DNA from: Thalassavirus gary | Lineage: Duplodnaviria; Heunggongvirae; Uroviricota; Caudoviricetes; Demerecviridae | Virus record (IMG/VR): IMGVR_UViG_2974784677_000001 | Reading direction: 5' to 3' (one strand) | Length of the DNA: 64,000 nt | Part shown: piece by piece, positions 1 to 64,000 of the stretch | How positions within the stretch are numbered: the stretch's first letter is position 1 | How the letters are laid out: every line of letters begins with the position of its first letter | Position numbers and translations under genes: made by a program | The notes under the pieces: model-generated | Seen by the model: only the letters and a program-made list of their open reading frames with translations | Told to the model about the DNA's origin: nothing | The model's database searches: none

Positions 1-1782
1 GAACGTGATAGCTTTAGCAGCTTGACGCATCGCAGGGAACTTCTTCTTAACCTCATTAGGCTCACAAGGTAGGTTAAATACCATGTGTGCAATAGTTGAG
101 TGGAAGTCGGCATATTTATCAGGCTCATTGGTCATGTTGATAAATACTTGCTGTAGGTTACGGTCGCCAGATAGTACAGCAGCGTAGTAAACCTCAGCGG
201 TTGTCAAGTCTTTTGCGACAATCTTGTAGCCTTCTGGAGCTACGATACAACCTTTGATAATCGGGTTATCACGAGGAAGTTGTTGCGCGTTAAATGTACC
301 AGACGAACTCAAACGACCAGAAGTTGTACTTGTACATAGGAAGTTAGTACGAATACGACCATCTGCATCAATGTTGTCTAGCAACTTAATGATGAATGAG
401 TTAATCAGTTTACTGGTCTGACGAATTTTAAGGATAAGCTTAGGAATCGCGTGTTGCTCACCTAGTTTCTCCAATACCTCTGCATCAGTTGAATCAGCAC
501 CAGTTTCTGTCATTTTACCTGTAGGAGTAAGACCCACTACGTCGAATAATAGAGTACGTAGTTGTTGAGTAGAGTTAGGGTTAAACTGTTTGTCAAGCAT
601 AGCCTCACATTGTTTAACTTCTGGGTACTCGTATAGTTTCTCCGTGTATTCACGAAGTTGTAGTTCTAGATGCTCATGCGCTCTGTGTAGGCGACTGCGA
701 GATAGTGGCAAACCACGGTTCTCCATACGGCCTAGGAATCGAGTAGCCGGCATTAGCAAGTTCTCATACAACCATTTAAGCTTGTATGACGTGTCGCGAC
801 ATAGAATGTTCCAGAACTTATGGTATAGACGGATAGTTGCGTCTGTATCACCTGCTGCATATTTCCACATAATATCAAAAGGAATAAGGTCATAGGTGAA
901 CTCTTCCTGCTTGATTTTATGCTCTTTACAGTAGTTTTTCTTGAACTCGTCAAGCTCAAAGTCGTAATCACCCATATCGGTGTACTTCATTGCTAGTGAT
1001 TTCAAGCCGTGAGTACCTTGACGTTCATCAAGTACGTAGTGCATTACCATAGTATCGTGAAGACGACCTTCTTGGTGTGCTTTCTCGAAATCAGTACCGA
1101 AGTGGAAAGTCATGATGTGATCATCAAACTTCGAGTTGTGTAGAACAACGTCACGTTTCGGTGTATCAATAATTTTCTGTAGTAGCTCTGCACACTCATC
1201 ATCGAAATAGTCTGCGTCGATGTACACACCTTGATGTGTCATGTGAGACATAGAGATACCTAGTGGTTGACATTTACGAGCTGCCAGACCAGTAGTCTCC
1301 GTATCGAGTGCAATTACAGGCACTTGAGTGATAGGAAGCATGTACACAAGGTTTAGATATTCTAGAATACCTTCTGTACTTTGAATAGGTTTGTAATCTA
1401 CCTTAGCTTTTGCTGCTTTTGTTCCGTCCATAATAGACTTGATTTCAGCTACAGTTGCTTCGAATGCTGGACGCATTTCTGGTTTAATGAACAACATTGC
1501 TGGATTGGTAGATACTAGGAAGTTCTTATACGAACCGTCTTTAGATTCTACTTGCTTACCTGAGTAGTCTGATATACGAGTATGACGAGTGTACTGTTTT
1601 AGAGCTTCTGCACCGATAAGAATAATCCAGTCATAATCCTGCGGATCAATATCTAGAGTAATATCGGCTTTCTTTAGACGCTGAACTTTCTTGTCAGCTA
1701 GGTGTAGGGTTTCGACTGGGAAACCAAATAGTTTTGAGTAGTTTACCTTGTTAGGGCATTTATCAATTACGGCTACTTTCAT
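1..1782 (-). CDS. DNA polymerase family A (PolA-like), N-terminal ~590 aa; gene continues beyond window start
   Basis: Manual minus-strand translation from ATG at 1782: MKVAVIDKC.. with exo motif ALDTETTGL and motifs RIRTNFLCTSTTSGRLSSS..QQLP and AKAITF typical of Pol I family. Confidence 0.7.
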   Translation of the reverse strand, partial: MKVAVIDKCPNKVNYSKLFGFPVETLHLADKKVQRLKKADITLDIDPQDYDWIILIGAEALKQYTRHTRISDYSGKQVESKDGSYKNFLVSTNPAMLFIKPEMRPAFEATVAEIKSIMDGTKAAKAKVDYKPIQSTEGILEYLNLVYMLPITQVPVIALDTETTGLAARKCQPLGISMSHMTHQGVYIDADYFDDECAELLQKIIDTPKRDVVLHNSKFDDHIMTFHFGTDFEKAHQEGRLHDTMVMHYVLDERQGTHGLKSLAMKYTDMGDYDFELDEFKKNYCKEHKIKQEEFTYDLIPFDIMWKYAAGDTDATIRLYHKFWNILCRDTSYKLKWLYENLLMPATRFLGRMENRGLPLSRSRLHRAHEHLELQLREYTEKLYEYPEVKQCEAMLDKQFNPNSTQQLRTLLFDVVGLTPTGKMTETGADSTDAEVLEKLGEQHAIPKLILKIRQTSKLINSFIIKLLDNIDADGRIRTNFLCTSTTSGRLSSSGTFNAQQLPRDNPIIKGCIVAPEGYKIVAKDLTTAEVYYAAVLSGDRNLQQVFINMTNEPDKYADFHSTIAHMVFNLPCEPNEVKKKFPAMRQAAKAITF

Positions 1783-1878
1783 ATAATTCCTTACAATTAC
1801 TATGGGATGTGTACAACCAAATAAAAAGAGGTAATCCAGACTTCTCCGAATTACCTCAGTATTATATCAAAATTAGAA

Positions 1879-2751
1879 TTACCTTGCAATTAGTTTTTCA
1901 ATTTGGTATGCTAGTTTGTCTACGTCTGCTTTAGATAGGCAACCTGGGTCATCACCAGGGTCTAGCATGTAACTAATATCAAGGGCTTCCATCTTAGTTT
2001 TCATACGGATAATATCTTCGATCTTCTTGGCGGCGTACCTGCCAGCCTTATCATTATCCATAAGTATCAAGAAGCGTCTAACCCCTGATATTAGATAAGG
2101 CAATAGTTTTTGGTAAGCATTGGAGAATGTTAAGTTGTGCGTACCGAATACACATACTGCATTAGTAATCCCTTTATCATGTAAGTTAATCATATCGAAT
2201 AAACCTTCGGTAATAATTAACGTGTCAACTCCTTTGACAAATGGGAACACAGGTATGGTTGCTCGTTCTGGATAGAACTTATACTTAGGCTTCACATCTG
2301 AATACATATGTCTGCCATTGAAGCACTGGATTTTACCAGTGGCATCGCTGATTGGAAAGATAATTCTGTTCTCGTAATCTTCATGTCCATAAGTAAACGC
2401 CCCAAACTTTTCATAGGTCTCTCCGGAAATGTCACGGAAATCCTCAGAATAGGGACAGGCGCCAGCTGGAATTTCCATTCCACGAGTTTCTCTTTGTATA
2501 TCTGCGATTTTATCACGTACACTGTAAACTAAGTCATAAACAGGGCTTTGATACTCACCAAAGTGGACGAAGATATTTCCGTGAAAGCCACAACTAAAAC
2601 AGTTAAACTTCCCTGTTTCACTGTCAATCCGCATGGAAGGATTGGAATCATCGTGTTCTGGATTTATACACTTGACAAGGAGATCTCTCCCCTTGTTGAT
2701 ATAGTGTATATCTCTGTCTTTTAATAGCTTTTCCACATTAGTCGAGTTCAT
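1879..2751 (-). CDS. DNA primase (CHC2-type zinc finger + TOPRIM). Start taken at MNSTNVEK because the track ORF extends upstream into the helicase gene.
   Basis: Zn motif C..H..C..C (KCINPEHDD..FNCFSCGFHG), TOPRIM LIITEGLFDMI and LMDNDKAGR; start overlaps helicase stop by a few codons. Confidence 0.65.
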   Translation of the reverse strand: MNSTNVEKLLKDRDIHYINKGRDLLVKCINPEHDDSNPSMRIDSETGKFNCFSCGFHGNIFVHFGEYQSPVYDLVYSVRDKIADIQRETRGMEIPAGACPYSEDFRDISGETYEKFGAFTYGHEDYENRIIFPISDATGKIQCFNGRHMYSDVKPKYKFYPERATIPVFPFVKGVDTLIITEGLFDMINLHDKGITNAVCVFGTHNLTFSNAYQKLLPYLISGVRRFLILMDNDKAGRYAAKKIEDIIRMKTKMEALDISYMLDPGDDPGCLSKADVDKLAYQIEKLIAR

Positions 2752-4138
2752 AACTTGTGTCCTGTACTGATGTTGCAACCTGTGACTCTGCTTTATTTTG
2801 TTCTGCTTCAACCAAAGTGACCTCTCTAGGGTCGGCTTTAAGGCTTGTCCAATCCATACCAATGTTAAATTGGCAGTTAGGCATTGAACGAACTTTGTCA
2901 GTAGTAAGTTGTATAATTCCAGCTTCATGGTCAGCGTCCAATCTGACAGCAATGTCTACTGGTACTAGAATCGCTTTGGAGAAGCGAGCCTGTCCATTTT
3001 CATTAAGCTGGTACGGTGAGAAGATAGCACAATCATGTTTACGTGCCAGGGATTTGAAACCGCGAGATAGCTCTAGCTGGTAAACCCAATCATATGGATC
3101 TCCCTGTGTATCTAGTCTTGTCTCGTTAATGTAGTCTACAATACCCATTGTTAACTTCTTACCGTATTGCGATCTAAACTTACTTAAACTAACATCAATA
3201 GTAGATAGACGCAAGTTAGAATCATCAATGATAATCATAGGATGAATTTCCTCATGATTACGCATTAGTTCTTGGTCTAGTTCTACAAAGTCATCGGTTA
3301 TAAGATGGTTTTTATTTCGTACAAAATTCTTATAGGCTTCTGCGCCTCCATGAAACATTTTTGCTCTAGTCAGTGCTAGTTTACGTAGCTCATCACCCTC
3401 AAGGCATCCTTGCTTGGTGTGCAGAGCATTTACACCTGCCATAATTGCTAGGTTTCTTAACAGAACCTCACGACCTGACATCTCGATTGAGTAGTAGGGT
3501 GCAATATTACCTGCATTCCACTGTGCTACTTGTAGGTTTGAACAAAATACTGACTTACCTGAACCAGTACCACCACCAAGAAGAATGAACTCCTGACGGG
3601 CAGCTCCACCAAACTCGGAATCCCATTTATTAGAGATACCTGTATAAATCATTTCCATTTCTTTATCATTTGAGTGTTGGAATACTGGGATTTGAGAAGC
3701 AGTTAGGATAGTACCACTATTCTCTACTTTCTCTTCTAGTTTTAGAGGTAATGAGTTTAATCTATCAATTAGATCTTCTGCTGTTAGCATTGTAATATCA
3801 TCCAAAATACTACGGCTAATCAGCGTCAATGTTTCTTGTTGTGCAAATTCGTTTCTTAGAGCTTCGATTGCCATGTCGAAGTCTATGTCTAGATCATCAA
3901 GGTGCTGTAAGGCGGATAACGACATTTGTATGTTGTTATTACGACTAAATTTAATGCTAAGCTCATCCATGCTTGGCAGTTTACCATGGTCTTGGTAGTA
4001 TTTAGCGATTGCCTTATGAATTGTACCGTATGAACTAGAGAAGAAATGAGGCTTGATCTTGTCGAAGCAAGCTAGTGCTAATTCTTTATCAGTACAAGAC
4101 AGAAGTAGTTTAAGTACGACTGCTTGAACGTTTATCAT
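2738..4138 (-). CDS. DnaB-like replicative helicase (RecA-fold)
   Basis: Walker A GGGTGSGKSVF, Walker B-like IIIDDSNL, DnaB C-terminal domain pattern; directly upstream of primase. Confidence 0.65.
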   Translation of the reverse strand: MINVQAVVLKLLLSCTDKELALACFDKIKPHFFSSSYGTIHKAIAKYYQDHGKLPSMDELSIKFSRNNNIQMSLSALQHLDDLDIDFDMAIEALRNEFAQQETLTLISRSILDDITMLTAEDLIDRLNSLPLKLEEKVENSGTILTASQIPVFQHSNDKEMEMIYTGISNKWDSEFGGAARQEFILLGGGTGSGKSVFCSNLQVAQWNAGNIAPYYSIEMSGREVLLRNLAIMAGVNALHTKQGCLEGDELRKLALTRAKMFHGGAEAYKNFVRNKNHLITDDFVELDQELMRNHEEIHPMIIIDDSNLRLSTIDVSLSKFRSQYGKKLTMGIVDYINETRLDTQGDPYDWVYQLELSRGFKSLARKHDCAIFSPYQLNENGQARFSKAILVPVDIAVRLDADHEAGIIQLTTDKVRSMPNCQFNIGMDWTSLKADPREVTLVEAEQNKAESQVATSVQDTSYELD

Positions 4139-4149
4139 TATTGCTCCGA

Positions 4150-4195
4150 TAATAAAAAAGGGAAGCTATGCAGCCTCCCTCTTTTTAACTTAATA
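4150..4195 (-). terminator. rho-independent terminator (minus strand) after 4200-4964 gene
   Basis: minus-strand hairpin GGGAGGCTGCATAGCTTCCC followed by TTTTTTATT. Confidence 0.5.
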
Positions 4196-4199
4196 AGAA

Positions 4200-4964
4200 T
4201 TACTCAGCTTTTTCAGCTTTAGCGTCTAGTTTTGCACGTTGTTTTTCACCGTTATGGTCAGCACAAGCAAGACCACGACGAGTTAGAGCGTTTTTAACAC
4301 CGCGTTCTGATTTACCAACTTTTTCAGCGATTTCCGCAACAGTTAGATCAGCCATAACGTCCATTACAGGTTCTAACCAGTCAGCGCGTACTGTAGCTTT
4401 GCTTTCTGCTTGATGAGGGATTTCGTTGATACGACCTTCACGATGTAGGCTTAGACCTTTACCGCGTACAGATTGTAGTGGACGACCCATAGCTTCTGCG
4501 ATTGCTTCTAGTGAATCACCAGCGTTAGCCATTTCGATGAAAGTAGCTTCTTCTGCTTCAGTGTAAGTACGTTTAGCAGCAACTTTTTCAGCTTTCTTCA
4601 CAGCATCAGTCATTTCTAGAGAAAGAACCTTACCTTGAATTTGTTTAGCACTGAACTTACCAGCTAGGAAAGTAGCAGCTACTTCGTTGTAAGTCATTTC
4701 ACCGTTGTGAGCGTTTAGGAAGTCTACTAGAGCAGCTTCTTCGTCTTCAGCCCATGCTGATTTGTTAGCATCAGATGCTTTTTGAACTTCTAGAGAAAGT
4801 TCACCAACTTTTACAAGTTGACGTAGTTTAGAACCGATACCGCGTGCTGTGTGACCTAGCTCATCAGCAATGTCTTTTAGCAAATCTTGTGATACTAGAG
4901 TAACACCTTCTACACGAGCTTTAAGTACAGATACGTTTTCTTCATTCCAAGCGAATTTAGCCAT
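4200..4964 (-). CDS. hypothetical protein with repeated HTH-like segments
   Basis: 254-aa ORF; repeated AEIAEKVGKSERGV / AIAEAMGRPLQSV motifs; terminator hairpin downstream at 4150-4195. Confidence 0.35.
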   Translation of the reverse strand: MAKFAWNEENVSVLKARVEGVTLVSQDLLKDIADELGHTARGIGSKLRQLVKVGELSLEVQKASDANKSAWAEDEEAALVDFLNAHNGEMTYNEVAATFLAGKFSAKQIQGKVLSLEMTDAVKKAEKVAAKRTYTEAEEATFIEMANAGDSLEAIAEAMGRPLQSVRGKGLSLHREGRINEIPHQAESKATVRADWLEPVMDVMADLTVAEIAEKVGKSERGVKNALTRRGLACADHNGEKQRAKLDAKAEKAE

Positions 4965-4968
4965 TATT

Positions 4969-5745
4969 TTATTCTCCGATAATATTAATTAATTCTTTGA
5001 TAGTTACAATTGGTAGGTCGTTTGCAAGAGCTTTCTTGTAAGACGAAGATCCTTTCTTCGTCTCGTCTTCACAAACGAGATATTTAACAGTTTTGGTAAC
5101 GCTGCCTTTGACAGTGATACCGAATTGTGATAAGTAGTCAGCAGCCTTAGTACGACTAGCGTAGTCGTTAAGCTTGCCTGTGATACATACATCGAATTTG
5201 TGCTCTGTATTTTGTGTCGGTTTTGTGCTTACTTCCGCAAAAGTAATAAAACCGTCTAGAGCTTCGATTGTATCTAAACCCTCTAGTGAATTACACCAGT
5301 CCATGAGGGATTCCGTAGCTTTCGCACCTAGACCTGCATCCGTACAGGCTTTAGCAGTGATTTCCTGAAAGCTATTGATTTTTGTAGCAAGCTTCTCAGC
5401 GGCTACTTTACCGATTAACTTAATACCAAGTGAGCCAAGAACTAAGGCAAATTCACTGGTTTTAGTTTTCTGTATTTCGGTAAAGAGTTTCGAACCTACT
5501 TTGTCTCCAAGAACTGATGTGAGCCGCTGCTCGGTCAGGTTATATAGTCCTGAAATAGTAGTTAGTTCTAGTTTGGAAACAGTTGCAGAGCCAAAACCCT
5601 TAATTTTCATTTTCTTACAGTAGTTCTCAACAAGTTTTGAACTCTGTGCGGGACAAGCAGTTTTATTTCGACAGAATAATTGACCGTTAACGTTTTCAAG
5701 CGTTGAGCCGCATGACGGACATTCTGTTGGAATTACTATTTGCAT
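4969..5745 (-). CDS. NAD-dependent DNA ligase, C-terminal part (Zn-finger + HhH domains) = ligase subunit B
   Basis: CPSCGSTLENVNGQLFCRNKTACPAQ aligns with LigA C4 zinc finger; KGFGSATVSKL HhH motifs follow. Confidence 0.7.
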   Translation of the reverse strand: MQIVIPTECPSCGSTLENVNGQLFCRNKTACPAQSSKLVENYCKKMKIKGFGSATVSKLELTTISGLYNLTEQRLTSVLGDKVGSKLFTEIQKTKTSEFALVLGSLGIKLIGKVAAEKLATKINSFQEITAKACTDAGLGAKATESLMDWCNSLEGLDTIEALDGFITFAEVSTKPTQNTEHKFDVCITGKLNDYASRTKAADYLSQFGITVKGSVTKTVKYLVCEDETKKGSSSYKKALANDLPIVTIKELINIIGE

Positions 5746-5901
5746 TTCATTATCTCCCTCAACTTTATGATAATATTATAGCAAGAAATTTAGCAGTTGA
5801 GCAATTAACTTTTTAATCTTTTTGGTAACTGCTAAATTAATTAATTTGCTTTCCCTCAATTCGTGATAGATAGTATATACCGATTATCCAAAATTGTCAA
5901 A

Positions 5902-6462
5902 TCAGTTTTCTAGCATCTCTTCGAGGATAGCTTTCAACTCTTCGAAATCCGAGGTGAAGCGCAAGTTGAAAGTAGGGATACCGTAACTACGTGATATTTC
6001 CACAGCAGTTCTAGTACCACCCTTGACTACTCGTGCTGGAGTCTCACTAGCAGTATAGATTGTCAAGTCTGCCATAGTCTCAGGACTTAGTGATGTACCT
6101 AATGCTTGGAATACATTTCTAGTATGCATAGCACGGCCACCACGTTTTAGGTGATCCCACGCAGGGTGATGCTCTTCAGCGATACGACGAGCTTCCATTA
6201 ACAGTGCTTCTGGGCATGTATCAATAGATAACATCTGGGCATCGTCTGTTTCGAAGCCATCATTATACCCATTCCAAGGTAGGAAGTGCTGGACAAAGAT
6301 ATAGTTATCCCATTCTTTGTCGCTACCTAGAGCGTTACCAGAAGCGCCAGCAACACCTAGCTTTGCCAGTAACTCACCGATAACCATAATTCGGTGTCTA
6401 TCTAGCTCATCAATATTACGAGAGCCTACAACACAGGCTCTATGATTCTTTAGTTTTACCAT
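5902..6462 (-). CDS. SLOG/DprA-like Rossmann-fold protein (inserted between the ligase halves)
   Basis: VVGSRN...GASGNALGSD resembles the DprA/LOG GxxGxD nucleotide-binding motif; weak. Confidence 0.3.
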   Translation of the reverse strand: MVKLKNHRACVVGSRNIDELDRHRIMVIGELLAKLGVAGASGNALGSDKEWDNYIFVQHFLPWNGYNDGFETDDAQMLSIDTCPEALLMEARRIAEEHHPAWDHLKRGGRAMHTRNVFQALGTSLSPETMADLTIYTASETPARVVKGGTRTAVEISRSYGIPTFNLRFTSDFEELKAILEEMLEN

Positions 6463-6860
6463 GATACGTGTACCTCATTCTTACTTCTTGAAATGGTAGT
6501 TTTAGCTTCGTATCCCAATACTCTTAGTGCTGTTTTTAGTCTACATGCTTGGGAATAATCTTCTTTATATATAATCACACTATTTTTGAACTTAGACTCA
6601 GCTTCAGCAATTTTCTCACGAGCACCAACTTCCTCTACATAGATAGCTGCACTCGCTTTCATACAACGACGAGAGTATGCTGCATCCTTTATAGGTACTG
6701 GTCGCATTGCAGCAGCACCTAGAGTCGGTTCTACACGGGGCATTTTAGAACCAGAGCTTGGTTTAGGTGGGTCTTCTTTGGGGCATAGTGCAGCCGCCCC
6801 CGTAAGTGTTGCCTTTGGTTTTAGACCAGGCAGTCGTATATCCCAAAGTCTAATTCCCAT
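6456..6860 (-). CDS. hypothetical protein (inserted between ligase halves)
   Basis: 134-aa ORF, stop/start coupled with flanking genes; no recognisable nuclease motif. Confidence 0.3.
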   Translation of the reverse strand: MGIRLWDIRLPGLKPKATLTGAAALCPKEDPPKPSSGSKMPRVEPTLGAAAMRPVPIKDAAYSRRCMKASAAIYVEEVGAREKIAEAESKFKNSVIIYKEDYSQACRLKTALRVLGYEAKTTISRSKNEVHVSW

Positions 6861-7828
6861 TAGAAAGCCTCCACAATCTTAGGAATGATACCACCTGCAC
6901 GAATAATACGAACTTCTTGACCGATATGCGTGATACCCATCGCTTTCATATATTCTACATTATTTAAAGTAACACGAGTTACCTTGGCATCTTCAAGAAC
7001 TACTTCTTTAACAATAGCAACCGGAGTTACTTTACCGGAAGCGCCTACCCCCCAGATAACGTTTTCGATGGTAGTGATCTCACCTTCATCGTCTTCCTTA
7101 ACAGCGAATGCGCCTTTAGGGTACTTAGAAGTGAAACCCGCTGCGAAGTAAGCACGGTTACGTTTTAGACGGTATACTAGACCATCAGTCATGATTAGAC
7201 CATGCTCTACAGCTTTCTTAACGTTGTCGCTAAGAATAGTATGGAATCCTAGATTCTCTAGTTCTTTCATATCGTTATCGTACATAGCGCCTAGGCAACC
7301 ATCAGCACAAGTCTGTACGTTGTAAGCGATGAAACGCAAGCCGCCTTCCATGAGACGAGTCATGAACTCCTGACCATTATCAAGGTTCATAGCACCTGAC
7401 GCATAGTTACGAGCATTTTCAATATCTTTAGTAGTTACTACTTCACCAGTTACCTGCATAATCGGAGCGTAGTAGTCTACATTTGCAGGTACTAGATGCT
7501 CTAGGTTCTGTGTAATATCACGACCTTTAACACCGTCACCACGAGTCAAACATTGAACCAGCTTACCATTAATATATAGACAATCAACAGCACAGCCATC
7601 AAGTTTTGGTGACTCGATGTACGGTTCTAGATTAGGTAGTTCGTCACCACGACAAGGGTATTTCTTCTCTAGCGACCACATACGAAACATGTGAGCTTCC
7701 TCACCCTTGTGACCAATAGTTACTTCTGCATCTGGGAAGCGACGAATAAGAGCATCATACTCTTCGTCAGAGATTAGTGGTTCACCATCGTAGTACGCAC
7801 GCTGAAGTTCTGCAATAAATTGTTTCAT
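6860..7828 (-). CDS. NAD-dependent DNA ligase, N-terminal part (Ia + adenylation + OB domains) = ligase subunit A
   Basis: N-terminal Ia motif YYDGEPLISDEEYDAL, adenylation lysine motif KLDG, ends after OB fold (EVRIIRAGGIIPKIV). Confidence 0.8.
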   Translation of the reverse strand: MKQFIAELQRAYYDGEPLISDEEYDALIRRFPDAEVTIGHKGEEAHMFRMWSLEKKYPCRGDELPNLEPYIESPKLDGCAVDCLYINGKLVQCLTRGDGVKGRDITQNLEHLVPANVDYYAPIMQVTGEVVTTKDIENARNYASGAMNLDNGQEFMTRLMEGGLRFIAYNVQTCADGCLGAMYDNDMKELENLGFHTILSDNVKKAVEHGLIMTDGLVYRLKRNRAYFAAGFTSKYPKGAFAVKEDDEGEITTIENVIWGVGASGKVTPVAIVKEVVLEDAKVTRVTLNNVEYMKAMGITHIGQEVRIIRAGGIIPKIVEAF

Positions 7829-7861
7829 TCAAATCTCCTTTAATTTATAAACATATTATAC

Positions 7862-8128
7862 TTACATTCTACCTGAAACGCAAGTTGAGATTTGCGGAAT
7901 TGAGACCTGTAAATGCTTCTCAATTAAATCCGCAGATTCGTTTGCAGAAAATTGGTGACAGGCGCAGATAAAAACTCGAACCTGGGCACAGAACGTTTCA
8001 TAGTTATCACCCTGATTAAGCATCAAGATATGAGACTTACCCTTAGCTAAGTCATCAGCAGCTGCCTTACAACGACGATGGAATGACTGCTGTAAGTCTT
8101 TTTGTGATAGTGGTTTGCCATATTTCAT
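7862..8128 (-). CDS. hypothetical protein
   Basis: 88-aa ORF in co-directional gene string. Confidence 0.3.
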   Translation of the reverse strand: MKYGKPLSQKDLQQSFHRRCKAAADDLAKGKSHILMLNQGDNYETFCAQVRVFICACHQFSANESADLIEKHLQVSIPQISTCVSGRM

Positions 8129-8493
8129 TTTAGTTCCTCTACTTTGGTTGCTAGTGGGTCTGCATGTTTAAGTACTAACCCATAAGCCATTGGGGCTAGG
8201 CTTCTTACTACAGTATCTTTGTTTTCATCTACGTAGCCATCTAGCATACGACAGGATGGTGCTACATACATTTCTTTGGCTTGTTTTTCAAACTGAGGCA
8301 GGATTGTTCCAGTTATACGTAGTTTATTGCCGTCTACTTTAGCTGTATGAACTGTACCAACTGGTGGCTTGGAGCTATCGTAGCTAGCAAAGATTCTACC
8401 CTTAATACCCTCGAACTGTTTTAAAGCTTCGGGTGAGAATTTCAGCCCATTTTTATCCACTTCAGTAGAGGACGCAATACATGAAAAGTACAT
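8125..8493 (-). CDS. hypothetical protein
   Basis: 122-aa ORF, overlapping start/stop with neighbours. Confidence 0.35.
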   Translation of the reverse strand: MYFSCIASSTEVDKNGLKFSPEALKQFEGIKGRIFASYDSSKPPVGTVHTAKVDGNKLRITGTILPQFEKQAKEMYVAPSCRMLDGYVDENKDTVVRSLAPMAYGLVLKHADPLATKVEELK

Positions 8494-8726
8494 TAGTTTA
8501 CCTCTATAATTACATTGTCAAAACGAATAGTCGCCATCTCAAATGGGATACATTCCACTTGTAGTTCATCATCAATAATAATAAAGTGACCTTTATTATC
8601 TTTTACGTAACATTCTACGTATTTGTCTTTTGTATTTAGGTTGGCTACACCAAAAACTTCAACCCCATCTAGGTATATTTTTACGCCACCTGTAGTAGCC
8701 CCAATTGTACTTGAATTAATTAACAT
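8493..8726 (-). CDS. hypothetical protein
   Basis: 77-aa ORF, coupled ATGA junction. Confidence 0.3.
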   Translation of the reverse strand: MLINSSTIGATTGGVKIYLDGVEVFGVANLNTKDKYVECYVKDNKGHFIIIDDELQVECIPFEMATIRFDNVIIEVN

Positions 8727-8756
8727 TTATATTCCTTATATATGAGAAAAGCCGAA

Positions 8757-9062
8757 TCATTTACGATTCGGCTCATAGTCTATGTGCTTTAGCACTTCAT
8801 GTAACACTTCACCCTTACTTAATATCTTAGTCAATGCTCCGAATAACGCACCTGTAGTATTTAAGTTGTAAGGGAAAGTAAATCCTTGTCTAGTTGGCAT
8901 CCATGAATCATCTATATCTATGACCCACTTTCTCATGCCTAGATACAGATTGCCTCGAAACTCTGAGACTGTTAGACGAATCTGAGTGTCTTTCTCAAAA
9001 CTCTCGTAGATTATTTCGTCTAACAGATCATCATGCCCGTTGTAATTATCGGTTACGTCCAT
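8757..9062 (-). CDS. hypothetical protein
   Basis: 101-aa ORF. Confidence 0.3.
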   Translation of the reverse strand: MDVTDNYNGHDDLLDEIIYESFEKDTQIRLTVSEFRGNLYLGMRKWVIDIDDSWMPTRQGFTFPYNLNTTGALFGALTKILSKGEVLHEVLKHIDYEPNRK

Positions 9063-9366
9063 TACGTAGCTCCGCTGCTAACGGAGACATACGACGTACA
9101 TCTTGAGCGTGAATTAAGCGGAACTTATCATTAGTCCAGCTAAATACTAAGATGCTGTTCTCACCCTTAGCATGGTCTTGTGCTTCATCCAAAGGTAGGT
9201 CTGCACGAACGCCAGCTTTACCAGAAGCATGTTTTGCTTGGATGTATTTGTTGTCGAAGTCAGTAGTACCAACTAGGTAAGTAGTACCTTTGCCAGTATG
9301 TTTACGGTAGTATAGATAGAAATCACCGTGTTTGTCAGCCTGTTCTAGAATATGATTTAATTTCAT
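9046..9366 (-). CDS. hypothetical protein
   Basis: 106-aa ORF. Confidence 0.3.
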   Translation of the reverse strand: MKLNHILEQADKHGDFYLYYRKHTGKGTTYLVGTTDFDNKYIQAKHASGKAGVRADLPLDEAQDHAKGENSILVFSWTNDKFRLIHAQDVRRMSPLAAELRNGRNR

Positions 9367-9405
9367 AGCAACTTTCCTATGTTAGTTGTAGAAGGGAGGT
9401 GACGA

Positions 9406-9816
9406 TTACTCGTCGTCACCCATTGTGCGGATTGCGCCAGCAAGAGCTTGAGCTGCTTTACCAGTAAGTTTTTCGATCACTTCCATAAGTTCGTCACTTA
9501 CTTCTGCACCACCGTCTTGAAGTGCTGATACAAGCTCTGCTTGAGCGTCAGCTTTAGACATTTTCTTGCCACCAGTTGAAGCTGCTTTAGCTTTTGGAGC
9601 TTTAGTTGCTTTGATGTAAACTGGATTGCCTTCATCGTCAGTTGCACGTTGTAGAATTGCGCGAACAGAGTTCACAGAGAAATCTAGCTCATCAGCGATG
9701 CCCTTACAAACTTCGGTAGAGTTTGTTGCACGATCAGCTTCTTCAAATTCACCGATACGTTCTAGGTACATTTCAACAGCTTCTGCGCGTAGTTCATCAG
9801 TCCAAGTATTAGCCAT
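9406..9816 (-). CDS. hypothetical acidic protein
   Basis: 136-aa ORF with RBS. Confidence 0.35.
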   Translation of the reverse strand: MANTWTDELRAEAVEMYLERIGEFEEADRATNSTEVCKGIADELDFSVNSVRAILQRATDDEGNPVYIKATKAPKAKAASTGGKKMSKADAQAELVSALQDGGAEVSDELMEVIEKLTGKAAQALAGAIRTMGDDE

Positions 9817-9895
9817 AATTATATTTTCCTTTGGTTTGTTGTTTAACTTTGAGATTATATTATACGAAAGTTTCAGTGTTTTAGCAATTCAAGTT

Positions 9896-10726
9896 TTATT
9901 TTGATTTACGTGCTGCTAGTAAAGCTTTGTTTAGCATTTCAGCACATGTAGTACCATTTAGGTATGTACCGCGACTCTTAATATCTACACCTAGTTTTTC
10001 AAGGTGACGTAGAGAGCCAATATCCCAGTATAGTACGTTCACATACTGGTGACGGTCTGCATCTAGCAGATATAGTTGGTAAGCTTTTCCCTGCTTACAA
10101 GGTACTTCTTTAATAACTTCTGCGAGACATTGGTAGCCAGGTAGCCACACAACTTCACCTTTGAAGTCAAGAGCACACTCAGGACGCCATTTACCTGCTT
10201 GAGAACGAACATCCACAACTTGTGATGGTTGCCAGCCTTTCTCAGCGATAATTTTCTTCTTCTGAGTATCGAACTCAGAGATAGAGCTACACTCAAAATC
10301 CACACGCTCACGACAAGCAAAGTCTGGTTCTAGAAGAACGCACTCTTCTGGTAGCATAGGTGGTTTTAGTGGGTTACGTTCACCACGAGAACGAATTAAT
10401 GCGCCTGCAAGCTCTAAGCGATGCTTTATGTATGCAGTAGAGCGGTAGTAACGGCTTGAAAGTTCTTCAAATGGAGCACCATCAAAGTAGTCTTCGATGA
10501 TATTTACAAGTTCTGCACCTGTACAAGGCTGACGACGTTTCTCTTTACGCATACGCGCAGAAACTTCTAGTTCAGTTTTGTACTCTTCAATACGAGATTC
10601 CATTGTCTTGTTATTCGACACACCTAGAATCTCACAAGCACCTTTCTTAGTGCCACCGTTTTCTAGCCATGCAATAGCTTTCTTGAATTGTTCTTCTGAA
10701 ATATCCGCACGTTGACGTCTAGCCAT
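9896..10726 (-). CDS. hypothetical protein with N-terminal HTH-like segment
   Basis: 276 aa; GACEILGVSNNKTMESRIEEY resembles an HTH. Confidence 0.35.
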   Translation of the reverse strand: MARRQRADISEEQFKKAIAWLENGGTKKGACEILGVSNNKTMESRIEEYKTELEVSARMRKEKRRQPCTGAELVNIIEDYFDGAPFEELSSRYYRSTAYIKHRLELAGALIRSRGERNPLKPPMLPEECVLLEPDFACRERVDFECSSISEFDTQKKKIIAEKGWQPSQVVDVRSQAGKWRPECALDFKGEVVWLPGYQCLAEVIKEVPCKQGKAYQLYLLDADRHQYVNVLYWDIGSLRHLEKLGVDIKSRGTYLNGTTCAEMLNKALLAARKSK

Positions 10727-10735
10727 GATTAGCTC

Positions 10736-10936
10736 CTACTTAAATTTAGCAAATAAATCCGCTAAAGGATTTGATTCTTTATTTTCGTTCATTTTAGCAA
10801 GGAATCGTAAGTTTTGCAATTCCTTTTTTAATTTTTCTTCACACTTAGCGCAACGAACAACACATCCTTTTGCAAGTCTACCATCTTCTATTTCCATAGC
10901 GATTTTATTGCAACCAGCACATTTAATCAAACGCAT
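10736..10936 (-). CDS. small zinc-ribbon protein
   Basis: CAGC..(x17)..CAKC four-cysteine motif. Confidence 0.35.
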   Translation of the reverse strand: MRLIKCAGCNKIAMEIEDGRLAKGCVVRCAKCEEKLKKELQNLRFLAKMNENKESNPLADLFAKFK

Positions 10937-10937
10937 G

Positions 10938-11204
10938 TTAGATCTCCGTTAGAGTTTCTAGGGTTTGTTCATATGTAGCGTCTTTAGGCATAACTACATC
11001 GCCAATATATTCCATATCACCTTCTAGTGTATCCCAAACATGCATTTGGCAATGTTCGGGCGGTACTTTTGGCAGATAGGGTTTATCGTCGAAAGCAAAT
11101 ACTTCACCGTCAGAGTCAGCAGCCAAGAAGTTAAACGCGTCTTTAACATCTTCTGCATACACGCCAGAACGTAGACTTACTAGTAAACCATTACTTAATT
11201 TCAT
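10938..11204 (-). CDS. hypothetical protein
   Basis: 88-aa ORF. Confidence 0.3.
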   Translation of the reverse strand: MKLSNGLLVSLRSGVYAEDVKDAFNFLAADSDGEVFAFDDKPYLPKVPPEHCQMHVWDTLEGDMEYIGDVVMPKDATYEQTLETLTEI

Positions 11205-11529
11205 TATATTCTCCTCTTTTTCAATTTATGAGATTATTATATTACATATCACACATGTCTGCAATTGAATTTTCAAATTGAGTTATCTCAGGCTCTATAA
11301 ATGACCAATCCAATCCGAAGTCACCTTTCTCTGAGTAATTATAGGCACATGCGCAGAGAAGTCCGACAGTAACGTTGAATATTAATATTTTCCACACAGC
11401 TTGTCCTCCACGAGAGATGAAATTCTTCTTTCTATCTTTTTATAATATATCGCAGGTCTTGTAGTGACTTTGACGGGTTTTGGGAAGTTGAGTATTTCCG
11501 GATGCCTAGCAACTATTGGTGGAACAACT

Positions 11530-11766
11530 CTACATAGCATAGTTTTCTTCCTCATGGTCAGGCACTACTGGATAGAACTTATTATATATAGTATTTCCTA
11601 CTAAGGGGCAGGTAAAGACTCTGTGCTTAAACTTTCGTTCAGTCTTATCATAGATTGTACCCCAAGTCTTGTTGGCTAAATCTATAATATGGTCACGCTC
11701 TTTTTCACTGTACTTTCTAGTTTTAAGTAGCCACTCGATAGTGCCCACTGATTCTTCTCTATCCAT
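11530..11766 (-). CDS. hypothetical protein
   Basis: 78-aa ORF. Confidence 0.3.
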   Translation of the reverse strand: MDREESVGTIEWLLKTRKYSEKERDHIIDLANKTWGTIYDKTERKFKHRVFTCPLVGNTIYNKFYPVVPDHEEENYAM

Positions 11767-11815
11767 AACTCACCTATTAGTTTGTTGGGGTGTAAAAAAG
11801 TAGGGCTTTCAATCC

Positions 11816-14683
11816 CTACAGTAGTAATACGTCTTTATCACCTAGCATTGACAGCTCAAACTCAGTCATAAACTCAGTTGGAATCTGAATGCCTTCGATT
11901 TTGCAGTAAGTACGATACCAGCCAACAATATTATCGAAATCACCAGGCTCGGTAATTCCCATCATTTTGAAGTAGCGTTTAATACGCCATGGCTCTGTAC
12001 GTACATCTAGACCAGTACATTGATACCATTCACTAGGGAATCTCTTCAAATGATTAATAAATGGGTCGTAACTAGCTTCGCAAGACTTAATAATCTTCCA
12101 AAACTTCTTATGTACTTTATGGAAGAAGGCTGCACGATCATGCGGTTTTTGTTTCAACCACAACTCAACCATCTCTTCGTTAACATCACCCAAGTCGTCT
12201 ACATCCTCGTAGTAACGAGTAATAAACTGCTTCACTTCCCAAGCATCGTTATGACGCTGTAGCTGGAAGCTAGGTGTTGCTGATAGAATCGCATTAACTC
12301 GTTCTTCGTGATACTCCGAGTTAGCCGATTCAATTGTACCCCACTTGCCTGGGTCTAGGGAGATAGAACAACCTTGGTCACGTAATAGCATACGGAAGGT
12401 TGACTTATATTTACTACATTCTTCTTCTCGTCGTTTAGCAAAAATCTTACGACAACGCTGTAACCATCCTAGCGATTCTTCATACTTATCAGCACCCGCT
12501 TTAAACCCTTCGGTAGCCGGAGCAGTGTAGTAATAAATAGTTCTCGCACCACGGTCACGTCGGAGTGCTTGGAATCGTAGGTTTGGAGCATGAATACCTG
12601 AATCTCGTGTAATTAGGAATACAGTATCAAAGTAACTGAAATCCACCCCACTAGTAACAGAAGGGCTACACAATAGGCCATCAACTCTTTGTTGTTGAAG
12701 TGACGGGTTTCCATATGTTAGAATCTCCTTAATATCCGCATCTTTCGTAGAGTTCTTATGAATCTCTTTGATATTAGCTGCGGTTACACTTCTGAGAGCG
12801 ATACCTTTCTCATTTAGTTCATCAGGTGAACAATCGGATACAAGCAAGCATTTCTCACCAATCTCTAGAGCACCTTGCATTGCAGCCCATACAGAGTTTT
12901 CATCAAACAGTTCGATAGCTTGGGCGTTAGCTAGCATCTTTCTGTCGTGCTGATAAATAACCACTTGTTTTACAGGGTCACATAGACGAGCATACGCTTC
13001 GATAGTTTCAGGTGAAATGTCACCATCCGACAATACTACGTACTTAGCCTCTTGCAAGATTAGTTTTAGGGTCTTAATACACTTATCCTTCTCCTTGATT
13101 AGATCACTGAAAAGAATATCGTTCATTACGGCATCGCATTCATCAATGAATACCATGTCAAGACCTTTCTGATTGATTGTGTCGTAGAAACGGTGTAGCG
13201 AGTGAATAGTAGTTGACATGCGGTCAATCTTACCATCACGAAACTCAGTGTAATCTTTCAGCTTATTATAACATCCAGATTCAAGTTTCTTAGCGTTACC
13301 TTCTACTAGAGAAACGGTGTTTGTAATAGACAGGAAACGTCCTTTGAACAAACCACTAGCCAACCAAGTCTGAACAGTTGTAGTTTTACCAGTACCAAGA
13401 CTAGCTTTTACAAACGTCAGAGAATCTTCTGGTGGAAGATGGTTAATCTTCAAGAATCTGTCATTATCCGCACTGTCGGTTGCTTCATCTTTAACTGGAA
13501 GCATAGTAGATACCGTTGGGTCAGATGATACATTGATATTACCATCAACCTTACGAAGGCTACGAGATAGAATAATCTTTAGCGCCGCTTCCTTAGCGTT
13601 GCCAATATATTCCTTAACAGAACGAGTTCTGTTCTCATACCCTTCTAGAATCTTCTCTACCTGAGCGTCTAGCCAGTTAATATCCACACCCTGCTCTACT
13701 GCTGCACAGTAAACAGAGATGGTATGTCGCATGAATACGTTATCTTTTGCTTCTTTCAGCGTTTCAATACGCTTTTCGAAGTCCTTGCTAGGAAAGTCGT
13801 GTAGACCTTCGATACCAGTAATATAGGAAAAATGTTCCTTTTTAAGGACATAGTTCGAAATACCTTGGTACTCTTGCAAGTTTTCTGGCAATGTAATACT
13901 ATCCCCAAGAATATGCACTGCTCTTTCCTTATCCTTGAATGGATTGATTTCTGGATTCTCAAATACTGGTTCAGCAGTGTACATCAAATGCACTTTATCA
14001 TAAACCGAAGTATCCAGTAGCTCAAAACCATATTCTTCCTGAGCTTTCTTATTCAACTGATACGACAGGTACTTTAGCTGACCGTTAGACACGGCTTTGC
14101 TAGTCTGCATGTACATATGCAAACGAATACCTGGCTTAATACCTGCACTACCACTAGCTTTAGCGATAAATGCAGGATTATCCGGAAAGATGTCAGGCTC
14201 TAGTTTACGTAGAAGATCAATACAGTATCTGCCTTGGTCTTCGATAGACATTCCCTCACGAGGGGCTGAAATACCATCAATATCCATATGGATAATACGA
14301 GAACGTACAGAGCAATTAAATGTTTCTGCATTACGTCTAATATTACGGATATTAGAAATAGGGGCAGCTCGAACTAGAGCCACCTCTGGATTCTTTTGGT
14401 ACTCTGAAATCAGCTTAAACGTCTGGTCTAGAGAGTTAGGGTTAGTTGACTCTATCACGTTAAAGAACTTCGGCATGATAGGGTCTACAGATTTGCCATT
14501 TTTGTCAAAAACTTTTGCTAAACGAACTTTGCTATCTGGAGCGGGTTCGATGTACTCGTTTCCAGAAAAGTAAGGCTTAAATACGCCTTCGATAAACGTT
14601 AGCATTAAAAAATCTCCCATGTTAGTTAAACATATACATTTAAAGTGTGTAATACCAAAACCATTACTGATACCGACTTTCAC
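11816..14683 (-). CDS. large P-loop ATPase / SF2-type helicase, candidate replication-origin-binding protein
   Basis: 955 aa; Walker A LGTGKTTT and DExD-like box VFIDECDAV about 100 aa downstream; ~400-aa N-terminal extra domain. Confidence 0.5.
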   Translation of the reverse strand: MKVGISNGFGITHFKCICLTNMGDFLMLTFIEGVFKPYFSGNEYIEPAPDSKVRLAKVFDKNGKSVDPIMPKFFNVIESTNPNSLDQTFKLISEYQKNPEVALVRAAPISNIRNIRRNAETFNCSVRSRIIHMDIDGISAPREGMSIEDQGRYCIDLLRKLEPDIFPDNPAFIAKASGSAGIKPGIRLHMYMQTSKAVSNGQLKYLSYQLNKKAQEEYGFELLDTSVYDKVHLMYTAEPVFENPEINPFKDKERAVHILGDSITLPENLQEYQGISNYVLKKEHFSYITGIEGLHDFPSKDFEKRIETLKEAKDNVFMRHTISVYCAAVEQGVDINWLDAQVEKILEGYENRTRSVKEYIGNAKEAALKIILSRSLRKVDGNINVSSDPTVSTMLPVKDEATDSADNDRFLKINHLPPEDSLTFVKASLGTGKTTTVQTWLASGLFKGRFLSITNTVSLVEGNAKKLESGCYNKLKDYTEFRDGKIDRMSTTIHSLHRFYDTINQKGLDMVFIDECDAVMNDILFSDLIKEKDKCIKTLKLILQEAKYVVLSDGDISPETIEAYARLCDPVKQVVIYQHDRKMLANAQAIELFDENSVWAAMQGALEIGEKCLLVSDCSPDELNEKGIALRSVTAANIKEIHKNSTKDADIKEILTYGNPSLQQQRVDGLLCSPSVTSGVDFSYFDTVFLITRDSGIHAPNLRFQALRRDRGARTIYYYTAPATEGFKAGADKYEESLGWLQRCRKIFAKRREEECSKYKSTFRMLLRDQGCSISLDPGKWGTIESANSEYHEERVNAILSATPSFQLQRHNDAWEVKQFITRYYEDVDDLGDVNEEMVELWLKQKPHDRAAFFHKVHKKFWKIIKSCEASYDPFINHLKRFPSEWYQCTGLDVRTEPWRIKRYFKMMGITEPGDFDNIVGWYRTYCKIEGIQIPTEFMTEFELSMLGDKDVLLL

Positions 14684-15185
14684 TAGCTATCCTGAACGCA
14701 CTCCCTCAGAGATCATCATGGACACAGACTTCACTAGCTTCATTCTCTACGTAACCCTTGCATATCCCTACTCCAATTGTAGGTCGGTTAGTCACTCAAT
14801 CCCGATTCGCGTACTACTTCCACTAGGTGGTGGGCGAGTCTTCCTCCGTTAGACAATATGTTACTACCATCGCTATCCTTGGCGATAGGTACGTTGTTCG
14901 TTGGCTTCTGGAACTCCCCCATTAACATCCAACCTGAACACTTAGTTTTTGTTACCATTCCACTCTTATACCAATCAAGAATATACCAAAATACGGAAGA
15001 CTCCCACAGAGATCACTGCCTTAAGTACCCCAATATACCTATCATACTCACATATTATGTGCCACATAACCTTGTACCTCCGGAGCATTTCCGAGTCATA
15101 CCAAAATCAGTTACCAGCGATGTGGACGCCATACAGTTAGCCAAACCATACGGGTAAGTTATTTTTATAGACACTCCTAGAATGC

Positions 15186-15218
15186 CCATAAAGATAACGG
15201 GGTAGAGGGCACTACCCC
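15186..15218 (-). terminator. hairpin terminator after 15318-15758 gene (minus strand)
   Basis: GGGGTAG-AGGGCA-CTACCCC 7-bp stem, U-rich tail on minus strand. Confidence 0.4.
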
Positions 15219-15317
15219 AGGAGAAGCGTAATATGGAAATCGACTCTTTCGAATCAATACATATATTTTATAACATCTGGTTAACAATGTCAAACTAAAA
15301 ACTTTAATTGTTAACTG

Positions 15318-15758
15318 TTAACTGATGCCAAGCATCTTGCAACCGAGTTCCATTTTCAACTCTTTAGCGATTTGTTTGCCTTGGCCTTCGACGAAGTGCT
15401 TATAATTGTTAGGACGAATTATGTGCTCTGAGTGATGGACTGAGGCATCGTAGTAAACTTCCGCGATAACTTTAAGTTCGGGATGCTCTGCTAATAGGTC
15501 TACTTTTTTCTGTAGGTTGCATGGACGGACATTGTGTGCACGTCCTTCGGGATCAACAACGGTGACGTTAACATTAGATACCAAATGTTTTAAAATCTCC
15601 GTCAAATAACGTACTTTATCTGTCATATTCATTAAAATTTTCCTATGTCTTCTGAAACTGCATATATTATACGATAAATTGGGGCATCCTGGCAAATACA
15701 TTTTTGCTCTACTGCCAAACTCGTTCGCCCATAATATAAGTATGATGTCAAGTACCAC
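15318..15758 (-). CDS. hypothetical protein
   Basis: 146-aa ORF divergent from nrdD. Confidence 0.35.
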   Translation of the reverse strand: MVLDIILILWANEFGSRAKMYLPGCPNLSYNICSFRRHRKILMNMTDKVRYLTEILKHLVSNVNVTVVDPEGRAHNVRPCNLQKKVDLLAEHPELKVIAEVYYDASVHHSEHIIRPNNYKHFVEGQGKQIAKELKMELGCKMLGIS

Positions 15759-15823
15759 ATTTTAGGGAAACTTGTCAACTTGATTTTTACGATAAAAGGC
15801 ATAGCAGAAACTTAAAAACTTTA

Positions 15824-15852
15824 TTTGATCTATATCAACTTTTTTGCTATAA
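15824..15852 (+). promoter_or_regulatory. sigma70-type early promoter (TTGATC-17-TATAAT) for nrdD operon
   Basis: -35/-10 hexamers with 17-nt spacer upstream of RBS GGAGGAG and ATG at 15907. Confidence 0.5.
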
Positions 15853-15906
15853 TATATGTCCAATTTGGGAATTTTATAAACCAACCACAGACGTTGGAGG
15901 AGAAGT

Positions 15907-18081
15907 ATGATTATAATCAAACGTGATAACACACGACAAGCATTTAACTTACATAAACCGTATGAAGCTGCTTTCATGGCTGCTAGTGACGCGGGTTATG
16001 ATTACTCTGACGCTAGCCAAATCGCTAATGATACAACTCAATTAGTAATCCATAGACTTCAAACAGAAGCTAGAGAAGAAGTAAGTGTATACGAGATCGA
16101 ACAATTAGTAGAAGACACACTTATGTCTAGTTGCTGGAAAGATGTAGCAAGAAAGTACATCGAGTATCGTCACGATCGCCAACAGGCGCGAGATTTGGAA
16201 AGTGATCTGCACAAAAACATTGTGGGATTAGTTGACCAGACTAACCCAGATATTCTGCATGAAAATGCAAACAAGGAATCAACAGTATTCCACGTACAAC
16301 GGGATTTACTAGCGGGTGAAATTTCTCGCCACTATGCACTAAACTACCTACTACCACGCGAAGTAGCTCGTGAGCATATCGCCGGTAATCTTCATTTTCA
16401 CGACCTAGACTACTTCCCAATGATGGGTATGACAAACTGCTGTCTAGTAGATCTTGAAGGTATGTTGAAGAACGGCTTTAAAATGGGTAACGCACAGATT
16501 GAGTCTCCAAACTCAATTCAAACTGCTGCTACCGTAGTATCACAAATTGCCGCGGCTGTTGCAAGCTCACAGTATGGTGGTACATCGTTTGACCGTCTAG
16601 ATGAAGTTCTAGCACCTTACGTGACTAAGACTTACCAGAAAGAATATAAGCGAGCTATGTCATTATTCCGTCGCTTTACTGGTACAGATGTTGTAACTGG
16701 CGACCTAGCCTTAAACTGTATAAAATCCGAAGCGCGTATCGCTACTGAAAAAGCAGTATTCGATGCTTGCCAAACACTAGAGTACCAAGTAAACACTATT
16801 TACTCAACTAACGGTCAGACTCCATTCTTGACCTTCGGTTTTGGTCTAGGCACGTCATGGGAAGCTAAGCTAGTTCAAAAAGGTATTCTACAGAACCGTA
16901 TTGCAGGTTTAGGTAAAGAAGCAGCTACGCCTGTGTTCCCTAAACTAGTATTTGGTCTGCGTGATGGTGTTAACCTAAAACCGGAAGATCCAAACTACGA
17001 TATTAAGCAACTAGCATTAGAGTGTGCTACTAAACGCATGTATCCAGATATTCTTAACTATGATAAGACAGTCGAGATAACTGGCGGGTACAAAGCACCT
17101 ATGGGTTGTCGTTCATTCCTGTCTCCTTGGCACGATGAAAACGGTAAAGAAACTTATTCTGGTCGTAACAACTTAGGAGTTGTTTCACTGAACATCCCTA
17201 AAATCGCTCTAGAAGCTCAACTAGATTACGATAAATTCTGGGATCTACTAGACAATTACTGTGAAGTAGCACATCGTGCGCTACAGTACCGTTTAGAACG
17301 TTTATCAACCGTAAAAGCTAAATCCGCGCCGATTATGTATATGGAAGGTGCGCTAGGTCTACACCTAGACGGCGAAGAGCTTGTCCTTCCACACCTGTTG
17401 AAGCGCGGTGCTAGCATCTCCTTAGGTTACATTGGCCTAGAAGAAGCAGCTAACGCAATGCTAGGAAGTATGATTCATACTTATGATGAGCCAGAAAAGC
17501 AACAATTCGCTCTAGATATTGTTAAGTTCCTTGACAAGAAAGCTACAGAGTGGAAAGAGGCAGAGGGTATTGGTTACTCAATTTATGCAACTCCAAGTGA
17601 GTCTCTATGTAACCGATTCTGTAAAGCAATCGTTAGAGAATACGGTGAGTTTGAAGGTGTAACGGATAAAGGCTACTTGACTAACTCATTCCACTTAGAC
17701 GTACTGAAGAAGGTTAATCCTTATGACAAAATCGACTTTGAAGCCCAGTTTATCCCATACAGCTCAGGCGGTCACATCTGTTATGGAGAGTTCCCGAACA
17801 TGCGCCATAACATCGAAGCACTTGAAAATGTGTGGGATTTTTCCTACACAAGAGTACCGTACTACGGTACAAACACGCCTATCGACGAATGCTACGAATG
17901 TGGCTTCAAAGGTGAGTTCAATTGTACCAGTAAAGGTTTCGAGTGCCCCAATTGTGGCAACCATGAACCTGATAAATGCTCCGTCACTCGTCGTGTCTGT
18001 GGCTATCTAGGTAATCCTGGTACTCGTCCATTCAATGCAGGTAAACAGTCAGAAATGACTAAACGTGTAAAACATCTTTAA
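15907..18081 (+). CDS. nrdD: anaerobic ribonucleoside-triphosphate reductase (class III RNR)
   Basis: 724 aa; C-terminal glycyl-radical motif RVCGYLG and Zn cysteines CYECG..CPNCG. Confidence 0.9.
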   Translation: MIIIKRDNTRQAFNLHKPYEAAFMAASDAGYDYSDASQIANDTTQLVIHRLQTEAREEVSVYEIEQLVEDTLMSSCWKDVARKYIEYRHDRQQARDLESDLHKNIVGLVDQTNPDILHENANKESTVFHVQRDLLAGEISRHYALNYLLPREVAREHIAGNLHFHDLDYFPMMGMTNCCLVDLEGMLKNGFKMGNAQIESPNSIQTAATVVSQIAAAVASSQYGGTSFDRLDEVLAPYVTKTYQKEYKRAMSLFRRFTGTDVVTGDLALNCIKSEARIATEKAVFDACQTLEYQVNTIYSTNGQTPFLTFGFGLGTSWEAKLVQKGILQNRIAGLGKEAATPVFPKLVFGLRDGVNLKPEDPNYDIKQLALECATKRMYPDILNYDKTVEITGGYKAPMGCRSFLSPWHDENGKETYSGRNNLGVVSLNIPKIALEAQLDYDKFWDLLDNYCEVAHRALQYRLERLSTVKAKSAPIMYMEGALGLHLDGEELVLPHLLKRGASISLGYIGLEEAANAMLGSMIHTYDEPEKQQFALDIVKFLDKKATEWKEAEGIGYSIYATPSESLCNRFCKAIVREYGEFEGVTDKGYLTNSFHLDVLKKVNPYDKIDFEAQFIPYSSGGHICYGEFPNMRHNIEALENVWDFSYTRVPYYGTNTPIDECYECGFKGEFNCTSKGFECPNCGNHEPDKCSVTRRVCGYLGNPGTRPFNAGKQSEMTKRVKHL

Positions 18082-18103
18082 GAGGGCAATTGCCCTCTTT
18101 TTA
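18081..18103 (+). terminator. rho-independent terminator after nrdD
   Basis: AGAGGGCAATTGCCCTCT + TTTTT. Confidence 0.6.
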
Positions 18104-18120
18104 ACCCTAGGAGAAAGTAT

Positions 18121-18333
18121 ATGAAATTATTTATGGCATCTTGGTGTACATACTGCCAACCAGTTAAAGAACTAATCAAAAATAAAGGACTGGATGTACA
18201 ACTATTGGATATTGACCACTCGTTTGAGCTAGCTAGTCAATACCGCATCAAACAAATCCCTGCACTAGTATTAGACGATGACACAGTAATGTTAGAATCA
18301 CTAGAAATTATGCGCTACTTGGAGACCCTATAA
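18121..18333 (+). CDS. glutaredoxin/NrdH-like redoxin
   Basis: 70 aa, CxxC active site WCTYC, thioredoxin-fold length. Confidence 0.6.
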   Translation: MKLFMASWCTYCQPVKELIKNKGLDVQLLDIDHSFELASQYRIKQIPALVLDDDTVMLESLEIMRYLETL

Positions 18334-19325
18334 TGCCAGTACGTTGTCAAACATATAAAGAAGCCTACACCTTCGATTACCCTGAGGCAGTTGCATTTGC
18401 AGACGCCCAAAACTCAGTAATATGGTTTCACCACGAAATTAACGTAGAAAAAGACATTCAAGATATTCGTGTTAACATGACACCAGCAGAAGCTCACGGT
18501 GTTATTACTACACTAAAGCTGTTCACACTATATGAGCTAGTTCTAGGTAATGAATATTGGGGTGGTAGATTTAAACGCATGTTCCCCCGCCATGACTTCC
18601 GTCAGATGGGTAACGCATTCGCATTTGCTGAAATCAACATGCACGCACCTTTCTACAATAAAATCAATGAAGCTCTAATGCTTAATACAGATGAGTTCTA
18701 CACCAGCTACGTAGACGACCCTATTCTTAAATCTCGCATGGAATTTGTAGAATCATTAGTCTGCGATCCTGATGATCTAGTATCTGTAGGGGCATTTAGT
18801 ATGATTGAAGGTGCTGTACTGTATAGTGCATTCGCTTACCTAAAGCACTTCCAAGCACAAGGTAAGAACAGGATTCTAAACGTAGTACGTGGTATTAACT
18901 TCTCTGTACGTGATGAAAACCTACACTGTGAGGGCGGGGCTTGGGCATTCAATACATTGCGTCGTGAAATGGAACAATCCGGAGAGTTAACAGCTTCCCA
19001 ATTTAACAAGGTATCAAAACGCCTACAAAGTGCAGGACGTCAAGTATATGAGCACGAGGCTCGTATTATTGATATGATGTTCGAGAAAGGTGAGATTGAA
19101 GGCTTCCATGCAGAAGACCTAAAAACCTTTGTTAAATCACGTATCAACCTATGTCTAGGGCATCTAAGAATTGCTCCAATTTTTGAAATTGGTGAAAACC
19201 CTATTGCAGAATGGTTCTATGATAATATCAATGCCCTGAAGTTCCATGACTTCTTTACAGGTACAGGTTCAGAATATAACCGTGATTGGGATGAATCACG
19301 ACTAAGATGGAAGGTGAAAGCATAA
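18333..19325 (+). CDS. nrdB: ribonucleotide reductase class Ia small subunit
   Basis: Iron ligands and radical Tyr: AFAEINMHAPFY (E..H...Y), MIEGAVLYSAF, RDENLH. Confidence 0.85.
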   Translation: MPVRCQTYKEAYTFDYPEAVAFADAQNSVIWFHHEINVEKDIQDIRVNMTPAEAHGVITTLKLFTLYELVLGNEYWGGRFKRMFPRHDFRQMGNAFAFAEINMHAPFYNKINEALMLNTDEFYTSYVDDPILKSRMEFVESLVCDPDDLVSVGAFSMIEGAVLYSAFAYLKHFQAQGKNRILNVVRGINFSVRDENLHCEGGAWAFNTLRREMEQSGELTASQFNKVSKRLQSAGRQVYEHEARIIDMMFEKGEIEGFHAEDLKTFVKSRINLCLGHLRIAPIFEIGENPIAEWFYDNINALKFHDFFTGTGSEYNRDWDESRLRWKVKA

Positions 19326-21022
19326 TGGCAAGTATTTACGATAAATTAGGTGCAGAACGAAAAGAAGGTCAAGCAAAGGGTCAAATTCCTCAATGGATGA
19401 CTACTGCTGGATACCAGTTACTAAAACAAAAGTATCTCTCAGAAGGCGAAACTGTATTAGGTAGATACATCGCTATCGCTAAGACAGCAGCTAAACATAT
19501 GCCTATGGATAGAGAACTATGGGAAGATAGATTCTTCCAGCTATTCTGGAAAGGTTGGCTTGCAGCATCAACACCTGTACTTGCAAATATGGGTACAAAT
19601 AAAGGTATGCCTGTTAGCTGTTCCGGCGGATATATTGACGACTCAATTCATGGTTTCTACGATACTCTACACGAAACAGCAATGCTAACTAAAAATGGGT
19701 TTGGTACATCAGGTTATCTTGGTGATATTCGTCCTCGTGGAGCTAGTATCTCTATTGGTGGCACAGCCGCAGGTGTTATGCCTGTAATCGAAGATTACGT
19801 ACAATGTATGCGAGATGTAGCTCAAGGTGCTACAAGACGTGGTGCTTGGGCAGGGTATCTTCCAATGGATCATGGTGACTTCTACGAAGTAGTTACATTC
19901 TTAAAGAACTACCCTGACGATTTAAATCTAGGTTGGAATATTTCAGATGAGTTCGTAAGAAAACTTGAAGCTGGTAATGAAGACGCTATTGATCGTCTAG
20001 CTAAGTCTTTACATACTAAACTGATTACAGGTAAAGGTTACTACTTCTTCCCAGATAAAGTTAACCGTCAGTCACCTCAAATGTACAAAGATTTAGGTCT
20101 AGATGTACGTGCAAGTAACTTGTGTACTGAAATCAACTTGTTTAGTGACCCAGACCATACGTTTACGTGTGTACTAAGCTCAATGAACTTAGCAAGATTC
20201 GATGAGTGGAAAGTCACCGAAGCCGTATTTCATGCAACAGTATTCTTAGACTGTGTTGCGCAGGAGTTTATTGAACAAGCATACGATATTCCTGGTCTTG
20301 AAAAGGCTATTCGCTTCACCGAGAAATCTCGTGCATTAGGTCTAGGCGGTCTAGGTTTCCATACGTACCTACAGGACAACATGATTGCATTCGAAACATT
20401 CGAAGCTCACATGAAGAACCTAGAAATCTTTACCCATATGTCCAATGAGTCACTAAGAGCTTCTAAGTGGATGGCAGAAGAACTAGGTGAACCTGAGTGG
20501 TGTAAAGGTTACGGAGTACGCAACACCCACCGTCTAGCAGTAGCCCCAAATACTTCAAGTGCATTAGTATGTGGTGGGGTATCTCAAGGTATCGAACCAA
20601 TCCCAGGCAACAGCTATGTACAACCAAGTGCTGCTGGTGAGTTGACTCGCCTGAACCCTTCTTTCTTGAAATTCTGTAGAGAAAAGGGTGTAGAAGTAGA
20701 TAGAGAACTCATCAAGTCAATCAATGATAAGTTAGGTTCGGTACAGCATCTAGATTGGTTATCAGACCACGAAAAGATGGTGTTTAAGACTGCCTACGAG
20801 ATTGATCAAATGGCACTGATTCGTTTAGCAGCAGCTAGGCAGCCACGAATTTGTCAAGGTCAATCATTGAACCTATTCTTTGATGCTGATGAGGACGAGG
20901 AATACATCCTAGAAGTACATCAAGCCGCATTTACAAATGAAAATATTAAACAACTATACTACATGCGTACTATGGCAGGTGTTCAAGCATCCAAAGGTGA
21001 ATGTGTAGCGTGTGAGGGCTAA
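19307..21022 (+). CDS. nrdA: ribonucleotide reductase class I large subunit, lacking N-terminal ATP-cone
   Basis: 571 aa; active-site SNLCTEI, C-terminal CVACEG redox cysteines; overlaps nrdB stop (coupled). Confidence 0.8.
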   Translation: MEGESIMASIYDKLGAERKEGQAKGQIPQWMTTAGYQLLKQKYLSEGETVLGRYIAIAKTAAKHMPMDRELWEDRFFQLFWKGWLAASTPVLANMGTNKGMPVSCSGGYIDDSIHGFYDTLHETAMLTKNGFGTSGYLGDIRPRGASISIGGTAAGVMPVIEDYVQCMRDVAQGATRRGAWAGYLPMDHGDFYEVVTFLKNYPDDLNLGWNISDEFVRKLEAGNEDAIDRLAKSLHTKLITGKGYYFFPDKVNRQSPQMYKDLGLDVRASNLCTEINLFSDPDHTFTCVLSSMNLARFDEWKVTEAVFHATVFLDCVAQEFIEQAYDIPGLEKAIRFTEKSRALGLGGLGFHTYLQDNMIAFETFEAHMKNLEIFTHMSNESLRASKWMAEELGEPEWCKGYGVRNTHRLAVAPNTSSALVCGGVSQGIEPIPGNSYVQPSAAGELTRLNPSFLKFCREKGVEVDRELIKSINDKLGSVQHLDWLSDHEKMVFKTAYEIDQMALIRLAAARQPRICQGQSLNLFFDADEDEEYILEVHQAAFTNENIKQLYYMRTMAGVQASKGECVACEG

Positions 21023-21024
21023 AT

Positions 21025-21507
21025 ATGAATTATATGAATTACTACCCAACAGATGTAGTTAATGGAGAGGGGACGCGATGCGTCCTCTTTGTTTCTGGAT
21101 GTTCACATGGATGTAAGGGCTGCTACAATGAGGTAGCTTGGAATCCAAATAATGGACACGAGTTCACCCAAGAACTAGAAGACCAGATTATCAAGGACTT
21201 ACAAGATACTCGTATCAAGCGTAAAGGTATCACGCTATCTGGCGGAGATCCTATGCATAAACGTAATGCGCAACAACTAGTTCAGTTATGTCATAGAATT
21301 AAGACAGAATGCCCAGGAAAGGACATTTGGTTGTACACAGGATACGCTCTAGAAGAACTCAAGGAAGACAAAAATCCATACCGTCAAGCACTGCTAGGAT
21401 ATACAGATGTTCTAGTAGACGGCAAATTCGAACAAGAACTATATGATCCAGGCTTACGCTTCCGTGGAAGTAGTAATCAACGTATCATTTATCTAGGGGA
21501 CGCATAG
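21025..21507 (+). CDS. nrdG: anaerobic RNR activating enzyme (radical SAM)
   Basis: CSHGCKGC radical-SAM cysteine motif, 160 aa. Confidence 0.85.
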   Translation: MNYMNYYPTDVVNGEGTRCVLFVSGCSHGCKGCYNEVAWNPNNGHEFTQELEDQIIKDLQDTRIKRKGITLSGGDPMHKRNAQQLVQLCHRIKTECPGKDIWLYTGYALEELKEDKNPYRQALLGYTDVLVDGKFEQELYDPGLRFRGSSNQRIIYLGDA

Positions 21508-21520
21508 TCCCCTTTCATGT
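21495..21520 (+). terminator. hairpin terminator after nrdG
   Basis: AGGGGACGCATAGTCCCCT followed by TTCATGTCTTT. Confidence 0.45.
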
Positions 21521-21558
21521 CTTTATAGATGTTAACGTCATGTTATATAAAAATCTTC

Positions 21559-21588
21559 TTGCTATTTCGAGAGAATTTTTATATAATA
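21559..21588 (+). promoter_or_regulatory. early promoter TTGCTA-18-TATAAT
   Basis: member of the conserved promoter family, followed by leader CCATAAATTGAAAAGGAGATT. Confidence 0.6.
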
Positions 21589-21617
21589 GTTCCATAAATT
21601 GAAAAGGAGATTGTATT

Positions 21618-22001
21618 ATGTTTTTAGATTATCAATTCTGCGAAGATAATGATGTACGTATCGAAAAGATGCACCATCTTTCTACGCTAATCTCTAGTGA
21701 TAGACGCAGCGATGTTGACGAGCTAATGCACGACCTAGATGGTTGCCAAACTCAGTTCCACATCACAGAAAGAACAAAAGAGTTAGCTGACTTCCTAGAC
21801 TCTGCTTATGAGCAAAAACTGCCTGACTACGCTATCAAAAACGAACTCTTTAATAAGGGTTTCCATAAAGGTATTGTGCTAGAAACCACGGTATTTAAGC
21901 AAGGACAGATTGGACGTCCTATATTATACATTTACGCCGAATCCGAATTGGAAGTTAAAGCTTTCATGGAAGAAGTATCTAATATTGTTTGGGGTGAGTA
22001 A
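21618..22001 (+). CDS. hypothetical protein
   Basis: 127-aa ORF with RBS AAGGAGA. Confidence 0.4.
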   Translation: MFLDYQFCEDNDVRIEKMHHLSTLISSDRRSDVDELMHDLDGCQTQFHITERTKELADFLDSAYEQKLPDYAIKNELFNKGFHKGIVLETTVFKQGQIGRPILYIYAESELEVKAFMEEVSNIVWGE

Positions 22002-22360
22002 TGAATATTCTATTAAGAGAGCGTTGGGAGCAAATCGTAAGTAATGTTCCAGCAACAAACGTATCGGCATCAGATATACAAGACTTCGAATGCGAGTTCG
22101 GAGAGTCTCTAATTGACTCTAATGAGTGGCATGAAAACAGTTGGACTCTACTTGGCTTCGCTTTTGGCAATCCAAAGTGGTATCCCTTCGCCATAGAACT
22201 AGATATGGAAAAAGACTACACATACTGCCACATGGTGCATGAGTTATTCGATGGTGATGCTGGCTTAGAAAACGAATTTTTCGCAGACCTAATGAATGCT
22301 ATCCCTGCGTACCGTAAACGCTTCTGTGATAATTTACTGGAGTTATTGAATGACGATTAA
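22001..22360 (+). CDS. hypothetical protein
   Basis: 119-aa ORF, coupled start. Confidence 0.35.
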   Translation: MNILLRERWEQIVSNVPATNVSASDIQDFECEFGESLIDSNEWHENSWTLLGFAFGNPKWYPFAIELDMEKDYTYCHMVHELFDGDAGLENEFFADLMNAIPAYRKRFCDNLLELLNDD

Positions 22361-22799
22361 CAGTTTCAGAGGAGAACATGCGTTCCTCTCTAATATGTTT
22401 GAAGTGGTAATTGAACATGACGGCATTACTTATCCTTCTAGCGAGAACATGTATCAAGCGTTCAAAACGCCGGAAAGACGAGAACGTAAGTTAATAGCTA
22501 AGTTACCACCAAACCAGTCTAAGAACTACTGGAAATTCAACGTAGTTAAAAATCTAGACTTCCATTATAATAAACTAGATTACATGGAAACATGTCTAAG
22601 AGCCAAGTTCGCAAACAAACACCTAGCACATCTATTGCTAGCAACTGGTGACGCAGAGCTTATTGAAGGCAATTGGTGGGGTGACGGTTTCTGGGGTGTA
22701 ATTGAAAAGACCGGTCACGGCCATAACCACCTTGGTAAACTATTGATGAAGATTAGGGAGGAACTACGTGAAAAACTTGAAGAAGAAACTAACGAATAA
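22350..22799 (+). CDS. NADAR-domain protein (YbiA-like ADP-ribose/N-glycoside processing)
   Basis: GEHAFLSNMFEV...YPSSENMYQAFK...WGDGFWG matches the DUF1768/NADAR signature. Confidence 0.65.
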   Translation: MTINSFRGEHAFLSNMFEVVIEHDGITYPSSENMYQAFKTPERRERKLIAKLPPNQSKNYWKFNVVKNLDFHYNKLDYMETCLRAKFANKHLAHLLLATGDAELIEGNWWGDGFWGVIEKTGHGHNHLGKLLMKIREELREKLEEETNE

Positions 22800-22998
22800 T
22801 CCTAAGCTAACTTGTGGTGTAGGATTAAGAGACGCTACCCCAGAAGAAATAGCTGATATTAAGCAGTGGTTAGATGTTCGCGGTATTAAATACGTGCATA
22901 AGACAAAACATCTAAAAACAGGTAAGCCATTACCGTATAATGGGTTGTTAATAATCAATTACGTAGGAACTAAGAAAAATGCTAAAAATTTACACTGA
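22768..22998 (+). CDS. hypothetical small basic protein
   Basis: 76-aa ORF overlapping NADAR 3' end. Confidence 0.25.
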   Translation: MKNLKKKLTNNPKLTCGVGLRDATPEEIADIKQWLDVRGIKYVHKTKHLKTGKPLPYNGLLIINYVGTKKNAKNLH

Positions 22999-23437
22999 TG
23001 GTGCTTGCCGTGGTAATCCTGGGGTAGGTGCTTGGGCTTTCGCGGTTTTTGAAGGCTGGGCTAAGAAAGGTACTAAAAGCGCAGCTATGCCCCACACTAC
23101 AAACAATGAGGCTGAACTTACAGCCATTGTAAAAGCGTTAGAGTGGGCTATTCGTGCTAACCTATCTCAAGTAGAGATTCTTACAGACTCTAACTACGCA
23201 TGTCAAGGTTATAAAACGTGGATGCACGGTTGGGTGAAGAAAGGCTGGGTGACTGCGGGAGGTACTCCAGTCAAGAACCTAGAACTTTGGAAGACATTAT
23301 ATAATATTTCTCAAAAAATCAATGTAACCATGACAAAAGTCAAAGGTCACTCTGATGATGAAGGTAACGAGCTAGCAGATACTATATGCAATTGCGCAAT
23401 TGATGAGTACGAGCTACAGACAGTGGTGATGAAATGA
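22979..23437 (+). CDS. rnh: ribonuclease H (RNase HI family)
   Basis: IYTDGACRGNPG..., TDSNYA, HGW..KGW motifs of RNase HI. Confidence 0.85.
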   Translation: MLKIYTDGACRGNPGVGAWAFAVFEGWAKKGTKSAAMPHTTNNEAELTAIVKALEWAIRANLSQVEILTDSNYACQGYKTWMHGWVKKGWVTAGGTPVKNLELWKTLYNISQKINVTMTKVKGHSDDEGNELADTICNCAIDEYELQTVVMK

Positions 23438-23614
23438 GTAATTTTATTTGGAACATCAACTTTCTTATATTCTGGCGTCTAGCTTGGCTAAGAAAGACCA
23501 GCGGTAAAGTATATATGGATAATTGGGGCAATATTGGTCGTCTATACTTTACTACACAACCTAAACCATTTTTGTTCGTTATTCAACCAAAGATCACAAA
23601 AATTAAAAATTGGT

Positions 23615-23644
23615 TTGCTAATTTGGATAATAACTTGCTATAAT
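23615..23644 (+). promoter_or_regulatory. early promoter TTGCTA-18-TATAAT
   Basis: promoter family member; leader CGCATAGTTTGAAAGAACGGAGATA. Confidence 0.55.
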
Positions 23645-23676
23645 ATTCGCATAGTTTGAAAGAACGGAGATAAAAA

Positions 23677-23871
23677 ATGATTTTAAAAGAAGAAACCCCT
23701 GACAACTTCATCGTAGCCAAATCAAAAATCGACTACGGTGATATTCGTAAAGGTGGAAACGTGTTCGTGTATAAGACCATCCCAGGTCTAAAAGACTTGT
23801 CGGTTCACAAAGCCGTACAAGGGGACGAAAACAAAGTACACTACTTCTTCAACCACGAATTGGAGTTTTAA
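23677..23871 (+). CDS. hypothetical protein
   Basis: 64-aa ORF after promoter. Confidence 0.35.
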   Translation: MILKEETPDNFIVAKSKIDYGDIRKGGNVFVYKTIPGLKDLSVHKAVQGDENKVHYFFNHELEF

Positions 23872-23872
23872 T

Positions 23873-24133
23873 ATGACAGAACGAGTTGTAGCAACCGGCT
23901 TTGAGAAATTCTTTGTAAAAGCATGGAAAGACTGGGACGGTGATCAATCTTTCCTAGCATTTTACGACTGCGAACTAGATCCTATTTTTGCGGTAATCGC
24001 AGGCATTAAAGAAGTTGACGTAGTTGAAATTAGTATGGAAGACTGTGAAGTACGTCTATACAATAGTGGTGACGACGGCGTTCCATTCTTTAAACAACCT
24101 TATAAAATCACGTTGGTAGAGCCAACTAATTAA
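23873..24133 (+). CDS. hypothetical protein
   Basis: 86-aa ORF. Confidence 0.35.
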   Translation: MTERVVATGFEKFFVKAWKDWDGDQSFLAFYDCELDPIFAVIAGIKEVDVVEISMEDCEVRLYNSGDDGVPFFKQPYKITLVEPTN

Positions 24134-24137
24134 GTTA

Positions 24138-24166
24138 AAACTTGAATTGCTAAAACATCAAAAACT
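24138..24166 (+). promoter_or_regulatory. early promoter TTGCTA-17-TATAAT
   Basis: AACTTGAATTGCTAAAACATCAAAAACTTTATATAAT. Confidence 0.6.
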
Positions 24167-24186
24167 TTATATAATATTCCCATAGT

Positions 24187-24489
24187 TTGAAAACAAAGAA
24201 AGGAAAAATCAATATGACTGAACAAAAAGTAACTCTAAAACCTGTAGCTGGTGACTCTCTTCTAATCGGTAAATACCAGTCTGGTGTAGACCGTAAGGGA
24301 AAACCTGTGTTCCGTTCAATGTCAAAAGGCAAAGAACCTTCTACTATCGTGGAAGTGGTCTATGAAGACGGTCGTGTTCGCTCTAAAGAAGGCGATGTGT
24401 ACGCAGTACGTCTGAACAAACGTCCAACGGTCATTAAGACCCGTCATGGCAAGAAAGCACTTCCTGCCCAATGGATTACCGTAGCGTAA
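24187..24489 (+). CDS. hypothetical protein
   Basis: 100-aa ORF. Confidence 0.35.
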   Translation: MKTKKGKINMTEQKVTLKPVAGDSLLIGKYQSGVDRKGKPVFRSMSKGKEPSTIVEVVYEDGRVRSKEGDVYAVRLNKRPTVIKTRHGKKALPAQWITVA

Positions 24490-24656
24490 TGGCTAAGGTA
24501 CTTGTTGATGAGTCCGTATTGTGGGGACTCATTAACTCCGACTTACTACTTCAACACCTAGAAAACGAAGGTGTTGATAACTGGTCTGGGTACTATCATC
24601 CTGAAGACCTAGACGAACAAACTAACAAATTATTGAAGGAAATTAAGCATGGCTAA
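24471..24656 (+). CDS. hypothetical protein
   Basis: 61-aa ORF. Confidence 0.25.
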   Translation: MDYRSVMAKVLVDESVLWGLINSDLLLQHLENEGVDNWSGYYHPEDLDEQTNKLLKEIKHG

Positions 24657-24891
24657 GAAATCATCTGTAATGGCAACTGTAACAGCTAAAAACAAAGCAC
24701 GTCGTCTAGCACGCCACGTTAAGGCTCATCCAAAAGACGCACAGTCTGCTGCACGTGTAGGTAAACCACGTTCAGTACGCAAAGCACCTTTTGTTAAAGG
24801 TAGCTTTCGCAAGGTTAACAAAGCATACCGCGATGAAGCGGGTCACGTATTGGAAGCACCTCGCTTTGCTCCGGTCGCTAAACAAGCTTAA
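24649..24891 (+). CDS. hypothetical highly basic protein
   Basis: 80 aa, K/R-rich. Confidence 0.35.
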   Translation: MAKKSSVMATVTAKNKARRLARHVKAHPKDAQSAARVGKPRSVRKAPFVKGSFRKVNKAYRDEAGHVLEAPRFAPVAKQA

Positions 24892-24898
24892 CAAAATG

Positions 24899-24925
24899 AA
24901 AGGGGTTGGGTAATCCAGCCCCTTA
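24899..24925 (+). terminator. hairpin (weak terminator)
   Basis: AAGGGGTTGGGTAATCCAGCCCCTT, poor U-tract. Confidence 0.35.
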
Positions 24926-24939
24926 TTAAGGAGAAAGAA

Positions 24940-25926
24940 ATGAATAACTTCGTAGCAAAACACTGCCGAACATTTAACAAGGCAACTGTCCAACGTGACA
25001 GAACTAAGTATCATCGTCCTAGCTCTCGTAGCCTAATGGATGAGTGGTTTGAAGACGAAAATGACGGGTTCGAGCACCCAGGAATGGTCGAGCCAAAGGA
25101 GCTTGAGACTCCTTCTATAAGCGATAACGTTTATAAAAGAAGTTTCACTAACAAACAGGAGATAAATATGCCAGAGAACGCAATTGGTATAGCTTGCCCA
25201 CATGCAGTAGGTGAGCCAGGTGTAGACGCTAAACAGTGTGTACTAAACCACCAACTCTATGGTAATGTAAATCAAGAGCTAATGGAGTTAAGTCCAGTAA
25301 CTCACTACCATCTAAACTGGGTATTTGACCTAGAAACATACGCAACTTGTCAAAACGCTATCGTGCCTGAAATTTCAGCAGTAGCATTCGACATTCTTTC
25401 TGGTGAAGTATTTCACGAGATTACGTTGCACATTGATGTAGATTCTCAAGTTGCTCTCGGGCGCGAAGTTTCAGCTTCTACGCTATCATTTTGGCTAATG
25501 CAGTCAGAAGAAGCACGCCGTAAGATGTTGCTTGCTGACCCAGATTACTGCCGTAAGCGTGGTATTGAACTACCGATGCCTATCTGCGGAGCGATGAGCA
25601 AACTTTACCAAGAAATTATTGATGTATCAGCTAAGTGGGCAGAACAAACTGGCTTCAGCAAAGAACCTCTAGTATGGGGTAATGGTATCACCTTCGATTT
25701 AGGTAAAACTATCTCGTTGTTTGAAACAGCTCAAGTCCCATTGCCTTGGCAATTCTGGGCAGAGCGCGATGCTCGTACAATCATGGACTTAGCTCCAGAG
25801 ATTAAGAAACAATTTAGCCTAGACTTCCGTGGTGTACCTCATTATGGTCTTGACGACTGTAAGCACGAGCTACGTTACTTGTCTGCTACATACATCAAAA
25901 TCTGGGAAATGAGCAAAGAAAAGTAA
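24940..25926 (+). CDS. DEDDh-family 3'-5' exonuclease with N-terminal extension
   Basis: Exo I FDLETYA, Exo II GNGITFDLG, Exo III HYGLDDCKHE. Confidence 0.6.
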   Translation: MNNFVAKHCRTFNKATVQRDRTKYHRPSSRSLMDEWFEDENDGFEHPGMVEPKELETPSISDNVYKRSFTNKQEINMPENAIGIACPHAVGEPGVDAKQCVLNHQLYGNVNQELMELSPVTHYHLNWVFDLETYATCQNAIVPEISAVAFDILSGEVFHEITLHIDVDSQVALGREVSASTLSFWLMQSEEARRKMLLADPDYCRKRGIELPMPICGAMSKLYQEIIDVSAKWAEQTGFSKEPLVWGNGITFDLGKTISLFETAQVPLPWQFWAERDARTIMDLAPEIKKQFSLDFRGVPHYGLDDCKHELRYLSATYIKIWEMSKEK

Positions 25927-25934
25927 AAACTTAA

Positions 25935-25962
25935 TTGCTTAAACATCAAAAACTTTATATAA
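25935..25962 (+). promoter_or_regulatory. early promoter TTGCTT-16-TATAAT
   Basis: promoter family member. Confidence 0.55.
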
Positions 25963-26001
25963 TATATTCCTAAACTGAGAAAACAAAAGAAGGAAATCAA
26001 A

Positions 26002-26196
26002 ATGGCTAAACGTTCTAAAATGATTGGTATTAAAATGTCTGACCGCACTCGTAAAATGGCAGGTGAATACGGCATTGAAATTCTTGAGCAACGTCGCTCT
26101 GGTCTGGCTAAAGTCCTAGGCTTACTTGCTCGTGGTACTCGCGTCTCCAATCATCCTCGCGCTGTTGAATACACTGCGGCTCAATTCGGTCTTTAA
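26002..26196 (+). CDS. hypothetical protein
   Basis: 64-aa ORF with RBS AAGGAAA. Confidence 0.35.
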   Translation: MAKRSKMIGIKMSDRTRKMAGEYGIEILEQRRSGLAKVLGLLARGTRVSNHPRAVEYTAAQFGL

Positions 26197-26245
26197 TTAG
26201 ACCGTCTTAAAACTTTCTCATTAACTAATTATAAGGATACCAAAT

Positions 26246-26482
26246 ATGAATGGTAAAATGGCAAAAAATCTTCGTCGTATTGCACGTGGTCTTACTACTG
26301 TGGATTCTAACGAACTTGTAGACGTAACAGGTACAACCCGTATTCGTACTGCATCAAACGGTACTAAAGTAGCTACACGAACTCAAGCTCACGCTAAAGG
26401 TAGCTTCCGAAACATGCTTAAAGCGTGTAAATCAAATCGAATCTTCTCGTTTAACCCAGAAGAAAACGCTCACGTAGCTTAA
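26246..26482 (+). CDS. hypothetical basic protein
   Basis: 78-aa ORF. Confidence 0.35.
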   Translation: MNGKMAKNLRRIARGLTTVDSNELVDVTGTTRIRTASNGTKVATRTQAHAKGSFRNMLKACKSNRIFSFNPEENAHVA

Positions 26483-26615
26483 TAATTATGCAGAGAGCAT
26501 AAAAATTAAAAATATAATTGCTCTCTGCTAAAACCTTTGTTATAATGGTTATCTAAATTAAAGAAAACCTCTTCATCAAATTTGAAAGCATTTGGTACTT
26601 AAATTAAAAAATGTC

Positions 26616-26644
26616 TTGCTAAGTGCTTTGAAACTTGATATAAT
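26616..26644 (+). promoter_or_regulatory. early promoter TTGCTA-17-TATAAT heading the tRNA cluster
   Basis: promoter family; followed by a 51-aa ORF (26675-26830) and then tRNAs. Confidence 0.55.
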
Positions 26645-26674
26645 AGTTCCATAAATTGATAAGGAATTGAAGAT

Positions 26675-26830
26675 ATGAAAAAACGTGGTAAAATTCAAAA
26701 GATTGCAATGTTCGCTCTTGGTTACGGTTCTAGTATTCCTCTAGCGAGTAAGAAATCTGGTTTAGGTTTACGTCGTACTAAGACTCTAGCTAAACATATT
26801 GCCGAAAACGGTTTTCGTATTCGAGACTAA
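26675..26830 (+). CDS. small hypothetical protein (51 aa)
   Basis: ATG at 26675 after leader with AAGGAAT; below ORF-track cutoff. Confidence 0.25.
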   Translation: MKKRGKIQKIAMFALGYGSSIPLASKKSGLGLRRTKTLAKHIAENGFRIRD

Positions 26831-26835
26831 ATAAT

Positions 26836-26912
26836 TGCGAGGATGGAGAAATGGCGTCTTGCGAGTTTCATAAGCTCGATAACGTGGGGTTCGAATCCTC
26901 ACCTCGCATCCA
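26836..26912 (+). tRNA. tRNA, anticodon CAT (Met/fMet or Ile2)
   Basis: acceptor TGCGAGG/CCTCGCA, T-loop GGTTCGAATCC, anticodon loop TTCATAA, 3' CCA encoded. Confidence 0.55.
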
Positions 26913-26918
26913 AATTAT

Positions 26919-26995
26919 GCGCGTGTAGCTCAGTTGGTTAGAGCATCTGACTTTTAATCAGGTGGTCGAAGGTTCGAGTCCTTCTACGCGCACCA
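26919..26995 (+). tRNA. tRNA-Lys (TTT)
   Basis: GCGCGTG.../TACGCGC acceptor, D-loop TAGCTCAGTTGGTTAGAGC, loop CTTTTAA, T-loop GGTTCGAGTCC, CCA. Confidence 0.75.
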
Positions 26996-27015
26996 AATTA
27001 CTCTAGGAGTGAAGA

Positions 27016-27186
27016 TATGTATTATCAAGGAGAGCGTATTGTTATAAAGAGATACGACCCTACTCAGGCACAAAAGCGAAAGCTATTTAAGCGTCTAGAG
27101 AAAAAGAAGTTAGTAGAAAAAGTGTCCACAGAGAAAGAATGGTTACGCTACAAAGTTCTACGAAACTTCGATGAAGTAAATTATTA
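27016..27186 (+). CDS. small hypothetical protein (56 aa) between tRNAs
   Basis: RBS AGGAGTGAAGAT then ATG; MYYQGERIVIKRYDPTQAQKRKLFKRLEKKK... Confidence 0.3.
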
Positions 27187-27192
27187 AACAAT

Positions 27193-27269
27193 TCTCGGGC
27201 AGACCATCTGGTTGAGTCACTACCCTTTCAAGGTAGGATTAGCGGGTTCAATTCCCGTCCCGAGAACCA
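27193..27269 (+). tRNA. tRNA-Glu (TTC)
   Basis: acceptor TCTCGGG/CCCGAGA, anticodon stem CTACC/GGTAG, loop CTTTCAA, CCA. Confidence 0.55.
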
Positions 27270-27275
27270 AATTAC

Positions 27276-27352
27276 GGGGAATTAGCTCTAATTGGGAGAG
27301 CACCTGCTTTGCACGCAGGGGGTTATCGGTTCGAATCCGTTATTCTCCACCA
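27276..27352 (+). tRNA. tRNA-Ala (TGC)
   Basis: anticodon arm CCTGC-TTTGCAC-GCAGG, T-loop GGTTCGAATCC, CCA. Confidence 0.7.
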
Positions 27353-27358
27353 AATTCT

Positions 27359-27435
27359 AGAGGCTTGGCTGAGTTGGTTATAGCGACTCCTTCATGCGGA
27401 GTAAGACGTGGGTTCGAGTCCCTCAGCCTCTACCA
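27359..27435 (+). tRNA. tRNA-Met (CAT), second CAT tRNA
   Basis: acceptor AGAGGCT/AGCCTCT, anticodon arm ACTCC-TTCATGC-GGAGT, T-loop GGTTCGAGTCC, CCA. Confidence 0.6.
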
Positions 27436-27443
27436 AGAATATT

Positions 27444-27451
27444 TATAAATA
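27444..27451 (+). promoter_or_regulatory. TATAAATA motif (T4-late-like / extended -10) upstream of the T5orf172-like ORF
   Basis: exact TATAAATA 13 nt before the ATG; no -35 because a tRNA lies upstream. Confidence 0.3.
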
Positions 27452-27463
27452 GGAATAACCTAT

Positions 27464-27997
27464 ATGCCAAAACTAGTTACAAACAATAGAAAACAAAACC
27501 TAGAGAAAATAGAAGAACTATTTCTCGAACGCCTAAAATCAGAAGGTATCACAGAAGCTCTAATGGGTAAGATGGTAAAAACCTTTTACGGTACAGCTCC
27601 TTGGTATTCTGCTAGAAGCAGAAAAGCACAGAAATCTCGTAGACAAATGTTCTACTACATGGGTCACTCTCTGCTACTACTATGCAAAAAACACAGTATA
27701 CCTACTAAAGCTGGTTTTGTGTACGCTGTAACTAATAAAACATTTCCAAACTGTGTAAAGTTGGGACACACAAAAGATTGTGAAGACCGACTAATGCAGT
27801 ACCAAACACATAGCCCACTAAAAGACTATGAAATGACTTGGCAGCAGTTCACCCTAGACTCTTATGCTGCAGAGCAGAAACTTCTTTCATTATTTGAGAG
27901 AATACGCCCTAACGGGGAGTGGGTAAGTCTACAAACTGAGGACACTTTAAAGTTGAAACAGTTACTAAATAAAAGTTTTAAAAGTTTGTCGTATTAA
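27464..27997 (+). CDS. T5orf172 / GIY-YIG-like domain protein embedded in the tRNA cluster
   Basis: GFVYAVTNKTFPNCVKLGHTKDCEDRLMQYQ matches the GIY..YIG..R pattern of GIY-YIG/T5orf172 domains. Confidence 0.5.
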   Translation: MPKLVTNNRKQNLEKIEELFLERLKSEGITEALMGKMVKTFYGTAPWYSARSRKAQKSRRQMFYYMGHSLLLLCKKHSIPTKAGFVYAVTNKTFPNCVKLGHTKDCEDRLMQYQTHSPLKDYEMTWQQFTLDSYAAEQKLLSLFERIRPNGEWVSLQTEDTLKLKQLLNKSFKSLSY

Positions 27998-28000
27998 ACG

Positions 28001-28078
28001 TCTATGGAGGGCGGCGGGATTGTAGACCCCGTGTTGCGAAAGCAGCTCCCTAGGTTCGATTCCTAGATGCGGCACCAT
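28001..28078 (+). tRNA. tRNA-like element (degenerate: T-arm and 3' CCA present, acceptor and anticodon arms do not fold canonically)
   Basis: T-arm CTAGG-TTCGATT-CCTAG then ATGCGGCACCA; central GTTGC-GAAA-GCAGC tetraloop hairpin instead of a 7-nt anticodon loop. Confidence 0.3.
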
Positions 28079-28083
28079 ATTTT

Positions 28084-28159
28084 GGGGGATTAACTCAGTG
28101 GTTAGAGTGGCATCCTGTTAAGTTGCTGGTCGGTGGTTCGAGTCCACCATCCCTCGCCA
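28084..28159 (+). tRNA. tRNA-Asn (GTT)
   Basis: acceptor GGGGGAT/ATCCCTC, D-loop TAACTCAGTGGTTAGAGT, loop CTGTTAA, T-arm GGTGG-TTCGAGT-CCACC, CCA. Confidence 0.6.
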
Positions 28160-28177
28160 TTTTAAGTTAAAAAGTAA

Positions 28178-28206
28178 TTGCTCAACTAGTTACTTTTCTG
28201 TATAAT
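28178..28206 (+). promoter_or_regulatory. early promoter TTGCTC-17-TATAAT with conserved leader
   Basis: leader AGTTACATAAAGTTGAGAAACGGAGATAACAAA. Confidence 0.6.
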
Positions 28207-28239
28207 AGTTACATAAAGTTGAGAAACGGAGATAACAAA

Positions 28240-28434
28240 TTGAATAAACTAGGGCGACTAAAAGAAGCTGTTAAAGAGATTCGTAACGATACTGTTCACA
28301 ATCTTCTAACCAAGCTTGTTAATGCTGGTGACATGAGACAAGCTCTCTACTTTACAGCAGGTTGTTTAATGTACATTGAGCACGACAAACGTGACCGTGT
28401 ACATCTAGAATACATTCGAGACATTTTGTTATAA
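28240..28434 (+). CDS. hypothetical protein (probable TTG start)
   Basis: ORF begins LNKLGRLKEAVKEI...; the track start at 28219 uses the TTG inside the conserved leader; TTG at 28240 follows the GGAG RBS. Confidence 0.35.
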   Translation: MNKLGRLKEAVKEIRNDTVHNLLTKLVNAGDMRQALYFTAGCLMYIEHDKRDRVHLEYIRDILL

Positions 28435-28443
28435 AAGAATTAT

Positions 28444-28521
28444 GCGGCTGTGTGCGAGATGGTTTAGGCAACCTCCCTGTCACGGAGGAGTACGTGGGTT
28501 CAAGTCCCATCGGTCGCGCCA
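28444..28521 (+). tRNA. tRNA-Asp (GTC)
   Basis: acceptor GCGGCTG/CGGTCGC (G-U pairs), anticodon arm CCTCC-CTGTCAC-GGAGG, T-loop GGTTCAAGTCC, CCA. Confidence 0.6.
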
Positions 28522-28530
28522 AATTTAAAG

Positions 28531-28827
28531 GTGAAGATAATGATTAAAGTAATTGCATGTGGTGAAGTTGTTGAGTTTGATAGCATTAATGACGCTTTCG
28601 ATGAAGTAGACTTCTGGGCAGAAGTAACAATGATTGATACTGAAACCAACACAGTATACTGCTACAACGAGCAAGGTGTTCTAGAACACACAGAAAAGCT
28701 AAGTGTACACAAGAATCTTTTCTCTAAAGAAGAAATGGAAATCGTTAAGTCAGCGCTAGAGTTCGCAAACAACAATTCAGAAGGCTTAACTAAGATGGTC
28801 ATTGAAAACATTATCAATAAGATTTAA
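28531..28827 (+). CDS. hypothetical acidic protein
   Basis: 98-aa ORF with RBS GGTGAAGAT. Confidence 0.4.
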   Translation: MKIMIKVIACGEVVEFDSINDAFDEVDFWAEVTMIDTETNTVYCYNEQGVLEHTEKLSVHKNLFSKEEMEIVKSALEFANNNSEGLTKMVIENIINKI

Positions 28828-28905
28828 CGGGGTGTAATGTCAGTCTGGTAGACGGCTCGCTTTGGATGCGAGAGGTCGCTGGTTCGAATCCAGCCTCCCC
28901 GACCA
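28828..28905 (+). tRNA. tRNA-Pro (TGG)
   Basis: anticodon arm CTCGC-TTTGGAT-GCGAG, T-arm GCTGG-TTCGAAT-CCAGC, CCA. Confidence 0.7.
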
Positions 28906-28909
28906 AATG

Positions 28910-29205
28910 AGGAAACAGTATCCTTGCTCAAATGGGTACTCACTGAGGGACGAGCAATCCCAATATGTGCGGGCTGTCTAGCATATGCAGCTTTCGGTTG
29001 AAGTCACATGTTTAGTAATGCAAACCCATTAGCTACGGCTTGGGAGCTTGCCACTTACTCGGTTAAGTCCAAGAACCGCTGTGGAATATGTAAAGTCGTG
29101 ATTCCTTCGGGATAGCGCCTTCGGAAGTTATCTTCTGACTGCTAGCAAGTCCATAGCTATAGACTGTTGCAAAAGGCCGCAACAGGGCAGTACAAAAGAT
29201 AATTT
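28910..29205 (+). ncRNA. candidate small stable RNA(s) inside the tRNA operon (about 300 nt, non-coding)
   Basis: No ORF with RBS; several short GC hairpins with UUCG loops (GATTCCTTCGGGATAGCGCCTTCGGAAGTTATC); flanked directly by tRNAs on the same strand. Confidence 0.35.
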
Positions 29206-29208
29206 AAT

Positions 29209-29293
29209 GCAGAAGTGGTGAAATTGGCAGCCACGCTAGATTTAGGTTCTAGTGCCTTCGGGCGTGAGGGTTCGAGTCCCTCCTTCTGTACCA
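29209..29293 (+). tRNA. tRNA-Leu (TAG), long variable arm
   Basis: acceptor GCAGAAG/CTTCTGT, anticodon arm CTAGA-TTTAGGT-TCTAG, variable arm TGCCTTCGGGCGT, T-loop GGTTCGAGTCC, CCA. Confidence 0.7.
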
Positions 29294-29299
29294 AACAAT

Positions 29300-29396
29300 G
29301 GAAGAGTAAGCCAACAGATTCTGGGTACTGGCAACTGTCTTGAAAACAGTCGATCCTTGAAAGGGTGTGTGGGTTCGAATCCCACTTCTTCCGCCA
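29300..29396 (+). tRNA. tRNA-Ser (TGA), long variable arm, unusually long D region
   Basis: acceptor GGAAGAG/TTCTTCC, anticodon arm ACTGT-CTTGAAA-ACAGT, variable arm CGATCCTTGAAAGGGTGTG, T-loop GGTTCGAATCC, CCA; 97 nt. Confidence 0.5.
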
Positions 29397-29403
29397 AATT
29401 AAT

Positions 29404-29490
29404 GCGTACTGAAGACTGAGTGGTCGGTCAGCAGCCTTCCAAGCTGTCGCTCCGAAAGGGGCTGGGGTTCGACTCCCCCTGTACGCTCCA
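29404..29490 (+). tRNA. type-II (long-arm) tRNA, anticodon ambiguous (loop CTTCCAA reads TCC)
   Basis: acceptor GCGTACT/TGTACGC, extra arm GCTCC-GAAA-GGGGC, T-loop GGTTCGACTCC, CCA. Confidence 0.45.
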
Positions 29491-29575
29491 ACTTTAGGAA
29501 CTAGACAAAGATACTGACATCTCTAGTTCGACGCTGAAAAATTGCCCGTCAGACGAATATAAATTAAAAACGTAA

Positions 29576-29604
29576 TTGCTAAACATCGCATTTTAACGTA
29601 TAAT
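29576..29604 (+). promoter_or_regulatory. early promoter TTGCTA-17-TATAAT with conserved leader
   Basis: leader AGTTACATAAAGTTGAGAAACGGAGATAATAA then ATG 29637. Confidence 0.6.
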
Positions 29605-29636
29605 AGTTACATAAAGTTGAGAAACGGAGATAATAA

Positions 29637-29873
29637 ATGGCAATTTCAAAAGTACCACAATCTGCACAGAAACAGCTTGAAACACTAATCCATGTGTTTG
29701 CAGCAGGTGACGGTGGCGTATCGTTATGTCACTTTAAGGCTAACTACGAAGCTATCGAACGCGATGCTTTAGCTGGTGATGAAAACTCAATCACTATTAT
29801 GGCAAAAGTGCAGGGCGTTATCAATCTAGTTCAACACCTAGCAGGTATTGACAACGATAATCTACAGTATTAA
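29637..29873 (+). CDS. hypothetical protein
   Basis: 78-aa ORF immediately after conserved leader. Confidence 0.45.
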   Translation: MAISKVPQSAQKQLETLIHVFAAGDGGVSLCHFKANYEAIERDALAGDENSITIMAKVQGVINLVQHLAGIDNDNLQY

Positions 29874-29950
29874 GCTTCCTTAGCTCCAATTGGCAGAGCA
29901 TCTGTTTTGTACTCAGAGGGTTGTCCGTTCGAATCGGACAGGGAGCACCA
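29874..29950 (+). tRNA. tRNA-Thr (TGT)
   Basis: acceptor GCTTCCT/AGGGAGC, D-arm GCTC-CAATTGGCA-GAGC, loop TTTGTAC, T-arm GTCCG-TTCGAAT-CGGAC, CCA. Confidence 0.6.
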
Positions 29951-29954
29951 TACA

Positions 29955-30105
29955 ACGTTATATAGTTACTACTCCATAGTGCCGCTCTACGATGCCAGAG
30001 AATAGGACTGTTGTACTGCGATAATGTTAAGCAGTTAAAAGAAGATGCATGAGTGACACCTACTGTGAGTGGTGTGACCTTCCCACTAGGAGAGTTGAAG
30101 TGGAT
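29955..30105 (+). ncRNA. candidate small RNA between tRNA-Thr and tRNA-Gln (about 150 nt, non-coding)
   Basis: no plausible plus-strand ORF; co-transcribed position inside the tRNA operon. Confidence 0.3.
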
Positions 30106-30108
30106 AAT

Positions 30109-30184
30109 AGCGAGGTAGTTTAATTGGTAAAACATCGGACTTTGACTCCGACGTCGGTGGGTTCAAATCCCCCTCTCGCCGCCA
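30109..30184 (+). tRNA. tRNA-Gln (TTG)
   Basis: D-arm GTTT-AATTGGTA-AAAC, anticodon arm TCGGA-CTTTGAC-TCCGA, T-loop GGTTCAAATCC, CCA. Confidence 0.6.
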
Positions 30185-30185
30185 T

Positions 30186-30261
30186 ACTCCCTTAGCTCAG
30201 TGTGTAGAGCACCTCCCTTACAAGGAGGGGGTCGTTGGTTCGAATCCAACAGGGAGTACCA
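30186..30261 (+). tRNA. tRNA-Val (TAC)
   Basis: acceptor ACTCCCT/AGGGAGT, anticodon arm CCTCC-CTTACAA-GGAGG, T-loop GGTTCGAATCC, CCA. Confidence 0.7.
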
Positions 30262-30347
30262 TCTCTAAATATCTTGTCCTAGCAACGCGAATCCAATGGA
30301 TGGGCAGGATGTTTACAAATGGTAACACAATAACAAAGGATGAAGAT

Positions 30348-30752
30348 ATGCAACTTGATGAAATGAAAGCAAAATTGCTAGAAGTACGTAAAGCTCGTAA
30401 CGCAGTAGGTAAAGCAGCAATGCAATCACTTATCGCTGATTTCGACAAACAAGCACGTACTGGTAAAGAAGTTGACGGTATGGCTCTTATCAAGAAATAT
30501 GTAGCTAATGCCAAAGGTAACATGCGTCTAGAAAAAGACCGTGGCAACACCGCAGGTTACGAAGCTTACCGCGCAGAAGTAGATTTCCTAGAAACTCTAT
30601 TGCCAAAGCAGCTAACCGAAGCAGAGCTTCGTGAAGTAATCGAAGGTGGCTGTTTCAATAACATTGGTCAAGTAATGAAGCACTTGCGTGAACATTACCA
30701 AGGTCAATACGATGGTGGTCTAGCGTCTAAAATCGCTCGTGAGGTTGTATGA
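30348..30752 (+). CDS. GatB/YqeY-domain protein (start taken at MQLDEMKAK after RBS AAGGATGAAGAT)
   Basis: C-terminal LTEAELREVIEGG...GQVMKHLREHYQGQYDGGLASKIAREVV resembles the YqeY/GatB C-terminal domain. Confidence 0.5.
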   Translation: MQLDEMKAKLLEVRKARNAVGKAAMQSLIADFDKQARTGKEVDGMALIKKYVANAKGNMRLEKDRGNTAGYEAYRAEVDFLETLLPKQLTEAELREVIEGGCFNNIGQVMKHLREHYQGQYDGGLASKIAREVV

Positions 30753-30979
30753 ACCCAGCAGAAGTAAAAGCTAAACTAGACATTCTTGATGGGGAGCTTA
30801 AAGACCTCACCATCAAAGCAAAAGTCCTAGCAGATAAGAAACGCGAGTGTGAGAACGAGAAAGCTCGCTTGCGAGTAATTCAACAATCTGCTTGCGACCA
30901 TCCAAGAGAAGCACGTAGTTCAGTTATGGTAAATAACGAACCCGAATACTTCTGTACATTGTGTGGAAAAGATTTTTAG
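30749..30979 (+). CDS. small zinc-ribbon protein
   Basis: 76 aa, C-terminal CDHP...CTLCG cysteine cluster; ATGA coupling to upstream gene. Confidence 0.35.
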   Translation: MNPAEVKAKLDILDGELKDLTIKAKVLADKKRECENEKARLRVIQQSACDHPREARSSVMVNNEPEYFCTLCGKDF

Positions 30980-31049
30980 GGCTGAGCCGGTGGCGGCAAA
31001 GAGGATTCCAAACCCTCCTACGTAGGTTCGACTCCTACCAGTTCTGCCA
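30978..31049 (+). tRNA. tRNA-Trp (CCA), compact D-arm
   Basis: acceptor AGGGCTG/CAGTTCT (G-U pairs), anticodon arm GAGGA-TTCCAAA-CCCTC, T-arm GTAGG-TTCGACT-CCTAC, CCA; 72 nt. Confidence 0.45.
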
Positions 31050-31067
31050 AATTTATTAAAAATGCGT

Positions 31068-31096
31068 TTGCAAAACACATATTAACTTGCTATAAT
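31068..31096 (+). promoter_or_regulatory. early promoter TTGCAA-17-TATAAT that reads directly into tRNA genes
   Basis: TTTGCAAAACACATATTAACTTGCTATAAT then leader CGCATAAATTAAGAAATA and tRNA-Ile. Confidence 0.55.
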
Positions 31097-31116
31097 ATAC
31101 GCATAAATTAAGAAAT

Positions 31117-31192
31117 ACTTCCGTAGCTCAGTTGGTAGAGCAAACGACCGATAATCGTTAGGTCACTGGTTCGACTCCAGTCGGGAGTACCA
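31117..31192 (+). tRNA. tRNA-Ile (GAT)
   Basis: acceptor ACTTCCG/CGGGAGT, anticodon arm AACGA-CCGATAA-TCGTT, T-arm CACTGG-TTCGACT-CCAGT, CCA. Confidence 0.7.
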
Positions 31193-31197
31193 ATTTT

Positions 31198-31290
31198 AGT
31201 TCCTTAGCTCAGTTGGTAGAGCAGCGGGTTTATACTCCGTAGCAACAGATAATTGGCTGGTCATGGGTTCGAGTCCCATAGGAACTACCA
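31198..31290 (+). tRNA. atypical 93-nt tRNA, anticodon loop TTTATAC (TAT), with a 22-nt extra region before the T-arm
   Basis: perfect acceptor AGTTCCT/AGGAACT, canonical D-arm TAGCTCAGTTGGTAGAGC, anticodon stem GCGGG/TCCGT, T-arm ATGGG-TTCGAGT-CCCAT, CCA. Confidence 0.5.
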
Positions 31291-31321
31291 TATTTTTAAC
31301 TAACAAAACAAGGACACTTAT

Positions 31322-32701
31322 ATGTCAACATTTATTATTGCAGGTGTATCAGCAGCAGTATTAGCGGTACTTTTTATCATTCTAGCACTAGTACGAACAG
31401 TAGTTCCTGCCAATGAGGTTCACATCCTCCAGACGGCACGAAAGACAACCTCGTATGGTAAAGGTCAAAAGAACGGTAACGTTTACTTTGATTGGCCAGC
31501 GTCTATCCCGTTACTAGGTAACGTGGTCACGACCTTACCGGTATCAGTGTTCAGTGTAGATCTTCATAGTTACGAAGCCTACGATGCTGACCGACTACCG
31601 TTTGTAGTTGATGTCACCGCGTTCTTCCGAATTGAAGACTCAAATACCGCAGCACAGCGTGTAAGTGACTTCCACGAGTTGCGAGAGCAATTAGAAGCAA
31701 TCTTACAAGGTGCTACCCGTACAATCCTAGCTGGTTCTACTATCGAAGAAATCATGCAAGGTCGTTCAGAATACGGTGATAAGTTTACAGCAGAAGTAAA
31801 TGGTCAACTAGCAGAATGGGGTGTACAAACAGTTAAGAATATCGAGCTAATGGATATTCGTGACGCAAATAGCTCTAACGTTATCAGCAACATCATGGCT
31901 AAGAAAAAGTCTGAAATCGAGAAAGACTCTCGTATCGAAGTAGCTAATAACAAACGTGCAGCTGAAATTGCAGAAACAGAAAACTCGCGCGAAGCAGAAC
32001 TAGCTGCTCAAGAGGCACAACAACAAGTAGGTATTCGTACTGCTGAGAAAAACCGTGAAATCGGTCTAGCCAAAGAAAAAGCAGAACAAGCGGTTCAGGA
32101 ATCAGCAAAAATCACTGCTGAACGTGAAATGGATGTTAAACGTGTTAACGATACACAAGCAGCTAACATCGCTAAACAGGTTACACAAACCCGTGCAGAA
32201 GAAAACAAAATTGAAGTAGAGCTAAACGCCCAAGCAGCTAAAGCTAAAATTATTCTAGAAGCTGACGCTAAGTTAGCACAAGATACCAAACTTGCAGAAG
32301 GTACTAAGATTAAAGCAGACGCAGACGCAGAACAGATTCGCCTAACTGGTGAAGCTAAAGCAGAAGCAGCTAAGAAACTAGAACTTGCAAGCGTTGAGCC
32401 TCAAATCGTCCTTGCTCAAGAAATCGGTGAGAACGAAGGCTACCAAAGATACCTAATCGAAATTCGTAAGGTAGAAGCAGATGAAAATGTTGGTCTAGAA
32501 CAGGCTAAAGCACTACAGACTGCTGAAATGAAAGTCATCGCTAACTCTGGTGACGTAAATGGTGGAGTTAACTCCCTTATGAACTTGCTAACACCTGATG
32601 GTGGTACTAAAATGGCAGGTTCTCTAGAAGCTCTAGCGCAATCTGATGTTGGTCAGGCGTTCTTAACCAAGATTGGCTTCGACATGGTTAACAAACAATA
32701 A
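31322..32701 (+). CDS. SPFH/band-7 (flotillin/YqiK-like) membrane protein
   Basis: N-terminal TM helix IIAGVSAAVLAVLFIILALV, SPFH-like core, long Ala/Glu/Lys-rich coiled coil. Confidence 0.55.
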   Translation: MSTFIIAGVSAAVLAVLFIILALVRTVVPANEVHILQTARKTTSYGKGQKNGNVYFDWPASIPLLGNVVTTLPVSVFSVDLHSYEAYDADRLPFVVDVTAFFRIEDSNTAAQRVSDFHELREQLEAILQGATRTILAGSTIEEIMQGRSEYGDKFTAEVNGQLAEWGVQTVKNIELMDIRDANSSNVISNIMAKKKSEIEKDSRIEVANNKRAAEIAETENSREAELAAQEAQQQVGIRTAEKNREIGLAKEKAEQAVQESAKITAEREMDVKRVNDTQAANIAKQVTQTRAEENKIEVELNAQAAKAKIILEADAKLAQDTKLAEGTKIKADADAEQIRLTGEAKAEAAKKLELASVEPQIVLAQEIGENEGYQRYLIEIRKVEADENVGLEQAKALQTAEMKVIANSGDVNGGVNSLMNLLTPDGGTKMAGSLEALAQSDVGQAFLTKIGFDMVNKQ

Positions 32702-32777
32702 GTAACACCAAAACCCGCAGGTAACACTGCGGGTATATAAAACAAAATTCTAATTATAAATATCATGGAGATACTAT

Positions 32778-32996
32778 ATGAAAACAGCTAACCTACTTAA
32801 ATTCGCATCAGAAAAAGCTTTCGTTGTTAACCGTCACAAGCGTTCTCAAGAAAAGTTGCGCTCTCAGTGCCAACGCTTGTTAAAGGCAGGTCGTTTAGTA
32901 GAAGTTGAGAAGACACATGATCAAGTCATGTATCGTACTCCAGAATCAGTAGAGCAAGACGCTATCGCAGCATCACATCTACGAGAAGAAGTTTAA
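32778..32996 (+). CDS. hypothetical protein
   Basis: 72-aa ORF with RBS GGAGATACTATATG. Confidence 0.4.
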   Translation: MKTANLLKFASEKAFVVNRHKRSQEKLRSQCQRLLKAGRLVEVEKTHDQVMYRTPESVEQDAIAASHLREEV

Positions 32997-32997
32997 A

Positions 32998-33073
32998 GCG
33001 GGAATAGCTCAGTAGGTAGAGCACTTGGTTGAAGACCTAGGTGTCGCTGGTTCAACTCCAGCTTCCCGCACCA
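32998..33073 (+). tRNA. tRNA-Phe (GAA)
   Basis: acceptor GCGGGAA/TTCCCGC, D-loop TAGCTCAGTAGGTAGAGC, loop TTGAAGA, T-loop GGTTCAACTCC, CCA. Confidence 0.7.
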
Positions 33074-33082
33074 CAATTTAAT

Positions 33083-33158
33083 GCAGCTATAGTTCAACTG
33101 GATAGAGCACCACCCTACGAAGGTGATAATCTAGGTTCGAGTCCTAGTAGCTGCGCCA
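33083..33158 (+). tRNA. tRNA-Arg (ACG)
   Basis: acceptor GCAGCTA/TAGCTGC, loop CTACGAA, T-arm CTAGG-TTCGAGT-CCTAG, CCA. Confidence 0.65.
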
Positions 33159-33181
33159 ATTTAATAAAATAGGAACAGAAG

Positions 33182-33469
33182 ATGATTACAGCAAAAGAAC
33201 TTCAAGCATTAAATGTAGCTAAACACATGCAAAACGAACAACGTGTTAGCGATGCCCTAGACAAAGCTCTTACAGGCGTTACACTTAACTATAATCAACG
33301 CACAGTTTCAGGTTTATATGTTCCTGGTCTTAAATCTACAGATAGACCTTATGTGGAGTCAATGATGCGTGACGCCGGATATGATCAAGTATCCTTTGTT
33401 GCACAGAATGATGGGCGTAACGGTACAGATGTTCATATCTCGTTTGTACTACCACCACAAGCAGAATAA
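33182..33469 (+). CDS. hypothetical protein
   Basis: 95-aa ORF with RBS GGAACAGAAGATG. Confidence 0.4.
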   Translation: MITAKELQALNVAKHMQNEQRVSDALDKALTGVTLNYNQRTVSGLYVPGLKSTDRPYVESMMRDAGYDQVSFVAQNDGRNGTDVHISFVLPPQAE

Positions 33470-33471
33470 TT

Positions 33472-33561
33472 GGAGAGATGCCTGAATTGGTTAAGGGAGC
33501 GGGTTGCTAACCCGTCGGCTGCTTCGGTGGTCTCTGGGTTCGAGTCCCAGTCTCTCCGCCA
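33472..33561 (+). tRNA. tRNA-Ser (GCT), long variable arm
   Basis: acceptor GGAGAGA/TCTCTCC, anticodon arm GCGGG-TTGCTAA-CCCGT, variable arm CGGCTGCTTCGGTGGTC, T-loop GGTTCGAGTCC, CCA. Confidence 0.7.
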
Positions 33562-33689
33562 AATTTAATATTGTTATAACCATAACAGAGTCCACGAGAA
33601 CTCCTAAGGATGCTCGAAGATGTTTTATTACTTTAATGACTTCTTTCCTGAAACTGTAACTCCCGTTACAGTCACAATAGGAGAGAAAC

Positions 33690-33893
33690 ATGTGGCGAAG
33701 ACACAAAGTAAGAGTAAATTGGCATCGCCGTCTAAAAGACGATGAAATTGCAAAAGAAAACGGTTTTAACCAACGCTTGTTCAAACAAACTGAAGTCTAT
33801 GAATATGACTTGTCTTGGTGGGACTACCCACATAGAACAGTACAGCGTAACTGGAAAAGCCAAACTAAGAACAGAAAACAATGGGAACGCTAG
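33690..33893 (+). CDS. hypothetical basic protein
   Basis: 67-aa ORF with RBS AGGAGAGAAACATG. Confidence 0.35.
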   Translation: MWRRHKVRVNWHRRLKDDEIAKENGFNQRLFKQTEVYEYDLSWWDYPHRTVQRNWKSQTKNRKQWER

Positions 33894-33918
33894 ACGTTCC
33901 CTTTCTTGTGGAGAATAT

Positions 33919-34464
33919 ATGAAGAATCAAATTTACCTAGCAGGCGATATGCTAAACCGTGGTGCTCAACTTCAACGAGCAGAAGAAAAACGTGATTTGC
34001 TTAATCTAGGGTACGAATTATACGTGCCACAGGATAATAAAGATATAAATGATAAAGAAAATCTTAACTCGAATGATGGTCTAGCAGAGAAAATTGTTCG
34101 TGCAGATACAGATGGTATCGTGAATTCTGATATCGTGGTCATGGAAGCTCGTGAAGCAGCTCTTGGTACTTGTATTGAACTTGGTCAGATTAAAGGCATG
34201 AAAGACGTCGCTAAAACAGTCTTGTCTATGCTAGAGTCTGGTTGCTCTCTTAAAGAAGTAATTCATAATATGGAGCAAATTCGTGATAAGCTTGTTCTAG
34301 TTCACAACTCAGATATTCGTCGTGCAGGTAATCCTACCGAAACAGGCGATCGTCGCAGCTATGCCCCTCACCAGTACATGTACGGTGTAGTGCTTGATGT
34401 AACCAACGGTCATGGTTACTACGATTGGAACGAAGTTACATACATCCTAGACCGAGGTGTATAA
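33919..34464 (+). CDS. nucleoside 2-deoxyribosyltransferase-like (NDT/Rcl fold) protein; start taken at MKNQIYLAGD after RBS GGAG
   Basis: IYLAGDM motif (NDT family YLAGP-like) and downstream acidic GTCIELG; track ORF starts further upstream at 33742. Confidence 0.45.
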   Translation: MKNQIYLAGDMLNRGAQLQRAEEKRDLLNLGYELYVPQDNKDINDKENLNSNDGLAEKIVRADTDGIVNSDIVVMEAREAALGTCIELGQIKGMKDVAKTVLSMLESGCSLKEVIHNMEQIRDKLVLVHNSDIRRAGNPTETGDRRSYAPHQYMYGVVLDVTNGHGYYDWNEVTYILDRGV

Positions 34465-35090
34465 TGTTAGAAAAGATTTGGTCAGTTATTGCGGTGCTCC
34501 TAGTAATCGGAGCATCAATCATCTCAGGGGCAGATTTGTTTGTGTCTGCCTTGAGTCTAGTAGGTATTCTGTTTGTACTAGGTGTCGCCTTTAAGCGACC
34601 AGAGTCACAGTTACTGGGTGCTGTATTCTGCGGGTTCTTGGCGTTTGCCTCGATGGGCGCAGGCTTTTATGCGAATGCAGTCGTTAATGGATTGATACTA
34701 ATCCCCGCCTCTATATATGGATATTTTCATTGGAAGCGAAGAAAAGGTTTTCAATTAGAGCAAAGTATGTCTAGTGGTGGACTCACTAATATGATTGTTT
34801 CATTAGTGGCCGTCACAGCATTAGTGTTCTTCTTTGGAACTATGGGAGCAGGTGGGGCTATGCCTCTACTAGATGCCCTAACTGGAGTCATGCCAGTATT
34901 TGCAACATTCTTAATGATTGGTGCATATCGAGAGCAATGGCTTCTATGGATACCCTTTAATGCAATACAAGCCTTTATGTGGTTTACCGCCGCGTCTTTG
35001 CAGCCTGCGGTACTGGCGGTGTTTGTGTTGAAACTGGTATTCTTGATTAATTCATTAATCGGATTTTATACTTGGAGAAAAGAGGCGTAA
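34464..35090 (+). CDS. pnuC: PnuC-like nicotinamide riboside/NMN transporter (multi-TM)
   Basis: 6-7 predicted TM helices, IYGYFHWKRRKG resembles the PnuC GW..W motif; TAATG coupling to upstream NDT-like gene. Confidence 0.5.
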   Translation: MLEKIWSVIAVLLVIGASIISGADLFVSALSLVGILFVLGVAFKRPESQLLGAVFCGFLAFASMGAGFYANAVVNGLILIPASIYGYFHWKRRKGFQLEQSMSSGGLTNMIVSLVAVTALVFFFGTMGAGGAMPLLDALTGVMPVFATFLMIGAYREQWLLWIPFNAIQAFMWFTAASLQPAVLAVFVLKLVFLINSLIGFYTWRKEA

Positions 35091-35101
35091 GCCTCTTTTT
35101 A
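35078..35101 (+). terminator. rho-independent terminator
   Basis: AGAGGCGTAAGCCTCT + TTTTT. Confidence 0.6.
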
Positions 35102-35111
35102 AAAAGTTTTA

Positions 35112-35140
35112 TTTGCTAACTTCTCTTATTTAACGTATAA
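35112..35140 (+). promoter_or_regulatory. early promoter TTGCTA-17-TATAAT
   Basis: promoter family; leader AGTTATATAAATTGATGAGAGAGG. Confidence 0.6.
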
Positions 35141-35172
35141 TAGTTATATAAATTGATGAGAGAGGTTATCAA

Positions 35173-35433
35173 ATGATTGAAGAATGGGGATGGGCAGAGG
35201 TTGCCGCTAAAATCTTAGGTCTTCCAGAAGAAACCGACGAAGAAGTTGTAGAACACCACCTACTACAGGAGTATGGTCTAGACTTGGAAGGTTTTGGTAA
35301 TGTAGCTGAGAAGCTACTAGGTATGACTGCACCTATGCGAACTGTACTTGGTAATGAGTTAGTACAAGCGTTCGTTGTAAATGATGAGCATGGTACTCGT
35401 GCTATCGTCAAACAGGAGTTCAAACGTGATTAA
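35173..35433 (+). CDS. hypothetical acidic protein
   Basis: 86-aa ORF after promoter. Confidence 0.4.
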   Translation: MIEEWGWAEVAAKILGLPEETDEEVVEHHLLQEYGLDLEGFGNVAEKLLGMTAPMRTVLGNELVQAFVVNDEHGTRAIVKQEFKRD

Positions 35434-35573
35434 TTTATCCCTAAAACAAGCAGAAGCTATGTTGGCTTTCCTTAATGACATTGAAGAAGAGAAAGGCAAT
35501 CTACTCCCACAAGAAGAAGAATTACAAGCCTATCTTGACGCAGCAATTGATGCTGAAAAAGATAAAAACTGAA

Positions 35574-35602
35574 TTGCTAACTAGCCTTAAAATCTGTATA
35601 AT
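35574..35602 (+). promoter_or_regulatory. early promoter TTGCTA-17-TATAAT with conserved leader
   Basis: AGTTACATAAAGTTGAGAAACGGAGATTGTTAATG. Confidence 0.6.
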
Positions 35603-35628
35603 AGTTACATAAAGTTGAGAAACGGAGA

Positions 35629-36123
35629 TTGTTAATGAGTAAAGCACTTTTTGATTTAGTAACTGAAATGCGTGAAAAAGACATGAAAGCGCATTCCCTA
35701 GCATTATCTTATTTGGAAGATTTTGATACCATGCTTCTGGTAGAGCCCACCAAGAAACTAGCCTCACCATCGCTAGAAAACAACTATCGTGGGCGTCTTG
35801 CACTGTACTTCGAGAAAGAATTTAGCCAGCATATGGCTATACCTGAATATCGTGGTACTTATATTAAAGAGTATAGTCTAGAAGGTATCGACTATGAAAA
35901 CCGGACTATTATGCTAGAAAGTTGGGTAGGTGATTCTTGTGAGACTCTACGAGTACCTGTATTTGACTTCGCCAAACTGCGTGAAATACAAGAAGTAGCA
36001 AACGAAATTGCAACCAAGCTTAATGTTTTCCATGAAAACAGAAAAGAAGAAAAAGAAGCCAAGGCTAAAGAAGAACGTCGTAACCAATATCTTGAACTTC
36101 AAAAGGAGTTTGGTGATGAGTAA
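35629..36123 (+). CDS. hypothetical protein
   Basis: 164-aa ORF right after the conserved leader. Confidence 0.45.
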   Translation: MLMSKALFDLVTEMREKDMKAHSLALSYLEDFDTMLLVEPTKKLASPSLENNYRGRLALYFEKEFSQHMAIPEYRGTYIKEYSLEGIDYENRTIMLESWVGDSCETLRVPVFDFAKLREIQEVANEIATKLNVFHENRKEEKEAKAKEERRNQYLELQKEFGDE

Positions 36124-36334
36124 AGTAGTTATCAGTGCAACAACCCTACAGAATCTTATCAATCTAGCCTATCTTGCGAAAGAATGGGCGGATAATGACG
36201 AAGATGGGCTAATTGCAGAAACAATTGCTTACGGTGAAGCAGCATTATCAGAAGCTTCGCCTTATGTCTTCACTAAAGAAGAATACGAGCAGCTAGAAAA
36301 ACATTTTGACTTGGAGGCATTCTTCAGTGAGTAG
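36116..36334 (+). CDS. hypothetical protein (start at MSKVVISAT)
   Basis: GTGATGAGT coupling with upstream gene; the track ORF extends upstream in another frame. Confidence 0.35.
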   Translation: MSKVVISATTLQNLINLAYLAKEWADNDEDGLIAETIAYGEAALSEASPYVFTKEEYEQLEKHFDLEAFFSE

Positions 36335-36479
36335 AAAAGAATTAGACTACTACTGGGAACAGATTCGTACCCTAGCAAATAAAATCGACTCTGGGGCTAT
36401 CCGACATGGTACTCAAGCAGAGCGTAACGATGCTCAAGAAATTAGACAGCTAGCAGAGGCTAGACTGAAAAGAAAATAA

Positions 36480-36556
36480 GGGTTGTATGCTGAAGTGGAC
36501 GAAGCGCGGGATTGCAAACCCCGTCTTACTCGGTTCGAGTCCGAGACTTCCCTCCA
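36480..36556 (+). tRNA. tRNA-Cys (GCA)
   Basis: anticodon arm CGGGA-TTGCAAA-CCCCG, T-arm CTCGG-TTCGAGT-CCGAG, CCA; acceptor stem has two U-U mismatches. Confidence 0.45.
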
Positions 36557-36574
36557 AATTAATTAAAAATGGAA

Positions 36575-36603
36575 TTGCTAAATAACTAAAAATTCCGTAT
36601 AAT
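36575..36603 (+). promoter_or_regulatory. early promoter TTGCTA-17-TATAAT with conserved leader, driving a non-coding transcript and tRNA-His
   Basis: TTGCTAAATAACTAAAAATTCCGTATAATAGTTACATAAAGTTGAGAGAG. Confidence 0.6.
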
Positions 36604-36604
36604 A

Positions 36605-36868
36605 GTTACATAAAGTTGAGAGAGTCAAGTAAGCGCGGTAACTGGCGTAATGTAGTCACTACTTCGTGGATTGTAATTCTTTCTCGACTTGTCACATTAA
36701 AACATTCTTGAATTGTCTGGTGGAGTAAGAGCCGTCAGAAAAAGACAGAAAGCCGTGCTACTCACACTAGACTCTTACAGTGTTGGGTACGAAAGCCTGA
36801 ATAAGAATACGGTCAGGTCATGCCGTGGGGATAGCTACCTCTAGAGCTAACTGTGTAGAGTGTTTTAA
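36605..36868 (+). ncRNA. candidate structured ncRNA (about 260 nt) between promoter and tRNA-His
   Basis: no ORF; long-range complementarity TGTCACATTAAAACATTC (about 36686) with GAGTGTTTTAATGTGACG (about 36856) closes a roughly 170-nt domain; internal hairpins. Confidence 0.4.
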
Positions 36869-36869
36869 T

Positions 36870-36946
36870 GTGACGTTGGCTGAAGTGGGAATGGCTCTGG
36901 GTTGTGATTCCAGAATATGCGGGTTCGATCCCCGTACGTCACCCCA
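36870..36946 (+). tRNA. tRNA-His (GTG)
   Basis: acceptor GTGACGT/ACGTCAC, anticodon arm CTGGG-TTGTGAT-TCCAG, T-loop GGTTCGATCCC, CCA. Confidence 0.65.
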
Positions 36947-36965
36947 AATTTAATAGGAGATAACA

Positions 36966-37160
36966 ATGATTAAGAAAATCATTCGTCGTAATAAACAAAA
37001 ATTTACTGCAATCTTCAAAGAAGGTCGCACAATGTTCCCTCGTTACGAGTTTAATAACGTAACTTATCTAGGCAAAGCAAACGGTATTAACCTGTTCCGT
37101 GCTGATGAAGGCTTTGCTTACAAAGGTATGACTTTCTGTAACGAAGCGACTTGGTCTTAA
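36966..37160 (+). CDS. hypothetical protein
   Basis: 64-aa ORF with RBS AGGAGATAACAATG. Confidence 0.4.
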   Translation: MIKKIIRRNKQKFTAIFKEGRTMFPRYEFNNVTYLGKANGINLFRADEGFAYKGMTFCNEATWS

Positions 37161-37170
37161 ACAAATTAAT

Positions 37171-37255
37171 GCTCCGTGTGCCGACATCGCTCTTCTAAAG
37201 CGATACGTAAAACGTTGGGTGGACGTGAGAGGTTCGACTCCTCCACGGAGTGCCA
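37171..37255 (+). tRNA. tRNA-Arg (TCT) with extended variable region
   Basis: acceptor GCTCCGT/ACGGAGT, anticodon arm TCGCT-CTTCTAA-AGCGA, T-loop GGTTCGACTCC, CCA; 85 nt. Confidence 0.5.
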
Positions 37256-37438
37256 TTTTTATCGGAGAAGATTATGTTCACACTAGGCGTAATATGGCTA
37301 ATATTTCAAGGGATAACTTGTATTGCACTAGCCGATTGTAAAAGTGAAGACATGTGCAATAAAATCATGTGGATGCCAACTGTACTACGTTGGATTATCT
37401 TTACAGTCCCGTCATTAATTGTATGGGCTACTAAATAG
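37250..37438 (+). CDS. small membrane protein
   Basis: 62 aa, two hydrophobic helices. Confidence 0.35.
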   Translation: MPFLSEKIMFTLGVIWLIFQGITCIALADCKSEDMCNKIMWMPTVLRWIIFTVPSLIVWATK

Positions 37439-37447
37439 GGAGAAGAT

Positions 37448-37783
37448 ATGTCTTTCAAACGACAAGTAAAGTATGGTGTCTTTAGTCACAAAGATGCTGC
37501 TGTGCATTTAAGTAATGAAGAATACTTGCAGTTAGTATCCCTGATGTCAAAGATAGAAGAAAAACGCATGCAAAGTGGCAAAGCTCCAATTTCTGCGGTT
37601 GTTATTGACCAGAATACTTTAGGCAAAGAAGCATATGAAGCGGGCTTTAAAATAGTTGAAACAGCAGTAACTGCAAAACTTCAACGTGCTTGCACCCATC
37701 CAGAGTGGAAAACAGACTATGCTATAATGGGTGGATTCGATGTCCATACTTGCACTAAGTGCGGATACACAGAAACAAATTAA
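37448..37783 (+). CDS. hypothetical protein with C-terminal zinc ribbon
   Basis: CTHPEW...CTKCGYTETN. Confidence 0.4.
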   Translation: MSFKRQVKYGVFSHKDAAVHLSNEEYLQLVSLMSKIEEKRMQSGKAPISAVVIDQNTLGKEAYEAGFKIVETAVTAKLQRACTHPEWKTDYAIMGGFDVHTCTKCGYTETN

Positions 37784-37784
37784 T

Positions 37785-37871
37785 GCTGGCGTGGTGGAAT
37801 TGGTAATACACGTGGGACTTAAAATCCCATGCCCTAGAGGATTGAGAGTTCGAGTCTCTCCGCCAGTACCA
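37785..37871 (+). tRNA. tRNA-Leu (TAA), long variable arm
   Basis: acceptor GCTGGCG/CGCCAGT, anticodon arm TGGGA-CTTAAAA-TCCCA, T-loop GAGTTCGAGTCTC, CCA. Confidence 0.7.
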
Positions 37872-37888
37872 AATTCCTAAAAACTTGA

Positions 37889-37918
37889 ATTGCGAAGTAG
37901 GTCAATCTCAAGTATAAT
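37889..37918 (+). promoter_or_regulatory. early promoter TTGCGA-18-TATAAT
   Basis: promoter family; leader ACATAAATTGAAGAAGGAAACAGAATATG. Confidence 0.55.
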
Positions 37919-37948
37919 ATATACATAAATTGAAGAAGGAAACAGAAT

Positions 37949-38575
37949 ATGCAAATTACAGTAACTAAAGCACTTACTGAAATCAAAAAACTAGACAAAC
38001 AAATTGCTAAACATACCCAACGTGGTCAGTTTATCCTGACGGCAACTCGCGGTCGTGTAGCGGGTTTCACTTCTGTTGAAGAAGCAGGCAAAGCTGTTAA
38101 AAGCAACTTTGATAAAATTCAAGCTCTGATGAAGCGTCGTGCTAACATCAAAGCAAAAGTTACAGCATCTAACGCTGCAACTAAGCTAACAATCGCTGGT
38201 AGCGAAATGACAGTAGCGGAAGCGATTGAACGCAAAGATTCAATCGAGATGGAAGAAAACCTTCTTCAAGTAATGAAGAACCAGTTCAACCAAGCTGTTA
38301 ATAAACAGGTTCGTCACGAATCTCAAGTTCAAGACGAAATCGACCGTAAGGTTGAGCAAGTCTTCGGTAACGCGAAGAAAATCGACACCAACGATGGTAC
38401 TTACAAGGCTATCCGTGAGCAAGTCGAAGCAGCTAACAAGTTTGAGCTTGTTGACACGAACAAGCTAGCGGATCAAATCGAGCAGTTGGAAGACCGCATC
38501 GACGACTTCCGTGCTAACGTTGACGTAGAGTTGTCCGTTTCTAACGCGACTACTAGCATCGAAATCGACGATTAA
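37949..38575 (+). CDS. hypothetical coiled-coil protein
   Basis: 208 aa, heptad-rich, acidic. Confidence 0.4.
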   Translation: MQITVTKALTEIKKLDKQIAKHTQRGQFILTATRGRVAGFTSVEEAGKAVKSNFDKIQALMKRRANIKAKVTASNAATKLTIAGSEMTVAEAIERKDSIEMEENLLQVMKNQFNQAVNKQVRHESQVQDEIDRKVEQVFGNAKKIDTNDGTYKAIREQVEAANKFELVDTNKLADQIEQLEDRIDDFRANVDVELSVSNATTSIEIDD

Positions 38576-38739
38576 TAAAATTTCTAGGGGTTGGTGAAAA
38601 GAAGTAACTAGCTCACTCTTCCAAAGCGGTAGGGAGTATAAACAATACCGCTTACCAAACTAACTAATCGACATAGTATGATAAATGTTTTCGGGCTTTG
38701 CCGCTCTAACTCATTTCCTTAGTAAAAGTTCAGCTTTTA

Positions 38740-38816
38740 GCGTTCAAGATTTAAGTGTTAGTTTTTAAGTTTTAAGTATTACGCCTTACACGCTTATGCT
38801 TTATACGCTTATCAAA
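38740..38816. repeat. short tandem direct repeats (TTAAGT x3; ACGCTTAT x2) in an untranslated region
   Basis: TTAAGTGTTAGTTTTTAAGTTTTAAGTATTACGCCTTACACGCTTATGCTTTATACGCTTATC. Confidence 0.4.
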
Positions 38817-38893
38817 TCCCTGAGTAGTTTAGTGAGTGTCGAGGCTATTGACTCCATTCTTTGTACAGGGCTGCCAATTCCTAGAACCCATTC

Positions 38894-38926
38894 AGCCCCT
38901 TAGCTATCAGCGAGGGGCTTTCTTGT
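38894..38926 (+). terminator. rho-independent terminator-like hairpin
   Basis: AGCCCCT-(12 nt)-AGGGGCT + TTCTTGT. Confidence 0.4.
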
Positions 38927-38939
38927 AGGTGTCAGATTT

Positions 38940-39206
38940 ATGACAAAAATTATTAATATAAAGAATGAAGATTGTGATGTGTATATCGGTAGAGGCTCTC
39001 CATTAGGTAATCCTTTTTCTCGTGCCACATTTGGGAGATTAAAAGCAATCGAACTGTATCATGAACATTACTTACCTGCCATGAGAAAGCAAGGAAGAAT
39101 TACGGACGATTACTTACGTTCTCTAAAAGGTAAAAGACTAGGATGCCATTGCAAGCCACAACCTTGTCATGGAGATAAGCTAGTAGAGATTATAAACAAT
39201 GTTTAA
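38940..39206 (+). CDS. hypothetical protein
   Basis: 88-aa ORF. Confidence 0.35.
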   Translation: MTKIINIKNEDCDVYIGRGSPLGNPFSRATFGRLKAIELYHEHYLPAMRKQGRITDDYLRSLKGKRLGCHCKPQPCHGDKLVEIINNV

Positions 39207-39570
39207 CCCATACGTAATCATTGGTGTACTTTCTGTATCGCTGGCAGGCGCAGGGTATTTTGGATACTACCAAACCAAACAGCTAGGTGCAGCCGAAGCA
39301 AAGCTAGAAGCTGCTAATTTAGAAATTAAAAATAAAGAAGCTACCATTACACAGCTTCAAATAGAAAATGGAAAAATTATCGAAAAAGCTCAACGGTATC
39401 AAGCTGATGTTCAGCGTGTACAGATTGAGAAAGATAGAATAAAAGAAAAAGCCATTAAAGACTTAGGTAGGGTCGAGAAGATCGCTAAAAGAAAGTCAAA
39501 ATTATATGAAAAATTAATAAATAAAGATTATAAGAATACACAACGTCAATTGGAGGAGCTAACTCAATGA
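39199..39570 (+). CDS. i-spanin-like (Rz-like): N-terminal TM helix + periplasmic coiled coil
   Basis: VIIGVLSVSLAGAGYFGYY TM helix, then a K/E-rich coiled coil; followed by a lipoprotein gene. Confidence 0.5.
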   Translation: MFNPYVIIGVLSVSLAGAGYFGYYQTKQLGAAEAKLEAANLEIKNKEATITQLQIENGKIIEKAQRYQADVQRVQIEKDRIKEKAIKDLGRVEKIAKRKSKLYEKLINKDYKNTQRQLEELTQ

Positions 39571-39857
39571 GATATTTAGCTACTCTTCTATTGCTAGTTG
39601 GCTGTGTGTCTGTAGAACCAAAACCTGATAGTGTTACACTACAAACATATAAACCTACCAAACCATCACCAGTACAAACCTATAATGTAGATTGGAAAGT
39701 AGATACTAATGGCAATGTGTATCTTTCTAGTGAAGACGGTGTTAAAGTAAATGCCGAAAGAAAAGATACTCTAAGATATATTAAAGACATGCAAAATCTT
39801 GTATGTTACTACGAAGACTCATACTCATTCTGTAAGGAGAATATTAATGAAAAATAA
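39567..39857 (+). CDS. o-spanin-like outer-membrane lipoprotein (Rz1-like)
   Basis: lipobox LLLVGC at residues 9-14; 96 aa; ATGA coupling to the i-spanin-like gene. Confidence 0.5.
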   Translation: MRYLATLLLLVGCVSVEPKPDSVTLQTYKPTKPSPVQTYNVDWKVDTNGNVYLSSEDGVKVNAERKDTLRYIKDMQNLVCYYEDSYSFCKENINEK

Positions 39858-40494
39858 ATGCACCGCTGGCTTTGCTCGTTCAGGAAAAGATACTTTTGCA
39901 GGATTTCTAGCAGATAAGCTAAATATGGATACATATGCTCTAGCACAACCTATTAAAGACATTATGTGCGCCCTATTTGGTTGGGGTGACGAGCATCGTG
40001 ATGGTTCTTATAAAGAAATAGAAATGTTGTACTCAATCTCACCTGAAACCCTTGATCAAGCGGGTATTCTATATAACCAATATGGACTAGACACCTATGA
40101 AGCATTTCATGATTGCTGGGATAAGCTTGTAATTCTATTCGGTATAGAAATCAAAGAAGATGATCTAGGTTACTGTGTAATTAGTCCTAGACGCGCATTC
40201 CAACTATTTGGTACAGAGTGGGGCAGAACCCTCCATGATGATATTTGGCTAGAGATTGCTCCTAAAGAAAATACAATAATTACTGATGTTCGTTTCGACA
40301 ATGAAGCTAAGTATTTCAGTGCGTTAGGTGCTGAAATAATTCACATTGAACGTCCTGGATTCAGACCAGTAACAAACGGACATGCTAGTGAAGCTGGTGT
40401 ATCCTACGAGCTTGTAGACTTCTTTATTGTTAATGATAAAGGATTAAAAAAGTTACAAGAAGCCGCCAACGAAATAGCTAAGTTAGTGAAATAA
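39847..40494 (+). CDS. dnk: deoxynucleoside monophosphate kinase (T4 gp1 / T5 Dnk-like)
   Basis: MKNKCTAGFARSGKDTFAGFLADKL matches the T4 gp1 N-terminus LSGVKRSGKDTTADFI P-loop; start at ATG 39847 overlapping o-spanin stop. Confidence 0.65.
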   Translation: MKNKCTAGFARSGKDTFAGFLADKLNMDTYALAQPIKDIMCALFGWGDEHRDGSYKEIEMLYSISPETLDQAGILYNQYGLDTYEAFHDCWDKLVILFGIEIKEDDLGYCVISPRRAFQLFGTEWGRTLHDDIWLEIAPKENTIITDVRFDNEAKYFSALGAEIIHIERPGFRPVTNGHASEAGVSYELVDFFIVNDKGLKKLQEAANEIAKLVK

Positions 40495-40503
40495 ATAAGT
40501 TTA

Positions 40504-40533
40504 AGCCCTTGCAGAGATGCAGGGGCTTTTTTG
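40504..40533 (+). terminator. rho-independent terminator
   Basis: AGCCCTTGCAGAGATGCAGGGGCT + TTTTTTG. Confidence 0.65.
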
Positions 40534-40577
40534 TATCTGAATAAAATGATCTTCATGTAACATCTATTAAACATTTC

Positions 40578-40606
40578 TTTACATTTTTGTAAAATTCTCC
40601 TATAAT
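40578..40606 (+). promoter_or_regulatory. sigma70-like promoter TTTACA-17-TATAAT before the tail-fibre genes
   Basis: hexamers with 17-nt spacer, AT-rich upstream. Confidence 0.4.
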
Positions 40607-40649
40607 ATTAACAAATGTTGAACAAATTTTTATAAGGAGAAAGAAATAA

Positions 40650-40985
40650 ATGGCATATCAAATTTTTACAAGTGACAAGAAAGGTATTGGTGAAATCATT
40701 GAACTACCTATATCCCCAGAGTACGCTCACTGTTTTGCAGGAGTTCGATACTTCGATTCTAACGATGATCAAATAGTTCCTACATCTGGCTCAGTAAATA
40801 TTAAAGCCAGACACCTAACTAATAACAACTACGATGACGTAGTTAATGCGGATCTAGATGCATCAGAAGCAGGTGCGGAAGCAGAATGGGGTGGTAATGT
40901 TACCTCAGTAAAAGCAACGCCTTCTAGTCTTGCCGGAACAGATCTTGCTACATATCAAGTAGTGGTTGTTCAAAACCTAAGTTAA
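40650..40985 (+). CDS. hypothetical structural protein
   Basis: 111-aa ORF with RBS AAGGAGAAAGAAATAAATG. Confidence 0.4.
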   Translation: MAYQIFTSDKKGIGEIIELPISPEYAHCFAGVRYFDSNDDQIVPTSGSVNIKARHLTNNNYDDVVNADLDASEAGAEAEWGGNVTSVKATPSSLAGTDLATYQVVVVQNLS

Positions 40986-40995
40986 GGAGAAAAAT

Positions 40996-43900
40996 ATGGG
41001 ATTTGGCCCAGCCTATGGTACTGGTAGGGGCGGTGGAGCAGTAGACATCTTTACTAAAAAAGATGGTAACCCTGCCATTTTCGCCAATACTGGTGCTAGA
41101 GACACATACTTTACAACAAACCCTGACGAACTAACAAAAGTTAAGTCTTCAGGTAATGCAGTAGCAATAGGTACTACTAACCAAATAACAGCCGCCTACG
41201 TATATAAAGGTAACACATGGCAAGCAATAGCAACTAACTTCAAAGGTGACAAAGGTGCGCCTGGAGCACCTGGTGATGGTATTGACTATAGCCACCTAGA
41301 AGATAACCAAGTGCCTAAGTGGGACTCGAAAACTAAGATGTTTATTAGTTCCGGTGTACGCTCCCTAGAAGATGGCTCTATCTCCCTAGAACCAGCGTCA
41401 ATGCACTTAGGCTCTCACACTATTTCTAGCAGTGCTGAGAACGTAACATTCACTAATATCGTTACAAGAAAAACATACTCACCTTTATGGCAAGAGGTAG
41501 CGCCAGGAGCTAAGACAGGATATATTAGAGCCCATGGTGAGTACCAAGATGTAATGCTAGAGGCTGATGGTTCTGTTGACTTACTGAATCCATCATTTAT
41601 ATACACAGCACCTACAGATGCATCTCTATTTGGTGCTACAATAGAATTATCAAGGGATGCTACAAATGTAGAGATACATGTAGAGTTCAATAATGAAGAA
41701 CTATGGTTAGCTAGGCTCGGTGATCTGTCGGCAGGTGAAAGAAAAATATTATTCAGTAATCCAGCTGATTTCAAGATGGGGAATAATTACAGGGTAATAA
41801 TTGATAGCTCTGATGGGTCTGAGGTTATTCTAAAAGGTAGTAACTTCAACACACCAAAAGCAACCCTCCATGCAGCGAAATGGGAAGATAGGGTAGTCAC
41901 TTCTATGAGAGAAGGGGCACTAGAAACCGGTGATGTCCCAGTATGGTCTGAGAAAGAAAATGAGTTTATAAAAAATAGTCTAAGCGTTACTCCTGCTGGA
42001 GGCTTGGAAGTTAGCGCAGATGGGGTAAAATTAGGTACTACAAAAGTAACTTCTTCATCATCTGGTCTAACATTTAACTCAGACCTAGACTTATACTCCT
42101 ATAAACCTATAGTACAGGCTGTAGAAGAAGACTCAACGGCTGTATACTCCAGAATCTATAAAGATTCTGAGGATTTCGAGGTAAATACTACAATAGGTAA
42201 GGAGATAGTATCTCCTATAGTATCGTATACTCCAACAGAAAATGTGACACTAACTGCACTAAAAATACATTTATCTAAAGATGCTTCAGTACTTAGAGTG
42301 AGCATTTTCCAAGGACTTAGAGAGGTATCAACACTTGTCGAAACTAATGTATCTGCAGGACAGCATATACTCCAGTTAGAGGACTATCCTGACTTAAAAG
42401 CAAATACAGAATATAGGTTAGCGTTTACAGGTACTAATAAAGATGGCACTACTGATTTTAAATTAGTGGGGGATTCATTACCTTATTTAGTAATAAGTAC
42501 AATACCTTGGTCTGGACATGAGTTAGCGAGTAGAAGTTGGGTTTCTGATCAAATCAAGGCTGTGGCTCATGGTACAGATAAGTTCTTGGTAGAAAGAACA
42601 GCATCACCAACATATTATGTACCGGCTGACAAGGCATTTGAGCAAAGAACCACATTTATCTATTCTGGAGTAGAGAATGGTCGTTTTATTCTACCAGATA
42701 TTAGTAATCCTGCGAATCACCCAGGTGGATCTCTTCTTTTACTAAAAAATGAGTCTAGTACTAGTAGCCCACTAACTGTAATAACGTCGGCTGGGGCAGG
42801 ACTAAATACTAGATCTGTAACATCAGCTTCAGTACCCTTTAGTCACGTGATGTTATTTATAGCAGATATAAGTAATAACATTTGGATAATGCTACCTCTA
42901 GTAGGTGGTGGAACTGGTGGGCAAACACTAGATACAGATAAAGTGGTAAAAAACGTTGGGACTAGTGTATCTGGTAATCAGTTGGTTGTAACTTATTATG
43001 ATGATTCTAGTGTTACATTGGACTTTGACCCTTGGGTTGATGATATAACCAAACTAAACACTGCTGTAGCTTCCTTTGAGAAACAACTGAAATCTAGAAC
43101 TAGGTTCTATATTTATAAAGGTGATAACTCTACACCACCTGATTTCCCAAGAGGTAATAGGGGTGGTTACTACTTAACTTTCTATGGGTTGAGTTCGACA
43201 GCAGACATTACCATACCTACAGGGGCTAGGGATGGTACTATATTATTCTTAGATAACGACTCTACCAGCTACTCTGTTAGCGCTACAGCAGGGCAGGGGG
43301 AGACTATAGCCACCCAAAGTAAAATTACAATAGTACCAGAGAGCACTGCTTGGTATGTGAAGAGCGGTACAAACTGGCAAGAATTATATTCTGGTTACTT
43401 ACCCGCCTCGCATAAGAAGCTGATAGATGAGATTAAAACTCTAATCTCAGCAAGTAATACATTCATGCGAGATGTTGGTGTACAGGGTGATGATCCTAAC
43501 GCTGGTAAAGTAGAATGTACAGAGCTAGAGTTTCATAAGTGTAAGGTAACTCAAGATACTACAGTACCTACTAAAGGTATTGTTAAGTTTGAAGGTACTA
43601 CGTTTGTAAACCCAGACGGTTCAGAAATAACTACTGATAAAATCAAGCTAGTAGGTATGGAATTAGTGGATCCATTAGACGGAACTCCACCTAAACTATT
43701 ACTACATGGCAGCGGTAACTTACCTACACCACACCCAACTAGTGGTTATGGTTTCTTTAGTGATTCTGCTACTGCTCCTGATACTATTAACTTAAATAGT
43801 CTTCCAGTGTTTAGGAATGGTAGAGTAAGCATCCATAAAGACACCGCGGATCCACAATATGCATATATCTTACTACCACCAGGTGAAGGTGCTGACGCTG

Positions 43901-44049
43901 ATCGAATTGGTGAGCTAGGTGGACTTCCTTCTTACTGGGCTAAGAGTGAGAAAATCTATAATATTGGTGGCGTATCAAGAACATATACAGTGTTCCGTTC
44001 TCCTTATCCATTTAAGGAGCAAGATGTAACACTAATAATTTACCATTAA
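40996..44049 (+). CDS. tail fibre protein with collagen-like Gly-X-Y segment
   Basis: 1017 aa; GDKGAPGAPGDG near the N-terminus, Ser/Thr/Gly/Asn-rich beta-type composition. Confidence 0.55.
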   Translation: MGFGPAYGTGRGGGAVDIFTKKDGNPAIFANTGARDTYFTTNPDELTKVKSSGNAVAIGTTNQITAAYVYKGNTWQAIATNFKGDKGAPGAPGDGIDYSHLEDNQVPKWDSKTKMFISSGVRSLEDGSISLEPASMHLGSHTISSSAENVTFTNIVTRKTYSPLWQEVAPGAKTGYIRAHGEYQDVMLEADGSVDLLNPSFIYTAPTDASLFGATIELSRDATNVEIHVEFNNEELWLARLGDLSAGERKILFSNPADFKMGNNYRVIIDSSDGSEVILKGSNFNTPKATLHAAKWEDRVVTSMREGALETGDVPVWSEKENEFIKNSLSVTPAGGLEVSADGVKLGTTKVTSSSSGLTFNSDLDLYSYKPIVQAVEEDSTAVYSRIYKDSEDFEVNTTIGKEIVSPIVSYTPTENVTLTALKIHLSKDASVLRVSIFQGLREVSTLVETNVSAGQHILQLEDYPDLKANTEYRLAFTGTNKDGTTDFKLVGDSLPYLVISTIPWSGHELASRSWVSDQIKAVAHGTDKFLVERTASPTYYVPADKAFEQRTTFIYSGVENGRFILPDISNPANHPGGSLLLLKNESSTSSPLTVITSAGAGLNTRSVTSASVPFSHVMLFIADISNNIWIMLPLVGGGTGGQTLDTDKVVKNVGTSVSGNQLVVTYYDDSSVTLDFDPWVDDITKLNTAVASFEKQLKSRTRFYIYKGDNSTPPDFPRGNRGGYYLTFYGLSSTADITIPTGARDGTILFLDNDSTSYSVSATAGQGETIATQSKITIVPESTAWYVKSGTNWQELYSGYLPASHKKLIDEIKTLISASNTFMRDVGVQGDDPNAGKVECTELEFHKCKVTQDTTVPTKGIVKFEGTTFVNPDGSEITTDKIKLVGMELVDPLDGTPPKLLLHGSGNLPTPHPTSGYGFFSDSATAPDTINLNSLPVFRNGRVSIHKDTADPQYAYILLPPGEGADADRIGELGGLPSYWAKSEKIYNIGGVSRTYTVFRSPYPFKEQDVTLIIYH

Positions 44050-44062
44050 GGAGTGAGTAAAT

Positions 44063-46627
44063 ATGACAAAAATAACAGTTGGTACTCCAGTTACAGCACC
44101 TCTTACACCAGGTCGTGATGACACCAATGTTTGGCCAACACATTTAGCCAAGTATGGTGCTGGTGGTTTAGAGGTAGTAGAGACTACCTCTGATAGAGAT
44201 GGTATTTCAGATGCTAGAAAAACAGATAAAGCTGTACTAGTACGTTCAGACGATGGAGGGCGAGCAGCCCTCTATGAATGGTCTTCAGGTGGTTGGAATA
44301 AAGTAGATATCGGCGATTTCTCTGGTATGACAATCTCAGATGGAACTAATGTCTTTAACGATATAGTAGAAATAAAATTAGCTAATATGACAGCTAATCA
44401 GTACCCTAACGACTCAATTGACTCTGTGACACTAACAGCAGAGGGATCTCTAGATTGGGCTACGATGGGTGATCCTTCCTCTGGTAGTAGGGCAACATCA
44501 GTATTAGTAGAGCCACCCCTACAAACATACCCAGACCCAGATAATACCGGGGTTACTCGTCTTAGAGTGAAGGAAGGTTCCTATGAGCCAATGAAAGCTC
44601 CAGGATACTTAGCTTACGTTGACTTCCCAGAAAAAGTCATCGGTAAGTTGGGCTACCATACTCTAGGTCACTACGATAGCGCTATTTGGCCTACTGATAC
44701 TGTAGTATCTGGTGGTGGGTTAATTCCTACTATTACGGACAAAAAGCACATTGGGCTACAAGAGTATGACGGTAAAGACCCTAATAAGACAGGTGGTACA
44801 GACTTTTTAGTAGCTTTCCGAGTCGCCTTTAAAGGGCATGCTGTAAACGCAGGTAAAATTAAAGCTTACCTAGCTAAACAACCTGCACCAGGTACATCTG
44901 ACTCTGCTGATTACCTAAGAGATGTAAACGGTGAGTTACTAGTTCGAGAAGTGAACTATAAAGCCGGAGATGAGTACGGTTATATAGAGGTACTTGGTAT
45001 TGTTAATGCCAAGGGTCTTACTAACATGTCTATGCATGTTGAGCACAACTTCAGTGATAGCTTACTTATTGAAGAGCGTGCTGTAGGACTGTCTGGTGTA
45101 ATGGTACAAGCACTAGAATCTAAGTCTAAAACCGGTGCTGCGTTAATGCAGTATGAAATAGATACTAAACAAAACATTGAGTTTAATAAGATCTATTACG
45201 GGGACAGTATTATGGATTTCAATTGGGAAGCTACTCATGGCCTACCAATGGAAGAAATCCAAGCCGGTATAGGGGCAAACCTGCCTGATGGTTTCCACTT
45301 TAAAAACCTGTCAAACATCCATATCGGTAGTAAAGATGACCACATCTATATACACGATGCTGGTACAGTGTGTGACTTCAGTCTAGGTAAGATCTTTAAT
45401 GCCTTCGATACTAGATCATTGCATGGTAAAGAAATCAACGTTAAAGCTACGATTATAGACAAAGATGCACCATTTACTATTGGTGTAGTTAAATGGACAG
45501 GAAAACCAGACCAATACACTAATAACATCTTCTCTAGCAGAAACAGTGCAACGGTTGTATTTGACGCTGGCTGGGAACTAGTAGGTTCGCTATTCTTCCC
45601 TTCAGAATCTGTAACAGGTGACCATACACTAACTAAGAAGTTTACAGTTCCTTCGGATGCTAATAACTTTGCAGTTATTATTTATCCTGGCGTGCCTAAC
45701 TCTCCGCTTACACTGAAGATTAAGGACTTTGATGTTGATGTAGTCAATCCTTTCTATGGCTACGAAATGTATGTAGCAGGAAAACTTAACGAGCTACACC
45801 TAGAAGAAGACACTGAGTTTGCACACTTCAGTCAAGCTAACGAGAACTATGTATCTCTACGCTATACAATAGGTAAGTCAGCAGATGGTGACCCAATGCC
45901 TGTTGGTGTTTTGAGAAAAGGTAAAGCTGATATTACTCTAGACCCATCAATCAATAAAATTGTTGGCTCAGCTGCTACTAGTGGTGAGGGTGGTCTTAAA
46001 TTCGGAAAAGATGGTAAAGCTATTGTTAATACCACTTTATGGATTCATTCAGAGCAACCTGAAAAGACTGCGTCAGACGTTACATTCTGGTATGAGTTAG
46101 TTAACTCTCACGGCATAGCTACTAAGATTATTCCATCAGAAACTACCTTTAAGGTTAGTGGTGACTCTTCAGGGGATTACTCAATGAAAGAGTTTTCACT
46201 TGATGTAATAACTGGCGATAGAATCGTTCTTAAAGCTTCTGCTGATAAGGATGATGGTGCATTTATTCAATCCAACTCACCAGCACACCCACTGGTTGAT
46301 ATTGAGATTAGAATTGATGAGTTAACCGCTTTTGCTAATGACGACCCATTTACAGGTGTAGAGCTAGATCAATTTGATAAAGTATACACCGGAGTACTTA
46401 CAGCTACTAAATATGTATCACATACTGACTCAGCTACCTTCCATATTGAGGTACCAGATGATATGAATGTGTCAGTGCTAGAAGCTATTAAGAAACTAGA
46501 TGATGGCACTGTAACAACAGTGAAAAGCCTAGACTGGTCTTACAACTTGAAATCACAAATGCTAACAGTATATTTTGGTGAAGTTGTAGAGGAATGTGCT
46601 ATTACTCTAGGTATTTATACAGCATAA
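44063..46627 (+). CDS. tail fibre / candidate receptor-binding protein
   Basis: 854 aa, Gly/Thr/Asp-rich, RBS AAGGAGTGAGTAAATATG; followed by small secreted proteins and a lipoprotein. Confidence 0.5.
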   Translation: MTKITVGTPVTAPLTPGRDDTNVWPTHLAKYGAGGLEVVETTSDRDGISDARKTDKAVLVRSDDGGRAALYEWSSGGWNKVDIGDFSGMTISDGTNVFNDIVEIKLANMTANQYPNDSIDSVTLTAEGSLDWATMGDPSSGSRATSVLVEPPLQTYPDPDNTGVTRLRVKEGSYEPMKAPGYLAYVDFPEKVIGKLGYHTLGHYDSAIWPTDTVVSGGGLIPTITDKKHIGLQEYDGKDPNKTGGTDFLVAFRVAFKGHAVNAGKIKAYLAKQPAPGTSDSADYLRDVNGELLVREVNYKAGDEYGYIEVLGIVNAKGLTNMSMHVEHNFSDSLLIEERAVGLSGVMVQALESKSKTGAALMQYEIDTKQNIEFNKIYYGDSIMDFNWEATHGLPMEEIQAGIGANLPDGFHFKNLSNIHIGSKDDHIYIHDAGTVCDFSLGKIFNAFDTRSLHGKEINVKATIIDKDAPFTIGVVKWTGKPDQYTNNIFSSRNSATVVFDAGWELVGSLFFPSESVTGDHTLTKKFTVPSDANNFAVIIYPGVPNSPLTLKIKDFDVDVVNPFYGYEMYVAGKLNELHLEEDTEFAHFSQANENYVSLRYTIGKSADGDPMPVGVLRKGKADITLDPSINKIVGSAATSGEGGLKFGKDGKAIVNTTLWIHSEQPEKTASDVTFWYELVNSHGIATKIIPSETTFKVSGDSSGDYSMKEFSLDVITGDRIVLKASADKDDGAFIQSNSPAHPLVDIEIRIDELTAFANDDPFTGVELDQFDKVYTGVLTATKYVSHTDSATFHIEVPDDMNVSVLEAIKKLDDGTVTTVKSLDWSYNLKSQMLTVYFGEVVEECAITLGIYTA

Positions 46628-46675
46628 TATAGGGGCGTGATAGCCCCTATAAAAGAGGGGTGAAAGCCCCTATTA
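46628..46675 (+). terminator. tandem hairpin terminators after the fibre gene
   Basis: TATAGGGGCGTGATAGCCCCTATA and AGGGGTGAAAGCCCCT. Confidence 0.5.
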
Positions 46676-46687
46676 TAGGTAAAAACT

Positions 46688-47158
46688 ATGAATAAACTAA
46701 AACTACTAACGTTAGCAGTACTAACATCAGTAGGTATGAGCGGAGCAGCTTTAGCAAATACAATTAATGCTGATTTCTCTACAAACCTACAAAGTTACTG
46801 TACTATTGGTCAAACCTCCCCAGGTATTATGCACCTAGATGGTACAGCCCTTACTACAGATACCCCTGCACAACTCGTTGTAAATAACAACGATGCTGGT
46901 ATTTATCAAGTAAGTATCAATGCTCCTGCTGACTTTACAAATAAACCAAATAGCTATGCAGGTACTACATCGTTTACGTCAGCATTTGGTCTACAGGGGC
47001 AAAACCCTACAGACAACCCTGTTGCTAATGGTGCAACTCATGCGCTAGCTAACAGTGGTACTGATAATATGAGTGTATCTCTATTTGGTACTTCTACAAC
47101 TGACTTTACGGCAGGTAACTACTCGGCGGTAGTTGTAGCATCATGCGTAGCTCAGTAA
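46688..47158 (+). CDS. secreted protein (signal peptide)
   Basis: MNKLKLLTLAVLTSVGMSGAALA signal, 156 aa. Confidence 0.45.
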   Translation: MNKLKLLTLAVLTSVGMSGAALANTINADFSTNLQSYCTIGQTSPGIMHLDGTALTTDTPAQLVVNNNDAGIYQVSINAPADFTNKPNSYAGTTSFTSAFGLQGQNPTDNPVANGATHALANSGTDNMSVSLFGTSTTDFTAGNYSAVVVASCVAQ

Positions 47159-47550
47159 TACTATTAAGCCTATTAATCTCAGGGTGGGCAAATGCGCTCA
47201 CCCTGTCACCAATGTATAAAGATGACTTGGTGTACCAGGATTTATATATGGCTAAGTTTAAACTAGAGAATAATGGAGCAGATCTACAAGAGTACGATGT
47301 ATCATTGCATAAAGAATCCCCAGAAGGTGAAATACTATATACTTCAGAGGATGTACTAGGTGGTGATGGGTATAAATCTTTAAGTGTTCCTATTTACGAT
47401 ATAAAACCAGATAAGTTACAAAAGTATTATATATGTGTAACGGAAAAGCCTAAGGAGAACCAAAAATGGGGTGTAGTTGGAAGAGCTTGTGCAAAAGTGC
47501 GATTATATTGGCCACAATCACAGCTACGTCAGTTAGCGCAGCAGGATTAA
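47143..47550 (+). CDS. secreted/periplasmic small protein
   Basis: N-terminal hydrophobic signal SVILLSLLISGWANA. Confidence 0.4.
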   Translation: MRSSVILLSLLISGWANALTLSPMYKDDLVYQDLYMAKFKLENNGADLQEYDVSLHKESPEGEILYTSEDVLGGDGYKSLSVPIYDIKPDKLQKYYICVTEKPKENQKWGVVGRACAKVRLYWPQSQLRQLAQQD

Positions 47551-47843
47551 TTCCTAGCCCAGAGCTACCTTACGGTAATGATTCAATACGTACACCGGAT
47601 GGTTTCCAATGTTCTAGTGCCATAGCTCCCTCTGCTTACATGGATGCTGGTGTGTACCAAGAAGATGATAATAGTAAGTATGGGGACCCTGATAGGGGTG
47701 TGTACGTACGAATAATGGTACCATTATACAGTGGTACTAAGAGGCTTGATTGTAGTCAGCTTTACAAACAAGCATTAAAGGAGAGGCAGCGTGAGCAAGC
47801 TCTCAGCAATATTAAAGACAACGTGTTTAAGTCTAATAATTAG
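47466..47843 (+). CDS. secreted small protein (overlaps upstream ORF; start may be internal)
   Basis: signal-like AIILATITATSVSAAG. Confidence 0.3.
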   Translation: MGCSWKSLCKSAIILATITATSVSAAGLIPSPELPYGNDSIRTPDGFQCSSAIAPSAYMDAGVYQEDDNSKYGDPDRGVYVRIMVPLYSGTKRLDCSQLYKQALKERQREQALSNIKDNVFKSNN

Positions 47844-47994
47844 TGGCTGTACATTTAACTTTACTATAGACACAGATTATGCATCACAAAGAGATCATGG
47901 TGGACCAATTGAAGAAGAAGTCACAACTCATAACAAAACTGAGACAGATCCTAATGTCGACGCGAACATAGAAGTTCCTGGAGCAGCCCTATGA
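47791..47994 (+). CDS. small lipoprotein, candidate receptor-blocking/superinfection-exclusion lipoprotein (T5 Llp-like by context)
   Basis: lipobox LIISGC at residues 14-19, 67 aa, downstream of the putative receptor-binding gene. Confidence 0.4.
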   Translation: MSKLSAILKTTCLSLIISGCTFNFTIDTDYASQRDHGGPIEEEVTTHNKTETDPNVDANIEVPGAAL

Positions 47995-48200
47995 GATTAT
48001 CCCCAGATGTGGAAAGAATCCTAGAGGCTATTAACACTATAAAAGGTGGAGCAAGTATTGTTCCGGAAGACATAGACTCTGCAGTTAGTCACGTACTATC
48101 AGGCTTACCTAAAAATGCTCGAATGGAGTGTATAGGCATGAGACCAGAACAGAAACGTGCATTTTTACTTGGGTATGCAGCATGTATGCGCTTTCAATAA
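47991..48200 (+). CDS. hypothetical protein
   Basis: 69-aa ORF, ATGA coupling. Confidence 0.3.
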   Translation: MRLSPDVERILEAINTIKGGASIVPEDIDSAVSHVLSGLPKNARMECIGMRPEQKRAFLLGYAACMRFQ

Positions 48201-48288
48201 TATCAGCTGCAGCATGTACTAGTTATATACTAGATTGGAGTATACCAAAATCATTAGCAGTATTATTTATTACTCTATTAATTATATA

Positions 48289-48318
48289 AGCCGAGGTTAA
48301 AAGCCTCGGCTTTTTATT
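48289..48318 (+). terminator. strong rho-independent terminator
   Basis: AAGCCGAGGTTAAAAGCCTCGGCTT + TTTATTTG. Confidence 0.7.
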
Positions 48319-48424
48319 TGTTACATGTCCATAACACTTCTCCCCACAAGTTCTTAACATCTCTATTAATTGTCTTGAAATTGAGACATTTATATTATAT
48401 ACTAACAATTGGAGGTGTTTATTT

Positions 48425-49096
48425 ATGAACAAAATGAATCTTTTAGCCTCTCTATATGCTTTATTGCAGGATATAAAAGATCCAAAAACTCTGTTAATGA
48501 GAGTAATTTCTATTTTTATTCTCTTGGTTAGCTATCTAATAGTAACCAATCAGAGCACCTTCTTTGACTTTGCAAAAAACTTTTCTAGGACTACCGTTGT
48601 AGAGCAAGTACAGGCTGAAAGAGTAGCGCAATATCCTAGGGTTGCCAAGGAGAAAGCTTCAATGCTATACGTGCAAGCTAACTCTGATGCTGTATTTATC
48701 GCAGAATATACACCTAAGTTTATTAATAACTATCAGGATATTATAGCTTGGGAAGGTAGAATAAACGTAGATCCGTCTAAACTAAGAAAAGCAGTTATTG
48801 ATAAATCAAGCACCACTTACCAAAATCATTTGGTTGGTCGCAATGAGGTAGTAACCTTTGAAAATAACTCACCAATACGTGGGGCATTTGTAACTAATGG
48901 ACTAGAGTATGAATCTCTAGGAATAAAATATATGTACACTTGTCCTATATTCAACCAGGCTAATAGCTACTCTGGTTATATTGGTATAGCATGGGCGGAT
49001 AAACCGTTTGAAGATAAAAACGAAAAGGCTCTATTGGAAGCATACCTAGAAAGAGTATGTAATCCACAAGCAAGGGCACTGGGGAGATCTAAGTAA
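48425..49096 (+). CDS. holin-like membrane protein (single N-terminal TM, about 220 aa, directly upstream of endolysin)
   Basis: TM helix VISIFILLVSYLIVT; gene order and size as for the T5-type holin-endolysin pair. Confidence 0.4.
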   Translation: MNKMNLLASLYALLQDIKDPKTLLMRVISIFILLVSYLIVTNQSTFFDFAKNFSRTTVVEQVQAERVAQYPRVAKEKASMLYVQANSDAVFIAEYTPKFINNYQDIIAWEGRINVDPSKLRKAVIDKSSTTYQNHLVGRNEVVTFENNSPIRGAFVTNGLEYESLGIKYMYTCPIFNQANSYSGYIGIAWADKPFEDKNEKALLEAYLERVCNPQARALGRSK

Positions 49097-49097
49097 T

Positions 49098-49487
49098 ATG
49101 GGTTGGTCATTACCTTTCGGAAAACTATGGACTGGATTCAGTCGTAAAGAGTTTGCATGTAAATGTGGTTGTGGTTACGATACTGTAGACGCTGAATTAC
49201 TAGCTGTACTCAAGAAGTTGAAAAAACACTTTAAGAATAAAGCGGTATTTATTGATAGTGGTTGCAGGTGTGTACAACATAACAAGAAAATCGGGGGTAC
49301 TCCTAAGTCTAGTCATTTATCTGGTAGGGCAGCAGATATTAGAGTAGCTGGGGTATTTCCAGATATGGTAGCGGAGTATTTATTGGAAACATATCCCGAT
49401 AAATATGGTATTGGACGATACCGATCATTTACGCATATTGATACTAGAAAAGGAAAAGCACGTTGGGATAACCGTGCTAAACTGTAA
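49098..49487 (+). CDS. endolysin, peptidase M15 (L-alanyl-D-glutamate peptidase family)
   Basis: Zn-ligand motifs H..(6)..D: SSHLSGRAADI and C-terminal FTHIDTR. Confidence 0.65.
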   Translation: MGWSLPFGKLWTGFSRKEFACKCGCGYDTVDAELLAVLKKLKKHFKNKAVFIDSGCRCVQHNKKIGGTPKSSHLSGRAADIRVAGVFPDMVAEYLLETYPDKYGIGRYRSFTHIDTRKGKARWDNRAKL

Positions 49488-49490
49488 TCT

Positions 49491-49522
49491 ATGGGAGCTT
49501 CGGCTCCCATTTTTTATTTTTT
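49491..49522 (+). terminator. rho-independent terminator
   Basis: ATGGGAGCTTCGGCTCCCAT + TTTTTATTTTTT. Confidence 0.7.
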
Positions 49523-49525
49523 GAA

Positions 49526-49554
49526 TTGTCAACTTACAAAAATTTTCATATAAT
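49526..49554 (+). promoter_or_regulatory. promoter TTGTCA-17-TATAAT
   Basis: hexamers and spacing; leader AAGAAATTAAGGAGAGCTTATG. Confidence 0.5.
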
Positions 49555-49578
49555 ATATAAAGAAATTAAGGAGAGCTT

Positions 49579-50040
49579 ATGAAGATTGAAAAATTAGAAC
49601 ATCTACTGGCAACAGCAGAACAATGGGCAAAAGACCTACATTACGGACAAACCTACGCTTTTGGTGATGATTACTTTGAGGCTCACATCAAAGAAGTAGA
49701 GAAGACGGTAATTGAACTTACTCGTAGCGATTCGTATACACGAACAGATCGTTACCTAGCACGAATTGTAGCACTCCTGCATGATGCTGTGGAAGATACA
49801 GATTGCACTATCGCAGAGATTCAACGCACATTTGGTACTCGTATTGCACAGTGTGTAATGAACCTAACCAAAGTAGATAAAGAGTCTTGGGAATCGCAAT
49901 GGTCTAGAGCTACACGTGACCCTATCTCTCTGGTAGGTAAGAAAGCAGACATAATGGTTAACCTTCGAGTTTCTTTAGCAAACAACCGTGTAAACCTAAT
50001 TGAAAAATACACAACAGGCTTACGTTATTTATCTCTTTAA
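49579..50040 (+). CDS. HD-domain hydrolase, SpoT/Mesh1-like small alarmone hydrolase candidate
   Basis: H..(about 30)..ALLHDAVEDT motif, 153 aa. Confidence 0.5.
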   Translation: MKIEKLEHLLATAEQWAKDLHYGQTYAFGDDYFEAHIKEVEKTVIELTRSDSYTRTDRYLARIVALLHDAVEDTDCTIAEIQRTFGTRIAQCVMNLTKVDKESWESQWSRATRDPISLVGKKADIMVNLRVSLANNRVNLIEKYTTGLRYLSL

Positions 50041-50069
50041 TTGCTAAACATCGTTAAATAACGTATAAT
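50041..50069 (+). promoter_or_regulatory. early promoter TTGCTA-17-TATAAT with conserved leader
   Basis: AGTTACATAAAGTTGAGAAATGGAGATTGTCTTG. Confidence 0.6.
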
Positions 50070-50088
50070 AGTTACATAAAGTTGAGAA

Positions 50089-51141
50089 ATGGAGATTGTC
50101 TTGAACATTTTCGTATTAGACCTAGACCCCAAGCTAGCAGCACAGTATCACTGTGATAAGCACATTATTTCTCAAATGAAAGAAAGTGTACAGATGTTAT
50201 GTACGGCTATGATTCATTGGGGCAATAAACCACCACTTAATAAATCTGGTGAGCCATATAAGAAAGCTCACGAAAACCATCCGTGTACTAAATGGGTACG
50301 CGACGGTATTGACAACTATCAATGGTTATGGGATTTGACTTATGCGCTTGTCGAAGAAGCTGAGTATCGTTTTGGTAATACATACCATATTGCAAGTATT
50401 ATACGTGATGGCTCACTACCTCGCTTACCAGAGCAGCACCCCACACCCCGTACTCGCACACCTTTCGCTAATGCTACAGCAGATTGGCTTAAGTCTAGTG
50501 ACAATTGGGAGAATAAGTCGTCTTTCGTGACGCTTAACGCTGTTGATATTTATCGTCTTTACTACATTGTAGATAAGATGCACATGACAGCAGTTGATAT
50601 GGGTGAGCAAAACCTACACTGGCAATCTAAGCATACTCTAGGTGAAGAGTTCACTGAGTATTCTATTTGGACTAAACGTGGAGCACCAGAATTTATGAGT
50701 GATCGTTTCTATGCACAGCAATGTGAATACTTTGGTATCAAACCAGCACAACTTATTCATATGGGTCGTTACCCAGACTCAGATGAAGCCAAAAAGCTTA
50801 AAGCTAAGATGTATCGTAAGCTTGGCAAAAAGTCTACAGGTACAGTGGCTAACGCTAAAGCTAAGAAAACAACCAAAGCAGATGTGCTAGTAGACGTTCG
50901 TGAGCTTATGGGTCACGAGGGTATGGATTGCCTACTTAAACTAACGCTACCTGACTTACAGAAACTTAAGTTAGCACTTGTTGCTATGCACGAGAACCAA
51001 GTAGAATGTCCAGATATGCCAACTGGTCGTACGAAAGCGCCATTTATTACAGCGTTAAATACGTTTTTCAATAGCGATATTGACTTCGCTAAAATGACTA
51101 TCGCAGGTCTTAAAGAAGTTCTTGAGCACTTCGGTGCTTAA
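50089..51141 (+). CDS. hypothetical protein; N-terminus weakly resembles pyrimidine-dimer DNA glycosylase (DenV family). The start may be the TTG at about 50101.
   Basis: NIFVLDLDPKLAAQYHCDKHI versus DenV [20 protein letters not shown] pattern; the ATG at 50089 lies inside the conserved leader (C to T change). Confidence 0.3.
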   Translation: MEIVLNIFVLDLDPKLAAQYHCDKHIISQMKESVQMLCTAMIHWGNKPPLNKSGEPYKKAHENHPCTKWVRDGIDNYQWLWDLTYALVEEAEYRFGNTYHIASIIRDGSLPRLPEQHPTPRTRTPFANATADWLKSSDNWENKSSFVTLNAVDIYRLYYIVDKMHMTAVDMGEQNLHWQSKHTLGEEFTEYSIWTKRGAPEFMSDRFYAQQCEYFGIKPAQLIHMGRYPDSDEAKKLKAKMYRKLGKKSTGTVANAKAKKTTKADVLVDVRELMGHEGMDCLLKLTLPDLQKLKLALVAMHENQVECPDMPTGRTKAPFITALNTFFNSDIDFAKMTIAGLKEVLEHFGA

Positions 51142-51156
51142 TAAACAAAACTTGAT

Positions 51157-51185
51157 TTGCTTAAACATCAAAATTTTTATATAAT
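51157..51185 (+). promoter_or_regulatory. early promoter TTGCTT-17-TATAAT
   Basis: AACTTGATTTGCTTAAACATCAAAATTTTTATATAAT. Confidence 0.6.
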
Positions 51186-51212
51186 ATACGCATAGTTTGA
51201 AAGGAGATTAGC

Positions 51213-51518
51213 ATGGCTAAAGAAGAATTTGAAAAACCAGCAAATGACTACGATAAACCTGAGCTTGTGTACGCAGTTACTTTACTGCTTAACCTACACG
51301 ACATGCCTCAAGAAGTAAACAAGCTTTCTAAAAAGGCTCTATGGCGTATTTATGATGCGTTCCAAGAACGTGGTAATGCATTTGCAAACATCGAAGACGA
51401 CCTTCGAAAAGCAGAACGAGAACGTAACGAATGGCAAACTCGTGCAGTAGTTGCAGAGCGTAAAGTTAAGAAAATGGAAGGAGCACGACATGGTAAGCGT
51501 ACCAAGCCACGTAAATAA
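51213..51518 (+). CDS. hypothetical protein
   Basis: 101-aa ORF with RBS AAGGAGATTAGCATG. Confidence 0.45.
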   Translation: MAKEEFEKPANDYDKPELVYAVTLLLNLHDMPQEVNKLSKKALWRIYDAFQERGNAFANIEDDLRKAERERNEWQTRAVVAERKVKKMEGARHGKRTKPRK

Positions 51519-51690
51519 CACTCTACCACCAGTAGACTTATTTATCTATGTTAAGGTAGAGGGCGAGTTCAAGCGTGTAAAACGTAAGACTTGGGCTACG
51601 TCTAATCATCCAAACCATATTGAAGTCTTCGATGAAGAAGACAACTCTTACCTAGTTAAGATGGAGAAAGTACAATGGTTCTATCCTTAG
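51451..51690 (+). CDS. hypothetical protein (start probably internal, about 51492)
   Basis: 79-aa ORF overlapping upstream gene. Confidence 0.3.
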   Translation: MQSVKLRKWKEHDMVSVPSHVNNTLPPVDLFIYVKVEGEFKRVKRKTWATSNHPNHIEVFDEEDNSYLVKMEKVQWFYP

Positions 51691-51868
51691 AGACAACTTT
51701 ACTAGTAGTTGGTACAGTAGCTACTGTAGCCAACACGCTAACTAACGGTTTTACAGCAGACTTATATAATAGTGTGTGTATCTTATTCGCTATCTGGGAT
51801 ATGAACAGATGGCTAGACGAAGGTTGGACTACTTCTAGCCTACGTAAATACTTCTTTGGAGACAAGTA

Positions 51869-52240
51869 GTGTCAACAGAATTAAAGGACTTTTTAGTAGA
51901 AAAGATTCTACCTCAATACTGCGAGGAGACTAATTCGTTCTCCCCGCAAATTCAAGAAGAATATCTAACCAAGGAAGGTTGGCTAGATAAAACTTACATA
52001 TGTAAAAGCTTAAAGCTGCATATGTCAACTGCTACTTTTCGTAAGGTAGTAAAACATGTATTTGATGAAGCACAATTCATCCAGATGCCGACGGAAACCG
52101 AACTAACAAAAGAAGAGTTCCTAGAACATTATGAGTTCGAGAAATTCCCATTCGGTCGTGGTTGGATTGGCTACATGTACGGACTAACTGGTAAGGTGGT
52201 TAAACGTGAAGATGTATTTAAGTGGGTTTGCAGTATTTAG
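51869..52240 (+). CDS. hypothetical protein
   Basis: 123-aa ORF. Confidence 0.35.
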   Translation: MSTELKDFLVEKILPQYCEETNSFSPQIQEEYLTKEGWLDKTYICKSLKLHMSTATFRKVVKHVFDEAQFIQMPTETELTKEEFLEHYEFEKFPFGRGWIGYMYGLTGKVVKREDVFKWVCSI

Positions 52241-52457
52241 CCTATGTGTATCTAGTTTCTTTGCAGGAGCTTATGTACAACGCTTACGACTAGAGGCGGA
52301 GAAGCCCACATTCCCATTACGGGCAATTCAAGCGACGTGTACAAAAACAAACGACTGCACAATTTTTCTATACCAGAACAAACCAGAGATTCAATCCGTA
52401 GCTTCGGGTAAAGATCAAACGCCTATAAAGGCAAAAACGGTAATAGTGAGAAACTAA
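52206..52457 (+). CDS. small secreted/membrane protein
   Basis: N-terminal hydrophobic segment LSGFAVFSLCVSSFFAGA. Confidence 0.3.
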   Translation: MKMYLSGFAVFSLCVSSFFAGAYVQRLRLEAEKPTFPLRAIQATCTKTNDCTIFLYQNKPEIQSVASGKDQTPIKAKTVIVRN

Positions 52458-52458
52458 T

Positions 52459-52782
52459 ATGAAGATGATAGTACCGCAAGACCAAATTGATACTCTAATG
52501 ACTAGAGAAGATTTCATCAAGCGAGTAGAAGAGTGTGTTAACTCTGAAAACCTCCGCCTAGTTGGAATCACTCTATTCAACATCACCAATATCAATGCAA
52601 AAGCAGGTTCACATATCTTGCAAGCACTAGCGTTGCTAAAACCTATTGCACTCGAAAATCCTGAGCTTGCTGCAAAAATCAACAGAGAGCTAGTAGCTGC
52701 TTCCGATACTTTGAAACAGCTTACTCAGCATTTCGAAATCGAAAAAGCAATGGGGGAGAAGCTCCATGAAACACAACATTAA
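52459..52782 (+). CDS. hypothetical protein
   Basis: 107-aa ORF. Confidence 0.35.
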   Translation: MKMIVPQDQIDTLMTREDFIKRVEECVNSENLRLVGITLFNITNINAKAGSHILQALALLKPIALENPELAAKINRELVAASDTLKQLTQHFEIEKAMGEKLHETQH

Positions 52783-52981
52783 CCTAGTTGAAATTAATAA
52801 GTTTCTGGACACTACCCATGAAAAGAACCTAGAAAGGCTACGTGCTAAGTTAGCTAAAGGTGAGTGGCATTGGTTATTCCCAGATAATTGGGTTAACGAT
52901 GCCACCAATCGTAACGTACTATTCCACGCTATCAACGCTAAACTAATGCCCAAGCCTAAGTTCTTCGGGAGCGCCAGTTAA
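52766..52981 (+). CDS. hypothetical protein
   Basis: 71-aa ORF. Confidence 0.3.
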   Translation: MKHNINLVEINKFLDTTHEKNLERLRAKLAKGEWHWLFPDNWVNDATNRNVLFHAINAKLMPKPKFFGSAS

Positions 52982-53144
52982 AAATGAGTTGGATAGGCAT
53001 AACAGCCCTGGTGTCGCTATTTGTAGTCTTTGCGGCACTTATTAGCGCGTATAGCAGAGGGTATGCGGTAGGCTACAAGGATGGTGAGGAATCAGGGCAA
53101 GTATTAAGTTCACTGGAGTCTCTCAAGCCAGTGGAGGAGAAAAA

Positions 53145-53459
53145 ATGAAAGGCTCAATGAAACTTAAATTCGACCTAGGTTGGGTTTTCTCGGTAACACT
53201 TGCAGTAGGTGTGGTTATGTTTGGTGCTGCTAGAATTAGTCTGGCAATGGAAGCGCAGGAACGTCTAGCCACCTCGTGTCAATTGTTCGAAGAAAGTTTG
53301 TATGATGCTCTAGAGAAAGATCCAGGTGAGAAGCGTGGTATAATAACCGCACGTTGTATTAATGAGTATAAAAAGCCTACTTTGGCAATAGCTCTAGATA
53401 CAGATAAGTGGTCTTACCAAGAAATTTACGCTAAAGCGGTAAGAACTTTAAAGATGTAA
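53145..53459 (+). CDS. small membrane-anchored protein
   Basis: TM helix LGWVFSVTLAVGVVMFGAA. Confidence 0.35.
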   Translation: MKGSMKLKFDLGWVFSVTLAVGVVMFGAARISLAMEAQERLATSCQLFEESLYDALEKDPGEKRGIITARCINEYKKPTLAIALDTDKWSYQEIYAKAVRTLKM

Positions 53460-53488
53460 TTGCTAAACAACCTGAAATTCTCTATAAT
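53460..53488 (+). promoter_or_regulatory. early promoter TTGCTA-17-TATAAT
   Basis: leader ACATAAATTAAAGAGAAGGAAGATTAAAATG. Confidence 0.6.
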
Positions 53489-53520
53489 ATATACATAAAT
53501 TAAAGAGAAGGAAGATTAAA

Positions 53521-54759
53521 ATGTTAAATAAAGATATGAATGGCAAGATGCTCTCTAAGGAGATGGCAGTTGCCCTAGGCAAAGCCAAACCTCTTCTTGA
53601 GCCTATCCGCCATCTATTACGTGCTAACCGCGCGGCCATCTTTGAAGCATCTCGTGCAATTATCAGTGTACCACGCAGTTACGGTACATACTGTGATTGG
53701 GCAGTACAAAAGCCTAGTAAGCATGGTTTCAAGTTCGATGCTAGATTCGACTTCTGGGCTGAGACTAAGAAAGGTATGGAAGGCGTGGCTTTCATCAACA
53801 ACTATGGTGAAGTGTTTATGCCTATATATCGAGATGGCTATGTAGTATATGCAGTACACCTAGCATCAGGTAGAAAACATGCACTGGACATAGAGCACCT
53901 AATGCCTCTGTTCCCACGCGCAGTGTGCCAAACACTAAACAAAGAACAGAAGCGTATGTTCAATGACTTCCAAGACCAAATCTCGAATGTCTGTGATGCT
54001 CGTACAGACTGGTTAAACGGAAAAGGTACTTATACTCAGGGTCAACTAGACCAAGATTACACAGGCAGCCTAACTCATTGTGAGCAGGAAGCAATTTCAG
54101 AATTGGATGATGATATGGGATATACAACTTGTGACTACGACAACTCTTGGGCAACTGTGGGTCGTCGCGGAATGGGTGGGGGTATTAAAGATAAGAAACC
54201 AAACCCTTGGGCAACTCGCACTCCGGAAGGTAAGCAGTTCATCACAAAAGAAATGCTTGAAAAAGCAATGGTAAAAGAATCAGTTCTAAACGCACAAACT
54301 ATTAAATCAGAAAAAGGTACAGAAGATATGACTAAAGCAACTCAAGTAAAAACTGGCATGATCAACGTAAACAAAGAAGCTCTTAAACAAGTAGGTTACT
54401 TAAATGCAGGTCGTGCTTCAAACAAACTAATCAAAGAATCGGTTCGTCCACTATTGAACGTAATGTTCAAACCAACCTTCATGCAAAAAATCGCTATGAA
54501 GCTATTCAAAATGGAAAACCCAGTGGACGTAGCACTAAAATCAGGTCTATCTGACTTGCTATGTGCTCAAATGGTTCAAGCAATCGTGGAAATCAAGGGC
54601 GTAGAAAACGAATACGTTCGTGAAGTAACTCAAGCAGGTATCACTCAAGCGGGTTACGAACTATCTAAGTCTATCCCATTCGAAGATGCTATCGACAAAG
54701 TGGTTGCAAACCTAGAGAAAGGTGCTGAAGGCATCGTGGCAAAAATCTCTAAAAAATAA
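53521..54759 (+). CDS. hypothetical protein (412 aa)
   Basis: long ORF after promoter; no recognisable motif. Confidence 0.45.
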   Translation: MLNKDMNGKMLSKEMAVALGKAKPLLEPIRHLLRANRAAIFEASRAIISVPRSYGTYCDWAVQKPSKHGFKFDARFDFWAETKKGMEGVAFINNYGEVFMPIYRDGYVVYAVHLASGRKHALDIEHLMPLFPRAVCQTLNKEQKRMFNDFQDQISNVCDARTDWLNGKGTYTQGQLDQDYTGSLTHCEQEAISELDDDMGYTTCDYDNSWATVGRRGMGGGIKDKKPNPWATRTPEGKQFITKEMLEKAMVKESVLNAQTIKSEKGTEDMTKATQVKTGMINVNKEALKQVGYLNAGRASNKLIKESVRPLLNVMFKPTFMQKIAMKLFKMENPVDVALKSGLSDLLCAQMVQAIVEIKGVENEYVREVTQAGITQAGYELSKSIPFEDAIDKVVANLEKGAEGIVAKISKK

Positions 54760-54823
54760 TTGCTAAAGCGGGTTAAAACCCGCTGTAATAACCTCATAAA
54801 TTGATAAACAAAGAGAGAAAATT

Positions 54824-55153
54824 ATGTTTAATAAACAAGAACGCAAAGAAATTCGTGGTGGTATTTTTCAGACTTTTGGCTTCTGGGTACTAATTGTCTG
54901 TCTATTCGGTGGCTTTGGCTTTATCGCTAACTCGGTAGGTCTTATTGGACAAACAGCAGTAGAACATGCCGTTATCAAAAACTCCTTCCAGTACAAAGAA
55001 GGTATGGAACAACAAGCAGCTATATGGGAATCAACTCTAGTAGAGCTAGAAGAACAGCGTATGCAATGCCAAGACGAAGCAGCATGTGCTAATATTGATG
55101 GTCAAATCCGTATGGTCAACGCTCGACTACGTGCAGTAACAATCAATAAATAA
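54824..55153 (+). CDS. small membrane protein
   Basis: TM helix IFQTFGFWVLIVCLFGGFGFI. Confidence 0.4.
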   Translation: MFNKQERKEIRGGIFQTFGFWVLIVCLFGGFGFIANSVGLIGQTAVEHAVIKNSFQYKEGMEQQAAIWESTLVELEEQRMQCQDEAACANIDGQIRMVNARLRAVTINK

Positions 55154-55157
55154 TTAA

Positions 55158-55186
55158 TTGCCAAATCACTGAAATTTCCGTATAAT
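55158..55186 (+). promoter_or_regulatory. early promoter TTGCCA-17-TATAAT
   Basis: leader AGTTATATAAATTGAGAAAAGAGAAGATTATG. Confidence 0.55.
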
Positions 55187-55197
55187 AGTTATATAAA

Positions 55198-55785
55198 TTG
55201 AGAAAAGAGAAGATTATGAATAAATTCGTACTAACAGCAATCACAGCGTCATTACTTTCAGCTCAAGCTTTTGCAGGTTGGGGTACTGATACCGCAGCAA
55301 CTATTGAGGCAAATGGTGTTAACCGCCAACAAAAACAATATGCTAAAGTTCAGCCAGTACCGTTCTACCAATGGTCACTAGAACGTGACTTAGTTATCCA
55401 GCTGTATAATACACGTAACCTAAAAGCAGCCACTCACGTAGTATGGCGTGGAGATACTTCTGTTATCGAAGGTGATTGTCCTGCAATTGGCTACGGTATT
55501 CCTTACGACACCAGCTTGACTAACCCACAAACAGCTACAGACGAAGATAACTACGGTGGCCGTAACAATGCGCTGTCAAGTATTGGTCAAGCAGAACCTA
55601 ATGGTGTTTACGCTTCAACCAATACATCAGCTACTTGGGTGATGTGTGTAAATGAACAAGGCTTGATTGAGCCAGTGTACGTTGAAGCAAAAGTTACTGG
55701 TTATCCTTACCCAGTTAACGTTGATTACAACACTAACCGTGTTACTAAAGCAGGTAGAGCATCAGTAACACTACGAGTTAAGTAA
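55198..55785 (+). CDS. secreted protein (signal peptide)
   Basis: signal FVLTAITASLLSAQAFA, 195 aa. Confidence 0.45.
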   Translation: MRKEKIMNKFVLTAITASLLSAQAFAGWGTDTAATIEANGVNRQQKQYAKVQPVPFYQWSLERDLVIQLYNTRNLKAATHVVWRGDTSVIEGDCPAIGYGIPYDTSLTNPQTATDEDNYGGRNNALSSIGQAEPNGVYASTNTSATWVMCVNEQGLIEPVYVEAKVTGYPYPVNVDYNTNRVTKAGRASVTLRVK

Positions 55786-55799
55786 TAACTGCATAATTG

Positions 55800-55820
55800 G
55801 CTACCTTCGGGTGGCTTTTT
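55800..55820 (+). terminator. rho-independent terminator
   Basis: GCTACC-TTCG-GGTGGC + TTTTT. Confidence 0.55.
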
Positions 55821-55841
55821 GCGTATATGTACACGTAACAC

Positions 55842-56264
55842 TTGGAGGATTTCATGAATTGGCGGAAAGACGCGGGTAAAATCTGTCGTGGTATTTGTTA
55901 TTTAGGTATATGTTTTTATTTTATGCTGGTAGGCACATATATACACGCAGTTACAGGTTCTGCTTTCTTAATGGGGGCCGCTATCTTCATTATAAACCTA
56001 CTATTCTGGCAAGCGATGGGCTATATCCAGAATAAAACAGATAAATTAAAAGAAGAACGCATAGAAGCCGAAACAGAAGCTATGCGGAAGCAAAATATTG
56101 CTGACCAACGGGCTTGGAATCACGTATCTTTAGTAATTTATATGATACTTGTAAGTAATATGTCTGAAAAACCTATTAACACATTTGAAACACTATCATT
56201 TAAGATGGGTTACAGAGACTTGCTAAAAGCTATAGCTAGAGGAGAAAGAGTATGGCGAATATAG
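55842..56264 (+). CDS. membrane protein
   Basis: two TM helices (ICYLGICFYFMLVGTYI; MGAAIFIINLLFWQAMGYI). Confidence 0.4.
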   Translation: MEDFMNWRKDAGKICRGICYLGICFYFMLVGTYIHAVTGSAFLMGAAIFIINLLFWQAMGYIQNKTDKLKEERIEAETEAMRKQNIADQRAWNHVSLVIYMILVSNMSEKPINTFETLSFKMGYRDLLKAIARGERVWRI

Positions 56265-56653
56265 ATAATTTTGCTAAAAAGTTCAGTCTATTGACAGAAG
56301 AAGAAAGAAAACAATTGCTTGATATAGTAAAACTTGATAAAATTAAGTCTGAATTTGAAAATCACAAAAACTCACTTTCAGAGAAAGGTTATCACCTTAG
56401 TTCACATTGTACGTCATACGAACAGTCACATTTTTCAAAGAATGTACTGAATGACGAGCCAATGTTACACGTTAAACTCGTTCGAAACGACTTAGGTGAG
56501 TGGAAGTGTGAAATCTCGCATATGATAGGGCTGATTAAAGTCACATCAGGAGAATTTTGCTATCCTCATGATGGATTTTCAAGAGTCTTTGAGAAACAGG
56601 TCTTAAATGTTGCTATGGCAACAGAGCACCTTCAGCCAGAGAGGTTACGATGA
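56252..56653 (+). CDS. hypothetical protein
   Basis: 133-aa ORF. Confidence 0.35.
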   Translation: MANIDNFAKKFSLLTEEERKQLLDIVKLDKIKSEFENHKNSLSEKGYHLSSHCTSYEQSHFSKNVLNDEPMLHVKLVRNDLGEWKCEISHMIGLIKVTSGEFCYPHDGFSRVFEKQVLNVAMATEHLQPERLR

Positions 56654-56756
56654 AGACACGAGCTATTTGGGCAACTATTCTAGGGCTGTTAGGCTTCGCA
56701 TTAACGGGAAGCCTGCTAGCAGGTATTATTAGTTCAATTATAGGAGCATTACTAGT

Positions 56757-57506
56757 ATGAGCGTAATTGATATTACAGATCGTCGCCATATTTACTTCGT
56801 TGGCGACCTTCATGGTGACTGGAAAGCACTAAAGTTTTTCCTAGACCAAGTAGAATTCAACTACAGAGACATTATTGTCTCTGTAGGGGACTTATTCGAC
56901 CGTGGTGAGAAGCCACTAGAAGTAATTAACTTCTTCCTATACACTGAGAACGCTTTAGCAGTTCTTGGCAACCACGAAGATATGGCAATCCAAGGTCTAG
57001 TGCATGGCGATAACCGTTGGGCTATGACTTGGATACAAAATGGCGGGGATTGGTTCTTAGACTATCCTGAAGGTATGATTAAAGGGATTCTCAAGCAGAT
57101 TGAGAAGGAGTTCCCGTACCAGCTAACATTGCGATACGAAAATACAAAATTTGGAGTAACACATGCAGAAGCACCAACAGAGCACTGGGATGACTATGTT
57201 CAAAGAGCAGGCAAATACCATCCTGACGACAATCGAGCAATCTGGGGACGCAGCGCCATCAAAGGTAATAGATTTACTAACATTCGTGGGGTGGACTTCA
57301 CTATTCACGGGCACAGTGTTCGTGACTCTGTTACTAACATCGGTAATCAAATGTGGATTGATACTGGCTCAGTATTTGATGGGGGCGACCGTAAATACGG
57401 ACTCACAGTAATGGAGTGGGACAAATCTGGTAAAGGTGGTTGGGTAAATCACCGTATAATCAGAAATCATTTTGAACGTGGTGGTCTAGAACATCTAATT
57501 ATCTAA
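56757..57506 (+). CDS. Ser/Thr protein phosphatase (PPP-family metallophosphatase)
   Basis: GDLHGD, GDLFDRG, GNHE signature motifs. Confidence 0.8.
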   Translation: MSVIDITDRRHIYFVGDLHGDWKALKFFLDQVEFNYRDIIVSVGDLFDRGEKPLEVINFFLYTENALAVLGNHEDMAIQGLVHGDNRWAMTWIQNGGDWFLDYPEGMIKGILKQIEKEFPYQLTLRYENTKFGVTHAEAPTEHWDDYVQRAGKYHPDDNRAIWGRSAIKGNRFTNIRGVDFTIHGHSVRDSVTNIGNQMWIDTGSVFDGGDRKYGLTVMEWDKSGKGGWVNHRIIRNHFERGGLEHLII

Positions 57507-57535
57507 TTGCTAAAACACGTTAAAAAGCGTATAAT
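57507..57535 (+). promoter_or_regulatory. early promoter TTGCTA-17-TATAAT with conserved leader
   Basis: AGTTACATAAAGTTGAGAATCGGAGATAGTCATTATG. Confidence 0.6.
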
Positions 57536-57569
57536 AGTTACATAAAGTTGAGAATCGGAGATAGTCATT

Positions 57570-57833
57570 ATGGTAGATTTTTGGGACAAACACCTTAACA
57601 AAGTGCAACAATTCGAAATCGTAGATTCAGTAGCAGGTACTTGTGAAACAGGTTGTGATGCTGAATACTGGCAAAAAGAATTTGGATTCAGCGATGAAGT
57701 ACGTGACGAGCTAGATTGGGACTTCCCTAGTCTAGCTGCTAAATTCGAGCTATTCCGCTGTGAAGACTGCATGTGGTGGGGCGACATGGGTGAAGTTGGC
57801 GAATGTAATGAATGTGGGGGAGATTTAGTATGA
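57570..57833 (+). CDS. small cysteine-rich protein (zinc-binding candidate)
   Basis: CETGCDAEYW ... CEDCMWWGD..CNECGG. Confidence 0.4.
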   Translation: MVDFWDKHLNKVQQFEIVDSVAGTCETGCDAEYWQKEFGFSDEVRDELDWDFPSLAAKFELFRCEDCMWWGDMGEVGECNECGGDLV

Positions 57834-58078
57834 ACGTAATTATTTTTAACGGAAACGTACTACCAGCAGATAGAGCCGCTCTGTTTGGTGACGAAGAGGT
57901 AGTGTTCGTAGCTCCTAGTGATGCCCGAGATCTACCTAGCCTGTTAGCTTTCCTAGGCATCTACAAGTCTACCTCTCAGGCTCGTCAGGCAGGTCGTAAA
58001 GGCAAAATCCCTACTGGCTGGACAGTGATGAAGGCTAGTAAGAAAGTTGAACTATTTATTTGGAATCCTACGGAGTAG
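57812..58078 (+). CDS. hypothetical protein
   Basis: 88-aa ORF. Confidence 0.35.
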   Translation: MWGRFSMNVIIFNGNVLPADRAALFGDEEVVFVAPSDARDLPSLLAFLGIYKSTSQARQAGRKGKIPTGWTVMKASKKVELFIWNPTE

Positions 58079-59010
58079 AAGATATGAAATTTAACGTACA
58101 AGATTTGATCGACCGTGGCTTGGTTAAAGCTAAAGAATACGACAATGGACTAAAAGTATTGAAGTACGACCGTAAGGTATTCTTCAAGAACTTGTGGCAT
58201 CTAGACGAACGCTTGCTTGAGTGTCGTGGTCGTGTGGTAGACGCTGACTGGAATGTGATTGTTAATCCATTCAAGAAAGTATTCAACTATGGTGAAAACG
58301 GTACTGGTAACGAACTACGTACTGACTGCCTGTACCGTGAAGTACACAAGCTTAATGGCTTCTTGGGCTGCGTGACTAACTCGTCTGAATATGGTATGTT
58401 GTACTCTACTACTGGTACACTGGATTCTACGTATGCACAGATGGTTAAAGATATGTTCGTACACCATACTCACCATGCAGATCTGCTTCACAAAGACTTT
58501 ACTATGATGTTTGAGGTGTGTCACCCAGATGACCCACACATTGTAGAAGAGCAAGTGGGTCTATATCTAATTGGTATCAGACACACTGGTGAAGGCGACG
58601 AGTGTGAAGAAGACCAGTTTACAGAAGCAGAGCTAGATAAAATGGCACGCTGGTTCGGTTGGAGTCGTCCAGAGCATCGTCTAGATACACTCGACAATAT
58701 CCTAGCACGAGCTAAAATGTCTAAAACAGAAGGTGTTATGGTGTGTTCAGCATTAAATGACGAGCACTTGTTTAAATACAAGACTCCACACTATCTGTCT
58801 AAAAAGCTGCTGATGCGTCTAGGTAAAGCTCGTGTGGAGCAGTTGTTTGACAACCCAGAGCAGTTTAAGAAGAACTTAAAGGATGAAGAGTTCTTTGGTT
58901 TTGTGGAATATGTTTCTTCTAATATCCCCCGCGATGTGTGGAAGACCATGAAAGATCAAGAACGACGTAACCTTATTGAGTGTTGGTTCGATAAAAACAA
59001 CGCTTTTTAA
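58060..59010 (+). CDS. ATP-dependent RNA/polynucleotide ligase (covalent nucleotidyltransferase superfamily, Rnl-like)
   Basis: motif I HKLNGF (KxNG), motif III FEVCH, motif IV TEGVMV, motif V LFKYKTP. Confidence 0.5.
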   Translation: MESYGVEDMKFNVQDLIDRGLVKAKEYDNGLKVLKYDRKVFFKNLWHLDERLLECRGRVVDADWNVIVNPFKKVFNYGENGTGNELRTDCLYREVHKLNGFLGCVTNSSEYGMLYSTTGTLDSTYAQMVKDMFVHHTHHADLLHKDFTMMFEVCHPDDPHIVEEQVGLYLIGIRHTGEGDECEEDQFTEAELDKMARWFGWSRPEHRLDTLDNILARAKMSKTEGVMVCSALNDEHLFKYKTPHYLSKKLLMRLGKARVEQLFDNPEQFKKNLKDEEFFGFVEYVSSNIPRDVWKTMKDQERRNLIECWFDKNNAF

Positions 59011-59030
59011 ATTGCCAAAGCAGGGATGCT
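59002..59030 (+). promoter_or_regulatory. early promoter TTGCCA-17-TATAAT
   Basis: inside the 3' end of the ligase gene; leader TAGAAATTGAGGAGATTGTTATG. Confidence 0.5.
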
Positions 59031-59065
59031 TTGATATAATATCTGTAGAAATTGAGGAGATTGTT

Positions 59066-59470
59066 ATGAAAAAACTATATTTGATTCGCGGTGTATCTGG
59101 TTCTGGCAAAACTACTCTAGCTAAAACAATGGAACAAGGTATGCTATACTCTCGTGCTGTTGCTGCTGATGACTACTTTATGGTAGAAGGCAAATATCTG
59201 TTTGATGTAAACAAGCTACATGCAGCACATCAATGGTGTCAAGACCAAGTTGATGGTCTTATGGTTTGCGAAATGCACCACATTATTGTGCATAACACCT
59301 TCACTACAGAAAAAGAAATGAAACCATACCTTAACCTAGCAGAAAAGTATGGTTATGAAGTAACAACTCTAGTGGTTGAAAATCGTCACGAATCGGAATC
59401 GGTACACGATGTACCAGAAGAAACTCTAACACGTCAGCATCAACGCCTACGTGCGAACATCCGTCTATAA
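59066..59470 (+). CDS. polynucleotide 5'-kinase (T4 Pnk kinase-domain-like P-loop protein)
   Basis: LIRGVSGSGKTTLAK Walker A; C-terminal VHDVPEETLTRQHQRLR resembles T4 Pnk VFDVPWTELVKRNSKR; start at MKKLYLIRG after RBS GAGGAG. Confidence 0.5.
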   Translation: MKKLYLIRGVSGSGKTTLAKTMEQGMLYSRAVAADDYFMVEGKYLFDVNKLHAAHQWCQDQVDGLMVCEMHHIIVHNTFTTEKEMKPYLNLAEKYGYEVTTLVVENRHESESVHDVPEETLTRQHQRLRANIRL

Positions 59471-59479
59471 GGAGATAAT

Positions 59480-60043
59480 ATGCGTCTACAGTTCGGAGCA
59501 AAACTAAATCCAGATGTGAATTATTTTATCACGTCTGACTTACACTTCTTTCATACTAACATTATGAAGTTCTGCCCAGAGACGCGTCCTTGGGCTGACC
59601 ATAATGAAATGACGGAAGCACTTATTGCACATTGGAACTCTATTGTGGGTGAAGATGATGTAGTGTTCCACCTTGGAGATTTTTCATTCGCAGGAATGGA
59701 GAAAACTCAGGCTGTCCTAGACCGATTGAATGGTACAATTGTATTTGTAATGGGCAACCACGACAAAACTGTTCGAAATCAGTTGAAGTCACCAAACAAG
59801 TTCGAATATCTCGAAGTTACTTATAATAAAATCAAAATCTGTATGTTCCACTATGCAATGCGTGTATGGAATATGCAACATCATGGTAGCATCCATTTCT
59901 ATGGTCACTCTCATGGGTCACTAGAAGGTACTGGACGCTCTATGGACGTGGGCTATGATGCTCATGGTCGAATCCTGCCGCTAGATTGGGCAGTAAAACG
60001 AATGCAGAAAATTCAAGACATCGAAACAGAGGATCATCACTAA
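59480..60043 (+). CDS. calcineurin-like metallophosphoesterase (candidate 2',3'/3'-phosphatase partner)
   Basis: DLHFFH, GDFSF, GNHD, GHSHG motifs. Confidence 0.6.
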   Translation: MRLQFGAKLNPDVNYFITSDLHFFHTNIMKFCPETRPWADHNEMTEALIAHWNSIVGEDDVVFHLGDFSFAGMEKTQAVLDRLNGTIVFVMGNHDKTVRNQLKSPNKFEYLEVTYNKIKICMFHYAMRVWNMQHHGSIHFYGHSHGSLEGTGRSMDVGYDAHGRILPLDWAVKRMQKIQDIETEDHH

Positions 60044-60627
60044 TGAAAAAGTTTCTAGTATTAATGGCGGCAGTACTATCTTTCAACGCATCTGCTGGTA
60101 GCTGTGCGCAGCAGGTAGGAAATATTAGTGGTCTAGATAAGGCTACTAAACAAACAATGATAATTCAGTGTGAGCAAGCAAAGCTAACAAGCATTAAAAA
60201 TGCTCCACAAGAAGTTGGTGAGATTTCGGATGCAACCGTCGAAAAGATGGATAAATGGTCAGAAATTTCCTTGAAGTTCGCGAAAGCGATTGGTGTGGCA
60301 GCTAAGGAAGTTGGTGTAGCCACTAACGAGTTCCTAGGGACTCCGGCTGGTAAGTTTACAGCAACTATTATAGCATGGAAGATATTTAATGGTACATCAT
60401 GGCTTGCTTTCTTTTTGATGCTAGCTATTACTACCATTATAATCCGAAGTTTCATTCGATTCGTACGCCATAGCGGGTACGAGGAAGTATCTGGTAAGCT
60501 CTTTAATTATAAGAGACCAACCAAGTATACATGGAAAGAAATGGGTGAGAACCAAGTTGGTATGTGCGTTCTAGCATATATTGTCTATATAGTAGTCGTA
60601 TTCTTTACAGCAGTTAATTTATTCTAA
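59986..60627 (+). CDS. membrane protein with signal peptide and C-terminal TM helices
   Basis: signal FLVLMAAVLSFNASA; TM WLAFFLMLAITTIII and LAYIVYIVVVFFTAV. Confidence 0.4.
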   Translation: MGSKTNAENSRHRNRGSSLMKKFLVLMAAVLSFNASAGSCAQQVGNISGLDKATKQTMIIQCEQAKLTSIKNAPQEVGEISDATVEKMDKWSEISLKFAKAIGVAAKEVGVATNEFLGTPAGKFTATIIAWKIFNGTSWLAFFLMLAITTIIIRSFIRFVRHSGYEEVSGKLFNYKRPTKYTWKEMGENQVGMCVLAYIVYIVVVFFTAVNLF

Positions 60628-61088
60628 TGATTAAATATATTGCAATACTATCAAGCCTAGTGCTAATGCTAGGCTTTGCTCACGATGCCCTTGCAACTGA
60701 AAAAGTTGAAGACCCCACTAAGATTGAAGTCTATGGCGGGGCTCTGTCGTATCACTTCGATACTGATAAAGACCTTAACAATGTAAACCCACTAGTCATT
60801 GCTACATATGACGATTGGGCTACAGGCTACTTCTATAATAGCTATAAAGAGAACTCCTTTATGGTAGGTAGAAACTTCTACCTAGAAAGACCTGATCGTT
60901 CTCCTGTAGTTATAGGGGTAATACTCGGAGCTGTAACGGGCTATAATAAAAATCAAGTACCTATGTGCTTTACAGATGGATTCTGTCCTATGGTAATGCC
61001 TTATATTCAATGGCATTATGGAAACTGGAAGCCAACCATAATCTTCGGCGGAGCATTTGTGTCTGCTGCTGTTGGGTACGAATTTTAA
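60627..61088 (+). CDS. outer-membrane beta-barrel protein candidate (PagL/OmpW-size)
   Basis: signal peptide ILSSLVLMLGFAHDALA, alternating amphipathic strands, C-terminal GYEF ending in Phe. Confidence 0.4.
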   Translation: MIKYIAILSSLVLMLGFAHDALATEKVEDPTKIEVYGGALSYHFDTDKDLNNVNPLVIATYDDWATGYFYNSYKENSFMVGRNFYLERPDRSPVVIGVILGAVTGYNKNQVPMCFTDGFCPMVMPYIQWHYGNWKPTIIFGGAFVSAAVGYEF

Positions 61089-61093
61089 ATCTT

Positions 61094-61117
61094 AGGTTGC
61101 TTCGGCAACCTTTTTTA
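61094..61117 (+). terminator. rho-independent terminator
   Basis: AGGTTGC-TTCG-GCAACCT + TTTTTT. Confidence 0.65.
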
Positions 61118-61125
61118 CGTATAAT
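61097..61125 (+). promoter_or_regulatory. early promoter TTGCTT-17-TATAAT overlapping the upstream terminator
   Basis: leader ATGTATAAATTAAAGAGAAGGAAACAATATG. Confidence 0.55.
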
Positions 61126-61155
61126 ATATGTATAAATTAAAGAGAAGGAAACAAT

Positions 61156-62028
61156 ATGTCAAATATTAGCATTATGTGTAACGGCGACAACCACCATTAC
61201 GAACTACAAGTAGACTTCACTAAATTCTCAGATGGAGCAGAAACTTGTACTATTCGCAAACCAAATGTAGACCTTACTAAGTCTAACTTCGTGGTCGTTA
61301 CTATTAACTTCCAAGACGTTACTCGTGATATTGTACGTCTACTCCTAGTGAAAGATGCGCTAGACAATATGCGTGCTGAAAACTGTATCAATTGGGGACG
61401 TATCTCACTAAACATGCCATATATCCCTAACGCCCGTGCTGACCGTAAGTTTGGTTTCGGTATGCCGCTACCTGTTAAGGTATTTGCTAACCTTATCAAT
61501 GCAATGAACTTCGATGAAGTAATGGTAGAAGACCCTCATTCAGATGTTAGTGTGGCACTTATCAACAACGCCACTGTGCTAGACCAATCAGCATTGGTTA
61601 GTATGATGGAACATCATATCGAAAGATACATGCCAGACTTCACTCTGTGTGCACCAGACCTAGGTGCTGCAAAGAAAATCTTTGATGTAGCGTTTGCTAT
61701 GGATAAGCGTGACTGGATTCAAGGTCTTAAAATCCGTGACGTACTTACAGGTGATATTGTTAAGTGTGACCTAGTGCAAGATGAAGTGCCTGAAAATGTT
61801 CTTATTGTAGACGACATTTCAGACGGTGGAGCATCATTCAAGTTCTTGGCTAAGAAACTAAAAGAGCGCGGAGCTAAGAAAGTAGGTCTATATGTTACTC
61901 ATGGTATCTTCTCTAAGGGTCTAGACCCAATCCGCGAAGATATTGATTATGTATTCGTACACAACTTCATTGGTGGCTACATCAATGCAGCAAACGTTCT
62001 AGCATTCAACGAAGGTAAGGATCAATAA
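61156..62028 (+). CDS. ribose-phosphate pyrophosphokinase (PRPP synthetase) family protein; candidate ADP-ribose pyrophosphokinase (Adps-like)
   Basis: VLIVDDISDGGASFKFLAKKLKERGAKKVGLYVTHGIFS closely parallels Prs [38 protein letters not shown]. Confidence 0.7.
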   Translation: MSNISIMCNGDNHHYELQVDFTKFSDGAETCTIRKPNVDLTKSNFVVVTINFQDVTRDIVRLLLVKDALDNMRAENCINWGRISLNMPYIPNARADRKFGFGMPLPVKVFANLINAMNFDEVMVEDPHSDVSVALINNATVLDQSALVSMMEHHIERYMPDFTLCAPDLGAAKKIFDVAFAMDKRDWIQGLKIRDVLTGDIVKCDLVQDEVPENVLIVDDISDGGASFKFLAKKLKERGAKKVGLYVTHGIFSKGLDPIREDIDYVFVHNFIGGYINAANVLAFNEGKDQ

Positions 62029-62504
62029 TGATTAAAGTAGTTCATGGTGATATGGTCAAACATCTACAATCAAAAGACCACCTAGATGCATATGCTCACC
62101 AATGTAACTGTTTCTGTAGAATGGGGAGAGGCATTGCGCCTCTTCTAGCTAAGGCAGTTCCTGGCCTTAGAAAAGCAGATGATATGACTGTTCCTGGTGA
62201 TAAGTCTAAGTTAGGTAGTGTATCTTTATCTGCACATCCTAACGGAGCAGTAGTATTTAATGTCTATGGTCAATATCATTGGCACGCACATAAAGTAGCA
62301 CCAGGCAGAAATACTGACTATGGTGCGCTTAGAAATGGACTAATTACAGTTATTGATCTAATGCAAGAGCATGATTTTAAGACTCTAGGTCTACCTTTGA
62401 TTGGCTGTGGGCTAGCAGGTGGCGATTGGGATAATGTTGTACTCCCAATGATTCACGAATTATTTAATGGATCGGGTGTTGACGTTACTATTTTTAAATT
62501 GTAA
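62028..62504 (+). CDS. macro-domain protein (ADP-ribose binding/processing)
   Basis: 158 aa; HQCNCFCRMGRGIA and GLPLIGCGLAGGDW resemble macro-domain Gly-rich loops; ATGA coupling to the Prs-like gene. Confidence 0.55.
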   Translation: MIKVVHGDMVKHLQSKDHLDAYAHQCNCFCRMGRGIAPLLAKAVPGLRKADDMTVPGDKSKLGSVSLSAHPNGAVVFNVYGQYHWHAHKVAPGRNTDYGALRNGLITVIDLMQEHDFKTLGLPLIGCGLAGGDWDNVVLPMIHELFNGSGVDVTIFKL

Positions 62505-62533
62505 TTGCTTAACTAACTAAAATCTCGTATAAT
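62505..62533 (+). promoter_or_regulatory. early promoter TTGCTT-17-TATAAT
   Basis: leader ACACATAAATTAAAGAAGACAACAAAGGAAATAATCTATG. Confidence 0.55.
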
Positions 62534-62572
62534 ATACACATAAATTAAAGAAGACAACAAAGGAAATAATCT

Positions 62573-64000
62573 ATGTCATACAATATCCCTTACCTAGCAG
62601 CACTTATCACTGACGGTTACAAAGTATTCCACCCGTTTGCTTACCGCCCAGGCACTACTCACGTGTACAGTAACGGTACTGCTCGATTTAATAAACACTC
62701 GAACGTACCAAACAACGCTGAAATTGTTCACTTTGGTATCCAAATGGCTCTACAGAAGCTAAACACATTGTGGAACGAAAACTTCTTCAAGCACCCTAAA
62801 GAAGCAGTTCTAGCAGAATACCAACGTGTTATCTCTGGCTACCTTGGCAAGAAAATCAGCGTAGACCATATCGATAAACTACACGATGTTGGTTATCTGC
62901 CAATCGAAGTTAAGTCGCTACCAGAAGGTTCTCTTGTACCTTATGGTGTGCCACCATACACTATTCATAACACTGTGGAAGGTCTAGGTTGGGTAACTAA
63001 CTTGCTAGAAACTCCGTTCAGTGCTGAATACTGGCCTGCTGTAACATCTGCAACTACTGCGTTTGCTTACCGCTCTCGCTTCGAACAAGTACCTGCACTA
63101 CGTGCTGGTGGCATGATTAAGTTCATGGGTCACGACTTCTCTGCTCGTGGTCTATGGGGTATGTTTGCACCCGAACAGAATGGTCACTTGACTTCATTCG
63201 TTGGTACAGACTCTATGGTATCTGGTCTGGCAATGGAGCAATACTACGATGCTCGAATCGACAAAGAGCTAGTAATGGCTTCTGTTGATGCTACTGAGCA
63301 CTCAGTAATGTGTTCATACGAAACAGAGAACGAGCTAGAGTCATTGATTCACTTGATCAGTAATGTTACCCCAAACGGTATCATCTCTATCGTTTCTGAT
63401 ACATGGGACTTCTGGCAGTTGGTAACTCAGTACCTACCAGAAATCAAAGACCTAATCATGTCTCGTGATGGTACAGTGGTTATTCGTCCAGACTCAGGCG
63501 ACCCAGTTAAGATTCTTACTGGTTACACTATCGGCGAACAAGAGTTCGTAAGCGTAGATGACTACTACGAATACTATGACTACCGAATCGCTCCTAAACC
63601 AGAAGCGGTTAAAATCGGTGGAGTCTACCATGAAATGGGTGGTATTTCACAAGATGGTCGAGTTGGTCTAGGTAAAACGCTAGAAGAACACGAAGTAAAA
63701 GGTCTAATCGAGTGCCTATGGGATACATTCGGTGGTACAGAAGTTGATGGTCTACGTCTACTAGACTCACACATTGGAGCTATCTATGGTGACTCTATTA
63801 CCCTAGAACGTCAAGACCAAATTATCAAGCGTTTGCTTGCTAAAGGTTTCGTTCCTAGCGTAGTTCTTGGTATTGGTTCATTCACATACCAGTACGTTAC
63901 TCGTGATACTCACGGCTTTGCTATTAAAGCTACTGACATTCAAGTTGGTGAAGGCAATCACATTGCTATTAGCAAAGACCCTAAAACTGACCAAAGCAAA
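62573..64000 (+). CDS. nicotinamide phosphoribosyltransferase family protein (NadV/Nampt or Namat-like), 5' partial; continues beyond window end
   Basis: ITDGYKVFH..., LPIEVKSLPEGSLVPYG..., EYWPAVTSATTA closely parallel human NAMPT LATDSYKVTH, LPIEIKAVPEGFVIPRG, SWYPITVATNS. Confidence 0.75.
   Translation, partial: MSYNIPYLAALITDGYKVFHPFAYRPGTTHVYSNGTARFNKHSNVPNNAEIVHFGIQMALQKLNTLWNENFFKHPKEAVLAEYQRVISGYLGKKISVDHIDKLHDVGYLPIEVKSLPEGSLVPYGVPPYTIHNTVEGLGWVTNLLETPFSAEYWPAVTSATTAFAYRSRFEQVPALRAGGMIKFMGHDFSARGLWGMFAPEQNGHLTSFVGTDSMVSGLAMEQYYDARIDKELVMASVDATEHSVMCSYETENELESLIHLISNVTPNGIISIVSDTWDFWQLVTQYLPEIKDLIMSRDGTVVIRPDSGDPVKILTGYTIGEQEFVSVDDYYEYYDYRIAPKPEAVKIGGVYHEMGGISQDGRVGLGKTLEEHEVKGLIECLWDTFGGTEVDGLRLLDSHIGAIYGDSITLERQDQIIKRLLAKGFVPSVVLGIGSFTYQYVTRDTHGFAIKATDIQVGEGNHIAISKDPKTDQSK

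What the first reader, a model, noticed from the sequence alone, without database searches (positions are those of the whole stretch)
58060..60043. Three-gene RNA healing-and-sealing cassette: Rnl-type ligase + Pnk-like kinase + calcineurin-like phosphoesterase as separate polypeptides
The 316-aa ORF has nucleotidyltransferase motifs I (KLNG), III, IV (EGVMV) and V (KYK) and is an ATP-dependent ligase. The next ORF has a P-loop and a C-terminus strikingly like the T4 Pnk 5'-kinase domain. The third is a metallophosphoesterase (DxH..GD..GNHD..GHxH). Together they have the domain content of bacterial Pnkp (kinase, calcineurin-type phosphatase, ligase) and of the T4 Pnk/Rnl1 tRNA-repair system. 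Here they are split into three genes in ligase-kinase-phosphatase order. In a phage with about 25 tRNAs this is a plausible countermeasure against anticodon nucleases (PrrC, RloC, retron or PARIS-type tRNA cleavage). An internal promoter (59002-59030) sits inside the 3' end of the ligase gene.
Basis: partly seen in the sequence, partly recalled or inferred. Interest (0 to 1): 0.7.

Follow-up and report, generated by a model that had tools for sequence, protein, structure and literature searches.

The report
Split phage RNA heal-and-seal cassette
Three adjacent genes of Vibrio phage Gary encode an RNA ligase, an RNA 5' kinase and a metal-dependent phosphoesterase that probably re-join RNAs (likely tRNAs) cut by bacterial defence nucleases; the same module is in hundreds of sequenced phages and has been predicted before, so it is a sound but ordinary finding.

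Summary
The window is Vibrio phage Gary/GRLPWR, a T5-like Thalassavirus (100% identity). The three genes are real, with two corrections. The ligase starts at ATG 58084 (308 aa), not TTG 58060. The promoter-like site is intergenic (59012-59040), not inside the ligase.

- **Phosphoesterase:** an AQ1575-type binuclear enzyme in the same family as mycobacteriophage D29 gp66, a reported 2',3'-cyclic nucleotide phosphodiesterase.

Of 80 viral loci retrieved with the ligase alone, 77 carry the kinase and/or the phosphoesterase within 6 kb. Gene order varies. Kinase-ligase fusions exist. In other loci a T4 Pnkp-type HAD phosphatase sits next to the kinase instead of the metallophosphoesterase. The RNA-repair reading is therefore well supported, although no enzyme activity was tested.

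The module is not new. It occurs in rV5, PVP-SE1 and PAK_P-like phages, and Iyer et al. 2022 predicted it to be an RNA-repair neighbourhood. I rate it a new member of a known kind, of moderate interest. It lies 1.1 kb upstream of Gary's experimentally characterised NARP1-AP anti-defence operon.

The parts
58084..59010 (+). Rnl1-family ATP-dependent RNA ligase (Gary gp176, 308 aa). The predicted adenylylation lysine is K89 in HKLNGF.
59012..59040 (+). Sigma-70-like promoter match (TTGCCA-17-TGnTATAAT) in the ligase-kinase spacer.
   Evidence: Best match (11/12) in 56.5-62.7 kb. Sequence read. Identical in phage River4; in phage Ceto the two substitutions fall between the hexamers. It is a consensus match only; function is not shown.
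59066..59470 (+). Stand-alone minimal Pnk-type polynucleotide 5'-OH kinase (gp177, 134 aa). It has the P-loop G9-T16 and catalytic Asp35.
59480..60043 (+). AQ1575/D29-gp66-type binuclear metallophosphoesterase (gp178, 187 aa). It is the predicted 2',3'-cyclic-phosphate / 3'-phosphate end-healing enzyme.
   Evidence: PF12850 and PF00149 above cut-off; phrog_547 at 7e-54. All metal-ligand motifs are invariant in 28 homologues: D20, H22, D67, N93, H94, H124, H143 and H145. PDB 1XM7 (aq_1665) hits at 9.5e-21. It is in the same family as D29 gp66: hhalign 99.4% probability at E 2e-21, and gp66 hits phrog_547 at 4e-52.

Best explanation
The three genes form a split RNA heal-and-seal module. [quoted passage not shown]

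Inferred steps:
1. The gp178 metallophosphoesterase opens and removes the 2',3'-cyclic or 3'-phosphate to give a 3'-OH.
2. The gp177 kinase transfers the gamma-phosphate of an NTP to the 5'-OH, using Asp35 as general base.
3. The gp176 ligase adenylylates itself on Lys89, transfers AMP to the 5'-phosphate and seals the break.

The most likely biological role is counter-defence: restoring tRNAs (host or phage-encoded) cut in the anticodon loop by HEPN-type nucleases such as PrrC or RloC. The module sits in an accessory and anti-defence gene block next to the NARP1-AP operon.

Shown here: family and fold of all three proteins, presence of their catalytic residues, and a strong evolutionary linkage between them. 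Inferred: every enzymatic activity, the order of the steps, the RNA substrate and the defence system that is countered.
For: Protein identity:
- The phosphoesterase keeps every binuclear-site residue. It is in the same family as D29 gp66, which is reported as a 2',3'-cyclic nucleotide phosphodiesterase (Dutta et al. 2014, as cited in PMC12287305).

Linkage between the three genes:
- Of 80 IMG/VR loci fetched with the ligase alone, 49 have all three families within 6 kb, 17 have ligase + phosphoesterase, 11 have ligase + kinase, and 3 have the ligase alone.
- After clustering the ligases at 50% identity, 11 of 16 clusters still have all three.
- Gene order varies: M-L-K, K-L-M, L-K-M and L-M-K, where M is the phosphoesterase, L the ligase and K the kinase.
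- Kinase::ligase fusion ORFs of about 432 aa exist. A PHROG family (phrog_8238) joins kinase-, metallophosphoesterase- and Rnl1-like segments.
- In about 9 loci a stand-alone homologue of the T4 Pnkp HAD phosphatase domain (residues about 155-301) lies beside or near the kinase, mostly in loci that lack the metallophosphoesterase family.
- In GenBank phages the ligase and kinase have nearly identical genus distributions.
- Independent annotators called the homologues in phage Bas51 RNA ligase, polynucleotide kinase and phosphoesterase.

Context: the cassette lies 1.1 kb upstream of Gary's Adps-Adpp-Namat operon, which is an experimentally shown anti-defence pathway (bioRxiv 10.64898/2026.01.28.702374).
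Against: - No activity has been measured for any member of these three subfamilies, as far as the held literature shows.
- The ligase is 66 residues shorter than T4 Rnl1, and the profile alignment stops at T4 residue 265. I recall that the T4 C-terminal domain confers tRNA specificity; it is largely absent here, so the substrate could be other RNA.
- T4 Rnl1 Lys119 aligns with an invariant Thr in this family, and T4 Pnk Arg38 aligns with Phe.
- The phosphoesterase family is broader than the module. 33 of 78 phosphoesterase-seeded loci have neither partner, and it occurs in SPO1-like phages that did not appear among the ligase hits.
- Its mycobacteriophage members are reported to have other roles: Bxb1 gp47 is a recombination directionality factor, and A10ZJ24 gp48 damages host DNA (PMC12287305).
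- The kinase also occurs alone (25 of 80 loci), next to an ATP-dependent DNA ligase, or in a bacterial chromosome.
Confidence: 0.75

Rival explanations
1. The module heals and seals RNA as a housekeeping function for the phage's own RNAs, not as counter-defence. One such role would be maturation or quality control of its 23 tRNAs, some of which have unusual lengths.
Against: ARAGORN reports no intron in any of them, and the extra length lies in the variable region. From general knowledge, bacterial and phage tRNA introns are self-splicing group I introns. The module is often next to anti-defence genes such as NARP1 and sirtuins.
Confidence: 0.08
2. The enzymes repair DNA ends rather than RNA. 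An example would be processing the single-strand interruptions typical of T5-like genomes, or breaks made by host nucleases.
For: A kinase homologue lies directly after an ATP-dependent DNA ligase in a marine phage contig. In rV5-like phages an ATP-dependent DNA ligase lies two to six genes downstream of the module. From general knowledge, T4 Pnkp also acts on DNA. The phosphoesterase gives a weak NCBIfam hit to the ligase-associated DNA-damage-response PdeM (E 8e-4, far below cut-off).
Confidence: 0.07
3. The adjacency is largely circumstantial for the phosphoesterase. It would act on small molecules such as 2',3'-cyclic nucleotides or immune signalling nucleotides, or on host DNA, independently of the ligase and kinase.
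For: The family occurs without either partner in 33 of 78 seeded loci and in many phages that did not appear among the ligase hits. D29 gp66 is reported to act on mononucleotide substrates, and A10ZJ24 gp48 is reported to damage host DNA (PMC12287305). Calcineurin-like T5 A1 homologues have been proposed to degrade nucleotide signals (PMC7824862).
Against: 66 of 80 ligase loci carry this exact family within 6 kb, and in 30 of those 66 it lies within 300 bp of the ligase. The Pnkp HAD 3'-phosphatase domain mostly accompanies the kinase where this phosphoesterase is absent. Without it, the Gary cassette has no 3'-end healing enzyme.
Confidence: 0.07
4. The kinase and phosphoesterase belong to the neighbouring NAD+ salvage and reconstitution genes, not to RNA repair. 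For example, the kinase could act as a nicotinamide-riboside kinase.
For: The best single-sequence PDB hit of the kinase is human nicotinamide riboside kinase 1, over residues 7-49 (E 0.0045; profile E 1.7e-6). An Adps-like gene lies within 6 kb of the ligase in 29 of 80 loci, and a Macro gene in 18 of 80. Gary also carries a PnuC-like NMN transporter.
Confidence: 0.03

Closest known systems
Phage T4 Pnkp (pseT) + Rnl1 (gene 63) tRNA restriction-repair pathway
   Different: The kinase is a stand-alone 134-aa protein, not fused to a phosphatase. The 3' healing enzyme is a binuclear metallophosphoesterase rather than a DxDxT (HAD) acylphosphatase. The ligase is 66 aa shorter and lacks most of the T4 C-terminal domain. 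It falls far below the T4 RnlA equivalog cut-off (29.8 against 242 bits). A tail-fibre-attachment role, as for T4 gp63, has no support here.
Bacterial Pnkp/Hen1 (Clostridium thermocellum) and Pnkp1/Rnl/Hen1 RNA repair systems
The rV5 / PVP-SE1 / PAK_P-type phage neighbourhood predicted to be RNA repair by Iyer, Burroughs and Aravind (Viruses 2022, PMC9503650 section 3.7.3; also Viruses 2021, PMC7824862)
   Same: These phages carry the same three protein families: homologues at 37-46% (ligase), 38-48% (kinase) and 40-46% (phosphoesterase) identity in Vequintavirinae, Pakpunavirus, Otagovirus and others. [quoted passage not shown] In PAK_P4 the kinase is followed by the same Prs-like and NadV-like pair as in Gary.
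   Different: The Gary version has no cREC or sirtuin gene beside it; PVP-SE1 gp106 is a cREC protein. Its order is ligase-kinase-phosphoesterase, found in only 3 of the 80 ligase-seeded loci. It sits in a T5-like siphovirus.
Fungal/plant tRNA ligase Trl1 (LIG-KIN-CPD)
   Different: Trl1 is one polypeptide. It uses a 2H cyclic phosphodiesterase and, from general knowledge, needs a 2'-phosphate at the junction that Tpt1 later removes. No 2H or Tpt1/KptA gene is annotated in Gary.
Mycobacteriophage D29 gp66 and Aquifex aq_1665 (PDB 1XM7): the AQ1575-type metallophosphoesterase family
   Same: gp178 is a member of this family. gp66 is reported as a 2',3'-cyclic nucleotide phosphodiesterase (Dutta et al. 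2014, via PMC12287305).
   Different: In the 11-kb D29 region I viewed, gp66 has no annotated RNA ligase or kinase nearby. Other Cluster A members are reported to have DNA-damaging or recombination-directionality roles (PMC12287305). The function of aq_1665 is unknown.

Membership tests
Rnl1 family of ATP-dependent RNA ligases (T4 RnlA-like; Pfam PF09511) | Covalent nucleotidyltransferase motifs I (KxxG lysine nucleophile), III, IV and V, plus the Rnl1-specific N-terminal Arg and Lys/Phe elements | tested here: met
   K89-x-N-G aligns with T4 K99-E-D-G. E144 aligns with E159, E216-G217 with E227-G228, and K231/K233 with K240/K242. R48 aligns with R54, and K65/F67 with K75/F77 (hhalign). All are invariant in 28 homologues. 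One exception: T4 K119 aligns with an invariant Thr110.
Rnl1 family of ATP-dependent RNA ligases (T4 RnlA-like; Pfam PF09511) | Score above the curated family threshold | tested here: met
   PF09511 scores 52.4 bits against a gathering score of 28.3.
Rnl1 family of ATP-dependent RNA ligases (T4 RnlA-like; Pfam PF09511) | Fold closest to T4 Rnl1 among ligases | tested here: met
T4 RnlA orthologue group (NCBIfam TIGR02308 equivalog) | Full-length equivalog score, including the C-terminal tRNA-specificity domain (T4 residues about 255-374) | tested here: not met
   TIGR02308 scores 29.8 bits against a cut-off of 242.25, matching only model positions 35-250. The hhalign alignment ends at T4 residue 265, and the protein is 308 aa against 374.
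Rnl1 family of ATP-dependent RNA ligases | ATP-dependent sealing of 3'-OH/5'-PO4 RNA ends through a ligase-AMP intermediate | not testable with these tools
   This needs purified protein.
Pnk-type polynucleotide 5'-OH kinase (T4 Pnkp / CthPnkp kinase domain) | P-loop GxxxxGK(S/T) and the catalytic Asp general base (T4 Asp35 / Cth Asp38) | tested here: met
   GVSGSGKT is at residues 9-16. Asp35 in AADDYF aligns with T4 NRDDYR. G14, K15 and D35 are invariant in 31 homologues.
Pnk-type polynucleotide 5'-OH kinase (T4 Pnkp / CthPnkp kinase domain) | Arginines that bind the acceptor and donor phosphates (T4 Arg38, Arg126) | tested here: inconclusive
   T4 Arg38 aligns with Phe38, which is the family consensus. 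T4 Arg126 falls in a poorly aligned loop. A nearly invariant Arg107 (in NRH) and Arg127 exist and may substitute.
Pnk-type polynucleotide 5'-OH kinase (T4 Pnkp / CthPnkp kinase domain) | Fold closest to polynucleotide kinases rather than to nucleoside, nucleotide or small-molecule kinases | tested here: met
T4 Pnkp (bifunctional kinase-phosphatase) | Kinase fused to a DxDxT (HAD) 3'-phosphatase domain | tested here: not met
   The protein ends after the kinase domain at 134 aa. hhalign covers T4 Pnkp residues 1-158 only. Separate HAD-domain genes lie beside or near this kinase family in other phages, but not in Gary.
Bacterial Pnkp/Hen1 RNA repair system | A single polypeptide of kinase, lambda-phosphatase-like metallophosphoesterase and ligase, partnered with a Hen1 2'-O-methyltransferase | tested here: not met
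Calcineurin-like binuclear metallophosphoesterase superfamily, AQ1575 / D29 gp66 subfamily | The five metal-ligand motifs DxH, GD, GNH(D/E), H and GHxH | tested here: met
   D20, H22, G66, D67, G92, N93, H94, H124, G142, H143 and H145 are invariant in 28 homologues. PF12850 and PF00149 are above cut-off.
Calcineurin-like binuclear metallophosphoesterase superfamily, AQ1575 / D29 gp66 subfamily | Specific similarity to aq_1665 (1XM7) and to D29 gp66 | tested here: met
   1XM7 hits at E 9.5e-21 with the family profile. D29 gp66 gives hhalign 99.4% probability at E 2e-21 with 30% identity. Both proteins hit phrog_547.
Calcineurin-like binuclear metallophosphoesterase superfamily, AQ1575 / D29 gp66 subfamily | Activity on RNA 2',3'-cyclic-phosphate or 3'-phosphate ends | not testable with these tools
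   This rests only on the reported activity of gp66 on mononucleotides, and on the gene-context evidence that the Pnkp HAD phosphatase domain can accompany the kinase instead.

The most novel reading that the evidence does not exclude
The Rnl1-short ligase, minimal Pnk kinase and AQ1575/gp66-type metallophosphoesterase form a distinct, essentially phage-restricted third kind of heal-and-seal pathway, beside T4 Pnkp/Rnl1 and bacterial Pnkp/Hen1. It would also be functionally coupled to NAD+ metabolism. An Adps-like gene lies within 6 kb of the ligase in 29 of 80 loci, a Macro gene in 18 of 80, and sirtuins flank it in rV5-like phages. One possible coupling is that the phosphoesterase leaves a 2'-phosphate that is removed in an NAD+-dependent step. 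Another is that the two modules jointly counter defence systems that both cut tRNA and deplete NAD+.
Probability: 0.15. Interest if true: 0.6.

Novelty: new member of a known kind. Interest (0 to 1): 0.38.

Why it matters
tRNA-cleaving defences (PrrC, RloC, Cas13a, retron and Schlafen-type tRNases) are being found at a fast rate. The only phage repair pathway proven by experiment is still T4 Pnkp/Rnl1.

This split module is far more widespread than the T4 version. In GenBank phages of Escherichia, Pseudomonas, Vibrio, Klebsiella and Acinetobacter, the ligase matched 759 records and the kinase 643. These include therapeutic candidates of the rV5 and PAK_P1 groups. In the held literature I found no biochemical study of it.

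In Gary it sits beside an anti-defence operon that has already been cloned and tested. The phage and host tools for a knockout or complementation test therefore probably exist. Showing that an AQ1575/gp66-type metallophosphoesterase heals RNA 3' ends would also assign a function to a large family of 'phosphoesterase' genes and to the structural-genomics protein 1XM7.

Tried and rejected
1. **Nicotinamide-riboside-kinase reading of gp177.** It was raised by the best single-sequence PDB hit. I rejected it because the match covers only residues 6-51, the fold search ranks polynucleotide kinases far higher, and kinase::ligase fusions exist.
2. **The NinI/lambda-phosphatase-like gp173 (56757-57506) as the real 3' healing enzyme.** It resembles the bacterial Pnkp phosphatase more than gp178 does: a weak TIGR04075 hit and a match to phrog_8238 positions 170-310. 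It accompanies the ligase in only 4 of 80 loci, so it is not part of the module.
3. **Cellular homologues.** A scan of 185,579 species' genomes with the ligase profile found only 4 hits, all on metagenome-assembled contigs. The ligase subfamily looks phage-restricted. The scan is pattern-based and can miss relatives.
5. **Burroughs and Aravind 2016 (NAR)**, the main prior survey of RNA-repair operons, is not held. I relied on the two later papers from the same group.
6. **Other RNA-repair partners in Gary** (KptA/Tpt1, 2H, cREC, sirtuin, RlaP). None is annotated, and Pfam scans of the genes around the Rnl2-type ligase found none. Record positions 1-46312 were not inspected.
Full report
**Source and coordinates.** The region 56700-62600 is 100% identical to Vibrio phage Gary (NC_055913) and GRLPWR, and 91-96% identical to about 45 other Thalassavirus genomes. 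These are T5-like Demerecviridae that infect Vibrio harveyi and V. campbellii. A window coordinate equals the record coordinate minus 46312.

RefSeq annotates the three genes as gp176 'putative RNA ligase/tail attachment protein', gp177 'ATPase' and gp178 'phosphoesterase'. The sequence was therefore known. The cassette is not recognised as a unit in this record.

**Checking the observation.** The three ORFs and the quoted motifs are present, and all three match curated families above threshold. Two details need correction.
- The ligase starts at ATG 58084 (308 aa). A GGAG lies 8 nt upstream, the preceding gene stops at 58076-58078, and every homologue starts MKFNV. The 316-aa reading from TTG 58060 is only the mechanical ORF.
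- The strongest sigma-70-like match in the region is TTGCCA-17-TGnTATAAT at 59012-59040 (11/12). It begins 2 nt after the ligase stop codon and lies in the 55-nt spacer before the kinase start at 59066. It is not inside the ligase.

The promoter-like site is identical in phage River4. In phage Ceto it has two substitutions, both in the spacer between the hexamers, and there it precedes an extra inserted ORF. It remains a consensus match, not a demonstrated promoter. ARAGORN finds 21 tRNA genes and RefSeq lists 23.

**The ligase.**
- Pfam RNA_lig_T4_1 scores 52.4 bits against a cut-off of 28.3.
- A profile of 28 homologues aligns to T4 Rnl1 residues 45-265 with 97% probability.
- That alignment places K89 on the T4 nucleophile K99, E144 on E159, E216-G217 on E227-G228, K231/K233 on K240/K242, R48 on R54, and K65/F67 on K75/F77. 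All are invariant in the family.

The protein is not a T4 RnlA orthologue. It scores 29.8 bits against the 242-bit equivalog cut-off, it is 66 residues shorter, and it lacks most of the T4 C-terminal domain. T4 K119 is replaced by an invariant Thr. The inherited 'tail attachment' label has no support here.

**The kinase.** At 134 aa it is about as small as a Pnk domain can be.
- A family profile aligns to T4 Pnkp residues 1-158 with 97% probability.
- The profile matches CthPnk and T4 Pnk over their full kinase domains in PDB sequences.
- The P-loop and Asp35, the counterpart of T4 Asp35, are invariant in 31 homologues.

**The phosphoesterase.** All binuclear-site residues are invariant. The only solved relative is the uncharacterised Aquifex aq_1665 (1XM7), at E 9.5e-21 with the family profile. 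It is not the lambda-phosphatase-like type used by bacterial Pnkp, and it gives no TIGR04075 hit.

It is in the same family as mycobacteriophage D29 gp66: hhalign gives 99.4% probability at E 2e-21, and both proteins hit phrog_547. D29 gp66 is reported as a 2',3'-cyclic nucleotide phosphodiesterase (Dutta et al. 2014, cited in PMC12287305), which is the chemistry needed for 3'-end healing. The same paper reports quite different roles for other Cluster A members, so family membership alone does not fix the substrate.

**Are the three genes a unit?** This was the key test. I retrieved 80 IMG/VR loci using the ligase profile alone. I then searched their ORFs with HMMs of the kinase and phosphoesterase families.

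| Seed family | Loci | All three | Ligase + phosphoesterase | Ligase + kinase | Kinase + phosphoesterase | Seed alone |
|---|---|---|---|---|---|---|
| Ligase | 80 | 49 | 17 | 11 | - | 3 |
| Kinase | 80 | 21 | - | 10 | 24 | 25 |
| Phosphoesterase | 78 | 9 | 36 | - | - | 33 |

- Where present, the kinase is within 300 bp of the ligase in 44 of 60 loci, and the phosphoesterase in 30 of 66.
- After clustering the ligases at 50% identity, 11 of 16 clusters have all three families, 4 have ligase + phosphoesterase, and 1 has ligase + kinase.
- Gene order varies: M-L-K is commonest, followed by K-L-M, L-K-M (the Gary order) and L-M-K. Here M is the phosphoesterase, L the ligase and K the kinase.
- Kinase::ligase fusion ORFs of about 432 aa occur, with the kinase at residues 13-142 and the ligase at 150-429.
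- A PHROG family, phrog_8238, joins kinase-, metallophosphoesterase- and Rnl1-like segments.
- In about nine kinase-seeded loci a stand-alone homologue of the T4 Pnkp HAD phosphatase domain (T4 residues about 155-301) lies beside or near the kinase, mostly where the metallophosphoesterase family was not detected. This argues that the metallophosphoesterase fills the 3'-phosphatase role.

So the ligase almost always has a healing partner, while the two healing enzymes also have lives of their own. Kinase homologues also occur beside an ATP-dependent DNA ligase, beside an NAD synthase, and alone in a bacterial chromosome.

**Distribution and prior knowledge.**
- In GenBank phages the ligase matches 759 records, the kinase 643 and the phosphoesterase 1472. 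The ligase and kinase have almost the same genus profile: Escherichia about 199, Pseudomonas about 174, Vibrio about 86, Klebsiella 36, Acinetobacter 24.
- The trio is in rV5-like phages such as PVP-SE1, in Pakpunavirus PAK_P4, and in BASEL phage Bas51. The authors of Bas51 already named the genes RNA ligase, polynucleotide kinase and putative phosphoesterase.
- Iyer, Burroughs and Aravind (2022, PMC9503650 section 3.7.3) describe the rV5-type neighbourhood as a predicted RNA-repair system. [quoted passage not shown] I confirmed that the small gene between the ligase and kinase in PVP-SE1 is a cREC protein.
- Their jumbo-phage survey also notes calcineurin-like phosphatases in this role (PMC7824862).
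- I found no biochemical study of these subfamilies.
- A scan of one genome per bacterial or archaeal species found only 4 relatives of the ligase, all on metagenome-assembled contigs. The subfamily looks phage-restricted.

**Mechanism and target.** The best-supported model is heal-and-seal of RNA ends carrying a 2',3'-cyclic phosphate and a 5'-OH. The phosphoesterase would produce the 3'-OH, the kinase the 5'-phosphate, and the ligase would seal through ligase-AMP (K89) and AppRNA. All of these steps are inferred.

The need for both healing enzymes points to metal-independent nucleases such as the HEPN-type PrrC, RloC and Cas13a. It does not point to PARIS, whose AriB Toprim nuclease leaves 5'-phosphate and 3'-OH ends (PMC12409363). 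tRNA is the likeliest substrate by analogy with T4. However, the tRNA-specificity domain of T4 Rnl1 is largely missing here, so this remains open.

**Genomic context.**
- The cassette lies 1.1 kb upstream of Adps (61156-62028), Macro/Adpp (62028-62504) and Namat (62573 onward). This is the three-gene NARP1-AP operon that Osterman et al. cloned from this very phage and showed to overcome aRES NAD+-depletion defence (bioRxiv 10.64898/2026.01.28.702374).
- An Adps-like gene lies within 6 kb of the ligase in 29 of 80 loci, and a Macro gene in 18 of 80. PAK_P4 has the same juxtaposition.
- This may reflect an anti-defence island or a functional link through NAD+. I could not separate these two readings, and the counts are not corrected for relatedness.

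**Verdict.** The cassette is a new member, in a T5-like vibriophage, of a known, widespread and computationally predicted kind of phage RNA-repair module. It is worth an experiment, but it is not surprising to a specialist.

Noticed in passing
window 61156-64000 (Adps 61156-62028, Macro/Adpp 62028-62504, Namat 62573 to beyond the window end): This is the Adps-Adpp-Namat (NARP1-AP) NAD+ reconstitution operon. It was cloned from Vibrio phage Gary and shown by experiment to overcome aRES and Nezha defence (bioRxiv 10.64898/2026.01.28.702374). RefSeq still labels the genes ribose-phosphate pyrophosphokinase, phosphatase and nicotinamide phosphoribosyl transferase.
   Followed up: yes
80 ligase-seeded IMG/VR loci L009-L088; also L090 (PAK_P4): An Adps-like gene lies within 6 kb of the Rnl1-like ligase in 29 of 80 loci, and a Macro-domain gene in 18 of 80. 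In PAK_P4 the kinase is directly followed by the Prs-like and NadV-like pair. The RNA-repair and NAD+-reconstitution modules are recurrent neighbours. The counts are not corrected for phylogeny.
   Followed up: partly
L001 15235-16221 (record 112246-113232, about 1.9 kb beyond the window end): Gary has a second RNA ligase of the Rnl2 family (PF09414 at 35 bits; phrog_548 at 3e-69). Like T4, it therefore carries both Rnl1- and Rnl2-type ligases. Pfam found no RNA-repair partner among its ten neighbours.
   Followed up: partly
window 56757-57506: This is a NinI/lambda-phosphatase-like metallophosphoesterase (gp173), three genes upstream of the ligase. It is the type related to the bacterial Pnkp phosphatase domain (weak TIGR04075 hit; phrog_8238 positions 170-310). 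It accompanies the ligase in only 4 of 80 loci, so it is probably unrelated to the cassette.
   Followed up: yes
window 31198-31290 and 29404-29490: Two phage tRNAs have odd lengths. tRNA-Ile(UAU) is 93 nt with a variable region of about 22 nt. A 'tRNA-Gly(UCC)' is 87 nt with a class II-like long variable arm. The second, together with tRNA-Cys at 36480 and the RefSeq tRNA-Trp at 30978, does not reach the Rfam tRNA gathering score.
   Followed up: partly
L051, L053, L056-L062 and L071 (for example L053 5545-6840): These are single ORFs of about 432 aa that fuse the minimal Pnk kinase (residues 13-142) to the Rnl1-like ligase (150-429). phrog_8238 (737 positions) appears to join kinase, lambda-type metallophosphoesterase and Rnl1-like ligase segments, that is, a phage Pnkp-like triple fusion.
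   Followed up: partly
L112 5491-5994, L119 5512-5994, L132 5533-5994, L121 3962-4390, L172 6936-7403 and others: Stand-alone genes homologous to the T4 Pnkp HAD phosphatase domain alone (T4 residues about 155-301) lie beside or near the stand-alone kinase. T4 Pnkp therefore also exists in a two-gene split form in uncultured phages.
   Followed up: partly
window 49579-50040 (gp156); L090 494-1054; L072 5456-5962: An HD_4 (RelA/SpoT-type) phosphohydrolase gene recurs near the module. In contig L072 it is directly upstream of the ligase. In PAK_P4 it is two genes upstream of the phosphoesterase. In Gary it is about 8 kb upstream. L072 also has a DSP/PTP 'Swiss-army-knife'-like phosphatase nearby.
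   Followed up: no
window 60043-61088: Two apparent cargo genes separate the cassette from NARP1-AP. One is a predicted secreted or membrane protein (phrog_19575). The other is a PagP-like lipid A palmitoyltransferase homologue (phrog_3600 at 3e-42).
   Followed up: no
window 33919-35090: A nucleoside 2-deoxyribosyltransferase and a PnuC-like nicotinamide-mononucleotide transporter are embedded in the tRNA gene block. These are further NAD-related cargo in this phage (RefSeq annotation).
   Followed up: no
window 57570-57833: gp174 (87 aa, phrog_2855) ends in a CxxC...CxxC zinc-ribbon-like motif. gp175 (phrog_11006) lies directly upstream of the ligase. Both are of unknown function and are confined to close relatives (1-2 of 80 ligase loci).
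   Followed up: partly

What the first reader, a model, noticed from the sequence alone, without database searches (positions are those of the whole stretch)
61156..64000. Operon of PRPP-synthetase-like, macro-domain and Nampt-like genes: candidate phage NAD+ reconstitution / anti-defence module
Three co-directional genes behind early promoters: a Prs-family pyrophosphokinase (VLIVDDISDGG motif), a 158-aa macro domain (an ADP-ribose binding or processing fold) that is translationally coupled to it, and a Nampt-family phosphoribosyltransferase. A Prs-like enzyme paired with a Nampt-like enzyme is the architecture reported for the phage pathway that rebuilds NAD+ from ADP-ribose and nicotinamide (ADPR -> ADPR-PP -> NAD+). 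That pathway counters NAD-depleting immunity such as Thoeris, DSR, CBASS-TIR and SEFIR. A classical NadV salvage route would instead need an NMN adenylyltransferase, which is not visible here. The inserted macro domain is not part of the described two-gene pathway. It could feed the module by releasing ADPR from immune signals or from ADP-ribosylated targets. The whole package may be a new three-component variant.
Basis: partly seen in the sequence, partly recalled or inferred. Interest (0 to 1): 0.78.

Follow-up and report, generated by a model that had tools for sequence, protein, structure and literature searches.

The report
Known phage NAD+ rebuilding operon

Summary
The window is Vibrio phage Gary (NC_055913.1 46313-110312) with 0 mismatches in 64,000 bases. 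At 61156-64000 lie a Prs-like gene (290 aa), a 158-aa macro-domain gene overlapping it by one base (TAATG), and a Nampt-like gene cut by the window end (476 of 537 codons).

Sequence tests place the outer two genes in the NARP1 enzymes, not in Prs/NadV:
- The Prs-like protein is 55% identical to the structurally solved ICP1 Adps. It keeps every named active-site residue and the remodelled PP loop.
- The Nampt-like protein carries the Namat-specific motif GSFTYQYVTRD. It matches the solved SpβL1 Namat at E 1e-116, against about 1e-41 to 1e-45 for true Nampts.
- No Nmnat gene is annotated anywhere in the phage genome.

Osterman et al. (bioRxiv 10.64898/2026.01.28.702374) cloned this very operon from phage Gary and named it NARP1-AP (Adps-Adpp-Namat). 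They showed that the purified macro protein KNV71_gp137 dephosphorylates ADPR-1''-phosphate to ADPR. That lets NARP1 overcome the aRES (RES-domain) NAD+ phosphorylase defence.

Verdict: already known, low interest.

The parts
61094..61116 (+). Terminator-like hairpin (AGGTTGC-TTCG-GCAACCT) plus T-run, closing the upstream PagP-like gene. The -35-like hexamer of the next promoter lies inside it.
   Evidence: 7-bp stem, 4 GC pairs, TTTTTT tail. The same hairpin/promoter cassette recurs just after namat in Gary (L001:11200-11236).
61097..61125 (+). Sigma-70-type promoter-like site TTGCTT-N17-TATAAT in front of adps.
   Evidence: 4 exact matches in the window, 0.02 expected. The extended motif CGTATAATATAnnnATAAATTAAAGA is at 61118-61143. 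Consensus match only; no transcription data.
61156..62028 (+). adps: ADP-ribose pyrophosphokinase (Prs-like), 290 aa, = Gary gp181 / YP_010114328.1.
   Evidence: PHROG 619 E 1.8e-82. 55% identical to ICP1 Adps, with R94, H128, D168, K192, D219, D220 and D223 conserved and PP loop DDISDGGASFKF. Scores below the TIGR01251 Prs cut-off (99.9 < 113). Mutation of this gene abolished anti-aRES activity in the preprint.
62028..62504 (+). adpp: macro-domain ADPR-1''-phosphate phosphatase, 158 aa, = KNV71_gp137 / YP_010114329.1. Translationally coupled to adps.
   Evidence: Pfam Macro PF01661 and PHROG 335. AF2 model pLDDT 95.4. Macro fold; top PDB matches are TARG1/OARD1 at TM 0.80 and Poa1p at TM 0.77-0.79. 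The purified Gary protein converts ADPR-1P to ADPR (preprint).
62505..62533 (+). Second promoter-like site TTGCTT-N17-TATAAT, in the 68-nt gap between adpp and namat.
   Evidence: extended motif at 62526-62551, 0 mismatches. No terminator-like site lies between adpp and namat.
62573..64000 (+). namat: nicotinamide ADP-ribose transferase (Nampt-like). First 476 of 537 codons, = Gary gp183 / YP_010114330.1. Cut by the window end.
   Evidence: PHROG 448 E 4.5e-157. Best PDB hits are SpβL1 Namat 9W5W/9W5X, E 1.2e-116, against about 1e-41 to 1e-45 for Nampts. SCH motif GSFTYQYVTRD at aa 435-445 matches the Namat signature GSXΦXΦXΦTRD.

Best explanation
This is the NARP1-AP counter-defence operon of Vibrio phage Gary. 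When a host defence destroys NAD+, the phage rebuilds it from the breakdown products.
1. Adpp (macro domain) removes the 1''-phosphate from ADPR-1''-phosphate, the product of RES-domain (aRES) NAD+ phosphorolysis, giving ADPR.
2. Adps (Prs-like) transfers pyrophosphate from ATP to ADPR, giving ADPR-PP.
3. Namat (Nampt-like) joins nicotinamide to ADPR-PP, giving NAD+.

Against ordinary NADases (SIR2, TIR, SEFIR), which release ADPR directly, steps 2 and 3 suffice.

Status of each step:
- Shown elsewhere for this exact operon: anti-aRES and anti-Nezha activity, the requirement for all three genes, and Adpp phosphatase activity in vitro.
- Shown here: sequence identity to that operon and family-defining residues.
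- Inferred: Adps and Namat chemistry for the Gary proteins specifically (by homology to the ICP1 and SpβL1 enzymes), promoter use and timing, and relevance in the native Vibrio host.
For: - Identity: the window equals NC_055913.1 46313-110312 with 0 mismatches. The 3-kb region is 100% identical to Gary and GRLPWR.
- Literature: the preprint 10.64898/2026.01.28.702374 cloned Adps-phosphatase-Namat from phage Gary. The operon overrode aRES and Nezha defence. Inactivating any of the three genes abolished this. Purified KNV71_gp137 converted ADPR-1P to ADPR.
- Adps: 55% identity to ICP1 Adps, with all residues named in PMC13586617 conserved, including the catalytic Lys (K192 = K185) and the PP loop. 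It fails the Prs family cut-offs.
- Namat: 394 bits to solved SpβL1 Namat, against about 140-156 bits to Nampts. The SCH motif is intact. In the SCL, Lys41-His42 aligns to Arg40'.
- Adpp: confident macro fold, with Poa1p among the significant matches.
- No Nmnat or NadR is annotated in the genome.
- The module is bracketed by hairpin/promoter cassettes.
- The arrangement is conserved in 48 of 49 related Vibrio phage records.
Against: - The key functional evidence is a preprint. It comes from heterologous expression in E. coli challenged with T7 and vB_EcoM-KAW1E185, not from phage Gary in Vibrio.
- By both sequence profile and fold, Adpp is closer to TARG1/OARD1, BT1257 and SCO6735 than to Poa1p, so other substrates are not excluded.
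- The Gary Adps and Namat enzymes were not assayed individually.
- Namat is truncated in the window.
- The promoter calls are consensus matches only.
Confidence: 0.93

Rival explanations
1. Classical salvage: the Prs-like protein makes PRPP and the Nampt-like protein is a NadV that makes NMN. NAD+ is then completed by a phage or host Nmnat (NARP2-like or general nucleotide metabolism).
For: GenBank and RefSeq annotate the genes as ribose-phosphate pyrophosphokinase and nicotinamide/nicotinate phosphoribosyltransferase. NCBIfam NF006629 is passed at 418 bits against a cut-off of 405. Namat retains residual PRPP activity in vitro, according to PMC12774641.
Against: - No Nmnat or NadR is annotated in the 128.6-kb genome.
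- The Namat-specific SCH motif is present, and the match to solved Namat is much stronger than to Nampt.
- The Adps donor-site PP loop and Lys are conserved, and the protein scores below the Prs cut-offs.
- NARP1-AP depended on Adpp to beat aRES, which would make no sense for a PRPP-based route.
Confidence: 0.03
2. The macro protein's main or additional job is de-ADP-ribosylation or deacylation, like its closest structural relatives TARG1/OARD1 and DarG. It would remove ADP-ribose from DarT-modified DNA, from modified proteins or RNA, or from O-acetyl-ADPR, and would only incidentally feed NARP1.
For: Closest solved relatives are TARG1/OARD1 (Foldseek E 2.6e-13, TM 0.80; profile E 1.7e-20), BT1257 and SCO6735, then DarG (E 3e-9), ahead of Poa1p (E 1e-7 to 3e-6). 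There is a weak NCBIfam DarG hit at E 1e-8. Adpp-like macros occur in 2705 phage records, more than the 1514 records with an Adps-like gene, so many sit outside NARP1 operons.
Against: - The position aligned to TARG1's 'GCGLD' aspartate is an invariant alanine (A130, 'GCGLAGG') in 44 homologues. The catalytic role of that Asp is from my own knowledge of TARG1.
- The DarG score is far below its cut-off (34.9 against 250).
- The purified Gary protein does dephosphorylate ADPR-1P, and its deletion specifically abolishes anti-aRES activity.
- No other substrate has been tested either way.
Confidence: 0.1
3. The macro phosphatase serves the adjacent RNA-repair genes. In yeast, Poa1p clears ADPR-1''-phosphate generated during tRNA ligation; here the macro protein would do the same for phage tRNA repair rather than act in counter-defence.
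For: An Rnl1-type RNA ligase, an AAA_33/PNK-like kinase and a metallophosphoesterase lie 1-3 kb upstream (58060-60043). The same ligase + kinase sit directly next to Adps/Namat/macro in the unrelated Pseudomonas phage bmx-p3. Poa1p's known role is in tRNA splicing.
Against: - No Tpt1/KptA-type 2'-phosphotransferase is annotated in the phage genome.
- From established knowledge, T4-type Rnl1/PNK repair leaves no 2'-phosphate and so makes no ADPR-1''P.
- The macro gene is translationally coupled to adps, not to the repair genes.
- A hairpin/promoter cassette separates the two clusters.
- Experimental data tie Adpp to aRES.
Confidence: 0.02

Closest known systems
NARP1-AP (Adps-Adpp-Namat) of Vibrio phage Gary, Osterman et al., bioRxiv 10.64898/2026.01.28.702374
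   Same: Identical DNA (0 mismatches). Same three genes in the same order. The paper names KNV71_gp137, which is window 62028-62504.
   Different: Nothing, except that the window lacks the last 61 codons of namat.
NARP1 (two-gene Adps + Namat) of Bacillus phage SpβL1 and Vibrio phage ICP1
   Same: Same two core enzymes. Adps is 55% identical to ICP1 Adps and keeps all active-site residues. Namat matches the SpβL1 Namat structure at E 1e-116 and has the same SCH motif.
   Different: - A macro-domain phosphatase is inserted between the two genes.
- Namat carries an insertion of about 50 aa (aa ~320-373) that is absent from the SpβL1 and ICP1 proteins.
- The two-gene NARP1 cannot counter aRES.
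NARP2 (NadV/Nampt + NatV/Nmnat) of Vibrio phage KVP40
   Same: A Nampt-fold enzyme that uses nicotinamide. Purpose is to restore NAD+ during infection.
   Different: NARP2 uses PRPP and needs an Nmnat. Gary has no annotated Nmnat, and its enzyme carries the Namat adenine clamp.
NARP3 (PnuC-like transporter + NadR-like enzyme) of phage Bas30
   Same: Gary also has a PnuC-family gene, elsewhere in the window (34464-35090).
   Different: Its neighbour is a nucleoside 2-deoxyribosyltransferase-family protein, not a NadR-like enzyme. It is 26 kb away from the operon.
Yeast Poa1p, ADP-ribose 1''-phosphate phosphatase (PDB 6LFQ/6LFR)
   Same: Macro fold (TM 0.77-0.79, E 3e-9) and the same reaction, ADPR-1''P to ADPR.
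   Different: Only 19-20% identity. Poa1p acts in tRNA splicing clean-up, not in viral counter-defence. It is not the closest solved relative.
Human TARG1/OARD1 and bacterial BT1257 / SCO6735 macrodomains
   Same: Closest solved relatives by fold and by profile (TM 0.80-0.81; profile E 1e-20 to 1e-22).
   Different: TARG1's 'GCGLD' aspartate position is an invariant alanine in the Adpp family. TARG1 removes ADP-ribose from modified substrates rather than removing a phosphate from free ADPR-1''P.
RyDEP + NARP1 (mycobacteriophage RyR-domain glycosidase), bioRxiv 10.64898/2026.05.28.727677
   Same: The same logic: an accessory enzyme converts a non-standard ADPR derivative into ADPR that fuels NAD+ synthesis.
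   Different: [quoted passage not shown] No such gene was seen here.

Membership tests
NARP1-AP operon | [quoted passage not shown] | tested here: met
   adps 61156-62028, macro (PF01661, 31.2 bits > 22) 62028-62504, namat 62573 onward. All are adjacent and co-directional.
NARP1-AP operon | Restores NAD+ and overcomes aRES defence; all three genes required | not testable with these tools
   Reported for this exact operon in the preprint. Sequence identity to that operon was verified here.
Adps (ADPR pyrophosphokinase) | PRPS-like fold with conserved acceptor-site residues (ICP1 Arg87, His121, Asp161, Asp212, Asp213, Asp216) | tested here: met
   R94, H128, D168, D219, D220 and D223 are invariant in the alignment with ICP1 Adps. 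Residue list from PMC13586617.
Adps (ADPR pyrophosphokinase) | Remodelled PP loop for the ATP donor (ICP1 C215-S220, then the F221/F223 lid) and catalytic Lys185 on the β-hairpin | tested here: met
   Gary has DDISDGGASFKF against ICP1 DDICDGAASFKF. K192 aligns to K185, and I201/V202/C204 align to I194/V195/C197.
Adps (ADPR pyrophosphokinase) | Makes ADPR-PP from ADPR + ATP | not testable with these tools
   Not assayed for the Gary protein alone. Mutating adps abolished operon function.
Canonical ribose-phosphate pyrophosphokinase (Prs) | Passes the curated Prs family thresholds (TIGR01251 and the NF00xxxx equivalogs) | tested here: not met
   TIGR01251 scores 99.9 bits against a cut-off of 113. 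All equivalogs score 29-81 bits against cut-offs of 296-536. All three Pfam Prs domains are below gathering scores.
Namat (nicotinamide ADP-ribose transferase) | SCH signature GSXΦ1XΦ2XΦ3TRD, with aromatic residues at the X positions | tested here: met
   G435-S-F-T-Y-Q-Y-V-T-R-D445. Motif definition.
Namat (nicotinamide ADP-ribose transferase) | SCL (β1-β2 loop) supplies an adenine-stacking residue: Arg, or Lys/Tyr followed by the stacking residue | tested here: inconclusive
   In the phmmer alignment SpβL1 Arg40' aligns to Gary Lys41, followed by His42. This fits the 'Lys + next residue' variant, but the loop is 3 residues longer and no structure was modelled.
Namat (nicotinamide ADP-ribose transferase) | Closer to solved Namat than to Nampt | tested here: met
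   9W5W/9W5X (SpβL1 Namat) score 394 bits, E 1.2e-116. Xcc and human Nampts score 138-156 bits.
NARP2 (Nampt + Nmnat) | An Nmnat partner gene in the same phage (94% of phages with a KVP40-type Nampt homologue also encode one) | tested here: not met
   No Nmnat, NadR or NadM product appears among the 222 annotated features of Gary. This rests on annotation only; no independent HMM scan of all ORFs was run.
NARP3 (PnuC + NadR-like) | Adjacent PnuC-like transporter and bifunctional NadR-like enzyme | tested here: not met
   A PnuC-like gene is present (PF04973, E 7e-29), but its neighbour is PF05014 Nuc_deoxyrib_tr.
Adpp / Poa1p-like ADPR-1''P phosphatase | Macro fold with detectable homology to Poa1p | tested here: met
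   AF2 pLDDT 95.4. 6LFQ/6LFR at E 3-5e-9, TM 0.77-0.79. Profile E 1e-7. TARG1, BT1257 and SCO6735 score higher.
TARG1/OARD1-type ADP-ribosyl hydrolase | Catalytic Asp in the GCGLD loop (Lys84/Asp125 dyad; residue roles from my own knowledge) | tested here: not met
   The aligned position is Ala130, invariant across 44 homologues. The Lys position is ambiguous because of gaps in the alignment.

The most novel reading that the evidence does not exclude
Adpp may be more than a dedicated ADPR-1''P phosphatase. It sits in the TARG1/OARD1-BT1257-DarG branch of macrodomains, and homologues occur in more phage records than Adps does. It may therefore also strip ADP-ribose from other defence products, such as DarT-modified DNA, O-acyl-ADPR or other phosphorylated ADPR species. 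Together with the neighbouring RNA-repair trio, it could form a wider 'damage reversal' island that recurs in unrelated phages such as Pakpunavirus bmx-p3.
Probability: 0.12. Interest if true: 0.5.

Novelty: already known. Interest (0 to 1): 0.18.

Why it matters
NAD+ depletion is one of the most common bacterial anti-phage strategies. NARP1-AP shows how a phage extends a two-enzyme NAD+ rebuilding route with a phosphatase to defeat a defence (aRES) that evolved to make NARP1's substrate unusable. For this scan, the value is as a positive control. A reader working from raw sequence alone recovered a three-gene counter-defence pathway and its logic correctly. There is no new biology to claim at this locus.

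Tried and rejected
- **Solved Adps structure.** I searched the PDB copy for one to compare with directly. Only canonical Prs entries came back, best E 1.6e-13. The Adps entries of PMC13586617 are not in this copy, so I used the ICP1 genome sequence instead.
- **Standard sigma-70 scan.** It missed both operon promoters because TTGCTT matches only 3 of 6 of TTGACA. An explicit TTGCTT-N17-TATAAT search found them.
- **PnuC-like gene as a hidden NARP3 or Nmnat route.** Rejected, because its partner is a nucleoside 2-deoxyribosyltransferase-family protein, not a NadR-like enzyme.
- **Macro gene belonging to the upstream RNA-repair cluster.** Rejected as the main reading. The gene is coupled to adps, a hairpin/promoter cassette separates the clusters, and no Tpt1-like gene is annotated.
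- **TARG1-type hydrolase mechanism.** The aspartate position is alanine.
- **Further literature on Adpp/NARP1-AP.** A search found only the one preprint.
- **Failed script.** A first Python comparison failed on file naming and was repeated successfully.
- **ICP1 Namat.** The annotated ICP1 'hypothetical protein' downstream of Adps lacks the N-terminal ~58 residues in the alignment, probably a gene-call issue. I did not use it for N-terminal (SCL) comparisons.
Full report
**1. What is in the sequence**

The flagged interval holds three co-directional ORFs on the + strand.
- 61156-62028, 290 aa.
- 62028-62504, 158 aa.
- An ORF starting at 62573 that runs off the window end, with 476 codons inside the window.

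The first stop codon and the second start codon overlap in TAATG, with an AAGGA about 7 nt upstream. The claim of translational coupling therefore holds.

Family assignments are far beyond chance.
- Gene 1 matches PHROG 619, 'ribose-phosphate pyrophosphokinase', at E 1.8e-82.
- Gene 2 matches Pfam Macro PF01661 above its gathering score, and PHROG 335, 'phosphatase', at E 1.3e-49.
- Gene 3 matches PHROG 448, 'nicotinamide phosphoribosyl transferase', at E 4.5e-157, and Pfam NAPRTase at E 2e-28.

**2. Where the window comes from**

A megablast of 61000-64000 gave 100% identity to Vibrio phage Gary and Vibrio phage GRLPWR. It gave 80-97% identity to 46 further Vibrio harveyi, campbellii and parahaemolyticus phages. 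A direct string comparison shows that the whole window equals NC_055913.1 positions 46313-110312, with 0 mismatches in 64,000 bases.

Gary is a T5-like siphovirus (Demerecviridae, Thalassavirus). The three genes are:
- gp181 / YP_010114328.1
- KNV71_gp137 / YP_010114329.1
- KNV71_gp136 / YP_010114330.1, which is 537 aa in full.

**3. Transcription signals**

A terminator-like hairpin with a T-run at 61094-61116 closes the upstream gene. Inside it begins TTGCTT-N17-TATAAT (61097-61125). An identical arrangement of hexamers lies at 62505-62533, between the macro gene and the third gene. Only four exact copies occur in the window, against 0.02 expected.

The sequence downstream of the -10 element is also shared (CGTATAATATAnnnATAAATTAAAGA). 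It has six copies at up to 3 mismatches, against none expected.

No terminator-like site separates genes 2 and 3. Just after the third gene, outside the window, Gary has the same hairpin/promoter cassette again.

The module is therefore a bounded unit with an internal second promoter-like site. These are consensus matches. Neither their use nor their 'early' timing was tested.

**4. Is the Prs-like protein Adps or Prs?**

- Against solved structures it matches canonical Prs only weakly, best E 1.6e-13.
- It falls below the Pfam and NCBIfam Prs cut-offs. TIGR01251 scores 99.9 against 113, and the equivalogs score 29-81 against 296-536.
- It is 55% identical to the ICP1 protein. The PP-loop numbering of that protein matches the Adps whose structures are reported in PMC13586617.
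- Every residue that paper names is conserved. The acceptor site is R94, H128, D168, D219, D220 and D223. The catalytic β-hairpin Lys is K192 (= K185). The donor contacts are I201, V202 and C204. The remodelled PP loop and lid read DDISDGGASFKF, against DDICDGAASFKF in ICP1.

**5. Is the Nampt-like protein Namat or NadV?**

- The full Gary protein matches the SpβL1 Namat crystal structures 9W5W/9W5X at E 1.2e-116 (394 bits). Bacterial and human Nampts score about 138-156 bits.
- The Namat-specific selectivity-clamp helix motif GSXΦXΦXΦTRD is present as GSFTYQYVTRD at aa 435-445, inside the window.
- The NAD+-contacting residues D14 and Y16 align to SpβL1 Asp13' and Tyr15'.
- SpβL1 Arg40' aligns to Lys41-His42. 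This fits the 'Lys plus following residue' variant described for other Namats. I rate that last point inconclusive, because the loop differs in length.
- No Nmnat, NadR or NadM gene is annotated anywhere in the genome. This argues against a NARP2-type route.

**6. The macro protein**

An AlphaFold2 model built on 44 homologues is confident, with pLDDT 95.4.

| Solved relative | Foldseek vs PDB | Profile search |
|---|---|---|
| BT1257 | E 7.3e-12, TM 0.81 (2FG1) | E 2.6e-22 |
| TARG1/OARD1 | TM 0.80, E 2.6e-13 (top hit) | E 1.7e-20 |
| SCO6735 | listed lower | E 9e-20 |
| DarG macrodomain | listed after BT1257 | E 3e-9 |
| Poa1p | TM 0.77-0.79, E about 3e-9 | E 1e-7 |

Poa1p is thus a genuine relative, but not the nearest solved one. 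The loop where TARG1 has 'GCGLD' reads 'GCGLAGG' here. The alanine is invariant in the family alignment. That argues against a TARG1-type mechanism; the catalytic role of that Asp is from my own knowledge.

**7. What is already known**

Osterman et al. (bioRxiv 10.64898/2026.01.28.702374, 28 Jan 2026) report the following.
- 15% of phages that carry NARP1 also have a Macro-domain gene associated with the NARP1 operon.
- The operon overrides the aRES defence, a RES-domain NAD+ phosphorylase that yields nicotinamide plus ADPR-1''-phosphate. It also overrides Nezha.
- Inactivating any one of the three genes abolishes the effect.
- Purified KNV71_gp137 converts ADPR-1P to ADPR.
- They name the enzyme Adpp and the pathway NARP1-AP.

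Because the window is base-for-base that operon, the finding is already explained. A search for other papers on Adpp or NARP1-AP found none.

**8. Mechanism and its status**

Adpp converts ADPR-1''P to ADPR. Adps adds pyrophosphate from ATP to give ADPR-PP. Namat joins nicotinamide to ADPR-PP to give NAD+.
- Shown for this operon by others: the anti-defence phenotype, the requirement for all three genes, and Adpp activity.
- Shown here: sequence identity and signature residues.
- Inferred: the individual chemistry of Gary Adps and Namat, promoter use, and the role in the native Vibrio host.

The phage encodes an NAD-dependent DNA ligase, annotated as two pieces. This gives an obvious reason to protect the NAD+ pool; that link is my inference.

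**9. Rivals**

- Classical Prs + NadV salvage is rejected (sections 4 and 5).
- A TARG1/DarG-like de-ADP-ribosylating role for Adpp is not excluded as an extra activity, but it lacks support.
- A link to the upstream RNA-repair genes is suggested by neighbourhood only. The same neighbourhood occurs in Pseudomonas phage bmx-p3. The link lacks a Tpt1-type enzyme to make the substrate.

**10. Verdict**

The novelty rating is 'already known', and the interest is low. Its suggestion that this might be a new three-component variant has been overtaken by the 2026 preprint.

Noticed in passing
window 58060-60043 (+); also L004:1-958: An RNA-repair-like trio lies directly upstream: an Rnl1-type RNA ligase (58060-59010, PF09511), an AAA_33/polynucleotide-kinase-like P-loop protein (59069-59470) and a calcineurin-like metallophosphoesterase (59480-60043). 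An RNA ligase + kinase pair also sits immediately next to Adps/Namat/macro in the unrelated Pseudomonas phage bmx-p3. The two repair/rebuild modules may therefore travel together.
   Followed up: partly
window 33919-35090 (+): A PnuC-family transporter gene (34464-35090, PF04973 E 7e-29) overlaps by one base a nucleoside 2-deoxyribosyltransferase-family gene (33919-34464, PF05014). It looks like half of the NARP3 pathway (PnuC + NadR) but with a different partner. It may be nucleoside/deoxynucleoside salvage rather than NAD+ related.
   Followed up: partly
window 4969-5745 and 6860-7828 (- strand): The phage's NAD-dependent DNA ligase is annotated as two separate ORFs (Gary gp57 and gp60), with a DprA-like gene and a hypothetical gene between them. 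An NAD+-requiring ligase gives a direct reason for the phage to defend the NAD+ pool.
   Followed up: no
window 61094-61125; L001:11200-11236; motif copies at 7837-7862(-), 37911-37936, 49547-49572, 53481-53506, 61118-61143, 62526-62551: There is a recurrent combined terminator/promoter cassette. A GGTTGCTTCGGCAACC hairpin contains the -35-like TTGCTT, followed by a T-run and CGTATAAT. The region downstream of the -10 element (ATAAATTAAAGA) is also conserved. It has six copies at up to 3 mismatches, against zero expected.
   Followed up: partly
window 63530-63691 (Namat aa ~320-373): Gary Namat carries an insertion of about 50 residues between DSGDPVKILTG and EVKGLIECLWD. The insertion is absent from the solved SpβL1 Namat and from ICP1 Namat. 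It is present, in diverged form, in Pseudomonas phage bmx-p3 Namat, which also has a nearby macro gene. Its function is unknown.
   Followed up: partly
window 62028-62504 and phage database hits: Adpp-like macro proteins are found by tblastn in 2705 phage records, but Adps-like proteins in only 1514. Many macro hits are in T4-like phages next to the 'valyl-tRNA synthetase modifier' gene, with no NARP1 gene annotated under or beside the match. The role of these stand-alone copies is not explained by the NARP1-AP model.
   Followed up: no
window 62028-62504: The preprint calls Poa1p the closest homologue of known function. By phmmer, by profile hmmsearch and by Foldseek, the nearest solved relatives are instead BT1257, TARG1/OARD1 and SCO6735. 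Poa1p is more distant (profile E 1e-7 against 1e-20 to 1e-22).
   Followed up: yes
window 60043-61088 (+): Two translationally coupled genes (TAATG overlap at 60625-60629) lie just before the operon. One is a 194-aa protein with a predicted N-terminal signal and C-terminal hydrophobic segments (PHROG 19575, function unknown). The other is a 153-aa protein labelled 'PagP' in RefSeq. That label rests only on PHROG 3600, where the protein matches just the C-terminal half of the profile, and there is no Pfam hit at E<0.01, so the label looks weak.
   Followed up: partly
L002:4488-5807 (Vibrio phage ICP1 MW794169): The ICP1 gene downstream of Adps is annotated 'hypothetical protein'. It aligns to Namat but lacks about 58 N-terminal residues. 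This is probably a mis-called start or an unannotated Namat.
   Followed up: no
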